In this document: piece by piece, positions 1 to 64,000 of the stretch | Layout: each line of letters starts with the position of its first letter | Position numbering within the stretch: position 1 is the stretch's first letter | Assembly (NCBI GenBank): GCA_963796635.1 | Contig: CAWCMH010000001.1 | Coordinates: 771,568 to 835,567, forward strand | DNA: 64,000 bases | DNA from: an uncultured Gemmatimonadales bacterium | Lineage (GTDB): Bacteria > Gemmatimonadota > Gemmatimonadetes > Gemmatimonadales > GWC2-71-9 | Direction of reading: 5' to 3' | Program-made: the position numbers and the translations under genes | Notes under the pieces: model-generated | What the model was told of the DNA's origin: nothing | Databases searched by the model: none | Seen by the model: only the letters and a program-made list of their open reading frames with translations

Positions 1-1
1 C

Positions 2-865
2 GGGAGCGGCAAGGAACTGGTCGCACGCGCCATCCACGAGGAGTCCCGGCGTGCGGGCGGCCGGTTCATCGAGGTCAATTGTGCGGCGATTCCCAGCGAA
101 CTCGTCGAGAGCGAACTCTTCGGGCACGTGCGCGGCGCGTTCACGGGCGCGGTCGCCAACCAGGCCGGAAAGTTCGAGGCGGCCGACGGCGGGACCCTGT
201 TCCTCGACGAGATCGGCGACCTCGCGCTCAACGCCCAGGCCAAGATCCTGCGCGCGTTGCAGGAGGGGGTGGTCACGCGCGTCGGCGACACGCGCCCAAT
301 CACCGTCGATGTCCGCGTCATCGCGGCGACCAACCGCGATCTGGCGCAGGAGATCAAGGCCGGACGGTTTCGCGAGGATCTGTATTTCCGGCTCAACGTG
401 ATGCCCATCGCAGTGCCGCCACTGCGCCAGCGGCCTAGCGACATCCCGGCGCTGGTGGCGCATTTCGTCGCGGTGCTGGGCACCGGACCCGGGATGATGC
501 CCAAGGATTTCACGCCCGAGGCCATGCAGGAACTGCGGCAGCGGTACTGGCCCGGCAACGTGCGCGAATTGCGGAATGCCGTGGAGCGGTTGCTGATCCT
601 GTCGGCGGGACACGAGGTCACGCACGCCGACGTGATGCGCGCACTCCCCGTTGCCGATCACGAGGTCGACCTGCGCACGCTGCAGGTCGGGATCGACGAC
701 GCGACCTTGCCGCAATTCCTTGACAAGGCCGAACGCGCGTATGTTGCGGCGCGACTCGACGACAGCCACTGGAACATCAGTGACGCGGCGCGTGCGATGG
801 GCATTCCGCGGTCGAACCTGTACCACAAGATCGAGAAGTACGGTCTCGAACGGGAGGATGGATGA
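2..865 (+). CDS. sigma-54-dependent transcriptional activator (NtrC/Fis family), 5'-truncated by window edge
   Basis: Open frame from nt 2: [57 protein letters not shown]-terminal Fis-type HTH. Confidence 0.95.
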
Positions 866-1329
866 CCGGGCCTCGCAACTGGGACAAGGAGCTGGCCGAC
901 ATCGATCGCGTCATCGCACAAGGCGGCGCGGCACCACCGGCGGGCGGCCCGCCGGTACGGGTAGCGTCGGGCGGCCCGCCGCCGACCGGGGGGGCGCGGC
1001 CGGCGCCGGCGCCAGTGCGCAAGCGCGACCTGGTCGGCGTGTGGTTCAAGGTGCTGCTCGCCGCCGCGGGCGCCGCCGCGCTCGCCGCGTGGCCGTACCG
1101 CAAGAGTTGCGGCACGGGGTTGTATCTGTACCTCGCGCTGCTTACCGTGATCGCGGTGGCCGCGCTGTGGGCGGGCTACGCGTCGTGGCGGCACCGGCGC
1201 GGCGCCGCCCACGTGATCGCGCTGCTCGTGCTGCTCGGCGCGCTGGTGCTGACTGCACTGCAGATCCTGCCGCGGATCGGATATGCGGCGCACGCGCTGA
1301 CCTGGACCTGTCATCTACCTGTGAGCTGA
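862..1329 (+). CDS. hypothetical membrane protein (about 3 TM helices)
   Basis: ATGA overlap with upstream stop, GGAGG upstream, Pro-rich linker followed by hydrophobic segments. Confidence 0.75.
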
Positions 1330-1334
1330 CCTGC

Positions 1335-2825
1335 ATGGCCAAGACGTTCAAGAATTTCATCGGCGGCAAGTGGGTCGCCCCCCGCACCGGGACGTACTTC
1401 CAGAACCGCAATCCCGCCGACACGACCGACGTGATCGGGCGGTTCCCCGACTCGGGCCCGGCCGATATTGCCGACGCCGTGCGCTCGGCGCAGGCGGGCT
1501 TCGACCGCTGGTCCCGGACCCCGGCGCCGCTCCGTGGCGACGTGCTGCGGCGCGTCGGCGACCTGCTCTCCGAGCGCAAGGACGAAATTGCTGACGCGAT
1601 GACGCGCGAGATGGGCAAGGTACTGGCCGAGACGCGCGGCGACGTGCAGGAAGGCATCGACACGGCGTACTACGCCGCGACCGAAGGGCGCAGGCTGTAC
1701 GGCAGGACCGTGCCATCGGAGCTGCGGCAGAAGTGGGCGATGTCGATCCGCCGCCCGATCGGCGTGTGCGGGTTGATTACCCCGTTCAACTTTCCGATGG
1801 CGATCCCCACGTGGAAGGCGTTCCCCGCGCTGCTCTGCGGCAACAGCATCATTCTCAAGCCCTCGGAAGACGTGCCGCACACGGCGCACCTGCTGGTCGA
1901 GATTCTGCTCGAGGCGGGGCTGCCGCCCGACGTCGTGCAACTGGTGCATGGCGGCGACGCGGCTGGCCGGGCCCTGGTGAATCACCCGGCGGTGCCGGTG
2001 ATCTCATTTACCGGTTCCACGGCCACCGGCTCTGCGATCGGCGAAGTGTGCGGCCGGATGCACAAGCGGTTGTCGCTCGAAATGGGCGGCAAGAATGCCA
2101 TGATCGTGATGGACGACGCCGACCTGGAACTCGCCATCGATGGCGTATTATGGGGCGCGTTCGGGACCACGGGTCAGCGCTGCACCGCGACGTCGCGGCT
2201 GATCGTGCATCGCAAGGTGCACGACCGGTTTGTCGCCGATCTGGTCGACGCGGCCGGCGCCATGCGGCTGGGCGACGGTCGTGAGGCGCGGACCGACGTG
2301 GGGCCGCTGATCCACGCCGCCGCGCGAGCGAAGGTCGAATCCTACCTGCAGCCGGGCGTCCTGCGTGACGCGGAGATTGCGTGCGGCGGCAGTCGCCCGC
2401 GCGGCGCCCGGTTGAGTGATGGCTATTTCTTCCGGCCGACAGTGGTGACCAACGTCCGGCCCGGTTCACGCCTGGCGACCGAGGAAATCTTCGGCCCGGT
2501 GCTGAGTGTCATCCGCGTCAATTCGTACGACCAGGCCGTCAAGGTCAACAACGAGGTGCGCTACGGTCTGTCGAGTTCGATCTATACCAACGACGTCAAC
2601 CTCGGCTTCCGCGCGATGGAAGATCTGCAGAACGGCATCACCTACGTCAACGCGCCGACGATCGGCGCCGAGGCACATCTCCCCTTCGGCGGTGTGAAGC
2701 AGACAGGGAACGGGCACCGTGAGGGCGGTTGGGAAGTGTACGACTTCTATTCCGAAACCAAGGTGTGCTACGTCGACTATTCGGGCGTCCTGCAGCGCGC
2801 ACAGATCGACACGTACGACATATGA
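1335..2825 (+). CDS. aldehyde dehydrogenase family protein
   Basis: Start MAKTFKNFIGG; motifs ITPFNFP, FTGS, LEMGGKN, GQRCTA, EEIFGPV, PFGGVKQTG. Confidence 0.95.
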   Translation: MAKTFKNFIGGKWVAPRTGTYFQNRNPADTTDVIGRFPDSGPADIADAVRSAQAGFDRWSRTPAPLRGDVLRRVGDLLSERKDEIADAMTREMGKVLAETRGDVQEGIDTAYYAATEGRRLYGRTVPSELRQKWAMSIRRPIGVCGLITPFNFPMAIPTWKAFPALLCGNSIILKPSEDVPHTAHLLVEILLEAGLPPDVVQLVHGGDAAGRALVNHPAVPVISFTGSTATGSAIGEVCGRMHKRLSLEMGGKNAMIVMDDADLELAIDGVLWGAFGTTGQRCTATSRLIVHRKVHDRFVADLVDAAGAMRLGDGREARTDVGPLIHAAARAKVESYLQPGVLRDAEIACGGSRPRGARLSDGYFFRPTVVTNVRPGSRLATEEIFGPVLSVIRVNSYDQAVKVNNEVRYGLSSSIYTNDVNLGFRAMEDLQNGITYVNAPTIGAEAHLPFGGVKQTGNGHREGGWEVYDFYSETKVCYVDYSGVLQRAQIDTYDI

Positions 2826-3328
2826 CGCCGTCCGCGAACTCCTTCGACATCTCCACCGGCGCCGACCTGCAGGAAGTCGACAACGCCGTCAATCAGGCGC
2901 TCAAGGAGATCGCCGGGCGGTACGACTTCAAAGGGACGCACTGCACCATCGAGTTCGACCGCGACAAGGCGACGATTGCCTTGCACGCGGACGACGAGTT
3001 CCGCATGGACGCGCTGCTCGATGTGGTGCAGGCGCGCCTGATCAAGCGCGGTGTCCCGGTCAGGAATCTCAAGGTGGGCGACCCGGTCCAGGCGACCGGC
3101 AGTTCGGTGCGGCGGGTCATCACGCTGACGCAGGGGATTCCCGGCGATACCGCCCGGCAGATCCAGCGGGCGATCAAGGATGGCGGATTCAAGAAAGTCC
3201 AGGCGAGCATCCAGGGCGACGAGCTGCGGGTGACCTCGCCCTCGCGCGACGAATTGCAGGCCGTGATCGCCTGGCTGCGCCAGCAGGAGTTCGACGTCGA
3301 ACTGCAGTTCGGCAACTTCCGCGGGTGA
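2822..3328 (+). CDS. yajQ: YajQ family nucleotide/c-di-GMP-binding protein
   Basis: SFDI..DLQEVDNAVNQ, RYDFKG, KVQASIQGDELRVT, LQFGNFR; ATGA overlap. Confidence 0.92.
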   Translation: MTPSANSFDISTGADLQEVDNAVNQALKEIAGRYDFKGTHCTIEFDRDKATIALHADDEFRMDALLDVVQARLIKRGVPVRNLKVGDPVQATGSSVRRVITLTQGIPGDTARQIQRAIKDGGFKKVQASIQGDELRVTSPSRDELQAVIAWLRQQEFDVELQFGNFRG

Positions 3329-4572
3329 GGTTCGCGCGGCGGCTCGGCGTCGGCGTGTTGCTGCTGTCGCTGGGCTCCTGCGCGCCGTCCGAATCGGCGC
3401 CCGCGGCCACGCCGGCGACACCCGCGGCGCTGCCGGCCGGGCCCGTCATTCGCATCGGCATCGTGGTCAACGCTGACCGCGCCGTGGTGGCGTCGGATGG
3501 CGCGATCAATATCACGGATCCCGACGAGGGCCTCGTGCGCACCACGGCACCGGGCGCAGCGTTGACGGTGACCCGCCATGGCGGCGACGTCACCGCGCGC
3601 GACGGCGATGCGTCGGTCCAGCGTGCCGTACTGCGGCTCGACCCGGCCGACAGCAACGCACCGTTGCGGATTGATGGACGCGCCTACCGGGGAACGCTCG
3701 AGCTGCGGCGCGGCGACAGCGGTGTGTCGGTCATCAACCGGGTGGCGCTGGAGGAGTATCTGGTCGGCGTCGTCGGCGCCGAGATGGGACAGCGTGCGCC
3801 GGGCGAGGCGGCCGCGTTGCAGGCACAGGCGGTGGCGTCGCGCACGTACGCGATCCGGAATATTGGGCGGAACGCGGCGTCCGGGTACGATCTCGCGGCC
3901 AATGTCAGCGACCAGGTGTATGCCGGCGCGATCAACGACAATGCCCTCGCGGCCGCGGCGGTCGCCGCGACGCGGGGCGAGATCCTGACCTGGAACGGTC
4001 AGCCGATCGACGCGTTCTTCTTTTCGTCGTGCGGTGGGCGCACCGAAGACGGCACCGCGGCGTTCGCGGGGGCCGATCGGCCGTATCTGCGCTCGGTCGA
4101 CGATCACGACGGCAGCGGCATCCCGTGGTGCATCGACGCTCCGCGGTTTCGATGGGCCACGACGTGGAATGGCGACGCCCTCGCGGCGACGTTGCGCCGC
4201 ACGCTCGCGGCCGAGCACCTGCCGGTCGGCCAGGGCGAACTGCGCGACATCGAGGTGCTGCATCACACCGCGACGGACCGCGTGGCGTCGCTCGCGGTCA
4301 CCTGGCAAAGCGGGCGCACGGTGGTGAGCGGGCAGGGCATCCGTCGGGTGCTGTCGCCGCCCGAAGGCGGTTGGCTGCGCAGCACCAACTTCACGCTGCG
4401 GATCGACCAGGACGGCGGTCGCATCGAACGGGTCGAGGCCGACGGTGTCGGCAATGGCCATGGCGTGGGCATGTGCCAGTGGGGTGCGATCGGCCGGGCA
4501 CGAGCGGGACAGGATTACCGCACCATCCTGTCGAGCTACTTTCCGGGCACGGAAATCCAGCAGCTCTACTAG
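3325..4572 (+). CDS. SpoIID/LytB domain lipoprotein (lytic transglycosylase-like)
   Basis: GTGA overlap; lipobox LGSC; YRG, LEEYLVGVVGAEM, AQAVASRTY, DQVY, GHGVGMCQWGA. Confidence 0.9.
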   Translation: MRFARRLGVGVLLLSLGSCAPSESAPAATPATPAALPAGPVIRIGIVVNADRAVVASDGAINITDPDEGLVRTTAPGAALTVTRHGGDVTARDGDASVQRAVLRLDPADSNAPLRIDGRAYRGTLELRRGDSGVSVINRVALEEYLVGVVGAEMGQRAPGEAAALQAQAVASRTYAIRNIGRNAASGYDLAANVSDQVYAGAINDNALAAAAVAATRGEILTWNGQPIDAFFFSSCGGRTEDGTAAFAGADRPYLRSVDDHDGSGIPWCIDAPRFRWATTWNGDALAATLRRTLAAEHLPVGQGELRDIEVLHHTATDRVASLAVTWQSGRTVVSGQGIRRVLSPPEGGWLRSTNFTLRIDQDGGRIERVEADGVGNGHGVGMCQWGAIGRARAGQDYRTILSSYFPGTEIQQLY

Positions 4573-4590
4573 TCGGAAGGGATCGCCGTG

Positions 4591-5604
4591 ATGGCAGAAC
4601 ACATTCGTCTGGGCATTGTGGGTGCGGGCGCCGTAACGCAGGTCGGGCACCTCCCTGCGCTCAAGCGCGTCCGCGACGTCGACGTGGTCGGCATCTGCGA
4701 CAGTGATCTTCCCAAGGCGCGCGCGCTTGCCGATCGCTTTGGCGTGGCCGACGCCTTTGCCGACATCGAGGAACTCCTCGACTACGAGGAGGGTCTCGAC
4801 GCCCTGCTCATCTGCACGCCGAGTCACCTGCACGAATCGCATGCGCAGGCAGCACTGGCCGCGGGATTGCACGTCTTTGTCGAGCGGCCGATGGCGCTGT
4901 CTTCAAGCGGTGCCCAGAAGTTGCTCAAGGCGGCGCAGAAGCACGAGCGCGTGCTGATGGTCGGTGCGAGCCAGCGCTACCGCCCCGACGTCCAGCAGAT
5001 CCGCTCGTTCGTGCAGAGTGGCGAGCTCGGCGAACTGGAATCGATTCGCGCGTGGTGGTTCATGGCGCGCGCCGGCCGTTCCGGCCTGGGCTGGCGGCAA
5101 AAGCAGGAGCTGGCGGGCGGCGGCGCCATGCTCGATCTCGGGCTGGGCGTGCTCGATCTCGCCATGTGGCTGGCGGGCTTTCCCGAAACCGAGCGGGTGC
5201 TGGCGGCCTTCCCCGAGCGCGGGCGCGAGAAGGGTGTCGAGCCGTCGGGCACCGCGATGATCGTGCTCGACGGCGGCGTGTCCATCCAGGTCGACGTGTC
5301 ATGGCGCTTTGTCGGTCCGGGAGAACGCTACGGACTTGCCCTGCGCGCATCGCACGGTTCGGCGCGCATCAACCCGCTCGCCATCTGGAAGGATTTCCAC
5401 GGCATGGCCAAGGACGTGGCGTCGTCAGGCGCGCACTCGCGCGAGACGCCATTTGCGCTGGGCCTCCGAGCGCAGTGGGCCCATTTCGTGGCCGCCGTGC
5501 GCGGCGAATCGACGGCCCCGTCGGTGCTGGAGCATGTCAAGCTGCTCAAGCTGATGGAGGCGATCTACAGCTCCGCCGCACTGGGCAAGGCAGTGACGCG
5601 GTAG
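4591..5604 (+). CDS. Gfo/Idh/MocA family oxidoreductase
   Basis: GIVGAG, ICTPSHLH, HVFVERPMA, GGGAMLDLG; alternative GTG start at 4588. Confidence 0.9.
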   Translation: MAEHIRLGIVGAGAVTQVGHLPALKRVRDVDVVGICDSDLPKARALADRFGVADAFADIEELLDYEEGLDALLICTPSHLHESHAQAALAAGLHVFVERPMALSSSGAQKLLKAAQKHERVLMVGASQRYRPDVQQIRSFVQSGELGELESIRAWWFMARAGRSGLGWRQKQELAGGGAMLDLGLGVLDLAMWLAGFPETERVLAAFPERGREKGVEPSGTAMIVLDGGVSIQVDVSWRFVGPGERYGLALRASHGSARINPLAIWKDFHGMAKDVASSGAHSRETPFALGLRAQWAHFVAAVRGESTAPSVLEHVKLLKLMEAIYSSAALGKAVTR

Positions 5605-5621
5605 TGTCGCGGGGCCACCGG

Positions 5622-6845
5622 ATGCTCACATTGCTCGTCGCCATGGTCGCGCTGCTGTCGCGTGCCGGCGCCGCGCAGGCACCGGCCGCGGGCGACCACC
5701 TGCAGATTTACCTGATCACCATGGGGCCGGGCGCGGATGTGTACGAACGCTTCGGCCACAACGCCATCTGGGTGCGCGACACCATGACGCATCGCGACCT
5801 GGTCTACAACTATGGCACATTCGACGTCCCTGACGGCTGGACCGGCATGCTTGCGTTCGCGGGCAAGTTCGCCATGGGCCGGCCGCGCTACTATCTCAGC
5901 GTCGCCGACATGCAGGAGACGCTGGCGACGTATCAGTACGTCCAGCGCGACGTGCTGGCGCAGCAGCTCAACCTCACGCCGGCACAGCGCGCCAGCCTTG
6001 CGGCCCGACTGGCGCAGAACGCCGAACCGGCGCATCGCTATTACGCGTACGACTATTTTCGCGACAACTGCTCCACACGCGTGCGCGACATGCTCGACAC
6101 CACGCTGGGCGGCGCGCTGCACCGAGCCACGGTCGACCGGCCCGCCGATGGCACACTGCGGTTCTACACGTTGCGCGCCATCGCCAACGACAAGCTGCTC
6201 GACCTCGGCATCGACGCGGCACTGGGTCCGCGCGTCGACCAACGCATCGATCAGTGGCACGAGATGTTTCTGCCGGCCAAACTGGCCCAGCGGATCGATG
6301 AGCTCACCGTCCCGGGCCCCGACGGCAGCCCCGTTCCACTCGTGGCGACGACCTTCCCGCTGCTGTCCATCGGTCGATATCATGTGGCGGCCACGCCGCC
6401 GGCCTGGGACGTGCCGCTTGCCATCATCGGGGTGATTGTGAGCGCGGTGATGTTGCTGGCGTGGGTGCCGGGCGTCGCTGGCGTGATGGGCGAAGTGACC
6501 GCCACGGTGTGGCTGCTGCTCATGGGGCTGGGCGGGCTGTTGCTGCTGTTCTTCTGGTGGATCAGCTACAACGTCTTCACCTACACCAACCACAACCTCT
6601 TCATCGTGTCGCCGATCGCGCTGGCGGTGCTGCCGTCGGTGTGGTATCGCATCCGTGGTCCGGTGCCGCGGTGGCGGCGCGCGGCGGTACACCTGCTGGT
6701 GATCTCGGTCGGCATCGGCATCGCGATCGCGATCGTGCCGATCGTCGCACCGCAGGATCGGGCGATCGTGCTGCTGGCCGCATTGCCGACGCTGGTCGCC
6801 GCGGCCGTGGCGGCCCGGAGACTGCGGCCGGCGCTTCCGGCCTGA
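5622..6845 (+). CDS. DUF4105 / Lnb-like membrane protein (putative lipoprotein N-acyltransferase)
   Basis: Signal peptide; GPGxxVYERFGHNAI, YNYGTF, YxYDYFRDNCSTRVRD; several C-terminal TM helices. Confidence 0.75.
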   Translation: MLTLLVAMVALLSRAGAAQAPAAGDHLQIYLITMGPGADVYERFGHNAIWVRDTMTHRDLVYNYGTFDVPDGWTGMLAFAGKFAMGRPRYYLSVADMQETLATYQYVQRDVLAQQLNLTPAQRASLAARLAQNAEPAHRYYAYDYFRDNCSTRVRDMLDTTLGGALHRATVDRPADGTLRFYTLRAIANDKLLDLGIDAALGPRVDQRIDQWHEMFLPAKLAQRIDELTVPGPDGSPVPLVATTFPLLSIGRYHVAATPPAWDVPLAIIGVIVSAVMLLAWVPGVAGVMGEVTATVWLLLMGLGGLLLLFFWWISYNVFTYTNHNLFIVSPIALAVLPSVWYRIRGPVPRWRRAAVHLLVISVGIGIAIAIVPIVAPQDRAIVLLAALPTLVAAAVAARRLRPALPA

Positions 6846-6955
6846 TCCGCCACGAGGGGCCGAAACAGCCGCGAACGGGCTGCGCAGCTGATCCCGACCG
6901 TAGCGGGCCAGCCTTCCGGAGGACGCGTGCGCGGGACGAGGGGATCCGCATGGCC

Positions 6956-6984
6956 TTCCGTTTTGCACATCACTTCGGTATCTT
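6956..6984 (+). promoter_or_regulatory. putative sigma70 promoter of the rpmE operon
   Basis: TTCCGT-N17-TATCTT; the same -10 hexamer precedes rpsF, prs and smc. Confidence 0.45.
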
Positions 6985-7041
6985 GCCGGGCTATCATGGT
7001 GCCACTTCCGGGACCATGGCTCAACAACTGTGAGGCATCCA

Positions 7042-7269
7042 GTGAAGCCGAATCTGCACCCCGTCTACCAGACCATCACGGCGCATTGCCAGTGCGGCAA
7101 TACGTTCGAGACCCGCAGCACCGCCAAGTCGATCAGCGTCGAAGTCTGCGCCCAGTGTCACCCGTATTTCACGGGCAAGCAACGCCTCGTGGACACCGCC
7201 GGGCGCGTGGACCGCTTCCGCCGCAAATACGCCACGGCGCCGGCGACCGAGCCGGCCGCCAAGCCCTGA
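7042..7269 (+). CDS. rpmE: 50S ribosomal protein L31 (Zn-binding type)
   Basis: GTG start after GAGG; HPVY, CQCG, CAQCHPYFTGKQ, DTAGRVDRF. Confidence 0.97.
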   Translation: MKPNLHPVYQTITAHCQCGNTFETRSTAKSISVEVCAQCHPYFTGKQRLVDTAGRVDRFRRKYATAPATEPAAKP

Positions 7270-7295
7270 TCGCGGTGCGCCGGACGCGCTGACCG

Positions 7296-8354
7296 ATGGA
7301 CAGCCGACTCCGCCAGGCGCTCGCGCGGGCGGAGGAGGTCACCCGCGAGTTGTCCGAGCCCGCCACGGCGGCCGATCCGGCGCGCCTGCGCGCGCTCGGC
7401 CGCGCTCACGCGCAGCTCGCCCCGTTGGTGCGGGCAGCCGAGTCCCTGACGCGCGTGGAACAGCAGTTGCGCGACGCCCAGGAAATGGCGGCGTCGGCCG
7501 ATCCCGAGATCGCGGCACTCGCCAGCGACGAGGTCCGGCAGCTTGAACTGGCCGCGATTCCCTTGCGCGAAGCCGTCCGCCAACTGCTCGTTCCGCCCGA
7601 TCCGCACGATGCGCGCGATGTGATTCTCGAGATTCGCGCCGGCACCGGCGGGGACGAGGCTGGCCTCTTTGCCGGCGACCTGCTTCGCATGTACACCCGC
7701 TTTGCCGAGCGTCGCGGACTGCGCATCGAGCCCATGGAATTGCACCCAGGCACCATGGGCGGCGTGCGCGAAGCCGTCGTCGCGGTGCGCGGCGCAGGCG
7801 CCTACGGATTGCTGCGCTGGGAGTCGGGCGTGCACCGGGTGCAGCGGGTTCCCGCCACCGAAACGCAGGGGCGGATTCACACGTCGGCGGCGACCGTGGC
7901 CGCGTTGCCCGAGGCCGAAGAGATCGACGTGCGGATCGATCCGGGCGACCTCAAGATCGACGTGTTCCGTTCATCGGGTCCCGGTGGACAAAGTGTCAAC
8001 ACCACCGACTCGGCCGTGCGGATCACTCATCTGCCCAGCGGGATCGTGGTGCAGCAGCAGGACCAGAAATCGCAGCTCCAGAACAAGCTCAAGGCCATGG
8101 AAGTGCTGCGTGCCCGGCTGCTTGACCGGATGATCTCTGAGCAGGAGGCGGCGCGCTCGGCCGAGCGGCGGTCGATGGTGGGCACCGGCGATCGGTCGGC
8201 CAAGATCCGCACCTACAATTTTCCGCAGAGCCGGATCACCGATCACCGCATCAACCTGTCGGTCCACAATCTGGTCGACGTGCTCGACGGTCGGCTCGAC
8301 GAGCTGGTCGAGGCGCTGCGTCTGGCCGCGCACCGCGAGGACGACGATGGTTGA
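7296..8354 (+). CDS. prfA: peptide chain release factor 1
   Basis: [25 protein letters not shown] (PxT motif), [16 protein letters not shown]. Confidence 0.97.
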
Positions 8355-9192
8355 CGTCGAACCGCCGACGACCGCGGTGTCGCTGATCCGCACGGCGACC
8401 GCACTGCTGCACGATGGCAGCGTGGCCGATCCGCGGCGTGAGGCGGTGCGCCTCTGGCAGGCCGTCGGCGGCGGCTGGCCCGATCTCGACAGCGCCGCGA
8501 TCGCGCCGGATCTCGCGGCGAGCTACCTGGCGGCGGCGCACCGGCGAGCCGCCGGCGAACCATTCGCCTATGTTGTCGGCAGCACCGGATTTCGCCACCT
8601 GACACTCCGGTGCGACCGTCGGGCGCTCATTCCGCGGCCGGAAACCGAGGGACTGATCGACGCGGCGCTGTCGTGCGTGCGGTCGGGTTCGGCCGTCGAT
8701 GTCGGTACCGGGACGGGCGCGATCGCGTTGTCGCTCGCGCACGAAGGCGAATTCGATCGGATCGTCGGCATCGATCTGTCGGCCGACGCATTGCGCCTCG
8801 CTCGCACCAACGGCACGGGATCGTCGGTGGTGTGGGTGCAGGGCGACCTGGTCGCTGCAGTGGCAAGCGATTCTGTCGAGCTGATCGTCGCCAATCCGCC
8901 GTATGTGAGCGAAGCGGAATACCGCGAGCTCGACGGATCGGTGAAGGATCACGAACCGCGGCTCGCGTTGCTGGGCGGCACCGACGGCCTGGATCCGACA
9001 CGCCGCCTGCTGCGCGACGGCCGCCGCGTGTTGCGGGCCGGCGGATGGCTGGTGCTGGAGCTCGATTGCCGGCGCGCACGTGTGACGGCTGAACTCGCGG
9101 TCGCGGCGGGTTGGCAGGCCGTCACGGTGACGGATGACCTCTTTGGCCGGGCGCGTTATCTCGCGGCTCGGCGGGGATCGAATCATGATTGA
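8347..9192 (+). CDS. prmC: release factor glutamine methyltransferase
   Basis: [23 protein letters not shown]; follows prfA. Confidence 0.93.
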
Positions 9193-9535
9193 GGACAAGG
9201 CGCAGGAACTTGGCCGCCTGATCGGCCAGGCCCCGGAATATCAGGCATTGCGTCGGGCGGAGCAGTCGTTGCGCGACGACGCCGAAGCCCAGAAGCGGCT
9301 CGAGACGATTTCGCGGTTGACGCGCGAGTTCGACGAACTCCTGGCACAGGGCCAGTCGCCGGACGAAGCGCGCGCCAAGGAATACGAGACGACGCTCCAC
9401 GATTTCGAACTCTCCCCGACGGGCCAGAGCTATCTCGTGGCGCGCGCCAACGTCGACAAGCTCATGACGCGCGTCAATCAGATGATCGCCGATGGCATGG
9501 AACGCGGCGCGACCAGCGGCATCATCACGCTGTGA
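9185..9535 (+). CDS. YlbF/YheA family helical protein
   Basis: KAQELGRLIGQAPEY N-terminus, all-helical 116 aa; overlaps both neighbours. Confidence 0.65.
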   Translation: MIEDKAQELGRLIGQAPEYQALRRAEQSLRDDAEAQKRLETISRLTREFDELLAQGQSPDEARAKEYETTLHDFELSPTGQSYLVARANVDKLMTRVNQMIADGMERGATSGIITL

Positions 9536-10200
9536 CGGCGCGCGGATGGTTTGTCGTGCTCGAAGGGCCCGAGGCCGCGGGCAAGTCGACGCTGTTGCGC
9601 GGCCTGACGCAACAGATGCGCGAGGACGGTGTCGACCCGCTGATCGTGCGCGAGCCGGGCGGCACGCCGGTGGCGGAAGCGTTGCGCCACGAGCTCCTCA
9701 GTGCGGCGCGCACCTGGACGCCGGAGCGTGAGCTGCTTTTTCTCGTGACGGCGCGTGCCGACCTGGTGTCGACGGTGGTCGAGCCGGCGCTGGCTGCGGG
9801 CCGCACCGTGCTGGCCGATCGGTTCGATCTGTCGACGTTCGCCTATCAGGGCGCCGGGCGCGGGCTGCCGGCCGATCAGGTGCGCTGGATCAACGCGGCC
9901 GCGACCGGCGGATTGCGGCCCGATCTCACCTTGGTGCTCGACGTCGATCCCGTCGAGGCGCGCGCCCGTCAACAACGCGCGGGCCACGGCCTCGACCGCT
10001 TCGAACGCGAACCGGACGACTTTCATGCTCGCGTCGCGGCGGCCTACCGCGACGCTACCGGGCCCGGCGTGCATCATCTCTCCGGCGATGCGTCGTCCGA
10101 TGATGTACTGGCCCAGGCATGGGACATCATCGTCCACGCCCGTCCGGGCGTCTACCGGCCGCGACAGGCGTCAACCGCAATGCGAGGATCGACCGGATGA
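9532..10200 (+). CDS. tmk: thymidylate kinase
   Basis: EGPEAAGKST, REPGGT, DRFDLSTFAYQG, PDLTLVLD. Confidence 0.95.
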   Translation: MTARGWFVVLEGPEAAGKSTLLRGLTQQMREDGVDPLIVREPGGTPVAEALRHELLSAARTWTPERELLFLVTARADLVSTVVEPALAAGRTVLADRFDLSTFAYQGAGRGLPADQVRWINAAATGGLRPDLTLVLDVDPVEARARQQRAGHGLDRFEREPDDFHARVAAAYRDATGPGVHHLSGDASSDDVLAQAWDIIVHARPGVYRPRQASTAMRGSTG

Positions 10201-11798
10201 AGCAGCGTTGGGGCGTGATCGTGGTGGTGGCCGTGCTTTCGTTCCTGACCGGCGGCTGGCTGCTGCGCGGCGCCATGCCGCAAGCGCAGTTGCGCGGACC
10301 GCAGCTGCTGCAGACGGTACTCCAGTACATGAGCCGTTATTACGTCGACTCGATCCCCAATGACAGCCTCTACCAGATGGCGGCGGCCGGAGCGGTGAAG
10401 GAACTGGGTGATCCGTATTCGACGCTGGAGCAGGATCAGGATTACCGCGCGCTGAGCGAGGAGACCACCGGCAACTACGGCGGGCTGGGCATGCAGATCG
10501 ACGTCCGTGACGGGTGGATCACCGTCGTCGCGCCGTTGCCGCAGACACCCGCGGAGCGCGCCGGCATTCTGGCGGGCGACCAGATCGAGCAGGTCAACGG
10601 TACGTCGACGCAGGACATCAGCCAGGACCGGGCGCTCAAGCTCCTGCGCGGCGACGCCGGCACGCACGTGCAGCTCAAGGTGCATCGCCCCGGGATCGGT
10701 CAGCTGCTGTCGTTCTCACTGGTGCGCGAACGGATTCACAGCTCGTCGGTGCAACCCGGAGTCATGCTCGGCGACAGCATGGGCTACGTGCGCCTCAACA
10801 CGGTGAGCGACAGTTCGGCCGTGGAATTGCGCCGGCAGGTTGACACGCTGCTCAAGCAGGGCATGAAGGGGCTGGTGCTCGACCTGCGCCAGAATCCGGG
10901 CGGCCTGCTGACACAAGGCATTTCCGTCGCGGGCATGTTTCTCGATCCGGGCCGCAAGATCGTCGAGACGCGCGGCCGCATGGCCGACATGAATCATGTG
11001 TATGCCGACAGCGCGCCACAGCTCTGGCCGACGTTGCCCGTAGTGGTGCTGGTCAACGAGTACACCGCGAGCGCGGCCGAAATCATCGCCGGCGCGCTGC
11101 AGGACAACGATCGCGCGGTGGTGGTCGGCACGGCGACATTCGGCAAGGGCCTGGTGCAGACGCTCTGGTCGTTCGGCAACGGCGAGGGGTTCAAGCTCAC
11201 CACCGGTCGCTGGTACACGCCGAGCGGCCGGACGATCCAGCGCATCGCGAAGGACCAGGCGGATCAATACCAGCTCGCCGAAGCCGAGGCCACTCGCGCC
11301 GATGGTCACTGGCTCGACTCGCTGCCGTCGTTCCGGACGGTGAGTGGCCGCATCGTCAAGGGCGGCGGCGGGATCGTGCCGGATCGCATTGTACGATCCG
11401 ATACGCTGACCCGGGGTGAGACCGACTTCATCGCAGCGCTGGGCAGCAACGTGTCGACCTATCAGGACGCACTCGTGGCCGAGGCCCTGCAGCTCAAGGC
11501 CAACCATGGCGTCGCCAACCCGGATTTTCCGGTGACGGACGCCATGCGCCAGGCCGTGCTCGATCGCATGAAAGCCAAGGGCGTCACGCTCACGCCGGCC
11601 GAGATCGCTGGCGGGACAACGCTGCTCGATGATCAGCTGGCGTATCAGGTCGACCGTTACGTCTTCGGGCAGGGCGCGGAGTTGCAGCGGCGGACCGCCG
11701 ACGACCCGCAGGTTCGTGCTGCGCTGGCAATGTTGCGCGAGGCGCCGACTCGTGCCGGCCTCATGGCGCAGGTCTCGGGCGGTCCGTCGGAGCGGTGA
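10197..11798 (+). CDS. S41 family carboxy-terminal processing protease (PDZ + S41)
   Basis: DPYS, GLGMQI, DLRQNPGG, TASAAEI, GTATFGKGLVQ, YTPSGR. Confidence 0.93.
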   Translation: MKQRWGVIVVVAVLSFLTGGWLLRGAMPQAQLRGPQLLQTVLQYMSRYYVDSIPNDSLYQMAAAGAVKELGDPYSTLEQDQDYRALSEETTGNYGGLGMQIDVRDGWITVVAPLPQTPAERAGILAGDQIEQVNGTSTQDISQDRALKLLRGDAGTHVQLKVHRPGIGQLLSFSLVRERIHSSSVQPGVMLGDSMGYVRLNTVSDSSAVELRRQVDTLLKQGMKGLVLDLRQNPGGLLTQGISVAGMFLDPGRKIVETRGRMADMNHVYADSAPQLWPTLPVVVLVNEYTASAAEIIAGALQDNDRAVVVGTATFGKGLVQTLWSFGNGEGFKLTTGRWYTPSGRTIQRIAKDQADQYQLAEAEATRADGHWLDSLPSFRTVSGRIVKGGGGIVPDRIVRSDTLTRGETDFIAALGSNVSTYQDALVAEALQLKANHGVANPDFPVTDAMRQAVLDRMKAKGVTLTPAEIAGGTTLLDDQLAYQVDRYVFGQGAELQRRTADDPQVRAALAMLREAPTRAGLMAQVSGGPSER

Positions 11799-12634
11799 TC
11801 GCACCGCGCATCGCCGTGGTCGGCCCGGGCCGCGTGGGACTGTCGCTGGCGCGGGCCCTTGTCGCCAGCGGCGCGACCGTCGCGGTGCTGGGCCGTGAGG
11901 CGGCGGCGCTCCCCGAGCCGCTTGAGCCGGCCTCTCCGGTCTGGGAACCGATCCTCGGCGCCTCCGACATCATCGTGGTCGCGGTTCCGGATGACGCCAT
12001 TGGAGATGTGGCGCTCACGCTCGCCCGCGGTGGCGCCGTCGGCGCAAACCACGTCGTGCTGCATACCTCCGGGCTGCATGACCGCTCGGCCCTCGCGGCG
12101 CTCGCCGGGTCGGACGCGGCACTGGGCTCCTGGCACCCGCTGCAGACGTTCACGAACCCCGCGGGAAACCCGGAGCTGCTGGCGGGAGCACCCGCCGTCA
12201 TCGAGGGTGACGCGCGCGCGTGTGACGCCGGTCGCATGGTCAGCGAACGCCTCGGCATGGCTCCGGTGCTCGAGATCGCGGCCGACCGCAAGGCCTCCTA
12301 TCATGCGGCGGCGGTGTTCGCGTCGAATTACGTGGTGGTGCTGGCGGACATCGCGGCGCGCCTGGCTCGCGACGCAACCGGGACGGCGTGGCCCCAAGGA
12401 TTGTTCCTGCCCCTGATGCGCCAGACCGTGGACAACCTCGCTGGCGGTCCGATCGCCGCGCTCACCGGCCCGGTGCGCCGGGGCGATGTTGGCACGATCG
12501 AGCGGCACCTGCGGGCGCTGGAAGGACAGGAACGGGTGATCTACCTGGCGCTCGCCCGCGAGGCGTTGCGCATCGCACGCGAAGCCGGCCTCGACGCGCT
12601 CGCCGCGGAGGCAGTGGAACGGGTGCTTTACTGA
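11795..12634 (+). CDS. Rossmann-like and DUF2520 domain protein (possible PanG-type ketopantoate reductase)
   Basis: GPGRVG, AVPDD, HTSG, HPLQTF, YHAAAVFASN, LTGPVRRGD. Confidence 0.85.
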   Translation: MIAPRIAVVGPGRVGLSLARALVASGATVAVLGREAAALPEPLEPASPVWEPILGASDIIVVAVPDDAIGDVALTLARGGAVGANHVVLHTSGLHDRSALAALAGSDAALGSWHPLQTFTNPAGNPELLAGAPAVIEGDARACDAGRMVSERLGMAPVLEIAADRKASYHAAAVFASNYVVVLADIAARLARDATGTAWPQGLFLPLMRQTVDNLAGGPIAALTGPVRRGDVGTIERHLRALEGQERVIYLALAREALRIAREAGLDALAAEAVERVLY

Positions 12635-13290
12635 GCGACGACCTTGGTCCCGCCGGGGGGATGGCAGACAAACGTCGCCGGAGGAATCGACGGATTGATC
12701 CGGATCTGGGACAACTGCAGGATGCGTTTGGTGTCGCGTGACTCTTCGATCTCCAGCTTCCGCGGCATGTTGGATTCGCGATCGAACCAGATCGTGGCGC
12801 GGCGGAACGGGAGATCGGTGCCGATCGGCTCCATCAGTACCGCATCGGTCATGTGCCCGTCGAGCGTCTCGCTCTTCACGTAGGTGATGCGATAGCGATC
12901 GGTGGCGTCATCCAGAAAAGTGCCCAGCAGGTTGCTGCCGTATGTCGGATGATTCTGCAGCGGATATCGCAGCACCTGGCCGGGCGTCTCGCTCGGGGTG
13001 TAGACCCAGAGGTATCGACCGTCGGCCACAATCGCATCCTTGGGCGGGTCGGTGAAGCGCATGGCGAAATGGTTGGTCCCCTCCTGGTACAGCGTGCCCT
13101 TGCCATCGACCATCTGCACCATCTTGTCTTCGAAATGCTGATGGAAGGTGGCTTCGAAACTGCTCAGCGCCTGGTAGGCACGGGTGGCGCGCTCGACGAC
13201 GGCGACGCCAGGATCGCCGCCTGACTGTGCACGAACGCCGGGCGTGACCAGTGCGCTGAGCGCGAGGGCAAGCACCGTGGCGCGATTCAA
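12628..13290 (-). CDS. lolA: outer-membrane lipoprotein carrier protein LolA
   Basis: Signal peptide; ATFHQ, GTLY, IVADGRYLWVYTP, C-terminal FxxxPPxG. Confidence 0.8.
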   Translation of the reverse strand: MNRATVLALALSALVTPGVRAQSGGDPGVAVVERATRAYQALSSFEATFHQHFEDKMVQMVDGKGTLYQEGTNHFAMRFTDPPKDAIVADGRYLWVYTPSETPGQVLRYPLQNHPTYGSNLLGTFLDDATDRYRITYVKSETLDGHMTDAVLMEPIGTDLPFRRATIWFDRESNMPRKLEIEESRDTKRILQLSQIRINPSIPPATFVCHPPGGTKVVAQ

Positions 13291-14324
13291 ACCGCGCTTC
13301 CCGCCGTGGCGACGGACCGACCGATGACCTCGGCAATCGCCGCCACATCATGCATCATCCGGTCGAACTGTTCGGGATACAGGCTCTGCGCGCCGTCGGA
13401 CAGCGCGCGTTCGGGATTGGGGTGCACTTCGATCAGCAGTCCGTCGGCGCCGGCGGCCACCGCGGCGCGCGCCATCGGGGCAACCATGTCGCGGTGCCCG
13501 GTTCCGTGACTCGGGTCGGCGATGATCGGCAGGTGCGACAGGCCGTGCACCACCGCGATGGCGGCAACGTCGAAGAGATTGCGCGTGGTGGTGTCGAACG
13601 AGCGAATGCCGCGTTCGCAGAGGATCACGTCGGGATTGCCTTCGGCGAGGATGTATTCGGCCGACAGCAGCAGCTCCGTCACGGTGGCGGCAAGCCCGCG
13701 CTTGAGCAGCACGGGTTTGCGCAGATGCCCGCATTCCTTGAGCAGCGGATAGTTCTGCATGCTGCGGGCGCCGATCTGGATGATGTCGGCGGTGCCGGCC
13801 ACCAGCGCGAGGGTCTCGGTGTCCATCGCCTCGGTGACGATGAGCAGCCCGGTTTCGCGCCGCGCCAGGTCGAGCAGTTCCAGGCCACGCGCGCCCATCC
13901 CCTGGAACGAATACGGCGACGAGCGCGGCTTGAACGCGCCCGCACGGAGCACGGTTGCGCCGGCGGCCTTGACGATGCGCGCGGCGGCGAGAATCTGCTC
14001 TTCGCTCTCGACCGAACACGGCCCCGCCATGACGACGACTTCACGATCGCCAATGACCGTGCCGTCGGGGAGCGCGATGCGGGTCGGTTCGGCGCGCCAT
14101 TCGCGCGACACCTGCTTGTAGGGCTTGGAGACGTGGATGATCTCGGCCACGCCGCGCAGGCCACCCAGGGTCGACGAATCCACGCGGCCGTCGTTGCCGA
14201 CCAGTCCCACCGTGGTTCGTTGCCGGCCCGGCATCGGTCGCGCTTCGTAGCCCATCGCGACGATGGTCGATACCACCTCGGCGATGTCGGTCGCCGTGGC
14301 ATCCGGCTTCATGACGATCAGCAT
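13287..14324 (-). CDS. aroF: DAHP synthase, class I-beta with N-terminal regulatory domain
   Basis: AGPCSVES, GAFKPRSSPYSFQG, QIGAR, LLKRG, CERGIR, DPSHG, IEVH. Confidence 0.95.
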   Translation of the reverse strand: MLIVMKPDATATDIAEVVSTIVAMGYEARPMPGRQRTTVGLVGNDGRVDSSTLGGLRGVAEIIHVSKPYKQVSREWRAEPTRIALPDGTVIGDREVVVMAGPCSVESEEQILAAARIVKAAGATVLRAGAFKPRSSPYSFQGMGARGLELLDLARRETGLLIVTEAMDTETLALVAGTADIIQIGARSMQNYPLLKECGHLRKPVLLKRGLAATVTELLLSAEYILAEGNPDVILCERGIRSFDTTTRNLFDVAAIAVVHGLSHLPIIADPSHGTGHRDMVAPMARAAVAAGADGLLIEVHPNPERALSDGAQSLYPEQFDRMMHDVAAIAEVIGRSVATAGSAV

Positions 14325-14342
14325 GATCGAAACATAGCCGCG

Positions 14343-17300
14343 TCAGACCGGCCCGGCGTGCTCCGCGATGCGCACGCCGACGATCGAGGACACGCCGAGT
14401 TCCTGCATGGTCACGCCGTACACCGTATCGGCCGCCTGCATGGTCCGGGGGTTGTGGGTGATCACCAGGAACTGCGTCTGCTGCTTGAATTCATCGAGCA
14501 GCAGCAGGAAGCGGCCGACATTGGCATCGTCGAGCGGGGCGTCGACTTCATCCATCAGGCAGAACGGACTCGGCTTGGTGAGGTAGATCGAGAACAGCAA
14601 CGATACCGCGACGAGCGTGCGCTCGCCCGACGACAGCAGGTGGATGCGCTGGGTGCGCTTGCCGCGCGGCGCAGCATGGATCTCGATCTCGGATTCCAGG
14701 GGATCGTCGGGATCCGTGAGCCGGAGTTCGCACTCTCCGCCACCGAACAGCGTCTGGAAGACGTGGTGAAAGCTGGCGCTGACGGCATTGAACGTTTCGA
14801 GGAACAGCGTCCGCGCGGTGCCGTCGATTTCCTTGATCGCCTGCAGCAGCGACTGGCGCGCGGCCACGAGGTCGTCGCGTTGCGCTTGCAGGAAGGCGAG
14901 GCGCTTGCTCTCGTCGGCGTGTTCCTCGATGGCGAGCGGATTGACCAGGCCGATCACGTCGAGTGCGTTGGCGATCCGCTCGGCCTCCACCTCCAGGGCA
15001 TCGATGTCGAGGTCGAGCGACGGCGCGCTGTCGACCAGCGCCTCGAACGGTCGCTTCCATTCCGCTTCAATGCGTTCGACAATGCGCCGGCGCTGCGCCG
15101 CGGTCTCGGCGACGTCGAGTTCCAGCCGGTGATGCTCCTCGGTCAGCAATTCCACGGTCCGGCGCACGTCGGCGAGATCCGCTTCGCGCTCGGCGAGCGC
15201 CTGTTCGGCGTCGCGCAACACCGATTCCGCCTCGGCCATCGCGGTCGTGAGGGCGCTGGCGCGCTCGTGCAGGTCGTCACGCCGTGCGGCCCAGGCGGTT
15301 CGCTGCTGCTCCACCAGCACCATGTCGGCGTCGAGACGGCTGATCTCGTCGGCGCGGGCGCGGCCACTGGCCTCGGCGTCGACAATCGTCTGCCGGCAGC
15401 GGGCGATCGTCTCGGCGGCCGAGCGGAGCCGGGCGCCGATATGGGCATCCTGCACCTGCCATTGTGCGCGGGCGTCGCGCGCCTGTTCCTGGTCGGTTTC
15501 CAGGGCCGCGAGTGCAGCGCGGGCGGTGCGCAACTCGTCGTCGAGTCGATCCCGTTCGCCGCCACGCTCGCGTAGCGCGACCTCGACTTCGCCGCGGCGC
15601 GCTTCGGCGCGCTGCTGCCGCTCCGCGAGGCGGTCGAGTTGGGCCACGGCGTCGGCCAACTCGCGATCGAGATTGATGCCGTGTCGCACGGCATCCTCGC
15701 GCGCGGCAATCGCCTGGCGCTCGCGGTCGCGCGCCTGCTCGGCCTGCTGATCGGCCTCGAGGCTCGCCGCCTCGAGCGTGCGCAATTCGTGCTCGGTGGC
15801 GGCCCGGCGCTCTTCGGCCGTCGCCAGCGCCTCGGACGCGGTGTCCACCTGCTGCTTGAGCGCCTTCAACTCGGCCCGGCGCCGAATCGGACCACTCGAC
15901 GGTGACGTACCCGTGAGGTACACCGCGCCATTCGCGCGGCGGACCGCGCTCGCGTCGGTCACGCGAGATCCACCGACCAGCGCGGCGGTCCACGCGACAG
16001 CCACCGGCTCGACCCGAAGCCGCTGGTCGACCTCGCCGCCCGGCATGTCGGGCCCCGGATCGACCGGCAGCAGCACCAGTGCACCCGGATGCGCCGTCGC
16101 ATGCCAGGCTTGCACGGCCGCGACCGTCGCGCGATCACGCACGAGCACAGCCTGCGCGAAGTCGCCCAGCAATTGTTCCGCAACCTCGGCCTGATCGTTG
16201 TCGGTCGTGATGAAATCGGCGAGCGGCCCGAGCACGCCGCCGCCAAACTCGTCGCGGTGGGACAGCAGCGCGGCGGCCGCGGGCGCGAGCCCGACGCGGT
16301 CACGTTCCAGCGCCTCGAGCGCCGTGCGTCGCGCGGTGAGCACGGCGACATCTTCCTCGAGCGCCCGGCGCTCGGCGACTTCGCGCGCTTCGCGATCCCG
16401 GGTCTCGCGCAAGCGCAGGCGTGCCTGCTCGGCCGTGGCCGCGCGGTGACGCAGCTCGTCGGTGTGTCGCAGCGCCGCGTGTTCCGTTTCCGTGGCGCGC
16501 TCGGCGGCCACGCGTCGTTCGCCGGTGAGTTGCGCACGATGGGCCTCGCCCTCGCCGTGACGCTCGCGCAGCGAGGTCAGTTCGCCGTCGAGGGCGGTGC
16601 GCTCCCCTTCGAGCGACCGCAACTGTTCGGCGGCCTGTTGCAACCGGTGCTCGAGCTGGCGCACGGCATCCCGCTGCGCGTTGAGTCGCTGGCGCACGGC
16701 GTCCTCGGCGGCGGTGCGGCCAGCCAGTTCCTGCTGGACTTGCGCATGCTCGGTTTCGGCGACGGCGTGTTCGTCGGTGGCGACCTGCAGCTCGCGATGC
16801 GCCTGTTGCAGGCGCAATTCCAGATCGTGACGCTCTTCGGCGGCGCGTCGGCGGCGGTCGGTGGCGTTGATGATCCGTTCCGCGGCCAGTGCCAAATCAC
16901 TGTCGACACGTTCAAGCTGCAGGCGCAGATCCGCGAGCTCGTCCGCCACGGCCGTGCGATGCCGCTCCGCGCCCTGACGATGCTGCGCCGCGGATTCGCG
17001 GGCCGCGTCGACCGTGTGGATGCGCGACCGATGCGTCGGCAGCTGCGCCGTCAATTCCGCGTGGCGCTGCTCGAAGCTGATGGCGTCGTCGGCCAGTTGC
17101 GCCAGCCGCTTGCGTCCGAGCGTCATGGTCACCGCGAATTTCTCCTCGTTCAACGCGGTGTGCCGTTCGGTCTTGCCTTTCTGGCGCGCCAGCGAGCGAA
17201 TCTGCGACTGCACCTCGGCAATGAGATCTTCCAGCCGTTGCAAGTCGGCTGCGGTTTCATCGAGCCGGCGTGCCGTGGTATGGCGGCGGTCCCGATACAG

Positions 17301-17804
17301 CCCGACGCCCGCCGCTTCCTCGAACAGCGAGCGCCGCTCTTCGGCGCGGTCGGACAGCAGCAGGTCGATCATCTTCGCTTCGATTACGACGCCGGCGTCA
17401 CCGCCCAGTCCGGTGCCGCGCAGCAGGTCCTGCACATCACGCAACCGTGCCGGGGCGTTGTTGAGCAGGTAATCGCTCTGGCCCGACCGCGACAGGCGGC
17501 GAGTGATGACGACTTCGGTGTACGGCGTCGGCAACTGGCCGTCGCTGTTGTCCAGATACAGCGACACTTCGGTGACGTTCACCGGGCGACGGCTCGCCGC
17601 GCCCTGGAAGATCACGTCCTCCATCTTGCCGCCGCGCAGCAGCCGCGCCGACTGTTCGCCGAGGACCCAGCGCACCGCATCGGAGACGTTCGACTTGCCG
17701 CACCCGTTCGGGCCGACAATGGCGGTGACACCGTCGTCGAAGGACAACGTGACGGTGTCCGCAAATGACTTGAAACCGGACAGCTCGAGCCGGGTGAGTT
17801 TCAT
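14343..17804 (-). CDS. smc: chromosome segregation protein SMC
   Basis: GFKSF, GPNGCGKSN, long coiled coils with hinge, LSSGE, DEVDAPLD, ITH. Confidence 0.96.
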   Translation of the reverse strand: MKLTRLELSGFKSFADTVTLSFDDGVTAIVGPNGCGKSNVSDAVRWVLGEQSARLLRGGKMEDVIFQGAASRRPVNVTEVSLYLDNSDGQLPTPYTEVVITRRLSRSGQSDYLLNNAPARLRDVQDLLRGTGLGGDAGVVIEAKMIDLLLSDRAEERRSLFEEAAGVGLYRDRRHTTARRLDETAADLQRLEDLIAEVQSQIRSLARQKGKTERHTALNEEKFAVTMTLGRKRLAQLADDAISFEQRHAELTAQLPTHRSRIHTVDAARESAAQHRQGAERHRTAVADELADLRLQLERVDSDLALAAERIINATDRRRRAAEERHDLELRLQQAHRELQVATDEHAVAETEHAQVQQELAGRTAAEDAVRQRLNAQRDAVRQLEHRLQQAAEQLRSLEGERTALDGELTSLRERHGEGEAHRAQLTGERRVAAERATETEHAALRHTDELRHRAATAEQARLRLRETRDREAREVAERRALEEDVAVLTARRTALEALERDRVGLAPAAAALLSHRDEFGGGVLGPLADFITTDNDQAEVAEQLLGDFAQAVLVRDRATVAAVQAWHATAHPGALVLLPVDPGPDMPGGEVDQRLRVEPVAVAWTAALVGGSRVTDASAVRRANGAVYLTGTSPSSGPIRRRAELKALKQQVDTASEALATAEERRAATEHELRTLEAASLEADQQAEQARDRERQAIAAREDAVRHGINLDRELADAVAQLDRLAERQQRAEARRGEVEVALRERGGERDRLDDELRTARAALAALETDQEQARDARAQWQVQDAHIGARLRSAAETIARCRQTIVDAEASGRARADEISRLDADMVLVEQQRTAWAARRDDLHERASALTTAMAEAESVLRDAEQALAEREADLADVRRTVELLTEEHHRLELDVAETAAQRRRIVERIEAEWKRPFEALVDSAPSLDLDIDALEVEAERIANALDVIGLVNPLAIEEHADESKRLAFLQAQRDDLVAARQSLLQAIKEIDGTARTLFLETFNAVSASFHHVFQTLFGGGECELRLTDPDDPLESEIEIHAAPRGKRTQRIHLLSSGERTLVAVSLLFSIYLTKPSPFCLMDEVDAPLDDANVGRFLLLLDEFKQQTQFLVITHNPRTMQAADTVYGVTMQELGVSSIVGVRIAEHAGPV

Positions 17805-17865
17805 CGCCTGCAGGGTGAAGGTTCAGGACTGGGCCACGACGCTCCATCGGCCGGAATTGGCCGCA

Positions 17866-17874
17866 AAGATAGCA
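17866..17874 (-). promoter_or_regulatory. putative extended -10 promoter of smc
   Basis: TGCTATCTT (TGn + TATCTT) about 60 nt upstream of the smc ATG. Confidence 0.5.
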
Positions 17875-17881
17875 GGAGCGG

Positions 17882-19357
17882 TCAGGGTGCGCCGCTGCCC
17901 GGCGTGATGATGAAATACGAGCGACCCAGGCGTTTGCCCACCGAGTCGGCGTCGCTCCGAGTGGTGTACGGTCCGACCACGACGCGGTAACCTTCGGTCG
18001 CCGTCCCCGGGTCGAGAACCTTGGCCGGAAAGCCGCCGTCCTTGAGTTGCTGCGCGAACGCCTTGGCCCAGTCCGGATTCTGTGACGACGACACCTGGAG
18101 ATACATCGGCGCGTCGCCGGGCACCGCCGCCTTGGCGGCAGCCGCGGGCGGGACGGCGGCCGGGACCGGCTTGGCGTCCGGGCTTGACGGCGGGGCGGGC
18201 GTCGCGGGCGCTGGTGGCGAGGTTTGCGCCAAGGCGGTCGTTGCCGGTTGTTCGACGATCCAGGGCAGCGTGAGGTAGCGGTCCGCGGCGCCGCCCAGCA
18301 GGACGCCAACGTTGTGGCTGGTGTCCTGGTTCAGGTCGACCGCGACGAGGTCCGCCTTCGAACGAACCAGCAGCGTCCTGCCGTCGATGACCTGCGGCAG
18401 GTTGTCCCCCCACGGCGCCACGCGCGTGCTGGCCAACGCCCAGCGCGCGAGATCGATGACCCACAACTTCTCGTCGGGGCCACTGGCCAGAAGCCAGCGG
18501 CCACTCCGATCGACCCGCAGCGCCTCCACGGCGGCCGGCAACGGCAGTTCCTGAAGCACCTTGCGCGTGAATCGGTCGATCATCACGAGTCCCCCGGTCT
18601 TCCGCCCGACGTAGAGCCGGTGGCCCGATGGTGAAAACGTGGCGACGGTTGGTGTGTCGCGCAGTCGAACGGTGTGCACCGACGTCGGCTTGCGCCCGCG
18701 TTCGAGCCGGCCGGTCGGATCGGCGAAGGTGACCCCGCTGTCCGTGACGATCGCGACAAGATCGCCGATCCAGGTGGTCGTGACCCGGCCGGCGGGCACC
18801 GCGAGATGGCGTACTTCGCCGGTCGTCCCGAACACGGCGAGCTGGCCGGGACGGTTGCCCACGGTGATGACGTCCTCGCCGGGACCCCGCAGCAGCACCG
18901 CGCCGCGATCGACCACGGCCTTCAAGGGCGACAGCCCGCGACTCCCCATGCGCAGCACGTGTCCGGCGGTGTCGATGCCCAGGATCGTGCCGTCGGGGGT
19001 CGTGACGAATTGCTTTGCGCTGGTCGGCACGTCGCGCCAGCGGCGCGCCTGCATGTCGAGCGCGATCAGGTGGCCGGCGTTGTCGAGCGCATACACCGTC
19101 CGCGCTTCGGGCACGGCGCCGAGCAGTCGGGCGATGGTGGGCAAGCCGCCGGTGATGACCCATTCGCGCGGCGTGAGCGTGGTGGCGCGCAGCAGTTCGG
19201 CGGTGCCGCCGGCACGCACGATACGCAACAGCGAGGCATCGCTGGGGGGCGTCGCTACCGACGCCGGCAGGTGCTTCGATTCCGGCGGCACGTCATGCCC
19301 GCCACATCCGGCGAGCGCGGCGACGGCCAGGAGCGCGAGTCCCGCACGGCGTTGCAT
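17882..19357 (-). CDS. SPOR-domain lipoprotein with beta-propeller-like region
   Basis: Lipobox LAGC; FSPSG-type propeller repeats; Pro/Ala linker; YLQV and YRVVVGPY SPOR motifs. Confidence 0.8.
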   Translation of the reverse strand: MQRRAGLALLAVAALAGCGGHDVPPESKHLPASVATPPSDASLLRIVRAGGTAELLRATTLTPREWVITGGLPTIARLLGAVPEARTVYALDNAGHLIALDMQARRWRDVPTSAKQFVTTPDGTILGIDTAGHVLRMGSRGLSPLKAVVDRGAVLLRGPGEDVITVGNRPGQLAVFGTTGEVRHLAVPAGRVTTTWIGDLVAIVTDSGVTFADPTGRLERGRKPTSVHTVRLRDTPTVATFSPSGHRLYVGRKTGGLVMIDRFTRKVLQELPLPAAVEALRVDRSGRWLLASGPDEKLWVIDLARWALASTRVAPWGDNLPQVIDGRTLLVRSKADLVAVDLNQDTSHNVGVLLGGAADRYLTLPWIVEQPATTALAQTSPPAPATPAPPSSPDAKPVPAAVPPAAAAKAAVPGDAPMYLQVSSSQNPDWAKAFAQQLKDGGFPAKVLDPGTATEGYRVVVGPYTTRSDADSVGKRLGRSYFIITPGSGAP

Positions 19358-19361
19358 CAGC

Positions 19362-22300
19362 TCAATATGCGGGGCCGAACGAGATCGTCCAATACGGGCT
19401 GACACCGGGACGGTTGAGCGGCTTGGCGTAATCGAACCGCAGCACCACGAACCCGAGCGCGTTGATCTTGATGGACAATCCGACCGATTGCAACGGCGTG
19501 CGCACCAGTTCCGGCGACGTGCCGGACGCCCGGTTGAAGGTGAACGTGGTCGAGTCGTTCATCGCGACTCCGGCGTCGTAGAACAGCGCGCCCTCGATCG
19601 GCGGGAACAGGTTCGGCAGCCAGTGCATGTACTGCTGCGTCAGGATCGGGAACCGGATCTCCGCATTGAACACGGCAATCGACGAACCCAGCAGCTGGTC
19701 TTCGGCCGCACACCCGGTTTGCGATCCCGGATCGGCCACGGTCAGCACGGCGCATTCATGCCGGTCGAACGACCCGGCGGTCCAGCCGCGAATCAGGTCG
19801 GGGTAGCCGAGGTATTGCTGAAACTCGTCGGCGCTGCGACCCGTGCGGCCCAGATAGAGTGCCCGGGTCGCCAGCGTGAAGGGCCCGGCCACGCGATCAT
19901 ACCGGCGATAGTCGAACGTGGTTTGCAGATAGGTCCAGCCGCCGATCGCGGGGGCGACCTCGATGCGGGACCGCCGGCCCAGGAATGGCCCGGTGTAGCC
20001 CTCGATCGAGTTGTCATACACCCACGCCAGCGACGGCTGGACAAAGCCGGTTTCCGACAACACCGTCTTCTTCGTCGAGGGATTCTCGGTCAACAACCCG
20101 GAGCTGGGATCGAACGGTTCGAGGTAATCCAGCACCGCGTCTTCAACGTTGGTGACGTGCACGCCGGCTTCCAGTCGCTGGAACCGCGACAGCGGGTAAT
20201 AGCCGGTGGCGAAGCCCGAGCGCAACACGATGCGACGGATCTCGGTGACGTAGGTGTCTTCGCTCGGACTCGGCGACCCGACCAGATAGCCGGACCCGTT
20301 GTAGAAGAAGTACGGGTCCTGCGAGATGCCGACCGCCCAGTTGACGCGCCGGGTCAAATTGACGTACGCCGCGAGCACCTGGGCCTCATCGATGCGCCCG
20401 TTGACGTATCCGCTGAACAGCAGCTCATGGTCGCCCAGCATGTCGGACAACTGCACCGTGGTCCCGCCAAAGAAGCCGTTGCCGAAATTGCTGCGGGCGT
20501 ACCCGATGCTCGGCCGGGCGACGTAGTCGGGCGTGAACACCGTCTTGTACGGCCGCATGGCGAAGGTGTTGGTGTCGGGCAGGCGACTGGTCGTGTCGAT
20601 CAGCGCGGCAATCGACAACTCCCCCGACGGGTGCTCGGAGTTGGTTGCTTGTGCCACCGAATCGGCCGGGCGCAATCCGGTCGCCGAACGGTACAGCGAC
20701 GTGCCGCCGGCCGTGACGACCTTCGTGGTGTCAGCCGGCGGCGGCGTCACGGTCGGTGGCGTGGCATTGGTGCCCGGCGTGGCGGCGACCACCGCGGCCG
20801 GCGACCACGGCTCCTTGCGGCGCGACTCGGGGTTGGACATCACGTAGACGTCATAATCGCCGTCTTCGTAGTACACGTACGCGAGCTTGTCGGACTGGCG
20901 AGCCCACGACAGGACCGGTGACAACGGCGTGATGCCCTGCGCGCCGGTGAAGAAGTTGGTGATCTGGTACGACAGGCCGCTGCCCACGTCATACAGGTAG
21001 ATGTTGCTCACGCCGGTGCGATCCGAGATGTACGCGATCGTGTGCCCGTCGGGCGACCACTGCGGATCGGAATTCTTGCCGTGATCCATGCCCTGCAACA
21101 GCTCGATCGCTCCGGTATTCAGGTGATAGAGCGCGAGGCGATAGTTCCCGAAATGCAGGGTCTGGAAATTTGTCTCCGGGCCGCGATCCGTGGTGAACGC
21201 GATCGTCGTGCCATCGGGGGACCACGCCGGATTCAGGTCGGCGTATTTGTCATGCGTCAGCCGCCGGAGATGCCGGCCGTCGCGGTCGACGATGAACAGG
21301 TCCGACAGGCCGCCGTCGTATCCGGTGAAGACCAGTTGCTTCCCGTCCGGACTCCAGTCCGGCGTGGTGACACCGCTCAGGTCGGTGTGGATGGTATTGA
21401 CGCGCTGGTTCTGCGCCACGTCGAGAATGATGATGTCGTCGTGGGCGCCGTTCTTCCCGGCAAACGCGAGGTACTTGCCATCGGCCGACCAGCTCGCCGA
21501 CGAATTGATGAACCGGAACGTTTCGTAGTTCGAGCTCCAGGTCGACTTGAACAGCCGGTGATCGGCCTTGCCGGTCGCGACGTCGGCCAGCCACAGGTCG
21601 ACGAAGTAGAAGTTCTTCTCGGAGAAGTACGCCACCTTGGTCCCGTCGGGCGACAGCGCGGGCGCCAGGTGCAAGGTCCCTTCGCTGCGTGCCTTGGTGA
21701 GCACCGTCTGCGAGATCACGCTCGCCTTGTCGGCGTCGGGAAGTTGCGGCAGGTATTCGCGCGCGACGGCATCGCGCCACTGGTCGCCCAGTTGCTGGAA
21801 GTTGAGGCCGATCACGCGACGGAACGCGCCCTCGAGCGACCCCGAGCGCGAGGCGGACAGAATCGCGCCGATGGCCTCGTCCCCCCAGCGCTGACCCACG
21901 TATGCCAGCAGCGCCTGACCGAACCGGTACGGAAAGATGCGCGGGTCGGTCTCCAGCTGGTGAATCGTCGGGATCTTGCCTTCCTGCGCCGCGTCCCGCA
22001 GCCACATCGCGGTGTTCGGATCGATGCCGCCGATCGAGAGGTATTCCGCCATGCCTTCGACGAACCAGAGGGGCGGATTGAGTGCGATGAGCGTCTGCAC
22101 CCCGCCGCCGGCGCGACCGCCCGACCAGACATCGTACTGGAACTGGTGCGTCATCTCGTGCTGCAACACGTGCTCCACATCGGCGTACGAGCCGGTGAGC
22201 GGGATCACGATGCGATGCTTGATGAAATCGGTGAAACCGCCCACGCCTTCGGCCACTTCGTCGGGCTGCGTGTTGGTCTGCTGGAAATCGGACAGCGAGG

Positions 22301-22562
22301 CGTACAGAATGATCGGCTTGCGCTCGCGGAACTCGTGCCGCAGCACCGTGCTCAACTCGGTGTACGAGCGCTCCGCCATGCGCGCGACGTCGAGCGCCGC
22401 ACTGTGTTCAACCTGGTAGTAGTAGAGGTCGAAGTGCTCGGTCTCGAGCACCTTGAAGTGGAACCGGGAATACTGGACCTTGTTCTGGCCAAAATACTGG
22501 GCGTGCGCGGTCGCAGGGACCAGCGCCAGCGCAGCCAGCCACACCCACACGAGGCGGCGCAT
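19362..22562 (-). CDS. outer-membrane protein: zinc metallopeptidase + TolB-like (PD40) propeller + Omp85/BamA-type barrel
   Basis: Signal peptide AHA-QYFGQNKVQY; HEMTH and WFVEGMAEY; repeated WSPDG; IRGW loop, NAEIRFP, FYDAG, LRFDYA; C-terminal aromatic residue. Confidence 0.85.
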   Translation of the reverse strand: MRRLVWVWLAALALVPATAHAQYFGQNKVQYSRFHFKVLETEHFDLYYYQVEHSAALDVARMAERSYTELSTVLRHEFRERKPIILYASLSDFQQTNTQPDEVAEGVGGFTDFIKHRIVIPLTGSYADVEHVLQHEMTHQFQYDVWSGGRAGGGVQTLIALNPPLWFVEGMAEYLSIGGIDPNTAMWLRDAAQEGKIPTIHQLETDPRIFPYRFGQALLAYVGQRWGDEAIGAILSASRSGSLEGAFRRVIGLNFQQLGDQWRDAVAREYLPQLPDADKASVISQTVLTKARSEGTLHLAPALSPDGTKVAYFSEKNFYFVDLWLADVATGKADHRLFKSTWSSNYETFRFINSSASWSADGKYLAFAGKNGAHDDIIILDVAQNQRVNTIHTDLSGVTTPDWSPDGKQLVFTGYDGGLSDLFIVDRDGRHLRRLTHDKYADLNPAWSPDGTTIAFTTDRGPETNFQTLHFGNYRLALYHLNTGAIELLQGMDHGKNSDPQWSPDGHTIAYISDRTGVSNIYLYDVGSGLSYQITNFFTGAQGITPLSPVLSWARQSDKLAYVYYEDGDYDVYVMSNPESRRKEPWSPAAVVAATPGTNATPPTVTPPPADTTKVVTAGGTSLYRSATGLRPADSVAQATNSEHPSGELSIAALIDTTSRLPDTNTFAMRPYKTVFTPDYVARPSIGYARSNFGNGFFGGTTVQLSDMLGDHELLFSGYVNGRIDEAQVLAAYVNLTRRVNWAVGISQDPYFFYNGSGYLVGSPSPSEDTYVTEIRRIVLRSGFATGYYPLSRFQRLEAGVHVTNVEDAVLDYLEPFDPSSGLLTENPSTKKTVLSETGFVQPSLAWVYDNSIEGYTGPFLGRRSRIEVAPAIGGWTYLQTTFDYRRYDRVAGPFTLATRALYLGRTGRSADEFQQYLGYPDLIRGWTAGSFDRHECAVLTVADPGSQTGCAAEDQLLGSSIAVFNAEIRFPILTQQYMHWLPNLFPPIEGALFYDAGVAMNDSTTFTFNRASGTSPELVRTPLQSVGLSIKINALGFVVLRFDYAKPLNRPGVSPYWTISFGPAY

Positions 22563-22591
22563 CGGTCGAGCCTTTCGTCCGGAGCGGACGG

Positions 22592-22954
22592 TCACGGTTC
22601 GGAGAGCAGCACGGGCGCATCCTGCCACAGGCGCTCCAGCTGATAGAAGGCCCGCGTCTCCGGGTGGAACAAGTGCACAACCACATCCACGAAATCAAGC
22701 AATACCCAGCGTCCGGCCTGAAGCCCCTCGATATGATGCGCCGGATGCCCGGAACGCTCCAGCGACTGGACGACGCCGTCCGCGAGACCGCGCACATGCG
22801 TATCCGACGTGCCCGACGCAATCACGAAGTAATCCGTGGCGTTGCTGAGCCCGCGCAGGTCGAGCACGACCGTGCGAACTCCCTTGCGATCACCGATGGC
22901 ATGGACCGCACGGCGGACCGCCGCGGGTAGCGGGCGGGCGCGCCGTTCAGCCAC
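22592..22954 (-). CDS. rsfS: ribosome silencing factor
   Basis: DRKG, TDYFVIASGTS, WVLLDFVDVVVHLF, RAFYQLERLW. Confidence 0.95.
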   Translation of the reverse strand: MAERRARPLPAAVRRAVHAIGDRKGVRTVVLDLRGLSNATDYFVIASGTSDTHVRGLADGVVQSLERSGHPAHHIEGLQAGRWVLLDFVDVVVHLFHPETRAFYQLERLWQDAPVLLSEP

Positions 22955-23039
22955 GAGATTTAACCCCGTCCGGGCGGAATCGGTTCACCCGCCGCCCCCG
23001 CGCCCGGTGGTGCGGTTCTTCGGTCACGGGACGGCCGCG

Positions 23040-23489
23040 CTATTCGCCAGCGACCACCTCGACCTTCACATCGGCGTGGACGTCATGATGCAGCTTGACC
23101 GGCACGGAATGGAATCCCAGCTGCTTGATCGGGTGCTCCAGTTCGATCCGGCGCCGGTCGATGTCGATGCCTTGCGCCATCAGCTTTTCGGCGATATCGG
23201 CCGTGGTGATCGAGCCGAACAGGCGGCCATCCTCGCCGGCCTTGGCCGGGAATCGCAGCGTCACGCTGCCGAGACGCCCGGCAAGCTGTTCGGCGCCGGC
23301 GCGCTCGCTCGCATTGCGAACCTCGCGGGCGCGCGTCTCCGCCTCCATGCGTTTCTTGTTGCCGGCAGTGGCCTCGAACGCCAGGCCCTGGGGCAGCAGG
23401 AAGTTGCGAGCGTAGCCCGGCTTGACGCGGACCATCTGGCCCGCCTTGCCGAGGGTGGCGACATCCTGGCGCAGAATCAGATCGATCAT
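23040..23489 (-). CDS. rplI: 50S ribosomal protein L9
   Basis: LGKAGQMVRVKPGYARNFLLP, GRLFGSIT, PIKQLG. Confidence 0.97.
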   Translation of the reverse strand: MIDLILRQDVATLGKAGQMVRVKPGYARNFLLPQGLAFEATAGNKKRMEAETRAREVRNASERAGAEQLAGRLGSVTLRFPAKAGEDGRLFGSITTADIAEKLMAQGIDIDRRRIELEHPIKQLGFHSVPVKLHHDVHADVKVEVVAGE

Positions 23490-24466
23490 GACAGAGCTCC
23501 TGAAGGCGGCGCCAGCCGGCGCCGGAAGTCGAGCCACGTGTCGGCCACACCCAGCAGGGTGAAACCGGTGGCCGCGAAAGGGAACATGGGTAACATTACC
23601 ACCGCCAGCACGCCGAGAAAAAGCGGCGATGCACGGCGCACCGCAATGCGTGCGATCGCCAGCCCGCGCAACGCATACGCCGCGACGACGACCAGCAGGA
23701 CGTTGTCCGCCGCCAGGGTCAACGCCGCCGAGCCGTGAATTAGTGCCGCGCCCACCGCGGCGACCAGCAGCCAGACCAGCTGGTCGTTGAAGGTGAACTG
23801 GCCGAGTCGCGCGGCCGGGGGGCCGAGCGGGCGGCGCGCGATGCGCTGATACCAGTACCACGACAGCCAGCTGCCGAGCATCGCCGTGAGGCCGAGCAGG
23901 GCCGGGTAGATCGTGGCCATGGTGGTGAGCGTCGTGGCCAGTTGCCAGGTTCGGTCGTCGACGCCGGCCGGCTGGAGGGCGGCGCCGGTCACGGCAGGCG
24001 GCGCGCTCGGCAACGACGCGAAGAGTTGACGCCAGCTGTTCCAGGTCTGGGTGATGAAATCGTTCTGCAGGTCCACGAAGCGCAGATGCAGCACCATGAA
24101 CCAGCCGAGCATGGCCAGGCTGGCCAGCGCCAGCGCCAGCATCGCCCGGACGAACAGCGACCGGATGCCGGCAAGGCTCATCACGGCGAACGCGCCGATG
24201 TAACAGACGCCGGCCGCGCGGATGGTACGTTGTGTGAGCGAGCCGGGAAGCTGGAACCACGCCATCAGGCCGAGCGTGCACAGCCCGATCCAGAACCATT
24301 CCCGCGCCGTCCGTGGTCGCGACAACAGGAGCAGCGCGCCCAGCGTACCGAGAAAGAACACCGGACAGATCTGCACCGCGCCGATCAGGTACACGGCCAC
24401 GAGGAACAGTGGCAGCCACGGCGAACGGCGCTCGCTCTTCGCGGGCGCCGGAGCGGTATCGGTCAG
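23486..24466 (-). CDS. DUF2232 (YybS-like) membrane protein; start uncertain, probably CTG
   Basis: Multi-TM protein between rpsR and rplI; C-terminal [13 protein letters not shown]. Confidence 0.75.
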
Positions 24467-24684
24467 CCGGTGAACCCCTTGATGTACGGCAGCAACGCCA
24501 CTTCGCGGGCGCGCTTGATCGCGGTGCTCAACTGGCGCTGGTGGCGGGCGCAGGTGCCCGATAGCCGACTCGGCAGAATCTTGCCGCGTTCGGTGAGAAA
24601 CCGGTTCAACAGGCGTTCGTCCTTGAAGTCGACCACGCGGACGCCGGACTCGCAGATCGCGCAGCTCTTTTGCGGGCGGGCCAT
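24463..24684 (-). CDS. rpsR: 30S ribosomal protein S18 (Zn-binding type)
   Basis: [32 protein letters not shown]. Confidence 0.97.
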
Positions 24685-25022
24685 TATTCCTCTTCCTCCC
24701 CATCCTTGGCCGTGGGCGTCGGTGCCATCTGGGCACCTTCGTCCAGCACGATCAGGTGACGCAGCAGTCCTTCGTCGAGCCGCAGCGCGCGCTCGAACTC
24801 GGGCAGCATCTCGGCGGCAGCGGAGAACTTGGTGATCACGTAATAGCCGGTGTCGCGACCACCCACCGGATAGGCGAGTGTCCGCTTGCCCCAGTGATTC
24901 ACGTCGACGGCGGCGTCGGCGTCCTGGGGAATGAGCGCGTGAAAGCGATCGAGTTTTTCGGTGACGGCCGGTTCTTCGAGCGCGGAGTCGAAGATGTAGA
25001 CGGCTTCATAGCGACGAGCCAA
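24684..25022 (-). CDS. rpsF: 30S ribosomal protein S6
   Basis: TTG start after GGAAGGTG; [26 protein letters not shown]. Confidence 0.95.
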
Positions 25023-25025
25023 GGG

Positions 25026-25077
25026 CACCTTCCTTCGGTCTGGGTCGCCCCGGCGCGGTGCAGCGCCGAGGAGGATG
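25026..25077 (-). promoter_or_regulatory. S6:S18-binding ribosomal leader RNA
   Basis: Minus strand CATCCTCC..(inner stem CTCGGCGC/GCGCCGGG)..GACCG-AAGGAAGGTG: anti-SD pairs with SD, with CCG immediately 5' of SD. Confidence 0.65.
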
Positions 25078-25091
25078 GATGTGAGGTCCCG

Positions 25092-25119
25092 AAGATAGCC
25101 GAGCCCGACGGGATTGCAA
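25092..25119 (-). promoter_or_regulatory. sigma70 promoter of the rpsF operon
   Basis: TTGCAA-N16-TATCTT just upstream of the leader. Confidence 0.65.
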
Positions 25120-25149
25120 TCGCCACCACCGGCACGGCGCTCAGGCCGC

Positions 25150-26301
25150 CTAGGGGTGCTGCAGCAGGATCCAGCGCATCTCCTGATGCATGTTCGGCTC
25201 CGGCCGCTGCACCAGCACCGAATCGCCGGCATACAGCAGCAGGTGATAGCTGCGGGGAAGAATGACGCGCCCGCGCAGCGACCCTTGGTCGCCGAGGAGG
25301 TAGAAGTCGAGCGAATCGCGGGCCGGGATCTGGGCGGCGATCAGCAGGATCCGGCCGTCGCGTGCCGCGACGACCCCGCTCAGGGCGGGATGATACTTGC
25401 CGCTGTGGGCCAAGCTGGAGTCGAAGCTGCGCATCGCGTCCGGGTTGTGACGCGACGCGTATTGGGCCCGGATGGCGTCGATCTCGGCGGGCGTGATCGG
25501 CGGACCGGGCATGTCACCGGACAACGTCCAGCGCGCCGCGCCGGTGTTCGACTCGCGCCGCACCGTGAACGAGTCGCCCGGCGTCCATACGATGTCGCTG
25601 TCGGGCAGAATGGCGTACGATGGCAACGCCGGGAAGAGTGGCAGGGCCGCGATCGGCGCGCCGTCGCGCAGCCGCAGCCACGGGAGCCGCCGGCTCAGCA
25701 CGATGTGACCCGCGGTATCGCCGGGCGTGTCGAGTTCGCGAACCTGAAAGGACGCCACCGAATCGCCGGCGGGTGTCGCGATGCGCTGCATCATGGCGAT
25801 GCTGCCGGTATATCCGACGGCGCGCAGGTTGCTCACCGGAGGAATCGGCAGCGCGCTGACGAAGCTGCCCGCATCGTCGTAGCTCATCGACTGCGACCGC
25901 TGCGCGTCGATGACGACGTAGTTGCCGGCGACGCGCGCCACCGAGACGGGCAGCGCGTATTGTCCCGGCGCATCGCCGACCTCGCCGATCGTCAGCGGAT
26001 CGGTCTTGCCCGGGGTCCAGACCTGCACCGGGCGGTTCCGCTCCCAGGTGGCAAACTGGCGATCGTTCATCCAGTTCGCCGTCGCCAGTGCGATCGGGCA
26101 GGGCGACTCGCCGTCGGCCTGGCAGATCAGGGTGCCGTCATGAGCGCTGAATTGCGGCACCGAGTCGAGCGATGCCGCCGAAATGTGAAGGGTGACGGCG
26201 GGCCCGAACGACGCCGGCGGCCGCGCCGGGGGCGCGGAACGACATCCCGCCAGCGTGACGGCGGCGACGGCGGCTGCGAGCCGCCAGACGCGCTGATGCA
26301 T
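25150..26301 (-). CDS. hypothetical lipoprotein, possible beta-propeller
   Basis: Lipobox LAGC; IGEVGDAPGQY resembles the GxGPGE propeller motif; alternative start 26343. Confidence 0.65.
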   Translation of the reverse strand: MHQRVWRLAAAVAAVTLAGCRSAPPARPPASFGPAVTLHISAASLDSVPQFSAHDGTLICQADGESPCPIALATANWMNDRQFATWERNRPVQVWTPGKTDPLTIGEVGDAPGQYALPVSVARVAGNYVVIDAQRSQSMSYDDAGSFVSALPIPPVSNLRAVGYTGSIAMMQRIATPAGDSVASFQVRELDTPGDTAGHIVLSRRLPWLRLRDGAPIAALPLFPALPSYAILPDSDIVWTPGDSFTVRRESNTGAARWTLSGDMPGPPITPAEIDAIRAQYASRHNPDAMRSFDSSLAHSGKYHPALSGVVAARDGRILLIAAQIPARDSLDFYLLGDQGSLRGRVILPRSYHLLLYAGDSVLVQRPEPNMHQEMRWILLQHP

Positions 26302-26353
26302 CGGGGGTAACACCACGGCAGCTCCTCGATGGTGCATCGTCATCGGTGATGCA

Positions 26354-27451
26354 TCATGGATTGAAACGGAACAGCATGACATCGCCATCCTGCACGACGT
26401 ACTCCTTGCCCTCGGCGCGCGCCAGGCCCTGTTCCCGCGCGTGCTTCCAGCCGGCGGCGCGGATGAAGTCTGCGTACGCGACGGTCTCGGCGCGAATGAA
26501 CCCAGCCGCAAAGTCACTGTGAATGACCCCGGCGGCCTCGGGTGCGCGCGCGCCGCGACGAATGGTCCACGCGCGGACTTCCTTTTCACCGGCGGTGAAA
26601 TAACTCTGCAACCCGAGCAGGTGATACGCGGCGCGCGCCAGGCGATCAAGGCCCGATTCAGTGATGCCCAGGGCGTCGAGAAACGTCGCGCGATCCTCGA
26701 TCGGCAATTCGGCCAGCTCCGCCTCGACCTTGGCCGAGAATACCACGACTTCGGCCGGCTCGGCCTCGTCGGCAATTACACGCCGCAGGCGCTCGACATG
26801 CGCGTTGCCTCCACTCAAGTCGTCCTCGTGCACGTTGGCCGCGTACAGCGTGGGTTTGGCGGTGAGCAGGTTGTAGCCGCGGAGCAGCGGCGCTTCGTCT
26901 TCGGTGACGGTCACGGTCCGTGCCATGCGGCCCTCGCTCAATGCGGCAACCAACCGTTCCAGCAGGCCGCTTTCAAGGCGGGCGGTCGCGTCGCCGGTCC
27001 GCGCGGCCCGCTGCGCCTTGTCGAGGCGCTTCTCGACGGAGCCGAGGTCGGCGAGTGCCAGTTCCGTGTTGATGATGTTCCGGTCGCGCACCGGATCGAC
27101 GCTGCCCATGACGTGCTGGATGTCGTCGTCATCGAAGCAGCGGATCACCTGCACGATCGCGTCGACTTCGCGCACGGTCGCGAGGAACTGGTTGCCGAGG
27201 CCCTCGCCTTGCGACGCGCCCTCGACCAGCCCGGCGATGTCGACAAACTGCACCGTCGCGGGCACCAGCTTCTGCGGTGCGACGATCGCGGCGATGGCGC
27301 TGAGCCGGGCGTCCGGCACCTCGACCACGCCGGTGTTCGGCTCGATCGTCGCGAACGGGTAGTTCGCGACCAGCGCACCAGCCGAGGTGAGGGCGTTGAA
27401 GAGGGTCGACTTGCCGACGTTGGGAAGGCCGACGATACCGAGGGAGAGCAT
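26354..27451 (-). CDS. ychF: redox-regulated ATPase YchF
   Basis: GIVGLPNVGKSTLFNALT, NYPFATIEPN, DIAGLV, EGLGNQFL, GFIRAE, YVVQDGD. Confidence 0.97.
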   Translation of the reverse strand: MLSLGIVGLPNVGKSTLFNALTSAGALVANYPFATIEPNTGVVEVPDARLSAIAAIVAPQKLVPATVQFVDIAGLVEGASQGEGLGNQFLATVREVDAIVQVIRCFDDDDIQHVMGSVDPVRDRNIINTELALADLGSVEKRLDKAQRAARTGDATARLESGLLERLVAALSEGRMARTVTVTEDEAPLLRGYNLLTAKPTLYAANVHEDDLSGGNAHVERLRRVIADEAEPAEVVVFSAKVEAELAELPIEDRATFLDALGITESGLDRLARAAYHLLGLQSYFTAGEKEVRAWTIRRGARAPEAAGVIHSDFAAGFIRAETVAYADFIRAAGWKHAREQGLARAEGKEYVVQDGDVMLFRFNP

Positions 27452-27458
27452 GGAAGTT

Positions 27459-27507
27459 GTTAGTCGTTAGTCGTTAGTCGTTAGTCATTAGACATTGGGG
27501 GTTGGGG
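27459..27507 (+). repeat. heptamer tandem array, left arm
   Basis: GTTAGTC x4 (27459-27486), then in-register degenerate units ATTAGAC, ATTGGGG, GTTGGGG. Confidence 0.95.
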
Positions 27508-27565
27508 TACTCGCGTGATTCGGGACCGGCTCGCGTCGGACAGAGCGAGGGTTGCCGGTGCGAGG

Positions 27566-27574
27566 TGCTACGAT
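27566..27574 (+). promoter_or_regulatory. putative extended -10 promoter (leaderless transcript)
   Basis: TGCTACGAT ends 6 nt before ATG 27581; no SD. Confidence 0.5.
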
Positions 27575-27580
27575 GCAGTC

Positions 27581-27949
27581 ATGAGCGACTATCGACGATT
27601 GGCGGTGTGGCAGCGCAGCTATCAATTCGTGCTCCAGGTCTATCGGGACAGCTCGGCGTTCCCGACGGACGAACGGTTCGGGTTGACCAATCAACTCCGG
27701 CGCGCGGCAGCATCGGTGCCGTTGAACATCGTCGAAGGCTCCGGTCGCGCCAGCGACAACGAATACCGCCAGTTCCTTCGCATCGCACGCGGGTCGTCGA
27801 ACGAGACGACATGCCTGCTGATGCTCGCGCGGGATCTCGGATACCTCGCCAGCAACGTTGCCGAACCGCTCGTGGATGAATCCGAACAACTGGGTGCGAT
27901 GCTCACCGGCTTGATTCGCGCGCTGGCACGCAAGCCCGCTAACGGCTAA
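27581..27949 (+). CDS. four-helix-bundle protein (23S rRNA IVP / bAvd-like family)
   Basis: YRRLAVWQRS, FPTDERFGLTNQLRRAAASVPLNIVEGSGR, FLRIARGSSNE, ARDLGY. Confidence 0.93.
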   Translation: MSDYRRLAVWQRSYQFVLQVYRDSSAFPTDERFGLTNQLRRAAASVPLNIVEGSGRASDNEYRQFLRIARGSSNETTCLLMLARDLGYLASNVAEPLVDESEQLGAMLTGLIRALARKPANG

Positions 27950-27966
27950 CGGCTAACGCCTAATGC

Positions 27967-27970
<4 letters not shown>
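27938..27970 (+). repeat. heptamer tandem array, right arm (inverted relative to left arm)
   Basis: GCTAACG x3, CCTAATG, CCTAT; reverse complement CGTTAGC matches left unit CGTTAGT at 6 of 7 positions. Confidence 0.93.
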
Positions 27971-30045
<2,075 letters not shown>

Positions 30046-30069
30046 CGGGTAAACCGCGGCGCCCGGGCG

Positions 30070-30636
30070 TCAGCGGTTGAAGCGATTCATGGCACGTTCG
30101 ATCCCGTCCATCACCCAGCATTCCACTGCTTCCGTCATCGTGCCGAGCGTCGCGCTGAACGCGGCCCGCTCGGCGTCGGTCATCCGGCCCAGCACCCAGT
30201 CGGCCAGGTCGTCATACTCGGGCGGCTTGGCCCCGATGCCGATCCGCAGTCGCGGATAATCCTGGCGCCGCAACGCCCCCTCGATGCTGCGCAGCCCGTT
30301 GTGCCCGCCCGCCGAGCCCGCGCCCTTGAGGCGAAACTCGCCCGGGGCAAAGGCAATGTCGTCGACCAGCACCAGCAGATCGTCGGCCGGGTTCCACGTA
30401 GGCGACCGCAGCGGCCGCAGCGCATCGCCACTCGCGTTCATGAACGTCGTCGGCTTCAGGATGCGCACTGCGACGCCGCCCACCGTGCCCGTGACGGCGA
30501 CCGCATCGTCCGCCCGCCGGAACGGACCCAGCTGCCACTGTGCGGCCAGGTGATCGGCGAGAAGATACCCGGCGTTGTGCCGCGTGGCCTGGTACTCCGG
30601 GCCCGGGTTGCCGAGTCCGACGATCGCCTTGGCCAC
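30070..30636 (-). CDS. pth: peptidyl-tRNA hydrolase
   Basis: IVGLGNPG, TRHNAG, KPTTFMNASG, GGHNGLRSI, RLRIGIG, AMNRFN. Confidence 0.96.
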   Translation of the reverse strand: MAKAIVGLGNPGPEYQATRHNAGYLLADHLAAQWQLGPFRRADDAVAVTGTVGGVAVRILKPTTFMNASGDALRPLRSPTWNPADDLLVLVDDIAFAPGEFRLKGAGSAGGHNGLRSIEGALRRQDYPRLRIGIGAKPPEYDDLADWVLGRMTDAERAAFSATLGTMTEAVECWVMDGIERAMNRFNR

Positions 30637-31302
30637 CTATTTCGCTGGCGCGGCCGCCTCGGGTTCGCCTTCCTCGCCCTTGCCCTTCTTGATCACTTCG
30701 GGCGCGCCCTCGACCGGGGCCACCGGGGTGGCCGCGATCTCGGCGCGCGACGCGATCACCGACACGATCGACACGCCGTCATCGTTGACGATCTCGCCGT
30801 TCGCGACCGTGATGTCGCTGATGTGGATCGCGTGGCCGAGCATCAGGTTGGTGACGTCGATCTCGATGTGATCGGGAATCTCGCCCGGCAGCACCTTGAG
30901 TGTGATGCGATGCAGGTGGTGGTCAAGGACGCCGCCCTGGTTGCGGACGCCCTCGGCGGTGCCCACGATGTGCACCGGCACGTCGACCTCGATCGCCTCG
31001 TCGGCGACGACGGCGTACAGGTCGAGGTGAATGACGTCACTGCGCCGCACCGGATTGCGCTGGACCTCGCGCACCAGCGCGCGGATGGGCGCGGCCCCGT
31101 CGATCGACACGTCGAGCAGCGCGGCTTCGCCACCGATGGTTTCCAGCAACCGGCCCAGCACCTGATGGTCGACCGCGAGCGCCTGCGCCGCGATGGATGA
31201 GCCGTAGATCACGGCCGGCACCTTGCCGGCGCGCCGCAAGGAGCGGGCGGCACCCTTGCCGGTGTTGCTGCGCGATTCCGCGGCGAGATTCACTGTCTGC
31301 AT
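30637..31302 (-). CDS. rplY: 50S ribosomal protein L25 (Ctc type)
   Basis: GKGAARSLRRAGKVPAVIYG, HLDLY, GVRNQGG, IPDHIEIDV. Confidence 0.96.
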   Translation of the reverse strand: MQTVNLAAESRSNTGKGAARSLRRAGKVPAVIYGSSIAAQALAVDHQVLGRLLETIGGEAALLDVSIDGAAPIRALVREVQRNPVRRSDVIHLDLYAVVADEAIEVDVPVHIVGTAEGVRNQGGVLDHHLHRITLKVLPGEIPDHIEIDVTNLMLGHAIHISDITVANGEIVNDDGVSIVSVIASRAEIAATPVAPVEGAPEVIKKGKGEEGEPEAAAPAK

Positions 31303-31317
31303 GGTCCTCGATCTCCG

Positions 31318-32271
31318 TCAGTCGAACAGCGACGACACCGACTGGTCGCTGTGGGTGTATCCGATCACTTTCGCCAGCATGGCGGCGATCGACAGCACCT
31401 TGAGCGCGGGAAAATGCCGCTCCGGTGGTAATGCAATCGTGTTGGTGACGGCGACTTCCGTCACCGGGCACTCCGACAGCCGCTGCACCGCCGGTCCCGA
31501 CAGCAGCGCGTGCGTGGCACAGATGTAGATGTCGCGCGCGCCGAGCTTCTTGAGCGCGTGCACCGCCTCGGACATCGTCCCGCCGGTGTCGATCATGTCG
31601 TCGGGGATGATGCAGTTCCGCCCCTCGACCTCGCCGACCACGTTGACGGCGTCGACCACGTTGGCGGTGGTGCGACGCTTGTCGATGATCGCCAGCGTGC
31701 CATTCAGGCGCTTGGCAAAGCCGCGCGCCATCTTGGCTGATCCGACGTCTGCCGCCACCACGGCGATGTCCTTCAGTCCCTTCTGCCGGTAGTGCTGCGT
31801 GAACACCGGCGCCGCGTACAGGTGATCGACCGGCAGGTCGAAGAACCCCTGCAGTTGATGCTGGTGGAAATCGACGGCGAGCACCCGATCCGCGCCGGCA
31901 ATCGACACCATGTTGGCCATCAGCTTGGCCGAAATCGCCACCCGGCCCTGATCCTTGCGGTCCTGCCGGGCATACCCGAAGTAGGGAATCACGGCGGTGA
32001 TCCGCGCCGCGCTGGCCCGCTTCGCCGCGTCCATCAGGAGCAGCAGCTCGATCAGGTTTTCGGCCGGCGGATTGGTGGGCTGGATGACATACACGTCCCG
32101 GCCCCGCACATTCTCGTCGATCTTGACGAAGATCTCGCCATCAGCAAACCGCCGAGTAGCCACGTTGCACAGCCTGGTCTCGAGCTGTGCCGCGATCTCC
32201 TCGGCGAGCGGCCGGTTGGCGGACCCGCAGAGCAAGAGCATGGGCTTCGGGGTCAGCGTCAATTCAGCCAT
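31318..32271 (-). CDS. prs: ribose-phosphate pyrophosphokinase
   Basis: FADGE, PYFGYARQDRK, QGFFD, DKRR, DDMIDTGGT, SVSSLF. Confidence 0.97.
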   Translation of the reverse strand: MAELTLTPKPMLLLCGSANRPLAEEIAAQLETRLCNVATRRFADGEIFVKIDENVRGRDVYVIQPTNPPAENLIELLLLMDAAKRASAARITAVIPYFGYARQDRKDQGRVAISAKLMANMVSIAGADRVLAVDFHQHQLQGFFDLPVDHLYAAPVFTQHYRQKGLKDIAVVAADVGSAKMARGFAKRLNGTLAIIDKRRTTANVVDAVNVVGEVEGRNCIIPDDMIDTGGTMSEAVHALKKLGARDIYICATHALLSGPAVQRLSECPVTEVAVTNTIALPPERHFPALKVLSIAAMLAKVIGYTHSDQSVSSLFD

Positions 32272-32285
32272 AACTGGAGCCCGAC

Positions 32286-32314
32286 AAGATAATTGCCGGG
32301 GGAGAGTGGGTCAA
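32286..32314 (-). promoter_or_regulatory. sigma70 promoter of prs-rplY-pth
   Basis: TTGACC-N17-TATCTT, 14 nt upstream of the prs ATG. Confidence 0.7.
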
Positions 32315-32371
32315 ACGGCGCGGGTTCGGAGGTCGCCGATCAGTGCAGGCCGCGAGGACCGACCCGCCGCG

Positions 32372-32938
32372 TCACGTCCCGAACGTGACGTCGATCCGGA
32401 CCAGGATCCGTTCGTCCATCTTGAGCACGCCCAGCATCTTGCTCAACCCGCTCACCCCGTAGTCCTTCACATCGAGCGTCACGGCGCCGCGAAAGCGGCT
32501 GGTGCCATCGTGCACCCAGACCCACCCCGGAATACTGTCGGGCCGGGTGGTTCCGTGAATCCGGAACTGTCCCCGCGCGGTCACGGCGACCGAATCGCCG
32601 CTGGGCTGGCCCACCGCCAGCTGGGCCAGGTCGAAGCGGATCGTCGGGTAGTGTGCGACGTCGAGCGATTTGGCCATGTCGCGGTCGCGATGGCCATTGT
32701 GGGTGGTGAGGGTGCTCGCAGCCGTCTCGACCCAGCCGGTCACGTCGGCCAAGGACGCGCCGCCGGTAATCCTGCCGGACATCGCCGATGTGGTGCCGGT
32801 GAATGCACCCAGCGTGGCGTGGGCGTCGAATGCCAGGGTGCCGTGGCTGAGCGGCGCGTCGACCACCACCTGCGCGGGGAGTGCGGTGTGGATGCTCAAT
32901 CCCGTCAGGCACAGCACCCATGCGATGCGGCCGATCAT
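32372..32938 (-). CDS. YceI family periplasmic protein
   Basis: Signal peptide; SD GAGGAGG; LTTHNGHRDRDM, LDVAHYPTIRF, GQFRIHGTTR, DYGV. Confidence 0.85.
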   Translation of the reverse strand: MIGRIAWVLCLTGLSIHTALPAQVVVDAPLSHGTLAFDAHATLGAFTGTTSAMSGRITGGASLADVTGWVETAASTLTTHNGHRDRDMAKSLDVAHYPTIRFDLAQLAVGQPSGDSVAVTARGQFRIHGTTRPDSIPGWVWVHDGTSRFRGAVTLDVKDYGVSGLSKMLGVLKMDERILVRIDVTFGT

Positions 32939-33074
32939 GCCTGCCTCCTCGAGAGCGGTGCGCGCACGACTCTCCGCGCAGCGACTGCGTTCGCCGGTGC
33001 GGCGCGCAGGTCGTCCGGTAAAGGTGGTCTGGGAGGGCTGTCGGTGCGACCGGCGGCGCGCTCGCGGTGCGAGC

Positions 33075-33134
33075 GCTTCGCTCGGGATGACGTCGCTGTG
33101 GGGGAGACCGATCCCTCGCTCCGCTCGGGATGAC
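33075..33134. repeat. two REP-like direct repeats (CGCTCGGGATGAC)
   Basis: GCTTCGCTCGGGATGAC (33075-33091) and GATCCCTCGCTCCGCTCGGGATGAC (33110-33134). Confidence 0.7.
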
Positions 33135-33163
33135 CAGGAGCGCGCTTTGCGCGCCGCTGGTCA

Positions 33164-33234
33164 TTGCCCCTCTTGGAATCGAACCAAGATTCACGGCTCC
33201 AAAGGCCGCTGTCCTGCCGTTAGACGAAGGGGCA
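33164..33234 (-). tRNA. tRNA-Gln(UUG); CCA not encoded
   Basis: Acceptor TGCCCCT/AGGGGCA, anticodon arm GCGGC-CTTTGGA-GCCGT, T-arm GGTTCGATTCC; usual position between ispE and prs. Confidence 0.97.
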
Positions 33235-33254
33235 CTGCTGCGCCGCCAATTTAG

Positions 33255-34112
33255 CTAGCCAGTCTCCGTCTTCACCAGCACGCCGTGCTTCGTGCCCAGC
33301 TCCATCGCCGCATCGTCGCGATCGCGGGCGTTGCGATACACGGCGAACAGCGCCGACCCCGAGCCACTCATCCGGCAGAGCAGTGGACGCGTGCCCGTGA
33401 GGGCCTCGAAGGCGCGGTGAATGGCCGGGAAGCGGCCGAAGATCGCCGACTCGAAATCGTTGCCCGCCAATCGGGCGACATCGCCCCAGTGGCTCAGCAC
33501 GTCGGCGTCGAGCGCGACACTGCCACGCCCATCGCCCGTCTGTCGCGCCTGGTCGAGCCAGCCATATGCATCGGCCGTCGCGATCGGCGTCGGCGGAAGC
33601 AGTAACAGCACCGGCGCCGCCGGTAGCGCCGGTAGCCGCAGCATCCGTTGGCCGTGACCCCACGCGAGTGCGGTCCCGGTCTCCAGCATGAAGAACGGCA
33701 CGTCGGCCCCCAGCCGATACGCCATGTGCAGCAGCTCGGCACGCGGAATCGCCTGATTGGCGAGCTGATTCACGGCGAGCAGCGCGGCGGCGGCATCGCT
33801 GGAGCCACCGCCGAGCCCGGCCGCGGCGGGAATACGCTTGTCGAGCCGCATCACCACGCCGAAGCGACGGCCCGTGGCCTGCAACACGGCGTCAGCGGCG
33901 CGCCAGGCCAGGTTGTCGCGCATGGCCCCGACGTCGGCGCCAGTGACATCGAGCGTGATTCCCTCGGCGGCGCGGTGGACCGACAGCGTGTCACGCAGCG
34001 CGAGCCGACAGAACAGCGTCTCGATGCCGTGATAGCCATCGTGTTCGCGCGCCAGCACCCGGAGGAAGAGATTGACCTTGGCGGGACAGTCGCGCGCAAT
34101 CGTGTCCATCAT
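33255..34112 (-). CDS. ispE: 4-diphosphocytidyl-2-C-methyl-D-erythritol kinase
   Basis: PAKVNLFL, DGYH, KRIPAAAGLGGGSSDAA, LGADVPFF, NDFE, MSGSGS. Confidence 0.96.
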   Translation of the reverse strand: MMDTIARDCPAKVNLFLRVLAREHDGYHGIETLFCRLALRDTLSVHRAAEGITLDVTGADVGAMRDNLAWRAADAVLQATGRRFGVVMRLDKRIPAAAGLGGGSSDAAAALLAVNQLANQAIPRAELLHMAYRLGADVPFFMLETGTALAWGHGQRMLRLPALPAAPVLLLLPPTPIATADAYGWLDQARQTGDGRGSVALDADVLSHWGDVARLAGNDFESAIFGRFPAIHRAFEALTGTRPLLCRMSGSGSALFAVYRNARDRDDAAMELGTKHGVLVKTETG

Positions 34113-35119
34113 GACGCTACACTGGTCGTCGCAGCCGCCGGGCGGAGCCGCACGCCGGTCCGGATGGCCGCGATTGCCCCGAACAACGTGATCGGCACGA
34201 AGGTGGTGACGTGAAACAGGATCGCGTACGCGAGTCCGTGCGCCTGATCGACGCCGTACAGCAGCAGGGTGGCGTAGATCGCCGTCTCGAACACGCCCGC
34301 GTACCCAGGGGTTGACGGCACCGCAATGCCGATCATCACGGCCCCCTGCAGCACCAGGGCCCCACTGAACGGGACCGCAAAGTCGAACGCCTTGAATGCG
34401 AGGTAGAACCCCGCGGCGTTGACCAGCCAGATGATCACCGACCAGCCGATGATCGGCGCGGCTCGACCCGGATCGCGCAGCGCGCCCAGCCCGCGCAACA
34501 CCTGGTCGACGAAGGCGACCAGCTGGCGCGCGACGCGTCCTGACGGGAGCAGGCGCTCGAAGATCCGCAGCGCGGTTTCGCGCTGCCACGCCGCCACGAT
34601 CGCCGCGAGCATCGTGGCCACGCAGATGACGCCGATCCACTCGGCCTTGGCCCCCATCGTGGTGGCCCCGGTCAGGTGGCCGCCCAGCAGTCCGATGCCG
34701 AGCAGCGTCACCACCACCAGCGCATCGAGCACGCGCTCGACCGCGACGCTCGACAACGCGGCCGCGAACGACACTGGTGCGAGGCGGCTGATCGCGGCGA
34801 CCCGCAGGAATTCCCCGGCGCGCAACAGCAGCACGTTGTTGGCGGCGAACCCGATCGCGATTGCCTGCCACAACGATCGTGACGGAATGGCCGTGCCGTC
34901 ATCGCGGTGCAGCAGCAACTTCCAGCGCGGGACGCGCAAGGCGAACGGCAGCGTCGCGACAACGACGGCGAGGGCCATCGGCAGCACCCGCGCGGTCCGG
35001 ATGATGCCCCAGACCTGCGACAGCGGTTCCTTCCGGAAGGCCCACCAGACCAGGGCCGCGGAAATGACGACGCCGGCGAGGATCTGCAGCGCGCGCGTGC
35101 CGCGCCGCTCAGGCGGCAT
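34109..35119 (-). CDS. lysylphosphatidylglycerol synthase-like TM (UPF0104 flippase-like) protein
   Basis: Multi-TM; RWKLLL, GFAANNVLLLRAGEFLR, ERVLD, PSTPGYAGVFE. Confidence 0.85.
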   Translation of the reverse strand: MPPERRGTRALQILAGVVISAALVWWAFRKEPLSQVWGIIRTARVLPMALAVVVATLPFALRVPRWKLLLHRDDGTAIPSRSLWQAIAIGFAANNVLLLRAGEFLRVAAISRLAPVSFAAALSSVAVERVLDALVVVTLLGIGLLGGHLTGATTMGAKAEWIGVICVATMLAAIVAAWQRETALRIFERLLPSGRVARQLVAFVDQVLRGLGALRDPGRAAPIIGWSVIIWLVNAAGFYLAFKAFDFAVPFSGALVLQGAVMIGIAVPSTPGYAGVFETAIYATLLLYGVDQAHGLAYAILFHVTTFVPITLFGAIAAIRTGVRLRPAAATTSVAS

Positions 35120-37065
35120 CGCGCGCCAATGGCACCAGGTCGAGGAGTTCGTCGATGTGGGGCCGCAGCGAATCGAGCGTGGTCGCGCCACCGCGCAGCA
35201 AGTCGCGAATCTGGATCCGAACCTCATCGGCGCGGACGAGCGCAGCGGTGCCCCGATAGAGCAGCGCCGTGATCGGCACGATGTCCGCGCCGATCAAGCC
35301 GGCGATGGACGCGGTCTCGCCGGCTCGCTGGCGCTGCACCTCGCGGCGCCGGCCGAAGGCACGTTCGAGTGTCGACGGTTCGCCGGGAGCGCGGTCGGGA
35401 ATCCGCGGCGGGGGTGGCGGCGCGAGGGACTCGATTGCGACCACGTCGCGGAAATCGTCGGCCGCTGCCGGCCGCGCGGCGTCGAGCACGACCGCCCGCG
35501 CGTCGTCCGGTGCGAGCGATGCGATGTCGACGATGACCTCGATCGCGTCGTCCGGCGCAAGGGACGCGATGTCGACGACGTCATCCGCCCAGTGATCCGG
35601 CGCGAGCGATGCGATGTCCACGACATCGTCGCTCGAATTGTCCGGCGCGAGCGCGGCGATGTCGACCACGTCGTCGTCCACATCATCGGGCGCCAGCGAT
35701 TCGATCGAGACGATCGGTGTGCCTTCCGATGCCGCCTCGTGGCCCGCGGGTGCGGCAGCGGTCGGTGGCACTGGCGGTGGTCGCAAGGCGTGGCTGGCGC
35801 GGTGGCGCCGGCACGCCGAGGTCGAAGCCACCGGCCGGGGCGCCGGCACTCACCATCATCAGCGACGTGACGATGGCGTCGCGCCGACTGGTCAGCGCCA
35901 GCCGATCGTGCATACCGCCGGCCTCGACCAGAAACCGGCCACAGCCGCGCAGCATGGCGATGAACGCGTCGGGCCGCTGAGTGGCCACCTCATTGCTGAT
36001 CGCGGTCGAAATGGTCTCGGCGAGTGGCGCCAGGAAGTTTCCGGTGGTGCTCCGCGCGGGCATCGCCGTGAGCGTGCGGTACAGCACGAACAGGCGCAGG
36101 TCGCGGGCCGCCGCGGACGCCGGTCGCGCGAGCGCATCGGCGGCCGCGAGCAGATGATCGCCCACACTGACGAGCTCGACCGGGATCGGGTCGCCGGGTG
36201 GCAGCTGCGACGGCGGCGTGCCGGCGTGCACGATCGCGTCGACGCCCTCGGGGGCCAGTGACGCGATCGGCACAACGTCGGCTTCGCTCGCGTAGCACTG
36301 CAACAGGCGGTGGGCGATCACCTGCAGGTCCGGCGGCGGTTCGACCTGGCCCGTGTCGGCGACCATGTGCGCCATGAGGGACAATGCCGCGGCCGCTTCG
36401 GCAAAGACGCCGGCCACGTCGGGCGGCGCGGGAAAGTCGCTCAACAGGGTACGCGTGGCGACTTCCATCGCGTCGAGCAATTCGGGGAGCGGCGACAGCT
36501 CCGCCGACCCACCCAGTCCGCGCAGTGACTGCATCCGCTCGAGCACGCTTGCGAGTGCGGCGGCGGGCGGCGTGGGCGCAAGCGCATGCGACGCCCGCTC
36601 GAGCGATCCGGCGATCAGCGCCGATTCGCGCGCGATGAATGCGCGCACGCCGGGCGTGAGCGTCGACGGCGGCGCGGGGGCCGGGCGCGCGGGACGTCCA
36701 TGCATCACCTGTTCGAACTGTTCGACGAGTTGCAGCGCCTGGCGGTCGTCGGCCGCCTGCCAGCTGGATCCGCGCGACACCAGTGCGCGCAGCGCGTCGA
36801 GCCCGGCGATCCAGGCCTCGCGCGCGTGGGGCTCCCACGGCAGCGCATGATCGCGCACCTGGCGGGCGATGGCTTCGAGGCCCGCGGCGGCTCGCGCATA
36901 GGTGCCCAGGCCGGCCATCAGCGCGGCCCCGCGCAACGCGCGCGCGCCGCGAAGCAGGCGTTCGGCGTCGGGCCGGTCGTGGGCCGCGGCGAGCGGTGCC
37001 AGCTCGGTCAGGTACTCGTTCGCCTCGAGCGCAAAAAATTCGGCGCGGCGACTGGCGCTGCTCAC
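35109..37065 (-). CDS. degenerate Hpt-like scaffold protein with acidic repeats; split by a +1 frameshift near 35790-35830
   Basis: ORFs 35683-37065 and 35109-35849 overlap and share the V(P/D)IASLAP motif; FFALEANEYL..ARALRGAALMAG is Hpt-like. Confidence 0.6.
35416..35714 (-). repeat. intragenic imperfect tandem repeat encoding about 6 copies of (V/I)V(D/S/A)I(A/E)(S/A)LAP
   Basis: IVSIESLAPDD, VVDIAALAPDN, VVDIASLAPDH, VVDIASLAPDD, IVDIASLAPDD, VVAIESLAPP. Confidence 0.85.
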
Positions 37066-37787
37066 CCGCGCTGCTCCGTGATCGCGGCTCGCATTTCCCG
37101 GACGGCCTGTTCCATGCCGACAAAGATCGCACGACTCACGATGCTGTGCCCGATGTTGAGTTCTTCGAGCGCGCTGATGCGTGCCACCGGCGCCACGTTG
37201 GGGTAGGTGAGACCATGGCCGGCGTGGACCGCGAGGCCGAGCGACGCGGCGTAGTCGGCGGCGTGGTGCAACTGCCCGAGCGCCGCGTCACTCTCGCGCC
37301 AGTGATCGGCGTAGCGTCCGGTGTGCAATTCGATGGCGGGAACGCCGAGGTCCTTGGCCTGATCGATCGCGGACGTGGTCGGGTCGATGAACAGCGACAC
37401 GTGCACGCCGGCCTGGTCGAGTTGGCGGATCGCACTCCGCAGTCGGCTGTCACGCGTCGACAGGTCGAGTCCGCCTTCGGTGGTGATTTCCGCGCGTCGC
37501 TCCGGCACGAGCGTGGCTTGAAACGGATGCAGTTCGCACGCCAGGGCGACGATGTCCGGATGGACGGCAAGCTCGAAATTGCACACGGTGGCCGCAGTGG
37601 CCACGATGGCGCGCACGTCGGCGTCGTTGATGTGACGCCGATCTTCCCGCAGGTGAAAGGTGATGCCGTCGGCCCCGCCGAGTTCGGCGGCGCGGGCGGC
37701 CAGGGCGGGGTCGGGTTCGTCGGTCTGGCGGGCCTGCCGCACCGTCGCGACGTGATCGACATTGACGTGCAGACGCATCGGTCGCAT
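37062..37787 (-). CDS. pdxJ: pyridoxine 5'-phosphate synthase
   Basis: VNVDHVATVRQAR, HLREDRRHI, LVPE, TTEGGLD, ELHTG, HAGHGL, ELNIGH; start may be 37778. Confidence 0.97.
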   Translation of the reverse strand: MRPMRLHVNVDHVATVRQARQTDEPDPALAARAAELGGADGITFHLREDRRHINDADVRAIVATAATVCNFELAVHPDIVALACELHPFQATLVPERRAEITTEGGLDLSTRDSRLRSAIRQLDQAGVHVSLFIDPTTSAIDQAKDLGVPAIELHTGRYADHWRESDAALGQLHHAADYAASLGLAVHAGHGLTYPNVAPVARISALEELNIGHSIVSRAIFVGMEQAVREMRAAITEQRG

Positions 37788-37837
37788 GGACAGTCCGGGG
37801 TATTACGTTTCGGCCAACCACTTGGCGAGGAGGCTGC

Positions 37838-38287
37838 ATGCTGTTGGCAAACCTGTCGCGCGGGGCCACGCTCGTGTTGCTGACAGTATCGGCGGCCGCG
37901 GCGCAGGCCCCGCAGGCGGCACCGTCGCCGGCGCAAGCCGTGGAGGAGTTTATGCGCGCCGTGGCAGACAGCAACCTCACCCGCATGGCGCAATTGTTCG
38001 GGACCCGCAAGGGCTCGTCGTACGACACCCATCAGCCCCCCAAGTACGAGGAGCGGATGTTGACCATTCAGCTCTTTCTGCACGGGGTACAGGCGCACGC
38101 GCTGGGCGACCTGCCGACCGCGCACGGCGGCCGGACGGTCACCACGCAGCTGTCGCACAACGCCTGCCGCGTGACGATCCCGGTCGTCACCGCCCATACC
38201 AAGCACGGCTGGGTGGTGGAATCCTTCGACCTGGCGCAGGCGGCGCAAATCAACCGGCCCTGCCAGAACGGGAACGGCCAACCCTGA
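37838..38287 (+). CDS. hypothetical exported protein
   Basis: SD GAGGAGG, signal peptide ending AAA-Q, two Cys. Confidence 0.65.
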   Translation: MLLANLSRGATLVLLTVSAAAAQAPQAAPSPAQAVEEFMRAVADSNLTRMAQLFGTRKGSSYDTHQPPKYEERMLTIQLFLHGVQAHALGDLPTAHGGRTVTTQLSHNACRVTIPVVTAHTKHGWVVESFDLAQAAQINRPCQNGNGQP

Positions 38288-38320
38288 CCCGGTGTTCTAG
38301 CGCCATGGCAACGTACGGGC

Positions 38321-38710
38321 TTATTCGGTGAGTTCGATCAGCGTGCCGCCGGTCGCCCGTGGATGGACAAAGGCAATGCGATGTCCGCCGGCGCCGGGGC
38401 GGGGCTGTTCGTCGATCAGGGTGAACCCGTGTTCCCGGCAGGCCGCCAGCGCGGCGTCGAGGTCGGGGACGCGGTAACAGATATGATGGAGACCGGGACC
38501 GCGACGAGCGAGGAAGCGGCCGATCGGAGAGTCGGGCGATTCGGGCTCGAGCAGCTCGACGGCGGCATCGCCGAAATCCAGGTGGATGATCCGGGCACCG
38601 TCGGCCACTTCGGGACCGCGCACGGAGACGTGCAGGACCTCGCGATAGAAGGCGACGGCGGCGTCGAGATCGGCGACGGCAATGCCGAGATGGGCAATGG
38701 TCGGGGACAT
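38321..38710 (-). CDS. mce: methylmalonyl-CoA epimerase (VOC family)
   Basis: HLGIAV, VELLEP, IGRFLARRGPGLHHICY, IAFVHP, GTLIEL. Confidence 0.9.
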   Translation of the reverse strand: MSPTIAHLGIAVADLDAAVAFYREVLHVSVRGPEVADGARIIHLDFGDAAVELLEPESPDSPIGRFLARRGPGLHHICYRVPDLDAALAACREHGFTLIDEQPRPGAGGHRIAFVHPRATGGTLIELTE

Positions 38711-38752
38711 GCGGGTGAACCTAATGCGGGATCACAAGGAGCGGCGAGAGCG

Positions 38753-39085
38753 ATGAGTGAACACACGGTGGCAGTGACGGACACGACGTTCGACGGTGAA
38801 GTGACCGGTTCCAAGGGACTGGTGCTCGTGGATTTCTGGGCAACGTGGTGCGGTCCGTGCCGCATGATTGCGCCGACCCTGGACGCGCTGGCGAAGGATT
38901 ACGCCGGCAAGATCAAGGTGGCGAAGCTCGATGTCGACGCCAATCAGCAGACGGCCATGAAGTACAACGTACGGTCGATTCCGACGTTGGTTTTCTTCAA
39001 GGACGGCAAGCACGTCGACACCCTGGTCGGCGCCCATCCGCGGCCGGCGCTGGAAGCGAAGATCAACCAGCACCTGGCGGCCTGA
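38753..39085 (+). CDS. trxA: thioredoxin
   Basis: VDFWATWCGPCRMIAP, SIPTL. Confidence 0.97.
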   Translation: MSEHTVAVTDTTFDGEVTGSKGLVLVDFWATWCGPCRMIAPTLDALAKDYAGKIKVAKLDVDANQQTAMKYNVRSIPTLVFFKDGKHVDTLVGAHPRPALEAKINQHLAA

Positions 39086-39094
39086 GCGAGGTCG

Positions 39095-39134
39095 GCGGCG
39101 CCTGAGCGCCGCAGCCGGGGTTCGGTTTTCTTTC
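39095..39134 (+). terminator. possible terminator/hairpin after trxA
   Basis: GCGGCGC-CTGA-GCGCCGC stem, then a weak stem and TTTTCTTTC. Confidence 0.35.
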
Positions 39135-39138
39135 AGGC

Positions 39139-39978
39139 ATGGCCGGAACCCTGTATGTCGTTGCCACCCCGCTCGGCAACCTGAATGACCTGTCGCCGCG
39201 CGCCGCAGCCACCCTGCGCGCGGTCGACACGGTTGCCGCCGAAGACACCCGCCGCACGCTGGGCCTGTTGCACGCGATCGACGCGCATCCCAGGCTGCTT
39301 TCCTACCACGCCCACTCCGCCACGACCCGGCACGACGCGCTCCTCGACATCCTGCGGCAGGGCCGGGACGTCGCGTTGGTGACCGACGCCGGCACACCCG
39401 CCATCAGCGATCCGGGGGTGGATCTCGTGGCGGCGGCCTGGGATGCCGGATTCAGCGTGGTACCGATTCCCGGTCCGTCGGCGGTGGCGACGGCGTTGTC
39501 GGTCGCTGGGGTGAGCGGCGATCGGTACCTGTTCCTCGGCTTCCTGCCCCGCAAGGGGGCGGCGCGTCGGCGACTGCTTGAGCGCGTCGCCGGCGAGCCG
39601 TGGAGCGTGGTCATGTTCGAAGCGGCGCCTCGGCTGGTCGAATTGCTCGGCGATCTCGCGGCGGTGTGCGGGGGCACCCGCGCGGCCGTGGTGACACGCG
39701 AACTCACCAAGCTGCACGAGGAGGTGCGTCGCGGCACTCTCGACGCGTTGCGAACGTACTACGAGGACCATGCCCCGATTGGCGAACTGACGGTGGTCGT
39801 CGCCGGCAATCCTGTGGACGCCGCGGCCGGTGACGTCGCGGACCCGGCGGAAGTGATCGCGGCCATTCGCGAACAACTCGCCGCTGGTGCGTCGCGCAAG
39901 GATGTGGTGCAGATGGTGTCGGTGCGATTCGGACTCCCGCGCAATGAGGCCTATCGGTGTGTGACCGAGCAGGCATGA
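39139..39978 (+). CDS. rsmI: 16S rRNA C1402 2'-O-methyltransferase
   Basis: LYVVATPLGNL, AEDTR, DAGTPAISDPG, FLGFLP, RELTKLHEE. Confidence 0.95.
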   Translation: MAGTLYVVATPLGNLNDLSPRAAATLRAVDTVAAEDTRRTLGLLHAIDAHPRLLSYHAHSATTRHDALLDILRQGRDVALVTDAGTPAISDPGVDLVAAAWDAGFSVVPIPGPSAVATALSVAGVSGDRYLFLGFLPRKGAARRRLLERVAGEPWSVVMFEAAPRLVELLGDLAAVCGGTRAAVVTRELTKLHEEVRRGTLDALRTYYEDHAPIGELTVVVAGNPVDAAAGDVADPAEVIAAIREQLAAGASRKDVVQMVSVRFGLPRNEAYRCVTEQA

Positions 39979-40652
39979 AGGCGCTGCTCGCCTGCCTCGT
40001 CGGGCTGGGCGGTGCGGTACCGCTCGCGGCGCAAGGCGCCCGGGTGACGCCTGCCGCGGCGATCGGACGACTGCACTACGACGGCGGTGGCGACTGGTAC
40101 GCCAATCCGTCCAGCCTGCCCAACCTGATCGCCGCGATCCGGGAACGCACTGACATCCCGATCGCGCCCGCCGAGGTGGTCGTCAAGCTCACGGATCCCG
40201 CGTTGTGGGACGTCGCGTTCCTGCATGTCACCGGTCACGGCAACATTCACTGGAGCGACAACGACCTCAAGATCCTGCGCAAGTGGTTGATGCAGGGCGG
40301 TTTTCTGCACGTCGACGACAACTACGGCCTGGATGCGTCATTCCGTCGCGAGATCAAGCGGCTGTTTCCCGACCGTCCGCTGGTGCAGGTGCCGCTCGAC
40401 CATCCGATCTATCACCTGATCTACGATTTCCCCGCCGGCGTCCCCAAGATCCATGAACACGACGGCAAACCGGCGCAGGGCTTCGGCATCTTCATCAACG
40501 GCCGGCTCGCCGTGTACTACACCTATCAGAGCGATCTCGGCAACGGCTGGGAAGACACCACGGTCTATCACGATCCGGCCGCCAAGCACGAAGCCGCGCT
40601 GCGCATGGGCGTGAATCTGTTCGCGTACGCCGTGGGATACGGCGGCCGATGA
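39975..40652 (+). CDS. DUF4159 domain exported protein
   Basis: Signal peptide; YDGGGDWYANPSSLPNL, TGHG, GGFLHVDDNYG, PKIHEHD, DLGNGWED, MGVN. Confidence 0.85.
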   Translation: MKALLACLVGLGGAVPLAAQGARVTPAAAIGRLHYDGGGDWYANPSSLPNLIAAIRERTDIPIAPAEVVVKLTDPALWDVAFLHVTGHGNIHWSDNDLKILRKWLMQGGFLHVDDNYGLDASFRREIKRLFPDRPLVQVPLDHPIYHLIYDFPAGVPKIHEHDGKPAQGFGIFINGRLAVYYTYQSDLGNGWEDTTVYHDPAAKHEAALRMGVNLFAYAVGYGGR

Positions 40653-43600
40653 GCGGATCGGTGCTCGGGCACGCGCTGGATGATGTGGCGCGGCCATGGC
40701 GCGCGTTGCGCGGCACCGCCGCATGCGTCGGTGGCGTGGCGGTGGCGGCGTTGGCGTTCGCCGCCACCGCGTGTTTGCTGCGGTGGCAGGTGGCGAACGG
40801 ACCGGTGGCCACGTTGTGCGCCTGGAGCGCGGCGCTGGTGGCGATCGCCGGCGCGGCGTGGTTGGCCTGGCGCGCCATGGGCCGCCTGAGCGCTCGCGTC
40901 GTGGGACAGTACCTCGAGCAATCGGGCGAGTGGCGCCGCGGTGCGCTGACGACGCTCCTCGACGAGTCGGCGCCTGGCACGAGCGCCGGTCTGCACGGTG
41001 CCGCCGTGGAGCGGCGCGCCGGAGAAGTGCAGGCCGCGGCAGCAGGCGCCCTGACGCCGGTCGTGCGCCGCGAACGTCGCCGCACGCTCGGCGCCGCGGC
41101 CACGCTCCTCGCCGCCGCGATCGTGCTGATTGCTGCGCGGCCGACCGACGGCGCCGCCGCGGCGCTCTGGCATCCATACAACGCGTGGCGCGCGCTGACC
41201 GCACCGGTGCAGCTGCACGCGCGACGCAGCAGCGTCGGCCGCGGCGACCGCGCGGTGCTCGACGTGGCGGCGTTCGGGCATCGGCAGGCCACGCTGTACC
41301 TGCGCGCGCCTGGTGAAGCGTGGCGAACGTCGCGGATTTTGCTCGATGGGCGCGGCGACGCTGCCGTCACCACGGCGCCACTCACCGCCGATCTGGTGGC
41401 ACAGGTCGAGGCCGACGGACGGCGGTCGCCCGAGATCCGTGTCGCGGTGCGGCTGCCGGCCTTTCTTGGCAGCGTGACGGCGACCGCGCACTACCCGGCG
41501 TATCTCGGACTCGACGACGAAACGCTGTCCGTCAGCGGCGACACGCTGGTGCTTCCGGAAGGCACCCGGCTGGCGTTGCAAGGCCGCGCCACGACGGCAT
41601 TGCGCGGCGCGACGCTGCAGGGCCCGGACGGCGTCGACAGTCTCGCGGTGCAGGACGCGGCGTTCCACGGCACGTTGATGCCGCGGCAATCCGGGCGCTG
41701 GCAGCTGCAGCTGACGACCGTCGGCGGCGACTCGTTGCAGGGCCAGTTGCCGACGTTGCCGCTGCAGCTCGTCACCGACAGCGCCCCGGCGGTGGAGATC
41801 GCCGTTCCGGGTGCCGACACCGTCGCCACGTCGGCCATGTCGCTCGGCCTGGTGATTGGCGTCCGGGACGATCACGGAGTCACGTCGGCATGGATCGAAT
41901 TCCATCGCGGCACGTCCGGTCCCGTGGAGCGCACACCGCTGCCGCTGCCGGCCGGCACCGTCGACCGCGCGCTGTTGACGGCGGCGCTCGATCTCGCGGC
42001 GCTCCACCTGTCGCCGGGTGACACGCTGCACTACATCGCGGCGGCGATGGACAACGCGCCCGCCCATCACATCGGACGGTCGCGCGAGTTCGTCGTCCGC
42101 ATTCCGACCGCGGCGGAGCAACGCGCGGCGCGCGATCGCGCGACCGAACAGGCGGGCGCCGCGTTCGATTCGGTGGCCGGCGAATCGGCGCACGCGCAGC
42201 AAGCCGCGGACGACCTGTCACGCGAACGCCAGCGTGCGAGCGACAGCGACGGCAGCCCCGACGCCAGCGGGGCGGCGCCGCTCAGCAGCGACGCGGCGCG
42301 CAAGGCCACGACGGTCGCCCAATCGACCCAGCGCGTGCTCGACGATGCGGCAACGCTCCAACGCAACCTCGAGCAGCTGCGCGAGATGGCGCAACGTGAC
42401 GGCCCGGCCGACTCCGCTCTGGCGCGCGACCTGGGCGAGATCAACCGCCTGCTCGATCAGGCACTGTCGCCGGAACTCCGCGCCCGCCTCGCCGCATTGC
42501 AGCAGGCCATCACGGCGCTCGACCCGGCGGCGACGCAGCAGGCGCTGCAGGCCCTCGCCCAGCAGGAGGCGCAGTTGCAGCGCGCGATGGACCAGGCCCG
42601 CGAGTTGTTCAAGCGTGCGGCGCTCGAAACCTCGATCACCGACCTGGCGCAACGCGCCTCGCAGCTTGCCGATGAACAACGTGCGTTGAGTCCCCACCCG
42701 GGGAGCGACACTGCCGCGGCCGCGCGGCGCGAGGCGGCGCTCGCATCGCGGACGGACTCGCTCGCCCGACGGGTCGACAGCGTCGCGACGCGCGTGCCGT
42801 CGACAAGCACCCAGCAGGGCTTGCACGAAGCCGGGGCGATGGTCCGGCAGGCGTCGACGCAGATGCAGCAGCAGGCCGCGGCCAACTCGCCGACGCCGAC
42901 GGCGACGGCCACCGCCGCGGGGAAGCAGGCCGAGTCGGAGTTGCGCAACGCGGCGCAGCAGATCGCGCAGAACGGCCGGAACATGCAGGCGCAGATGCGC
43001 GCCGACGTCGAACACGCCATCGAGCGCGCCCTGGCGGAAACGGCGCGGCTCACGCGGCAGCAACTGGCGGTCGCGGCGGCCATGGCGCAAGGCGCCATGC
43101 TGCTGCAGGCACGAAGCACCCAGGGCCTGATCGAAGAGGGCGCCGGGAAGGTGGCCAATCAGGTCGACGCCGCGGCCAGACTCAACGCGCTGATGTCGCC
43201 GCAGGCGGGCATTGCGCTGGCCGAGGCGCGCCAGGACATGCGCGACGCGGTGAGTGCCGTGTCGAAGGCGAACCCCGACACGCGGGCGGCGGCAGGCAAG
43301 GCGAACGATGCGGTGGACGCGTTGGCGGTGGCAGCGTTTGCGCTGGTGCTGTCGAGGGATCGCGTCAATGGATCGCAATCCGGCAGCGGCGTGCCCGAAG
43401 CGATGGAGGAAATGCAGCGCATGGCGGGGCAGCAGGGCAATCTCGCGCGGCAGGGGGGCGCCTCGCTACAACAGGGGTTCGGCAGCGCGCAGCAGTTGAT
43501 GCAGCTCGCGCTGCAACAGCGGGCGCTGGCACAGCAACTCGATCGCATGCGCGCGAGCGGTCTGCTGCCCGGGGCGGGCGATATGGCGCGTCAGGCGCAC

Positions 43601-43945
43601 GAGCTGGCGCGGAGCCTTGAAGCCGGGCAACTCAATCCCGATGTGGTGCAGGAACAGCAACGGCTCTACACCCACATGCTCGATGCCGGCCGCACGCTGC
43701 AAGGCCAGCAGGATGACGTGTCGCGCGAGCGGCACGCGACCACGGCCCGGGATGCGCCACCGGCGATTCCGCCCGCACTCGATGCCAGGATCCGCTATGG
43801 CATTGGCGAAATCCGCTTGCCCAACTGGGATGCGCTGCAGCGACTGCAGCCGGAGGAGCGGCGCCGCGTCGTCGATTACTTCCAGCGCCTGACGCAGACG
43901 CCGGCGACCGCATCCGGCGCGGACACCGCACCGGCGCATCCATGA
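40649..43945 (+). CDS. large membrane-anchored protein (DUF4175-like: TM, Ig-like, Gln/Ala-rich coiled coil)
   Basis: 3 N-terminal TMs, YPAYLG, DSAPAV, DDHGV, long helical region, MLDAGR, C-terminal VVDYF. Confidence 0.7.
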   Translation: MSGSVLGHALDDVARPWRALRGTAACVGGVAVAALAFAATACLLRWQVANGPVATLCAWSAALVAIAGAAWLAWRAMGRLSARVVGQYLEQSGEWRRGALTTLLDESAPGTSAGLHGAAVERRAGEVQAAAAGALTPVVRRERRRTLGAAATLLAAAIVLIAARPTDGAAAALWHPYNAWRALTAPVQLHARRSSVGRGDRAVLDVAAFGHRQATLYLRAPGEAWRTSRILLDGRGDAAVTTAPLTADLVAQVEADGRRSPEIRVAVRLPAFLGSVTATAHYPAYLGLDDETLSVSGDTLVLPEGTRLALQGRATTALRGATLQGPDGVDSLAVQDAAFHGTLMPRQSGRWQLQLTTVGGDSLQGQLPTLPLQLVTDSAPAVEIAVPGADTVATSAMSLGLVIGVRDDHGVTSAWIEFHRGTSGPVERTPLPLPAGTVDRALLTAALDLAALHLSPGDTLHYIAAAMDNAPAHHIGRSREFVVRIPTAAEQRAARDRATEQAGAAFDSVAGESAHAQQAADDLSRERQRASDSDGSPDASGAAPLSSDAARKATTVAQSTQRVLDDAATLQRNLEQLREMAQRDGPADSALARDLGEINRLLDQALSPELRARLAALQQAITALDPAATQQALQALAQQEAQLQRAMDQARELFKRAALETSITDLAQRASQLADEQRALSPHPGSDTAAAARREAALASRTDSLARRVDSVATRVPSTSTQQGLHEAGAMVRQASTQMQQQAAANSPTPTATATAAGKQAESELRNAAQQIAQNGRNMQAQMRADVEHAIERALAETARLTRQQLAVAAAMAQGAMLLQARSTQGLIEEGAGKVANQVDAAARLNALMSPQAGIALAEARQDMRDAVSAVSKANPDTRAAAGKANDAVDALAVAAFALVLSRDRVNGSQSGSGVPEAMEEMQRMAGQQGNLARQGGASLQQGFGSAQQLMQLALQQRALAQQLDRMRASGLLPGAGDMARQAHELARSLEAGQLNPDVVQEQQRLYTHMLDAGRTLQGQQDDVSRERHATTARDAPPAIPPALDARIRYGIGEIRLPNWDALQRLQPEERRRVVDYFQRLTQTPATASGADTAPAHP

Positions 43946-45703
43946 AGCGCGTGGTGCATTCCGGGTGCGTGCTGCCGATTGTGCTGTCGCTGGGGCTGGC
44001 GGCGCGTGCGCCCGCGCAGGTCATTGGCGTGCGCGCCCACGATCCCACGGCGGTGGGCCGCGCCCTGGAGGCCGAGCGGCATGGGGCGTGGAGCGATGCC
44101 GCAGCGCTCTACGGCGGCATACTGCAGTCCCAGCCGGCGAACGGCGCGGCGTTGACGGGCATGGAACACGTCCTCCCCAAGCTGGGACGCCGGGCTGCAC
44201 TGGATTCGCTGATCCACCGGGCCGTGGCAGCGGACTCCACCGATGCCGAGGTGCTCGGCGTCGCCACGCGCACCTTTGCCGCCGAGGGCCGCGCGGACTC
44301 GGCCGAGAAGTATGCAACCCGCTGGTCGCGCACGTGATCCCGGGGACGACGAGCCGTACCGTGAATGGTCCCAGGCGGCGCTCGACGCGCGTGACGTCGC
44401 CCAGGCGCGCCACGCGCTGGATGTCGGGCAGGCACGACTCGGGCACGGAGCGCTCTCGATCGAGCGGGCGGAACTGCTGCAGCGCACCGGTGACATCGCC
44501 GGCGCGGCGCGAGAGTGGGCCGCTGTGGTACATGCGACGCCGCAATTCCGCGAAGGCACGGTGGGCGTGCTCGCGCAGGTCGCGCCCGCCGAGCGCGATA
44601 CGGTCCGTCGCGTGCTCGGCGCCACGCCCACGCTCGAGGCGCGGCAGATGCTCGGGTTGTTGACGCTGCAGTGGGGCGACCCGGCCGCTGGCGCCGCGAT
44701 GGTCCGGGCGGCGCTGCCGGCGGACAGTGCTGCGGCCAACGCGCTGCTGGCCCAGGTGGTGGACGACCTGAAGCCGCACGCGGATCGCGCGTCGCAACTC
44801 GCGGTGGCGTCGACGGCTGAACTGCTCGCGGCGCGGCAACCGACGGCGCAACGTGACACCACCTTGCTGACGGCGGCCCAGGCCTTCGCCAACGCCGGTG
44901 ACGAAACCGGCGCGCGCCGGGCGCTGGCAATGATGCGCGGCACGCCGGGGCCAGGCTCCGCCGAGTCGACCAGCTCACGCGTTATGATCAGCGTACTGAT
45001 CGCGGAGCACCATCCGGCGCAGGCGGAGAGCTTGCTGACTCGACTCGGTCGCAGCATCGATCTCGATGAGCACGATGCACTGGCGCGTCGCATCGCGATG
45101 GCGTGGGCGGCGACCGGCGACTTCGCGCGGGCCCGCGCGCTGGTCGCCACCGATTCGAGCATCGAAGCGTTCGACTTGCGCGCCCGCTTGAGCCTGTATC
45201 AGGGCGATCTCGGCAGTGCCGCCCTGCAATTCAAGATGGCCGGTCCCTACAGCACGCCGCGGGATGCCGCGGTCGATCGCGTCGAACTGTTGAGCCTGCT
45301 GCAGGGCGTGGGACAGGACTCGTCGCCGCCGCTCGGTGCGGCGTTGCTCACGCTGGCCCGCGGTGACTCGGCGCGTGCGGTGACTCAGCTGGCGGCTGCG
45401 GCGCCGGCGTTCGGGGCGGTCGGCGCCGCCCAGACGCGGCTCATGGCTGCGCGCATCGCGCTGGCGCGGCACGACACGAGCGGCGCCGTGCCCTTGCTGC
45501 ATGAAGCCGACATCAAGGAGGCCCCCGCGGCAGCCGCGCTCGCGCGGCTCGATCTCGCGCGAATCAGCGTGGCGCGCGACAGCGCCCGGCAGGCGGGCGC
45601 CGCACTGGCGCAGCTGATTATCGACTTTCCCGAGAGCGCGGTGGTGCCCGAAGCGCGCCAGTTGCGCGACTCGCTGGCGGTGCCCGGTCGAGGAGTGCCC
45701 TGA
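43942..45703 (+). CDS. exported TPR-like protein; split by a +1 frameshift near 44329
   Basis: Signal peptide in 43942-44337; removing one base gives RWS-ARDPGDDEPYREW; C-terminal LIIDFPES..PEAR TPR-type ending. Confidence 0.65.
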
Positions 45704-46998
45704 TGCGGCGGCGTGATTTCATGCGTACCGGCGTCGCCGGCGGCGTGACACTCTTCCTCCCTCGCCACGCCTGGTGGCGGGGTGCGTCGCGCCGGGCCGC
45801 CGGGTCGGTGCTGGTGCCGATGGATGATGCGCAAGAAGATCATCTCAAGGCATACGGTCTGGCGTTCCGTGCGCTCGAGCGCGGGGAGCGGGGCGAATGG
45901 TGGCTCAACTACCGCGGTGGCGCGTTCTGGTTTCCGGCGTCCGATGCCATGCAGCGCGATGCCGCGCTGGCCGGGGTGACGATCGAACCGATCGACGATG
46001 CGGCCGTGAACGACGCCCGCGGCCAGATCGCGGCGAGCAACATGGACACGATTCCCCTGGAGAAAGTCCCGCGCGTCGCGGTGTACGCTCCGCCCGATGC
46101 GCCGCCCTGGGATGACGCCGTGACCATGGCGCTCAAGTACGCCGGGATTCAGTACCAGCGTGTCTGGGATCCGGAAGTGCTCGGCGTCGGGTTGGGCGAT
46201 TTCGACTGGCTGCATCTGCATCACGAGGACTTCACCGGCCAGTACTCCAAGTTCGTGCTCACGTCGGCGGGCGCGCCCTGGCTGCAGGAGATGATGGATC
46301 TTTATCAGCGCACGGCCACCCAGCTGGGTTATGCCAACGTCCCCGATGTCAAGCGGGCGGTGGCGCAACGCATCGCGGCGTTCGTGGGGCGCGGCGGGTT
46401 CCTGTTCGCGATGTGCACGGCGACCGAGACGCTCGACCTCGCACTCGCAAGTGAGGGCGTCGATATCGCCGCCGCGTACGCCGATGGCACGCCGATGGAT
46501 CCCGACGCGTCGAGCAAGATGCACTGGGAGCAGGCGCTGGCCTTTCACGACGCCCAGCTCTTCCTGTCGCCGGCCATCGCGGCGTTCAGCGATATCGACG
46601 GGCACCTCGTGAATACACCGCAACGCCAACCACTCGGGGCGTTCGAGCTGTTCAACTTTTCCGCCAAGATCGATCCGGTCGCGACGATGCTGGTGCAGAA
46701 CCATCGCCAGGTGATTCCGGATTTCTACGGCCTGACGACATCGTTCCGCCGCACCCGCGTGAAACCGGAGGTGGTGGTGCTGGCGCAGGAGCCCGGCGCG
46801 CCGTGGGTCAAGTACATCCACGGGGAGCGCGGCAAGGGTACCTGGACGTTCCTCGGCGGGCACGACCCCGAGGATCCCGAGCACGCCATCGGGAACGCGC
46901 CAACCGATCTGTCGTTGCATCCGCATTCCCCCGGCTATCGGTTGATGCTCAACAATGTGCTCTTTCCCGCTGCCCGGAAGCGAGAACTCAAGACGTGA
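45703..46998 (+). CDS. Tat-exported conserved protein with class I glutamine amidotransferase-like region (family often labelled 'asparagine synthetase B')
   Basis: MRRRDFM; LVPMD..QEDHLKAYG, LNYRGG, WLHLHHEDFTGQY, FLFAMCTATE, GGHDPED, SPGYRL.LNN. Confidence 0.7.
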   Translation: MRRRDFMRTGVAGGVTLFLPRHAWWRGASRRAAGSVLVPMDDAQEDHLKAYGLAFRALERGERGEWWLNYRGGAFWFPASDAMQRDAALAGVTIEPIDDAAVNDARGQIAASNMDTIPLEKVPRVAVYAPPDAPPWDDAVTMALKYAGIQYQRVWDPEVLGVGLGDFDWLHLHHEDFTGQYSKFVLTSAGAPWLQEMMDLYQRTATQLGYANVPDVKRAVAQRIAAFVGRGGFLFAMCTATETLDLALASEGVDIAAAYADGTPMDPDASSKMHWEQALAFHDAQLFLSPAIAAFSDIDGHLVNTPQRQPLGAFELFNFSAKIDPVATMLVQNHRQVIPDFYGLTTSFRRTRVKPEVVVLAQEPGAPWVKYIHGERGKGTWTFLGGHDPEDPEHAIGNAPTDLSLHPHSPGYRLMLNNVLFPAARKRELKT

Positions 46999-49220
46999 GC
47001 GATCGCGACTTCCGGAGCAGCGATGACGACGACCGCGCGCCTGCGCGCGCACGGACCGTGACGCCGCTCGACCCGTTCGCGGTGATCGCGCTCCTCGGCG
47101 AGGATGGGCCGATCGCGCGGCTGATGGGGAGCTATGAGGACCGCCAGAGCCAGCGCGACCTGTCGGCGTACCTGGTGGATGCCTACAACGACGGCGGCGT
47201 GCTGATGCTCGAAGCCGGCACCGGGGTGGGCAAATCGTTTGCGTACCTGGTGCCCGCGCTGGCGTGGGCACGCGCCAACCACGAACGCACCGTCATCTCG
47301 ACCAACACGATCAATCTCCAGGAGCAGCTCGTCGGGAAGGACCTGCCGCTGCTCCAGCGCGCGCTCGCCGACGACGACTATCAGCCGTCGTTCGCGTTGC
47401 TCAAGGGGTGGCGCAACTATCTCTGCCGAGCGCGCCTCGACATGGCGACCGCGTCGCAACATTCCCTGCTCGAAGGCAACAAGCTCGACGAACTGCTGGG
47501 GTTGGTGGCGTGGGCCGCGCAGACCAGCGACGGCACGCTGGCCGACCTCCCGGTGCCGCCGGCCGGAGAGCTGTGGGACGAGGTGTCGGCCGAACCCGAT
47601 CTCTGCACTCGCAACAAGTGCCGGCACTACGACAGCTGCTTCGTGTTCCGCGCGCGTCGCCACGCTGCCCATGCCGATGTCGTCGTCGTCAATCATCATC
47701 TGCTGGCGGCCGATCTCGCGGTGCGGCACGCGTCGGACAACTGGGATTCCCCCGCGGTGCTGCCCGACTACCAGCGGTTGATCCTTGATGAGGCGCATCA
47801 TCTCGAAGACGTGGCCGCGGGACATCTCGGCTCGCAGGTGTCGAGTCGCGGCGTGCAGCGCGTGCTGAACCGCCTGGAGCGGCGCGGCAAGGGACTGCTA
47901 CCCGCGCTGCAGCACGACCTCATGAGCAGCGACGACCTCCTCGGTCGTGCGTCGCTCGACCTGGTGCGCGAGCGGCTGATCCCTGCCGTCACGCAGGCAC
48001 GTACGGCGGTCGAGGCGTTGTTTGTCCGGCTGTTCGACCATGCGGCCACCGGCGCGGCGGGGCAACTCAGGCTGGACGACGATTTCGCACGGCACCCGAT
48101 CTGGGACGCCGGGCTGACGCGCGAACTCGATCATACCGTCGGCGCCTTTCGCGTCATTGCCGACCTGATCGAGACCGTGGCCGAGCGGATGACGCAGGAT
48201 GACCAGACCGAGCGACGCCAGCGATTGATCGACGAGTGCCGCGGCGTGGTGCGGCGGTTGGGCGCGGTGGCGGACGGGCTCAACGCCACGCTGCGGCCGG
48301 CGGCCGGGCGGCCGCCCGATGTGCGCTGGATGGAACGAAGCGGCTTGAAGACGCCGACGCTGCAGCTCAGCGCGGTGCCGCTCGACCTCGCCCCGATGTT
48401 GCGCGAGCTGCTGTTCGATCGCGTCACCACCGTTGCGTTGACCAGTGCCACGCTCGCCGCCGGTGGTGAGTTCAGCTTTCTCGCATCGCGCATCGGGCTG
48501 GCCGGTGAAGGATCGCCGCTCACGACGCAGGAGATCTTTCCATCGCCATTCCCCTACGAAGACCACTGCCTGCTCGGTGTCCCGGACGACATCCCCGACC
48601 CGCGCGAGGATGAGGCCGCCCACGACGCGGCGGTGGCCCAAGTTGTCAGCGACCTGGCGTGGGCGGCAGATGGGGGCCTCTTCGTCCTCTTCACGTCGCA
48701 CGCGGCGCTGCGGCGGGTCGGTGCGATCGTGCGCCAGGAGTTGGGAAGTCGCTTTCCGATCCTGATGCAGGGCGAGGCGCAGCGCGATCACCTCATCCGT
48801 CGCTTTCGCGACGCCGGCAACGCGATTCTGCTGGGCACCGATTCATTCTGGGAAGGCGTCGATGTGCCGGGGCGTGCACTGCGGGGCCTGGTGATCGCCA
48901 AGCTACCTTTCAAGGTGCCGTCGGAGCCGTTGACGGCGGCGCGACTCGAGCGCCTCACCGAACAGGGCGAGGACGGCTTCTTCGGCTACCTGCTGCCGCA
49001 CGCCGCGCTCAAGCTCAAGCAGGGGTTCGGGCGCCTGATCCGCGGTGCCCAGGATGTCGGGGTCGTGGTCCTGCTCGACCGCCGCATCATCACCCGGCGG
49101 TACGGTGCCATGCTGCTCGAAGGGTTGCCGCCGGCCGAGCGGGTGATCGGATCGTGGGCGCAGGTGCGCACCAAGTGCGAGGATTTCTTCGCACGTCATG
49201 GAATCGGAGCTGCTACGTGA
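46995..49220 (+). CDS. DinG/YoaA family Fe-S DNA helicase
   Basis: EAGTGVGKS, NYLC and C-x4-C-x5-C, DEAH, TSATL, FWEGVDVPG, QGFGRLIR. Confidence 0.93.
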   Translation: MSDRDFRSSDDDDRAPARARTVTPLDPFAVIALLGEDGPIARLMGSYEDRQSQRDLSAYLVDAYNDGGVLMLEAGTGVGKSFAYLVPALAWARANHERTVISTNTINLQEQLVGKDLPLLQRALADDDYQPSFALLKGWRNYLCRARLDMATASQHSLLEGNKLDELLGLVAWAAQTSDGTLADLPVPPAGELWDEVSAEPDLCTRNKCRHYDSCFVFRARRHAAHADVVVVNHHLLAADLAVRHASDNWDSPAVLPDYQRLILDEAHHLEDVAAGHLGSQVSSRGVQRVLNRLERRGKGLLPALQHDLMSSDDLLGRASLDLVRERLIPAVTQARTAVEALFVRLFDHAATGAAGQLRLDDDFARHPIWDAGLTRELDHTVGAFRVIADLIETVAERMTQDDQTERRQRLIDECRGVVRRLGAVADGLNATLRPAAGRPPDVRWMERSGLKTPTLQLSAVPLDLAPMLRELLFDRVTTVALTSATLAAGGEFSFLASRIGLAGEGSPLTTQEIFPSPFPYEDHCLLGVPDDIPDPREDEAAHDAAVAQVVSDLAWAADGGLFVLFTSHAALRRVGAIVRQELGSRFPILMQGEAQRDHLIRRFRDAGNAILLGTDSFWEGVDVPGRALRGLVIAKLPFKVPSEPLTAARLERLTEQGEDGFFGYLLPHAALKLKQGFGRLIRGAQDVGVVVLLDRRIITRRYGAMLLEGLPPAERVIGSWAQVRTKCEDFFARHGIGAAT

Positions 49221-49840
49221 AGCTGACACGTCCCGGCAAGATCGTCTGCGTTGGCCGCAACTACGCGGCACACGCGCGCGAACTTGGCAACGACGTGCCG
49301 TCGGAGCCGCTGATCTTTCTCAAGCCGCCGTCGTCGTTGATCGGGTCGGGCGAGGCGATCGTGCTGCCACCGCAATCCCATCAGGTCGAATACGAATCCG
49401 AGATCGGCATCGTGATCGGCCGGACCGCGCGCAAGGTCGCGCAGGCCGACGCGCCGTCGCACGTGCACGGATTCTGCTGCGCCAACGATGTCACCGCGCG
49501 CGACCTGCAACGCACCGATAGTCAGTGGACCCGCGCGAAGGGCTTCGACACCTTCTGCGCCATGGGTCCCGTGGCAACTGACGTCGCGTGGGATGACCTG
49601 CAGGTGATCGGCCGCCTCAACGGCGTCGAAAAGCAGCGCGGGTCGACCCGGGAGATGATCTTCGGGCTGTCGCAGATCATCGAATACATCAGTCATGTCA
49701 TGACGCTCGAATCCGGCGACCTGATTCTCACCGGCACGCCGGCCGGGACCAGCCCGCTGCACCCCGGGGATGTCTTCGACGTCGAGATTCCCGGGATCGG
49801 CGTGCTGCGCAATCCGGTGCAGGCGGCGGCTGCCGCATGA
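49217..49840 (+). CDS. fumarylacetoacetate hydrolase family protein
   Basis: KIVCVGRNYAAH, FLKP, YESE, NDVTARDLQ, KGFDTF, GDLILTGTP. Confidence 0.93.
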   Translation: MKLTRPGKIVCVGRNYAAHARELGNDVPSEPLIFLKPPSSLIGSGEAIVLPPQSHQVEYESEIGIVIGRTARKVAQADAPSHVHGFCCANDVTARDLQRTDSQWTRAKGFDTFCAMGPVATDVAWDDLQVIGRLNGVEKQRGSTREMIFGLSQIIEYISHVMTLESGDLILTGTPAGTSPLHPGDVFDVEIPGIGVLRNPVQAAAAA

Positions 49841-51025
49841 TCCGTCCGAGCGACCGCGTGGCCCGACTCCCGGGATATCCCCTCGCCGCAATCCCCGCGA
49901 TCAAGCGTCGTCTCCTGGCGCAGGGGGTTGACGTGATTGATCTTGGCGCCGGCGACATGGACGGACCGGCCCCCGCGGCCACCACCGACGCGCTGCGGGA
50001 AGCGCTCGGAGTGACGGCGTTGCACAAGTACGGGTTTCAGCAGGGGCTGCCGGCGTTCCGCGAGGCAGCGGTCGGCTGGGTGGAACGGCGCTTCGGACAA
50101 CGGTTCGACGCGACCACGGAGATGCTGCCGCTGATCGGATCGAAGGAGGGCCTGACGCATCTGGCGCTCGCGCTCTGCAATCCCGGCGACGTGGCCATTG
50201 TGCCCGAGCCCGGGTATCAGGCGTACATCGGCGGTGCGATTCTCTCCAGCGCGGAACCGGTGATCGTCCCGCTGCGCCCCGAGCAGGATTTCCTGGTCGA
50301 GCTGGGCGCATTGCCCGAAGAGACGCTGCGCCGTGCCCGCATTGTCTACGTCAACTATCCCAACAATCCCACGGCGGCCATCGCGCCGCGCGATTATCTC
50401 GAGCGACTGGTCCGTACCTGTCGCGCGCACGAAATCGTGCTGGCGTATGACAACGCGTACTGCGACATCACGTTCGATGGGTACGTGGCACCGAGCATCT
50501 TCGAGATCGAGGGCGCGCGCGAGATCGCCGTCGAATTCTTCTCGATGTCGAAGTCGTTCCAGATGACCGGGTGGCGGGTGGGCTTCGCGATCGGATCGGC
50601 ACCGTTGATCTCGGCGCTGACCAAGGTCAAGAGTTACATCGACACGGGGCCGTTCCTGGCGCTGCAGCAGGCCTCGGCATGGACACTCGACCACGCCGAA
50701 GCACTCAACGCGCCGATCGTGGCGGAGCTGACGCGGCGGCGTGATGGTGCCGTTGCGGCAATGCGCGATGCAGGTTTCACGGTCGCCTCACCGCAGGCGG
50801 CAATGTACCTGTGGATCCCGCTGCCGCCGGGGCTGGCGTCGGCGCAATTCTGCACGCGTTGCGCTCGAAGACGAAGGGGTGGTCACGTTGCCGGGCAGTG
50901 GATTTGGACCCGCCGGCGAAGGTTTTTTCCGGATCGCGCTCACGGTGCCGCCCGACCGACTGCGCGAAGCGGCGATGCGACTCGGCCGCGCGCTGGCATC
51001 GTGTGGAGCGCCGACGCTTGCCTGA
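49837..51025 (+). CDS. class I/II PLP aminotransferase (LL-DAP aminotransferase-like); +1 frameshift at about 50860
   Basis: GSKEG, NYPNNPT, DNAY, SMSKSFQMTGWRVG; deleting T50860 gives FCTRALEDEGVVTLPGSGFG..FFRIAL. Confidence 0.88.
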
Positions 51026-51857
51026 CCGCGATTTCGAGTTGCCGCGCGGCCGCCGGGTGCCGTGGTGGGGCTGGCTGCTTGCCGCGGCGGTGCATGTGGC
51101 GCTGCTCGTCGCGGTGCTGGGGCATTACCGACAGATCAGCCTGTTCACCCCAGCTGTTGGCAAGATTGCGCCGCAGGACGCGTCGGCCGCGCTGGCATTG
51201 CCACGTCCGGCCTCGATCGCCGCGCTGCATCACCCGCGCGCGGCACGGTTACCGCTCGTGACGCCGTCGGCGCAGCCGCCGGAGCCGTTGCTGCCCGCGA
51301 CGATCGTCGCCATGGCGCGCGCGGTGACGCCGGCGACGGTCGACACGCCGCCGTCGGGCGCGTCGCTGTATCCGCACTACGGCACGGGCAAGTTGTGGGT
51401 CGAACCGTTGACGGAGACCCCGCGCACGATTGCGCGCACGCTGACGGGAAAGACCGACGCACAACTCGATGACAGCGCCATCACCGCGATGGTGCAGACG
51501 TATCTCAACCAGATGGACCGGGAGGAACGCGAGCACCCGTCGTCGTTGCCGAGCTGGACGACCAGGATCGGCGGCAAGACGGTGGGGCTCGACCAGCGAT
51601 GGATCTATCTCGGACCACTCAAGGTGCCGACCGCCTTGCTCGCGCTGCTGCCGATTCACGTGCAGGCGAACCCCACCGAGGCCGAATTCAACGCCAAGCT
51701 GCAGGTCATGCGTGACGACCTGATGGAAGCGGCGCGGCGCGCCGCGACGTATGATGACTTCAAGGAAGCGGTCAAGGAACTGCACGCCGAGTCGGAGCGC
51801 CAGCGGCAATTCAAGAAGAACCAGAGCATCCCGCCACCTGTGAGCAAACCGGAATGA
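51018..51857 (+). CDS. hypothetical single-TM protein
   Basis: TTG start after GGAG (or GTG 51003); TM WLLAAAVHVALL, Pro-rich linker, helical C-terminus; overlaps neighbours. Confidence 0.6.
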   Translation: MPDRDFELPRGRRVPWWGWLLAAAVHVALLVAVLGHYRQISLFTPAVGKIAPQDASAALALPRPASIAALHHPRAARLPLVTPSAQPPEPLLPATIVAMARAVTPATVDTPPSGASLYPHYGTGKLWVEPLTETPRTIARTLTGKTDAQLDDSAITAMVQTYLNQMDREEREHPSSLPSWTTRIGGKTVGLDQRWIYLGPLKVPTALLALLPIHVQANPTEAEFNAKLQVMRDDLMEAARRAATYDDFKEAVKELHAESERQRQFKKNQSIPPPVSKPE

Positions 51858-52297
51858 AGTTGATCGATGTCGCGGAAACCATTGTCGTCGTCATTTCGGC
51901 CGATCTCGATCCGTCGTCGGATGATCACCTGGCCGCATTTGCGTTGAAGGACGCCGTCAATGGCCGCGGCGCCGGACACCCGTACCGGCGCGCCGTGATC
52001 GTCACCGACATGGCATGGTTCGAGACGCCGATGTTCCACGACAGCCCCACCATTGCGATCGGCGGGGGCGCTGTCAACGGGGTGGCCGGTCGATTCAGCG
52101 CCGAATTGCCGACGGTGTGGTCCGATCGCGACCGGTGCGTGATTCAGGCGGAGTTTGGTGAGGTCACCAAACGGGCCGCGTTGTGGGGCGCCGACGCCGC
52201 AGCGACGACCGCTGCCGTGGAGGCCTTCATCGCGCGCGGCTGGCTCGACGAATTTCTGGATCGGTGCTGGCGCTTTCGCGCCGGCGCCTTCGCCTGA
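51854..52297 (+). CDS. hypothetical protein
   Basis: ATGA overlap; TIAIGGGAVN alpha/beta motif. Confidence 0.65.
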   Translation: MKLIDVAETIVVVISADLDPSSDDHLAAFALKDAVNGRGAGHPYRRAVIVTDMAWFETPMFHDSPTIAIGGGAVNGVAGRFSAELPTVWSDRDRCVIQAEFGEVTKRAALWGADAAATTAAVEAFIARGWLDEFLDRCWRFRAGAFA

Positions 52298-52306
52298 GGA
52301 CATCGT

Positions 52307-54115
52307 GTGATACACTGTCGTCATCTCGCCGTGCTCGCGTACACCCTGCCGTGGGCGCTCAGTGCCCAGATGGTTCAGCCGGTGGTCAAGCCCCTGGGTC
52401 CGAATCCGGCCTTTGCCGCGATCACCGGGCCGATCGCGACGATCCTGTCGGGCGAGCGCGCATACGCCACGGTCAACTACGTGCAGCAGTTCTATCGCGA
52501 CCCGGCAAGCCGCGGATTCGATGCCTCGATCGACACGGTGATCCAGCTGCTGCGGCGCGCGGGGTACGTGTCCCAAGACAGCGCCACTCCGTCCGATCGG
52601 CTGACGTACCGGGTCGAGTCGCGGCCCATGCCGGGCCTCGTCTGGTCGCCACTGGCTGCCTCGATCACGCTGGAGGGCCGGAGCGGTCCGCTGGAGCAAT
52701 GGTCGACCAATCACAACATGTTGCCGAGCGGATCGTGGTCCACACCGCCCGAAGGGATCGACGCCGCGATCGTCAACGTCGGCGCCGGGACGGATTCCGA
52801 GCTCGATCGCGCGGACGTGCGCGGCAAGATCATCTACAGCGAGGCGCCCGCCGGTGGTCGGGGGCGGCGCGGAGGGCCACGCACGGCGGGTATCGTGGAG
52901 CGTGCCGCGCAACGGGGCGCCGTCGGCGCGCTGCTGGGGCAGCGGCTGCCGGCCTACAATCAGCAGGAGCAGAACCGAACCGCCATCAACTTCCAGACCA
53001 ACAACCTGCCATATGACACGACCGCGAAGATCTTTGCGATCAATGTGTCGCTGGCCGCGCGCGACTCGCTCAACGCCGCGCTGGCGCGCGGGCCGGTGCG
53101 GGCCCATGTCGTGACGGCGACGGTATTCGAGCAGCGGCCGGAGCGCACGCTGATCGCCGAAATCCGCGGGTCCGTGGCGCCCGACGAGCGCTTTGTGTAC
53201 TCGGCGCACGTGCAGGAGCCGGGCGCCAACGACAACGCCACCGGCGTCGGCCTGCTGGCGGAGATGGCGCGCACCGCGGCCGTGATGCTGCGCCGCCGCC
53301 AGATCAATCCGGGGCGCACCATCACGATGATCTGGGGCGTGGAGATCCAGCAGACGCGGCGCTACATCGCGGAGGACAGCGTGCGTGCGCGCGGGATCAA
53401 GTGGGGCATGTCGCTCGACATGGTGGGCGAGAATACCGCACTCACCGGCGGCAGCTTCCTGATCGAGAAGATGCCCGATCCGTCGAAGATCTGGGTCCGG
53501 GGCGAGGACCAGCATACCGAGTGGGGCGCCGGGCAGCCGATGACGCAGCAGGACATCTGGCCCTACTGGTACAATGACTTCGTCAAGCAGCGTTGCGTCG
53601 ACGAATCGCAGCGCACCGGCGGAACCTGGGTGGTCAAGGCGAATCCGTACGAGGGCGGCAGCGACCATTCGCCGTTCATCCAGGCGCGCATTCCGGGGGT
53701 GCTGATGTGGCACTTCACCGATCACTTCTATCATGATGACCTCGATCGCATCGACATGGTGAGCGCGACCGAACTCAAGCATGTCGGCGACTGCGCGCTG
53801 GCGACGTCGCTGATTCTCACGGCGGCCCACCACCCGGAGTATGCCCGCGCCGCCCTGCGCGAGTTGACGACGATTGCAGAGCGGCGGCTCGCGGCCGAAG
53901 CGGCGATCTCGCGGGACACGCTGGCGAGCGACCCCGCCGACACGGTGCAGCAGCGGACCATCCTGGCCGCGTGGCGTGACTACTTCGTGGCGGCGCTGGC
54001 CAAAGTGCCCGACATGACGCTGCCGCACGAGGCGCTCACGGCCGACGTCGACGCGGCCCAGGCGCGAGTGCGCAGGGCGGGGGATCGGGCGCTCGGTTCG
54101 CTGAAGCGGATATGA
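52307..54115 (+). CDS. M28 family metallopeptidase with PA domain, exported
   Basis: ADVRGKI (PA), SAH..PGANDNATG, WGVE, LDMVG, GGSDH, YHDDLD. Confidence 0.85.
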   Translation: MIHCRHLAVLAYTLPWALSAQMVQPVVKPLGPNPAFAAITGPIATILSGERAYATVNYVQQFYRDPASRGFDASIDTVIQLLRRAGYVSQDSATPSDRLTYRVESRPMPGLVWSPLAASITLEGRSGPLEQWSTNHNMLPSGSWSTPPEGIDAAIVNVGAGTDSELDRADVRGKIIYSEAPAGGRGRRGGPRTAGIVERAAQRGAVGALLGQRLPAYNQQEQNRTAINFQTNNLPYDTTAKIFAINVSLAARDSLNAALARGPVRAHVVTATVFEQRPERTLIAEIRGSVAPDERFVYSAHVQEPGANDNATGVGLLAEMARTAAVMLRRRQINPGRTITMIWGVEIQQTRRYIAEDSVRARGIKWGMSLDMVGENTALTGGSFLIEKMPDPSKIWVRGEDQHTEWGAGQPMTQQDIWPYWYNDFVKQRCVDESQRTGGTWVVKANPYEGGSDHSPFIQARIPGVLMWHFTDHFYHDDLDRIDMVSATELKHVGDCALATSLILTAAHHPEYARAALRELTTIAERRLAAEAAISRDTLASDPADTVQQRTILAAWRDYFVAALAKVPDMTLPHEALTADVDAAQARVRRAGDRALGSLKRI

Positions 54116-54597
54116 CCCAGCCAGCGAAAAACACGATCTGTCTCTGGTACAACGGCGACGCGGAGGATGCGGCGCGGTTTTACGCCCGGACGTTCCCGGA
54201 TTCTTCGGTGCGGGCAGTGCATCTCGCGCCGGGGGACTACCCGGCCGGCAAGCAAGGCGACGTGCTGACGGTCGAGTTCAGCGTCCTCGGCATCCCGTGC
54301 CTGGGCCTCAACGGCGGACCCTCAGTCACGCACTGCCAAGCGTTCTCCTTTCAGGTCGCCACCGCTGACCAGGCCGAGACGGACCGGTACTGGAACGCGA
54401 TCATCGACAACGGCGGCGAGGCGAGCGTGTGCGGCTGGTGCAAGGACAAGTGGGGCGTGTCGTGGCAGATCACGCCGACGGCGTTGACGCAGGCGATCAC
54501 GGATCCCGATGCGGCGGTTGCCAAACGTGCGTTCGACGCGATGATGGAGATGAGCAAGATCGATATCGCGGCGATCGACGCCGCGCGGCGCGGGTGA
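54112..54597 (+). CDS. VOC family (PhnB-like) protein
   Basis: CLWYNGDAEDAARFY, LNGGP, QAETDRYW, CGWCKDKWGVSWQI, MSKIDI. Confidence 0.9.
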   Translation: MTQPAKNTICLWYNGDAEDAARFYARTFPDSSVRAVHLAPGDYPAGKQGDVLTVEFSVLGIPCLGLNGGPSVTHCQAFSFQVATADQAETDRYWNAIIDNGGEASVCGWCKDKWGVSWQITPTALTQAITDPDAAVAKRAFDAMMEMSKIDIAAIDAARRG

Positions 54598-54607
54598 GGC
54601 GCGATCG

Positions 54608-54784
54608 ATGATCGATTCCACACGGAGGATGCCGGCGGCGCTCTACCTCGTGACGATGATCGTCGTGATCGTCGGCGTCGATGTGCTGTTCTTCCGGAAC
54701 CGTGTCTGGGAGCGGCTGATGGTGAACGTCGGGATCGTGCTGGTGTTCCTGGCGTTCTATCTGCGATTCATCCGGAAGCCATAA
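54608..54784 (+). CDS. small two-TM membrane protein (58 aa; alternative start 54629)
   Basis: MIDSTRRMPAALYLVTMIVVIVGVDVLFFRNRVWERLMVNVGIVLVFLAFYLRFIRKP; GC-rich third positions; below ORF-track cutoff. Confidence 0.7.
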   Translation: MIDSTRRMPAALYLVTMIVVIVGVDVLFFRNRVWERLMVNVGIVLVFLAFYLRFIRKP

Positions 54785-54797
54785 CCGCGACCGCCCG

Positions 54798-57206
54798 CTA
54801 CCGTTGATCGCCGGCCATCGTCGGATCGGTGACACTCCACGCACCCGTCTCGACCCGGCCGGCATACCGATAGCGCTGATGGCCGCACCGCACCTCGAAA
54901 TCGTACCATCCGTGGCTCGCGGTGGTGCGGACCTCTGCCGCCGCGGTGGCGTGCGCACGCACCTGAAGGCGCTGCGGCGCCGCGCCGTAGGATCGGTCCT
55001 CAATCACGGCCGTGCCCGGCTGTGACCCTGGATTGGCAAGCCGCACGGCAATGCCGCCCGACGCGTCCGCGCCGCTCTGGAAGTCGACCGTGATCTGCCA
55101 CTCGTCTGCATCGTCTGCGCCGATGAACTCACGCATGAATCCGTTGGGGCCGTCCACGCGAACGTGATAGTGACGGTCTGCCGGCCAGCGATCGTTCAGC
55201 GTGTGGCCTGCTTGCACCGCGTAGGCGCGGCAGGTCATTCCCGGGTCATAGCTGTATGCATTGAACGGCGCGCCAGCCGATCGCGCACCGAACGCGGCGG
55301 TGCGCGCTTCCATGATCACCACCAGGTCGTTGCCGCTTCGCGTGGCGTTGACGTGCAACTCGTACGGCAACGGACACGACGGTCGGGTGCCCGGTTCCTG
55401 CATGCCGGCAACGTCGACGGCTGTCGCCGTCGGGTGCGGGGCGCGCGGCGGGCCGCGGAACTGGGCCGCGTGAATGCGTTCGACCGTGGCGTCGCGTGCC
55501 AGCGCGATCGGCAGCGGAAACGCCGCCTCGTCCCAGGACCGGAATACCGACGTCAGATCGCCGCACACCACCCGGCGCCAATCGGAAATATTCGTCTCGC
55601 GGACCGACGTGCCCCGGGCCGCAAGCCAGCGTTCAAGCAGTCGCAGCACCGAGGTGTGGTCGAAGACTTGCGAATTGACGCACCCGCCGCGGCTCCAGGG
55701 TGACGCGATCACCAGCGGTACGCGGTAGCCCAGGCCGATGGCGGATTCGCGACCATGGGCGCCCGCCCATTCAGCGGCGGTGTCGAGCCCGTCGGACGCT
55801 CGGCCGGTCTCGGCGCGAGTCGGGTGGGGCGCGGTGAATGGCGGTACGTGATCGAAATAGCCGTCATTTTCGTCGTAGCAGAGGACCAGAATGGTCTTCT
55901 GCCACACCGCCGGATTCTTCGTCAGGACGTCCAGGACCTCGGAGACGTACCACGCGCCATACCACGGTGCACTGGGATGATCCGAGAAATTCTCCGGGGC
56001 CACCAACCATGACACGGCGGGCAGCGTCCCGGCATCGACATCGGCGCGAAACTGGTGCAGGATATCGCCGGCCGGCACGGCGACCTCGCGCGAAACGTCG
56101 CCATCGCGATAGTGCAGCGTCGCCAGCGCGCGAGACTGCGGGTCGCCGCGGTTCGTCGTGAAGGCGCGTTCGTGCAGCTCGCGAGCGCGGGTGGGAAGCG
56201 CCGCCCATGCGGCGTCGGTGTACTTGGCTCGTTCGGCGTGCGCGTCGACCAGCATCTGTTCGAGATCGCGGACCTGCTGCCGGCGCTTCGCGACTTCCTT
56301 CGCCGACAGTCCCGCCACCGTTGCCGCCGCGTCCGCCGCGGCGATTCGTCCCGGTAGCTGGTCGATCAGTCGGGGCAGCCATGCCCGCCGGCTCGCGCCG
56401 AACCGCACGCGATACTGGGAAAACCACTCGATCGGATTGTCGCTGAAGTTGGAGAGCCAGGGCTCTTCATCGTCGCTGAAGCCGGAATCGATGTCGATCT
56501 CGTTCTGGTAGATCCGCCATGACACGCCCGCGTCCTGCAGACGCTCGGGGAACGTGGTCCACGAGGCCTCGCGGTCGTAATCGGTGTCGCTGTTCTCGAC
56601 GCGCGCGACGTCGTTCACGTCACGCCGGATCGTTCCGGTCCAGAGGTGCAGACGGTTGGGCGTGGTGCCGGTGAGCGACGAGCAGAAGGCCTGATCGCAC
56701 ACGGTGAATGCATCGGCGAGCGCGTAATAGAACGGCAGGTCGTCGCGGCGATAGTGCCCCAGCGTGAAGGCGGGCAGGGCCTTGTTGGGCTTGGCGATCA
56801 GCCACTGGTCGTAGCGCCCGCCGTTGCGCGCGTCGATCTGGTCGGGCCAGTTATGGGGCAGCCCGCCGATCCAGGTCGCGTCGGTGTTGGCGATGTCGAG
56901 GCGGAACGGGGGATACGTGGCGCCGTGCGCATCGGTCTGGAACCAGACCGGACGGCCGTTGGGTTGGATGTGCACGCGGGGGTCGCGGAAGCCGCGCACA
57001 CCACGCAGCGCGCCGTACAAATGATCGAACGAACGATTCTCCTGCATCAGCACGACGACGTGCTCGGCGTCCTGCCAGGTGGTGCCCCGGAGCGGTGCGA
57101 TGGCGTGGGCCCGGGCGATGGCATCGGGGATGCGTCCCCGCGCGAATGCCGCGGCCGACCATGCGGCGGCGCCGCGGAGAAAGTCGCGGCGGGAGGGCGG
57201 CGTCAC
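54798..57206 (-). CDS. Tat-exported phospholipase C, phosphocholine-specific type (PlcN/PlcH/AcpA family)
   Basis: SRRDFL; HVVVLMQENRSFDH, TTPNRL, SDHP, YDENDGYFDHVPP, GLGYRVP, FDHTSVL; DUF756-like C-terminus. Confidence 0.93.
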   Translation of the reverse strand: MTPPSRRDFLRGAAAWSAAAFARGRIPDAIARAHAIAPLRGTTWQDAEHVVVLMQENRSFDHLYGALRGVRGFRDPRVHIQPNGRPVWFQTDAHGATYPPFRLDIANTDATWIGGLPHNWPDQIDARNGGRYDQWLIAKPNKALPAFTLGHYRRDDLPFYYALADAFTVCDQAFCSSLTGTTPNRLHLWTGTIRRDVNDVARVENSDTDYDREASWTTFPERLQDAGVSWRIYQNEIDIDSGFSDDEEPWLSNFSDNPIEWFSQYRVRFGASRRAWLPRLIDQLPGRIAAADAAATVAGLSAKEVAKRRQQVRDLEQMLVDAHAERAKYTDAAWAALPTRARELHERAFTTNRGDPQSRALATLHYRDGDVSREVAVPAGDILHQFRADVDAGTLPAVSWLVAPENFSDHPSAPWYGAWYVSEVLDVLTKNPAVWQKTILVLCYDENDGYFDHVPPFTAPHPTRAETGRASDGLDTAAEWAGAHGRESAIGLGYRVPLVIASPWSRGGCVNSQVFDHTSVLRLLERWLAARGTSVRETNISDWRRVVCGDLTSVFRSWDEAAFPLPIALARDATVERIHAAQFRGPPRAPHPTATAVDVAGMQEPGTRPSCPLPYELHVNATRSGNDLVVIMEARTAAFGARSAGAPFNAYSYDPGMTCRAYAVQAGHTLNDRWPADRHYHVRVDGPNGFMREFIGADDADEWQITVDFQSGADASGGIAVRLANPGSQPGTAVIEDRSYGAAPQRLQVRAHATAAAEVRTTASHGWYDFEVRCGHQRYRYAGRVETGAWSVTDPTMAGDQR

Positions 57207-60200
57207 CCCTTCGCGCGCACCAGCTCCGCCATCGCCTTGCGCGCCTCGGTGACGCGCGGCTGCAAGTCGGGGTCGGCGTTCTTCCACAGGTCGATGAAGC
57301 GGCCGTAATAACCGATGGCGCGCGTGGTGTCGCCGGCCTGCAGGTACAGCTCTCCGAGCCGGAACAGTGCTGGCGCCATGTAATTGGGATCAATGTCGAG
57401 GTGCCCGTTCACCGTTGATTCGACATACGTCGACAGGTACTTGCGTGCCGAGTCGGCATGATTGCCGCGATCGAACGCCACGCCGAGCAAGTATTGGGTG
57501 CACGCCGGGCACTTGGCGGTCGGCAGGCCGTCCGCTTCGTTGTCGCCGCGGCGGAAATAGGCAACGGCGCTGTCGGATTGTCCTTCGGCGATGGCAATGA
57601 GTCCGCGAGTGCGCGCCAGAGGCACGTATTCCTGACGTCGCTGTACGGAGTCGAGGCGGGCGACATGCTGGTTCATCAGCGCGCGCGCCTTGCTCGCCTC
57701 GCCGAGTTGAGCGTACATCCGGGCCAGGTTCAGGCTCGGGTCGATGGCGAGCGGCATTGACGTCACCGGCGTCGTGCGCAGGGCCGCGTCGAGCGCGGCG
57801 ACGCCCTTGGCGTCATCGCCGCGCAGCCAGTCTGCTGCCGCCTGCCAGGTCGCAATCGCAATGGCACTCGCGGTATCCGCGCGCAACCGGGCGCGCAGTT
57901 CGATCGCCGTGTTGTTCGTCCGCTCGGCGTCACGGAGACGGCCCCATAGCATATCTACGTTGACCAGCCCACCCATCGCGTCGGCTCGGCGCGGAGCGCC
58001 GACACTGTCGGCCATGACTTGTGCCACTGCGGCGGCCGAGTCGTACCGGTGCTGCACCCAGAATTCCATGAATCGCAGCGGCCCGATCGGATAGGAAGGT
58101 GCCCGACGCTTCAGGATCGGCAGGATTGAGTCGAACGCCTTGTAATTTCCCGTCTCCGTGAATTCCGTGGCGATGTTTGCCAGCAGGGTACCGTTGGCCG
58201 AATCGTCGCTGAGCGCGAGACGGTACATCTGCTGTGCGCCCGCGTGGTCCCGCATTTCATCAAGTGTTACCGCGAGTGTGTTCGCGGCGTCCATGTTCGA
58301 TGAATCGGCGGTCACGGCGCGCCGGAGTGCGGCAACCGCCTTCGTCCGATCCGGATCGACGAACTCGTAGTACGATCCCTCGACGTTGTATCGCTCGGAC
58401 TCGGGGAGCTTGCCCCGCAGCCGGAAGCCGGTTGTGAGCGCAGCGCGGGCTTCAGCATTGTTCGCGGCGCCCCCGATCGATTGCAACGAGTAGGCGAGCT
58501 GCACCCACGCCATCGCGAACGAGCTGTCCTGGCGGATGGCATCGCGGAAGTCCTGAGCGGCCGCGGGGTAGTCTCCCACCACGTCGTTGTCGTGCAGCCC
58601 GGCCGCGTAATCCCGCAACGCTTCCAGCGAGCCAGTGGTCACCTGTTCCAACGCCGGTGCGTCGTGCACCGACTTGAGCGACTCCCCGATCCTGCCCCGC
58701 AACTTCTTGGTCAACCGGTCCACCACCGGGATCAACTCGCCGGCGTCTTTGGCCGATTCCGTATACGACGCGAGCTCGTTCCCGCTCTCGGCCGCCACGA
58801 GCCGCGCCGTCACGACGTAACCGGTACCCGCCGGAACCAGGCTGCCCGCGACCACCGCCTTGGCGCCGCTGCGCTGCGCGATCTCGCGCGCTGTGGTGAA
58901 ATCGATCCGCGCGCTGTCCGGCCGCTTCATCTGCTCCAGCGTCGCAATCACGGCACTGGTGGGCATCACGTGCACCGCATTGCTCTCGGAAAGATTGGTC
59001 CGCACTGCCTCCGCGATTGTCGCACCGAGGGAGGCATCGGATGGCGGCGCGTCGAACGCCGCCACCACCACCCTGTCGCTGCTTGAGAGCTTGCCCGATG
59101 CCAGCAGCGAACCGGCCGGTCCGATGCCGAGCTCTCGCATGCCCATGTAGCCAGCAATCAACAGCACGAACACGCCCACGGCGATCATGCCGCCGCGCGC
59201 GGTGCGCTGCCATGACAAGTGCGGGCTTGCCTTGATCGCCAGCGTGGCCATGGTGCCCTGGGCGGCGGTGGCCCGGGTACCGCCCGGCGTGAAGGTCGGG
59301 GTGGCAATGGCCGCGCGGTGTGTGACGTACTGCGTGTACGCGGTGAACAGCACTACCGGCAACCCCAGCGCCATCACCACCAGCGCGCCCGGGAAGACCC
59401 AATCCGGAAGTCCGATGGCAATGATCGCCGCGCGGGCGAGCACGGCGACGGCGACCAGTGCCACCGCGTACAGCGCGAGCGCTCGCCAGACCATCGCTCG
59501 ACCGCCGATCAGGATCGCCGGCATCGCGGCACTCGCGCCTGACGGCGACGCGACGGCGTCCAGGCGGTGCAGCAATTCTGTCGCCGTGGCCGGGCGGGCG
59601 TCGGGATCCTTGGCGAGGCATTGCATCACCAGGGCGGCGAGTGCCGGCGGGCAATCGATGCGGAGCAGGTTCACCGGGCGCGGCGTCTCGCTCATGTGCG
59701 CCGCGATGAGCTTGTGCATCGGCAGGCCGGCGAACGGCGATTGGCCCGCCAGGAGTTCGTACGCGAGGCAGCCGAACGCGTAGATGTCGGCGCGATGATC
59801 AGTGGCGGGATCACCGGCGGCCTGCTCTGGCGCCATGTATGCCGGGGTTCCCACGGCGGTGCCCAGTTGCGTCAGCGTGGCGCCGGTCGGGCCTTCCGAC
59901 GCGGCCGCGATCGCCTTGGCGATACCGAAATCGGTGACGACCGCCGTGTGTCCCGACAGCAGCACATTGTCCGGCTTGATGTCGCGATGCACCACGCCGC
60001 GTTCATGCGCGTAGACCAGCGCGCGCGTGACGTCGCGCAGGATGCTGGTGACTTCGGCGATCGGCATCGGTCCCCGGCCGAGGCGGGCCCGCAGACTCTC
60101 GCCGTCGATGTACGGCATGGTGTAGTACGGCAGGCCCTCGATGTCCCCGGCCGACAGTACCGGGACGATGTTGGCCTGCTGCAGCGAGGCCGCCAGCTGG

Positions 60201-60391
60201 ATCTCGCGTTCGAAGCGCGGCGTGGAGAGGCCGGCCGCGAGTTCGGGCGACAGCACCTTGACGACGACCTTGCGGCCGAGGCGATGTTCCTGGGCGACGA
60301 ACACCCGGGACATGCCGCCGCCGCCCAGCTCGTGTTCGAGCGTGTAGCCCGAAGCGAGCGCGTCCTGGATACGGGCTCGTAAGTCGGTCAA
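57203..60391 (-). CDS. membrane Ser/Thr protein kinase with extracytoplasmic TPR-like domain (paralog 1)
   Basis: TTG start; LGGGGMSRV, VVKVL, HRDIKPDN, DFG, GTPAYMAPE; 3 TMs; TPR-like helices. Confidence 0.93.
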   Translation of the reverse strand: MTDLRARIQDALASGYTLEHELGGGGMSRVFVAQEHRLGRKVVVKVLSPELAAGLSTPRFEREIQLAASLQQANIVPVLSAGDIEGLPYYTMPYIDGESLRARLGRGPMPIAEVTSILRDVTRALVYAHERGVVHRDIKPDNVLLSGHTAVVTDFGIAKAIAAASEGPTGATLTQLGTAVGTPAYMAPEQAAGDPATDHRADIYAFGCLAYELLAGQSPFAGLPMHKLIAAHMSETPRPVNLLRIDCPPALAALVMQCLAKDPDARPATATELLHRLDAVASPSGASAAMPAILIGGRAMVWRALALYAVALVAVAVLARAAIIAIGLPDWVFPGALVVMALGLPVVLFTAYTQYVTHRAAIATPTFTPGGTRATAAQGTMATLAIKASPHLSWQRTARGGMIAVGVFVLLIAGYMGMRELGIGPAGSLLASGKLSSSDRVVVAAFDAPPSDASLGATIAEAVRTNLSESNAVHVMPTSAVIATLEQMKRPDSARIDFTTAREIAQRSGAKAVVAGSLVPAGTGYVVTARLVAAESGNELASYTESAKDAGELIPVVDRLTKKLRGRIGESLKSVHDAPALEQVTTGSLEALRDYAAGLHDNDVVGDYPAAAQDFRDAIRQDSSFAMAWVQLAYSLQSIGGAANNAEARAALTTGFRLRGKLPESERYNVEGSYYEFVDPDRTKAVAALRRAVTADSSNMDAANTLAVTLDEMRDHAGAQQMYRLALSDDSANGTLLANIATEFTETGNYKAFDSILPILKRRAPSYPIGPLRFMEFWVQHRYDSAAAVAQVMADSVGAPRRADAMGGLVNVDMLWGRLRDAERTNNTAIELRARLRADTASAIAIATWQAAADWLRGDDAKGVAALDAALRTTPVTSMPLAIDPSLNLARMYAQLGEASKARALMNQHVARLDSVQRRQEYVPLARTRGLIAIAEGQSDSAVAYFRRGDNEADGLPTAKCPACTQYLLGVAFDRGNHADSARKYLSTYVESTVNGHLDIDPNYMAPALFRLGELYLQAGDTTRAIGYYGRFIDLWKNADPDLQPRVTEARKAMAELVRAKG

Positions 60392-60503
60392 GGGAGCGGC
60401 CGCGTTGAAGGAATGATCCGCAAATATATCTATCGGCCGGTAAAGTGCTCGCCCCGTGCGCCTTGAGCCGGCCGAGTTCGACGTCCGCCGAGTTGGCCTG
60501 CCG

Positions 60504-63500
60504 CTATCCCTTCGCGCGCACCAGCTCGGCCATTGCCTTGCGCGCGTCGGCGACGCGCGGCTGCAAGTCCGGATCGGCGTTCTTCCACAGCTCGATGAAG
60601 CGGCCGTAGTAGCTGATTGCGCGTGTGGTGTCGCCCGCCTGCGCGTACAACTGGCCCAGCCGCAGCAACGTGGGTCCGAGGTACACGGGATCGATGTTGA
60701 TGTGAGCTCCGTCGCGCATGGTCACGTAACTGGTCAGGTACAGGCGGGCCGAATCCGGTTCTCCGCCGCGGTCGAATGCCATGCCAAGGAAGAGTGGCGT
60801 ACACGACCTGCACTTGCCGGTCGGCAATCCGTCGGCTTCGCTGTCCCCGCGACGCAGATTGGCTACCGCGCTGTCGATCTTGCCATCGGCCATGGCAATC
60901 ATGCCGCGAGCTCGCGCCAGTGACACGTAGTCCTGCCGTCGCGCAAGCGTGTCGAGTGTGGCCTCGTCCGCCTTGAGGACGGCCCGCGCCTTGGCGGGTG
61001 CGCCGAGTTGCGCATACGCCGCCGCGACCTGGCCAATGCGCTCGCCGGACGCCGGGACGCTGCCGATCGGTGCTGCGCGGAGGACGGAGTCGAGTAATGA
61101 CACTCCTTGGGCCGGGTTGCCGCGCACGATGCCTTCCAGTAGCGCGTTGGTCAAGACATCACCGTACGGATCGACCGGTCCGCCGGCCGCCCGCACGCTG
61201 CTCTGGGCAGCCAGTGCGAATTGTTGTTGGCCATCGCGCAGTCGTCCATGTACGACGGCGACTGCGGCGACACCGCGCTCTGCGTTGGCGGCGCGACCCG
61301 GATTTGCGCCGGCAATGTTCGCCCGCGCGACGCTGGCCGCGGAGTCGTAACGTCCCGCCGCCCATAGCGCTCCGTAGCGAAGCCGCATGGTCGGGAAGGG
61401 GATCCGGTTTGTCGCGAACACCGTCATGATCGAATCGAACGTCGCGTCCTGCCCGGCGAGATAGTACGACAGCGCGAGGTTTGCGAGAATCGTACCGTTG
61501 TTCGGCTCATCCACCAGCGCCAACCGATACATCGGGACGGCTGCATTCAAGTTGCGGCTTTCCGCCAAGGCAACCGCCAGCGAATTCGCCGCGTCCGCGT
61601 TGCTGGAATCGAGGGCCACTGCCTGCTGCAGCGCCGAAATCCCCTGTCGGCGATCGAGCGCCGTCATCACATAGTACGCACCCTGAACGTTGTAACGCTC
61701 CCGGTCGGGCAACCGGCTGCTGAGCTGAAACGCCTTGGTGAGCTCGGCATTCGCCTGCGCGGCCCGGGTCAGGCCCCCGAGCGTCTGCAACGTGAACGCC
61801 AGTTCCACATGGGCCATCGCAAAGTTGCTGTCCTGACGGATCGCGTCCCCATAATCCTTGGCGGCGGCAAGAAAGTCACCTTGGACGTCGTTCGCGAAAT
61901 TTCCCGCGGCGTAACTGCGAAGCGCTCCCAGGGACGCCGTCGTGACCTGGTCCAGCGGTGGCGCCTCACGCACCGACTTGAGCGACTCGCCGATGCGTCC
62001 GCGCAGCTTTCGTGTCAACCGGTCGACGGTCGGAATGAGGTCACCCGCGTCCTTCGCCGATTCGCTGAATGACGCCAGATCGTTCCCGCTCTCGGCCGCC
62101 ACCAGCCGGACCGTCACGACGTAACCGCCACCGGTCGGTACCACGCTGCCCGCGACGACGGCCTTCGCGCCCGCGCGTTGCGCGATCTCGCGCGCGGTGA
62201 CCGCGGTGACACGCGTGGTATCCGGGCGCTGCATCTGCTCGAGCGTTGCCACGACCGCGCTCGTGGGCATGAGGTGCACGGCGTGGCTTTCGGCGAGATT
62301 GGTCCTCACCGCTTCGGCGATCGTTGTGCCGAGCGAGGAGTCGGCGCCCGGGGCGTCGAACGCCGCCACCACCACCCGATCGTTGCTCGACAGCTTGCCC
62401 GATGCCAGTAGCGATCCGGCCGGCCCGATGCCGAGCGCGCGCAGCAGCATGTAGCCGGCGATCAGCAACACAAACACGCCCACCGCGGCGATTCCCCCGC
62501 GCGTTGTGCGGCGCCAGGACACATGCGGGCTCGCCTTGATGGCCAGCGTCGCCATGGTCCCCTGGCCGGCAAGCGACCGCGTGCCGCCCGGCGTGTAGGT
62601 CGGCGTCGCCGTGGCCGCGCGCCGCGCGACATACTGCGTGTAGGCCGTGAACAGCACCACCGGCAATCCCAGCGCCATCACGATGAGCGCACCCGGGAAG
62701 ACCCAGTCCGGCAGCCCGATCGCGATGATCGCCGCGCGCGCCACGATCGCGACGCCGATGAATGCGGCGACATAGATCGCGAGCGCGCGCCAGAGCAGGG
62801 GGCGCCCGCCGATCAGCACACCCGACACGGCAGTGTTGCCGCCCGACGTGGTCGCATCGAGCTGGTGCAGCAATGCCGCGGCACTTGCGGGCCGCAGCGC
62901 AGGATCCTTGGCGAGACACTGCATCACCAGCGCGGCGAGCCCGGGTGGGCAATCGGGTCGCAGTTCGTTGACCGGGCGCGGCATCTCGGTCATGTGCGCG
63001 ACCAGCAGCTTGTGCGGCGCGAGGTCGGGGAACATCGACCGGCCGGCCAGCAGTTCGTACGCCATGCAGCCGAAGGCGTAGATGTCGGCGCGATGATCGG
63101 TTGCGGGGTCGCCGGCCGCCTGCTCCGGCGCCATGTATGCCGGGGTTCCCACGGCCGTGCCGAGCTGCGTCAGCGTGGCGCCGGCGGGCCCTTCGGCGGC
63201 GGCCGCGATGGCCTTGGCGATCCCGAAATCGGTAACCACCGCCGTGCGCCCCGACAGCAGCACATTGTCGGGCTTGATGTCGCGATGCACCACGCCGCGT
63301 TCATGCGCGTACGCCAGCGCGCGAGCCACGTCACGCAGAATGCCGAGCACTTCCGAAATCGCGAGCGGCCCGCGGCCGAGCCGCACCCGCAGGCTTTCGC
63401 CTTCGACAAACGGCATGGTGTAGTAGGGAATGCCGTCGATGTCACCGGCTGTGAGGACGGGCACGATGTTGGCCTGCTGCAGCGACGCCGCCACGCGGAT

Positions 63501-63689
63501 TTCGCGCTCGAACCGCGGCACCGACATCGCCGCCGCGAGTTCGGTCGAGAGCACCTTGACGACGACCCGTCGCCCGAGCCGATGTTCCTGGGCGACGAAC
63601 ACCCGGGACATGCCGCCGCCGCCCAACTCGTGTTCGAGCGTGTAGCCCGAAGCGAGCGCTTCCTGGATACGCGATCGAAGATCGGTCAA
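60504..63689 (-). CDS. membrane Ser/Thr protein kinase with extracytoplasmic TPR-like domain (paralog 2)
   Basis: Same architecture and motifs as 57203-60391; 1061 vs 1062 aa. Confidence 0.93.
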   Translation of the reverse strand: MTDLRSRIQEALASGYTLEHELGGGGMSRVFVAQEHRLGRRVVVKVLSTELAAAMSVPRFEREIRVAASLQQANIVPVLTAGDIDGIPYYTMPFVEGESLRVRLGRGPLAISEVLGILRDVARALAYAHERGVVHRDIKPDNVLLSGRTAVVTDFGIAKAIAAAAEGPAGATLTQLGTAVGTPAYMAPEQAAGDPATDHRADIYAFGCMAYELLAGRSMFPDLAPHKLLVAHMTEMPRPVNELRPDCPPGLAALVMQCLAKDPALRPASAAALLHQLDATTSGGNTAVSGVLIGGRPLLWRALAIYVAAFIGVAIVARAAIIAIGLPDWVFPGALIVMALGLPVVLFTAYTQYVARRAATATPTYTPGGTRSLAGQGTMATLAIKASPHVSWRRTTRGGIAAVGVFVLLIAGYMLLRALGIGPAGSLLASGKLSSNDRVVVAAFDAPGADSSLGTTIAEAVRTNLAESHAVHLMPTSAVVATLEQMQRPDTTRVTAVTAREIAQRAGAKAVVAGSVVPTGGGYVVTVRLVAAESGNDLASFSESAKDAGDLIPTVDRLTRKLRGRIGESLKSVREAPPLDQVTTASLGALRSYAAGNFANDVQGDFLAAAKDYGDAIRQDSNFAMAHVELAFTLQTLGGLTRAAQANAELTKAFQLSSRLPDRERYNVQGAYYVMTALDRRQGISALQQAVALDSSNADAANSLAVALAESRNLNAAVPMYRLALVDEPNNGTILANLALSYYLAGQDATFDSIMTVFATNRIPFPTMRLRYGALWAAGRYDSAASVARANIAGANPGRAANAERGVAAVAVVHGRLRDGQQQFALAAQSSVRAAGGPVDPYGDVLTNALLEGIVRGNPAQGVSLLDSVLRAAPIGSVPASGERIGQVAAAYAQLGAPAKARAVLKADEATLDTLARRQDYVSLARARGMIAMADGKIDSAVANLRRGDSEADGLPTGKCRSCTPLFLGMAFDRGGEPDSARLYLTSYVTMRDGAHINIDPVYLGPTLLRLGQLYAQAGDTTRAISYYGRFIELWKNADPDLQPRVADARKAMAELVRAKG

Positions 63690-63849
63690 GGCACCGGCCG
63701 GGGAGACGAGGGAAGGACGCAGAATAATAGGGACGGTATGCAGCGACGGGGAGGGGTGGCGGACGCATGGGCCTCGCTCCCGGTACCACCGCCCGCCGGA
63801 TCGCTTGAGGCCGAATGGAGCGCCAGAGCAGCGTCCTGACAGTAGCTCA

Positions 63850-63873
63850 ACGGAGCAACGATTCGCGCTCCGT
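63850..63873. terminator. hairpin downstream of the partial minus-strand gene
   Basis: ACGGAGC..GCTCCGT 7-bp stem; no clear U-tract. Confidence 0.3.
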
Positions 63874-63892
63874 CTCTCCTTCTCTCCGGTTG

Positions 63893-64000
63893 TTATCGCC
63901 GTTCAAACACGAAGCGATAGTGATCGAACAGCAACCGCTCGAACGCGATCGTGTTGGCGCTGATCCCCGAGGCAAACGCCTGACGAAAATCCCGGCTGGT
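63893..64000 (-). CDS. C-terminus of an unidentified gene entering from the window edge
   Basis: Open frame TSRDFRQAFASGISANTIAFERLLFDHYRFVFERR-stop. Confidence 0.55.
   Translation of the reverse strand, partial: TSRDFRQAFASGISANTIAFERLLFDHYRFVFERR

Follow-up and report, generated by a model that had tools for sequence, protein, structure and literature searches.

A PF05635 four-helix-bundle gene enclosed by inverted heptanucleotide arrays in a Gemmatimonadales genome

The DNA analysed here, a stretch of 64,000 nucleotides from an uncultured Gemmatimonadales bacterium (the window), contains a 122-aa gene of the PF05635 family (23S-rRNA-IVS/Avd-like) at 27581-27949 on the plus strand, placed between two heptamer arrays in the spacer that separates ychF from hppA. 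We consider it probable that this gene and its arms belong to a lineage-specific system of foldback repeats, of which they would be a copy that bears a gene: an IVS-type cassette whose protein would read its own heptamer arrays, in analogy with RAYT/REPIN, and for which we infer both binding and mobilisation. The array-bracketed layout recurs at PF05635 genes across many phyla. The sequence of the unit differs by lineage and by paralog while the two arms stay complementary, and every tested paralog shares its unit with hairpins lacking a gene and with single arrays that form a family across its genome.

The ychF-hppA locus and its protein

The left (5′) arm, at 27459-27507 (+), is made of four exact GTTAGTC units (27459-27486) followed by three degenerate ones (ATTAGAC, ATTGGGG and GTTGGGG, up to 27507); it is G/T-rich, with an AGT core. 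A spacer or leader (27508-27580, +) runs from there to the start codon of the four-helix-bundle (4HB) gene. The right (3′) arm, complementary to the left one, lies at 27938-27972 (+), with three exact GCTAACG units (27938-27958) and the degenerate units CCTAATG and CCTATCT up to 27972, and its array covers the end of the 4HB gene, from the fourth-last codon to the stop. The flanking genes are both on the minus strand, ychF at 26354-27451 and hppA, encoding an H+-pyrophosphatase, at 27967-30045, with pth as the further neighbour (30070-30636, minus strand). The ychF start codon is 7 nt away from the left array, and the last degenerate unit of the right arm contains the stop of hppA (27967-27969, minus strand). 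TRF detected both arrays with a period of 7 (27455-27491, 5.3 copies, score 60; 27938-27969, score 41-45), and a repeat search recovered the arms as inverted repeats, complementary at 81% over 31 nt or at 88% over 25 nt, and separated by 447-454 nt. The original prediction of a 122-aa gene bracketed by inverted heptamer arrays between ychF and hppA was therefore confirmed by the sequence, by TRF and by the repeat search. It had added that no such arrays occur elsewhere in the 64 kb. This is true of the window, where the remaining period-7 rows among the 67 TRF rows are three weak G+C-rich ones (at 8234, 9849 and 62614, scores 30-31), but not of the whole genome, in which 37 left-type and 38 right-type arrays of this unit family were found.

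Consensus scans of the element revealed neither a sigma-70-like promoter nor a terminator. Rfam gave no rRNA match at the locus of the window copy, which sits between hppA and ychF, antisense to both. It is thus outside any 23S rRNA helix, where an IVS would be located, but it does have the terminal inverted repeats around an ORF that characterise an IVS. On the plus strand of the element, the arms pair over about 33 bp (z = −3.59), and the minus-strand fold is no better than that of shuffles (z = −1.29). Strand-specific pairing as RNA, which the window led us to expect, was nevertheless rejected, as sense G:U pairs were not in excess among the arm mismatches of 42 loci (56 G:U on the sense strand, 54 on the antisense strand, and 120 other mismatches).

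The 4HB protein matches PF05635 with 120.9 bits (cut-off 33.8) and TIGR02436 with 120.5 bits (cut-off 24). PF05635 is its only Pfam domain, even at E values up to 10, and no HUH (Y1) or other known transposase domain was detected by Pfam at this threshold. The AF2 model (pLDDT 96.2) consists of helices 3-24, 35-54, 59-85 and 91-117. Its best fold matches by Foldseek are 2GSC (XCC0516, TM 0.88) and 2RLD (BT_0352, TM 0.83), followed by Avd and the DGR ribonucleoprotein (4DWL and 8UB7, TM 0.76-0.77), which share its fold; 2GSC is also found by phmmer (E = 6.6e-23). Five chains (A-E) are listed for each of 2GSC and 2RLD, and descriptions of Avd give it a pentameric structure and a role in RNA binding, an RNA element that binds Avd being reported as well. 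By analogy with its closest solved relatives, the 4HB protein is probably a pentamer as well. Residues Q38, R41, N49, E52, S72 and E75 are invariant in 24 aligned sequences, and S45 is nearly so, which agrees with the GxxRxxxSxxxNxxE-type motif reported as conserved in the family (PMC3936711). The protein tree has two deep, well supported clades, A and B. Because it lacks resolution within clade A, a single acquisition at the ychF-hppA site cannot be separated from repeated ones.

Other identities were tried for the protein and rejected. A defence system was discarded, as PADLOC matched neither of the two PF05635 paralogs of the genome to an anti-phage defence family. HEPN-type RNases were considered for a possible clan link with PF05635 proteins; no HEPN match was obtained by Pfam (E up to 10) or Foldseek, no paper linking the two was found, and this candidate was abandoned. 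Nor does the protein qualify as the Avd of a DGR: the bAvd profile PF22296 yields 14.3 bits, below its cut-off of 40, and the genome (2 contigs, 91% complete) has no match to the reverse transcriptase profile PF00078, which was positive in control genomes. The latter result upholds the earlier proposal that the insert has no reverse transcriptase of its own.

Heptamer families in the source genome, its relatives and other phyla

The source genome has two PF05635 genes, and both are inside inverted-array hairpins. The second gene, at C1:2609786-2610085, lies between GAGAAAA and CTTTTCT arrays (C1:2609641-2610196). The two paralogs thus have different units, GTTAGNN and GAGAAAA, and both units are scattered over the whole genome in hairpins without a gene and in single arrays. 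Most of the GTTAGNN arrays mentioned above, about 75 in total, are without a gene. They form 26 left-then-right pairs, against a single one in the opposite order, and the hairpin loops measure 10-93 nt, except for the 446-nt loop that holds the 4HB gene of the window; no other gene is enclosed. The loops of the 35 hairpins compared are unrelated, with only one 16-nt and one 11-nt match between them, and those of gene-less hairpins have no remnant of the 4HB gene. This means that the gene-less hairpins derive neither by copying nor by deletion from a single element, and an origin as MITE-like copies was rejected on this basis; decay in situ, as seen at ychF-hppA, does not explain the dispersed copies either. 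A further 23 arrays of this genome have no partner arm, so that a stem is not obligatory. Using a crude GC3-based gene caller, which called only 65% of the sequence as coding, the gene context of the 35 hairpins was determined approximately: none was inside a gene, and the orientations of the neighbours were ++ in 14 cases, +- in 8, -- in 7 and -+ in 6.

The flanks of the PF05635 genes of relatives were examined in the same way, and complementary arrays were present at 23 of the 31 loci. As a control, random positions were drawn in the source genome (67% G+C). Some short-period array was seen in about 20-23% of random flanks, and a 315-nt segment bracketed by complementary arrays of the same period at 19 positions out of 3000. 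At the ychF-hppA site itself, the unit changes among relatives (GTTAGTC, GGTCGAT, GTAGGTC, GGAAGTC, GTGAGTC and others). The insertion was expected to vary between relatives, and alignment of the junctions proved that it does: the site is occupied in the source genome (G000) and 9 relatives, decayed in 5 and empty, with a tight junction of 6-30 nt, in 10, the junction of 5 more relatives being otherwise filled or not classifiable. The gene is therefore not fixed at this locus. All five decayed copies have retained their arms (G021, G010, G005, G016 and G001), and in G010 abundant GTAGGTC arrays persist though the ychF-hppA 4HB gene has been deleted. No target-site duplication could be defined from the filled and empty junctions compared.

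The units are specific to lineage and paralog. Windows of three GTTAGTC units were counted 87 times in G000 and not once in four other genomes; with the relaxed unit GTTAGNN, the counts were 201 in G000 and 0 in the close relatives G008, G003, G017 and G001. In the relative G014, three-unit windows of GGTCGAT (214), GATAGAC (108), GAGATAC (211) and GGTGAAT (148) were all abundant, with 0-3 elsewhere, and each of these four units flanks a different G014 paralog. In all, the six paralogs tested (two in G000, four in G014) are each in a different family, with many members in the genome concerned.

Gene-less hairpins are insertions too. The G000 hairpin at C1:1184666 separates two genes that overlap (TGATG) in G008, G017, G001 and G019, and in G020 this position is taken by an unrelated hairpin of period 8. 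Three more gene-less loci behave alike. All four of the gene-less loci examined, whether arrays or hairpins, had been inserted into an intergenic spacer, which is that between neighbouring protein genes in three cases and the 23S-5S spacer in one, and two of the four sites were hit independently in different species.

The number of PF05635 genes correlates with that of arrays in the genus (rho 0.71, n = 25), but hardly in other genera of the order (rho 0.16, n = 16). Arrays were counted here with a generic detector (RGY-N4 x6), whose backwards control also matches arrays and which serves as a crude proxy of abundance only. It gave 89 matches in G023, which is 96% complete and has no PF05635 match, and only 6 in G031, which has 8 PF05635 matches. 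The unpublished genome G024 was counted only in the tallies 35/41, 31/41 and 40/41 and in the n = 25 and n = 41 correlations, and no claim is made on it alone.

Beyond the order, 80 PF05635 loci from many phyla were collected. A short-period array was found upstream of 70 (10 have none) and downstream of 67. Complementary flanking units were detected at 45 loci, 44 of them with a period of 7, compared to 175 of 6320 mismatched-locus pairs; the other 35 loci fail this strict test. Plasmid loci, which include cyanobacterial cas operons, had flanking short-period arrays in 12 cases out of 12, although Nostoc PCC 7120 has them on one side alone. Degenerate or nested arms occur among them, and the gene-adjacent arrays of Pseudanabaena are in direct orientation. 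An Azospirillum plasmid copy with heptamer arms is located inside an LSU (23S) rRNA gene, and the family members L069 and L013 are in or next to LSU rRNA. The earlier view that gene and arms form one self-contained unit has to be amended: they do behave as a unit (at 2/2 genes of the source genome, 23/31 loci of relatives, 45/80 distant loci and 12/12 plasmid loci), but the genome-wide arrays make it neither self-contained nor unique.

A candidate mechanism and its alternatives

Alignment of 62 units gave a G-Y-N4-R signature, with G in 61, Y in 58 and R in 62 of them. The information content of the logo is 4.47 bits, compared to a mean of 3.28 and a maximum of 3.51 in 20 shuffles. AGA cores were observed in 3 of the 5 members of the deep protein clade B, against one among the other aligned units. 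In the source genome, the "Y" position of dispersed copies varies (GTTAG followed by TC, GC, AC, CC, CT or GG). The left arm is richer in G than in C at 53 of 65 loci. Chains of in-phase cores peak at five units (26 loci), and fall at six units to 9 loci upstream and to 7, again from 26, downstream; among the dispersed copies of the source genome, chain lengths have no clear mode at five. Arm length has its mode at 29-31 nt, which the 30-bp optimum of an RNase III stem would explain equally.

The 4HB gene sits in the loop of a hairpin, with inverted arrays of one heptanucleotide as arms, which is the layout of ORF-bearing 23S rRNA IVSs. We propose that the pairing of the arms in transcripts would give a stem of some 30 bp, which RNase III may cleave: in the Coxiella IVS, tandem heptamers are part of a 28-bp stem that RNase III is reported to cut in vitro (PMC4990558). 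Such cleavage would make the insert tolerable within operons and rRNA genes. The 4HB protein, probably pentameric, would recognise its own array, one heptamer per subunit, via the conserved R-G-Y core, the four other positions being free. In this way it could act as its own regulator and label or preserve its repeat family, much as RAYT is tied to REPIN. The case for a protein reading its own repeats is circumstantial, and is built on the presence of one paralog per family, the G-Y-N4-R unit, the mode of five units and the five-chain relatives. As to the origin of the insertions, the G-rich strand runs 5′ to 3′ towards the centre from both sides. More tentatively, this polarity and the unrelated loops would together fit a break at a gene junction whose two 3′ ends both receive added repeats, a possible route to foldback insertions that needs neither transposase nor reverse transcriptase.

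Alternatively, the heptamer hairpins could be host or selfish repeats that something else makes and spreads, and PF05635 genes would be small selfish genes that preferentially land in their loops or are captured there, without any specificity of the protein for the repeat. We regard such passive cargo as unlikely, even if several observations are those expected from it: 25 of the 26 GTTAGNN pairs carry no gene, the hairpin loops are mutually unrelated, G010 and G023 keep arrays in the absence of the gene, and gene and array counts are uncorrelated outside the genus. It does not account for the assortment of the six tested paralogs into six families, each abundant in its own genome, nor for a G-Y-N4-R core that is conserved across phyla and a different AGA core that accompanies the deep protein clade B. 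Moreover, PF05635 genes are the only cargo found in the source genome, and the PF05635 loci of many phyla have flanking arrays.

A pure RNA-processing cassette of the IVS type, in which the arms are only an RNase III stem, the heptamers result from slippage under selection for stem length and the gene-less hairpins are decayed copies, appears more improbable still. The absence of any gene remnant in the loops of gene-less hairpins, and their de novo appearance at junctions that are empty, or even overlapping, in relatives, are at odds with decay, which is nevertheless visible in the five ychF-hppA copies that kept their arms. Cleavage of a heptamer-containing IVS stem by RNase III is published (PMC4990558) and the arm mode of about 30 nt suits a dsRNA substrate, but 23 single arrays cannot form stems, a stem needs neither the fixed polarity (26 to 1; 53/65) nor the conserved core, and G:U pairs are not in excess. 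Finally, chance low-complexity sequence or an assembly artefact was already refuted by the controls, and we give it practically no credit. Only the fact that short repeats are common anyway at 67% G+C, as the arrays of random flanks show, speaks for it, whereas complementary arrays are at 23/31 and 45/80 gene loci compared to 19/3000 random positions, and plasmid records that are finished and named contain the same architecture.

The gene-bearing foldback copy with a protein reading its arrays is thus the explanation that we retain. Its generalisation is more tentative, and we would give it somewhat less than an even chance: PF05635 proteins may be sequence-specific, probably pentameric readers of heptanucleotide arrays, perhaps acting as the specificity factor for their spread. 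Each paralog would own a (R-G-Y-N4)n family, gene-bearing copies, classical 23S rRNA IVSs included, would be the masters, and the partnership of protein and repeat would have left its footprint in the dispersed heptamers that cyanobacteria and other bacteria contain. Two old puzzles may then share one answer, namely the role of the widespread IVS-encoded "S23p" four-helix-bundle proteins, and the source of the heptanucleotide repeats that are over-represented between the genes of cyanobacteria, xanthomonads, giant sulfur bacteria and others. Both are now directly testable, given one paralog per repeat family, a core with four free positions across phyla and recurrent insertion at stop/start junctions. 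If the protein reads its array, it would constitute a small module that recognises a 7-nt repeat and that nature can reprogram, and gene and repeat would form a partnership of a new kind, next to RAYT/REPIN. Even if it does not, the results show that rRNA IVSs are a particular instance of an intergenic foldback element of general occurrence, and a simple annotation rule is available for an otherwise opaque gene family.

Relation to known repeat systems

In RAYT/REPIN systems (REPtrons), a single-copy gene is flanked by inverted short repeats, and the repeat is dispersed intergenically in the genome, with one family per paralog. The window element resembles them in that its gene lies between inverted copies of a dispersed repeat of its own genome, again with one family per paralog. 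It differs by its protein, a 122-aa four-helix bundle without HUH domain, and by its repeats, in which heptamers stand in tandem, the copy number varies and the loops are unrelated. Eukaryotic foldback elements have arms made of tandem subrepeats, and rare copies contain a central gene. With these and with MITEs, the present family has in common that it forms hairpins and is mostly non-coding; unlike MITEs, it has no conserved internal sequence among the 35 loops, and no transposase.

The ORF-bearing 23S rRNA IVSs of the Leptospira and Coxiella type ("S23p"/PF05635) share with the window element both the protein family and the terminal inverted repeats enclosing the ORF. The window copy differs by its location between two protein genes, and by a unit that recurs throughout the genome in hairpins without a gene. 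No literature linking PF05635/S23 proteins in general to heptamer arrays was found in a search of main texts that reached few subscription journals.

Dispersed heptanucleotides are reported in Xanthomonas (GGGAATC), Nostoc (GGGGA(T/C)T), Calothrix and Beggiatoaceae (TAACTGA), as intergenic, lineage-specific tandem heptamers that often form convergent inverted pairs (70-75 in Xanthomonas) (PMC4692102, PMC4679880). The main texts of these papers make no mention of a PF05635/S23 protein. The repeats described there are like ours in being intergenic, tandem and lineage-specific heptamers, whereas the families tested here have a cognate gene-bearing copy. As to the dispersed heptamers of cyanobacteria, such arrays flank the PF05635 genes of cyanobacterial plasmids.

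A four-helix-bundle gene in the loop of an array hairpin

The original prediction of a four-helix-bundle (4HB) gene enclosed by inverted heptamer arrays proved correct, as units, coordinates and ORF were all found in the sequence. The left arm (27459-27507) consists of 4 exact GTTAGTC units at 27459-27486, then 3 degenerate ones to 27507, and the right arm (27938-27972) of 3 exact GCTAACG units at 27938-27958, then 2 degenerate ones to 27972. The plus-strand ORF (27581-27949) encodes 122 aa and matches PF05635 with 120.9 bits and TIGR02436 with 120.5 bits. Its neighbours, all on the minus strand, are ychF (26354-27451), hppA (27967-30045) and pth (30070-30636). The left array is separated from the ychF start codon by 7 nt, and the right array includes the hppA stop codon together with the 4HB gene's final four codons. 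In a repeat search the arms paired as inverted repeats (25-31 nt, 81-88% complementary), and the predicted fold of the element gave z = -3.59 on the plus strand and -1.29 on the minus strand. The arms were the sole strong period-7 arrays among the 67 Tandem Repeats Finder (TRF) rows for the window, which agrees with the claim that none occur elsewhere in the 64 kb. An unrelated tandem repeat was detected at 35481-35705 (period 45/90, ∼4.5 copies, 68-78% matches, TRF scores 154-230).

AlphaFold2 modelled the protein as a confident four-helix bundle (pLDDT 96.2). Its best structural matches were 2GSC and 2RLD (chains A-E listed for each), then Avd (4DWL) and a DGR ribonucleoprotein (8UB7); the sequence match to 2GSC had an E value of 6.6e-23. 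Residues Q38, R41, N49 and E52 in helix 2, and S72 and E75 in helix 3, are invariant in 24 sequences. The score with the bAvd profile was under the cut-off, PADLOC gave no match for the protein, and a reverse transcriptase search of the genome carrying the window (G000) gave no match, in keeping with the idea of an element without an RT of its own. The consulted parts of the literature relate PF05635 to Avd (PMC10053308) and, in a CPR preprint, place the domain in rRNA insertions. The window element is best filed as an IVS-type 4HB cassette (IVS, intervening sequence of 23S rRNA) outside rRNA.

Occupied, decayed and empty sites in relatives

Of 41 genomes from the genus and order, G000 counted, 35 had PF05635 matches. 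Inverted arrays, with a unit varying between loci, flank the gene in the 31 loci analysed (29 fetched from relatives and 2 of G000). An automated test for same-period arrays with reverse-complementary units (at most 2 differences) was positive at 23 of the 31, versus 19 of 3000 random G000 positions; among the 8 loci that it missed, 1 is truncated at a contig end and 2 have visibly degenerate arms. Nine of the 31 loci lie at the ychF-hppA junction, with different units (GTTAGTC, GGTCGAT, GTAGGTC, GGAAGTC, GTGAGTC and others). Since the units differ at one shared site and the arms are still complementary, both arms must have changed together.

Junction states were scored in 30 fetched loci, from G000 and 29 relatives. 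The full element was found in G000 and 9 relatives, arrays with a deleted or truncated gene (gaps of 143-306 nt) in 5, a tight junction of 6-30 nt with no array in 10, and a junction otherwise filled or without hppA match in 5. Wherever an occupied or truncated locus had a match, the 4HB gene was antisense to ychF (10/10). Flanking arrays at homologous genes and empty alleles were both implied by the original prediction, and its view that gene and arms are a single unit, gained and lost between housekeeping genes, is upheld and extends far outside the window.

Two minor features of these loci were noted. In the genus, most copies at ychF-hppA (L005, L008, L016, L018, L019, L004) share a conserved AATCTAG motif between left arm and start codon; it is missing from the window copy, and persists even where the gene was deleted (decayed copies L040, L045, L047, L048, L054). 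Elsewhere, similar 4HB proteins sharing an EGY-x-WRP stretch adjoin what seems to be the same tRNA gene in two genomes (L156 in G010, unit GTGACCT; L158 in G014, unit GGTGAAT), in opposite orientation relative to it; this arrangement may be an inversion between the inverted arms.

The same architecture across phyla and plasmids

A tblastn search of plasmids with the 4HB protein returned 28 records, chiefly from heterocystous cyanobacteria. In 12 of 12 records fetched, short-period arrays flank the gene, mostly of period 7 and once of period 8; some arms are degenerate or nested, and the gene-adjacent arrays of Pseudanabaena are in direct orientation. The gene lies between cas6 and cas4 on Anabaena and Pseudanabaena plasmids, and between cmr2 and cmr3 in Picosynechococcus; 18 PF05635-type genes within cas loci are on record in the part of PMC3936711 consulted. 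Nostoc PCC 7120 has the right arm alone, adjoining an ISL3 transposase, and in Azospirillum lipoferum gene and arms lie entirely within an LSU rRNA gene. As side observations, the direct arrays of Pseudanabaena are long (9-14 or more units), five loci (L016, L022, L066, L067, L064) are nested or compound, with a second small hairpin or other-unit array inside or beside an arm, and at L013 (genome G038) the 3′ part of an LSU rRNA gene (model positions 2595-2925, 83 bits) is immediately followed by a 4HB gene with GGGGCACG arms of period 8, placed within or just after the rRNA.

When one genome per species was scanned, 80 PF05635 loci were obtained, spanning Planctomycetota, Acidobacteriota, Chloroflexota, Verrucomicrobiota, Bacteroidota, several proteobacterial classes, Bacillota and others. 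A short-period array was present upstream in 70 and downstream in 67. Units were reverse-complementary (at most 1 difference) at 45 of the 80, 44 of them with period 7, versus 175 of 6320 arm pairs taken from different loci. We conclude that the hairpin-array architecture of PF05635 loci is general. No statement of this association was found in the literature searched, whose coverage was partial and without supplements: dispersed heptamers are known from Xanthomonas, Nostoc and Beggiatoaceae (PMC4692102, PMC4679880), and the main texts of these two papers, as far as consulted, make no mention of a PF05635 protein.

The arrays have a fixed polarity, a conserved core and a mode of five units. 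The upstream arm has G > C at 53 of 65 loci (9 opposite, 3 ties), and AG occurs in 82% of upstream units versus 26% of downstream ones; because the hairpin reads alike on both strands, this polarity belongs to the structure itself, whichever way the gene points. After rotation to a common phase, 62 units read G (61/62), C/T (58/62), four free positions, then A/G (62/62), a signature of 4.47 bits, where 20 shuffles averaged 3.28 and reached at most 3.51. Four units have A at the second position; 3 of these belong to the second protein clade, a deep one with full support and 5 members. Arm lengths peak at 29-31 nt (43 arrays), and the longest in-phase core chain has its mode at five (26 loci with five and 9 with six upstream; 26 and 7, respectively, downstream), versus mostly one or two on the opposite strands of the arms.

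Repeat families, gene-less hairpins and a possible role of the protein

The G000 assembly (3.2 Mb, 67% G+C, 2 contigs) holds two PF05635 genes; the second (C1:2609786-2610085) is likewise enclosed by inverted arrays, built on another unit (GAGAAAA upstream, CTTTTCT downstream). The strong short tandem repeats of the genome (score at least 40) comprise 102 rows of period 7 versus 8 of period 6 and 15 of period 8. The GTTAGNN family numbers 37 left-type and 38 right-type arrays, forming 26 pairs ordered GTTAG...CTAAC versus 1 in reverse order, and 23 arrays have no partner arm. Loops measure 10-93 nt except for the 446-nt loop with the window gene, which was the only gene enclosed by any GTTAGNN pair. 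About 9 GAGAAAA/CTTTTCT pairs exist, one enclosing the second PF05635 gene. Loops of the gene-less hairpins had no kinship among themselves or with the two 4HB genes. The dispersed arrays show no evident mode at five, and their third core position is variable. By a crude gene caller (only 65% called coding), 0 of 35 hairpins lay inside a gene, and many filled the spacer between neighbour genes, in all orientation classes, leaving only a few bases free. Many arms have GAAG.. as the outermost unit on their left-hand side and ..CTTC as that on the right-hand side (right-hand arms, e.g. C1:595299-595330, 306018-306050 and window 27452-27458); such an arm ends at the start codon, as the neighbouring gene's ATG comes directly after CTTC.

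Family abundance was measured as the count of three-unit windows per genome. GTTAGTC (at most 3 mismatches) gave 87 in G000 and 0 in G014, G019, G034 and G026, and GTTAGNN (at most 1 mismatch) 201 in G000 and 0 in G008, G003, G017 and G001, which are among its closest relatives by hppA identity. GGTCGAT was counted 214 times in G014, twice in G019 and never in three other genomes, and GGTGTAG 30 times in G034, 16 in G026 of the same genus, and not at all in three genomes belonging to the window's genus. In G014, five more PF05635 paralogs were fetched, each with its own unit; the three searched gave 108 (GATAGAC), 211 (GAGATAC) and 148 (GGTGAAT) matches there and 0-3 in four other genomes. Each of the 6 paralogs tested (2 of G000, 4 of G014) thus lies within a family of its own that is abundant in the same genome. 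We conclude that both arms change in concert, with one repeat family per tested paralog.

This relation of the element to a genome-wide heptamer family resembles REPIN/RAYT. The 4HB protein likely recognises its own repeat, and could thereby mark or maintain its family. As a putative pentamer it would read five heptamers of its own array. Avd is a pentameric barrel with an Avd-binding RNA element according to the consulted part of a DGR preprint. In transcripts the arms would form an RNase III stem; for the Coxiella IVS, the consulted text of PMC4990558 describes a 5′ part with three to four GACAGAT heptamers in tandem, a terminal stem of 28 bp, and cleavage by RNase III in vitro. A length optimum of RNase III would equally explain the ∼30-nt arms, which counts against recognition and maintenance by the protein, as do the lack of G:U excess in arm mismatches (56 vs 54), the persistence of arrays in G010 and G023 without a cognate gene, the existence of single arrays without a partner arm, and the fact that gene and array counts are uncorrelated outside the genus (rho 0.16; 0.71 inside).

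Gene-less hairpins are themselves insertions, and gene-bearing and gene-less copies are both polymorphic. The G000 hairpin at C1:1184666-1184770 parts two genes whose stop and start overlap (TGATG) in G008, G017, G001 and G019; in G020 exactly this junction holds an unrelated 159-nt period-8 hairpin (L169, C2:315700-316030, TTTAAGGG / CCTTAAAC-type). Period 8 was also seen at L013, L023, L066 and L138, and period 9 at L112. A gene-less GTTAGAC/CTAACG hairpin in the 23S-5S rRNA spacer of G000 (C1:1176639-1176708; L162:1640-1709) was missing from 5 of 5 relatives examined. The C1:595185 site is tight (4-5 nt) in G019 and G001 and carries a hairpin of yet another unit in G020, and at C1:2523799 the spacer is 10-31 nt long in four relatives; around the C1:2516334 hairpin the flanks were not alignable in relatives, leaving that site uninformative. 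As a speculation, new arrays with unrelated loops might arise at junctions if repeats were added to both 3′ ends of a break; this would yield both inverted symmetry and fixed polarity. In G008, the junction of one G000 heptamer hairpin is filled by a 168-nt element (L175, C13:12560-12770) with GGGATGACA-like inverted repeats instead of heptamer arrays, which looks like another kind of intergenic repeat.
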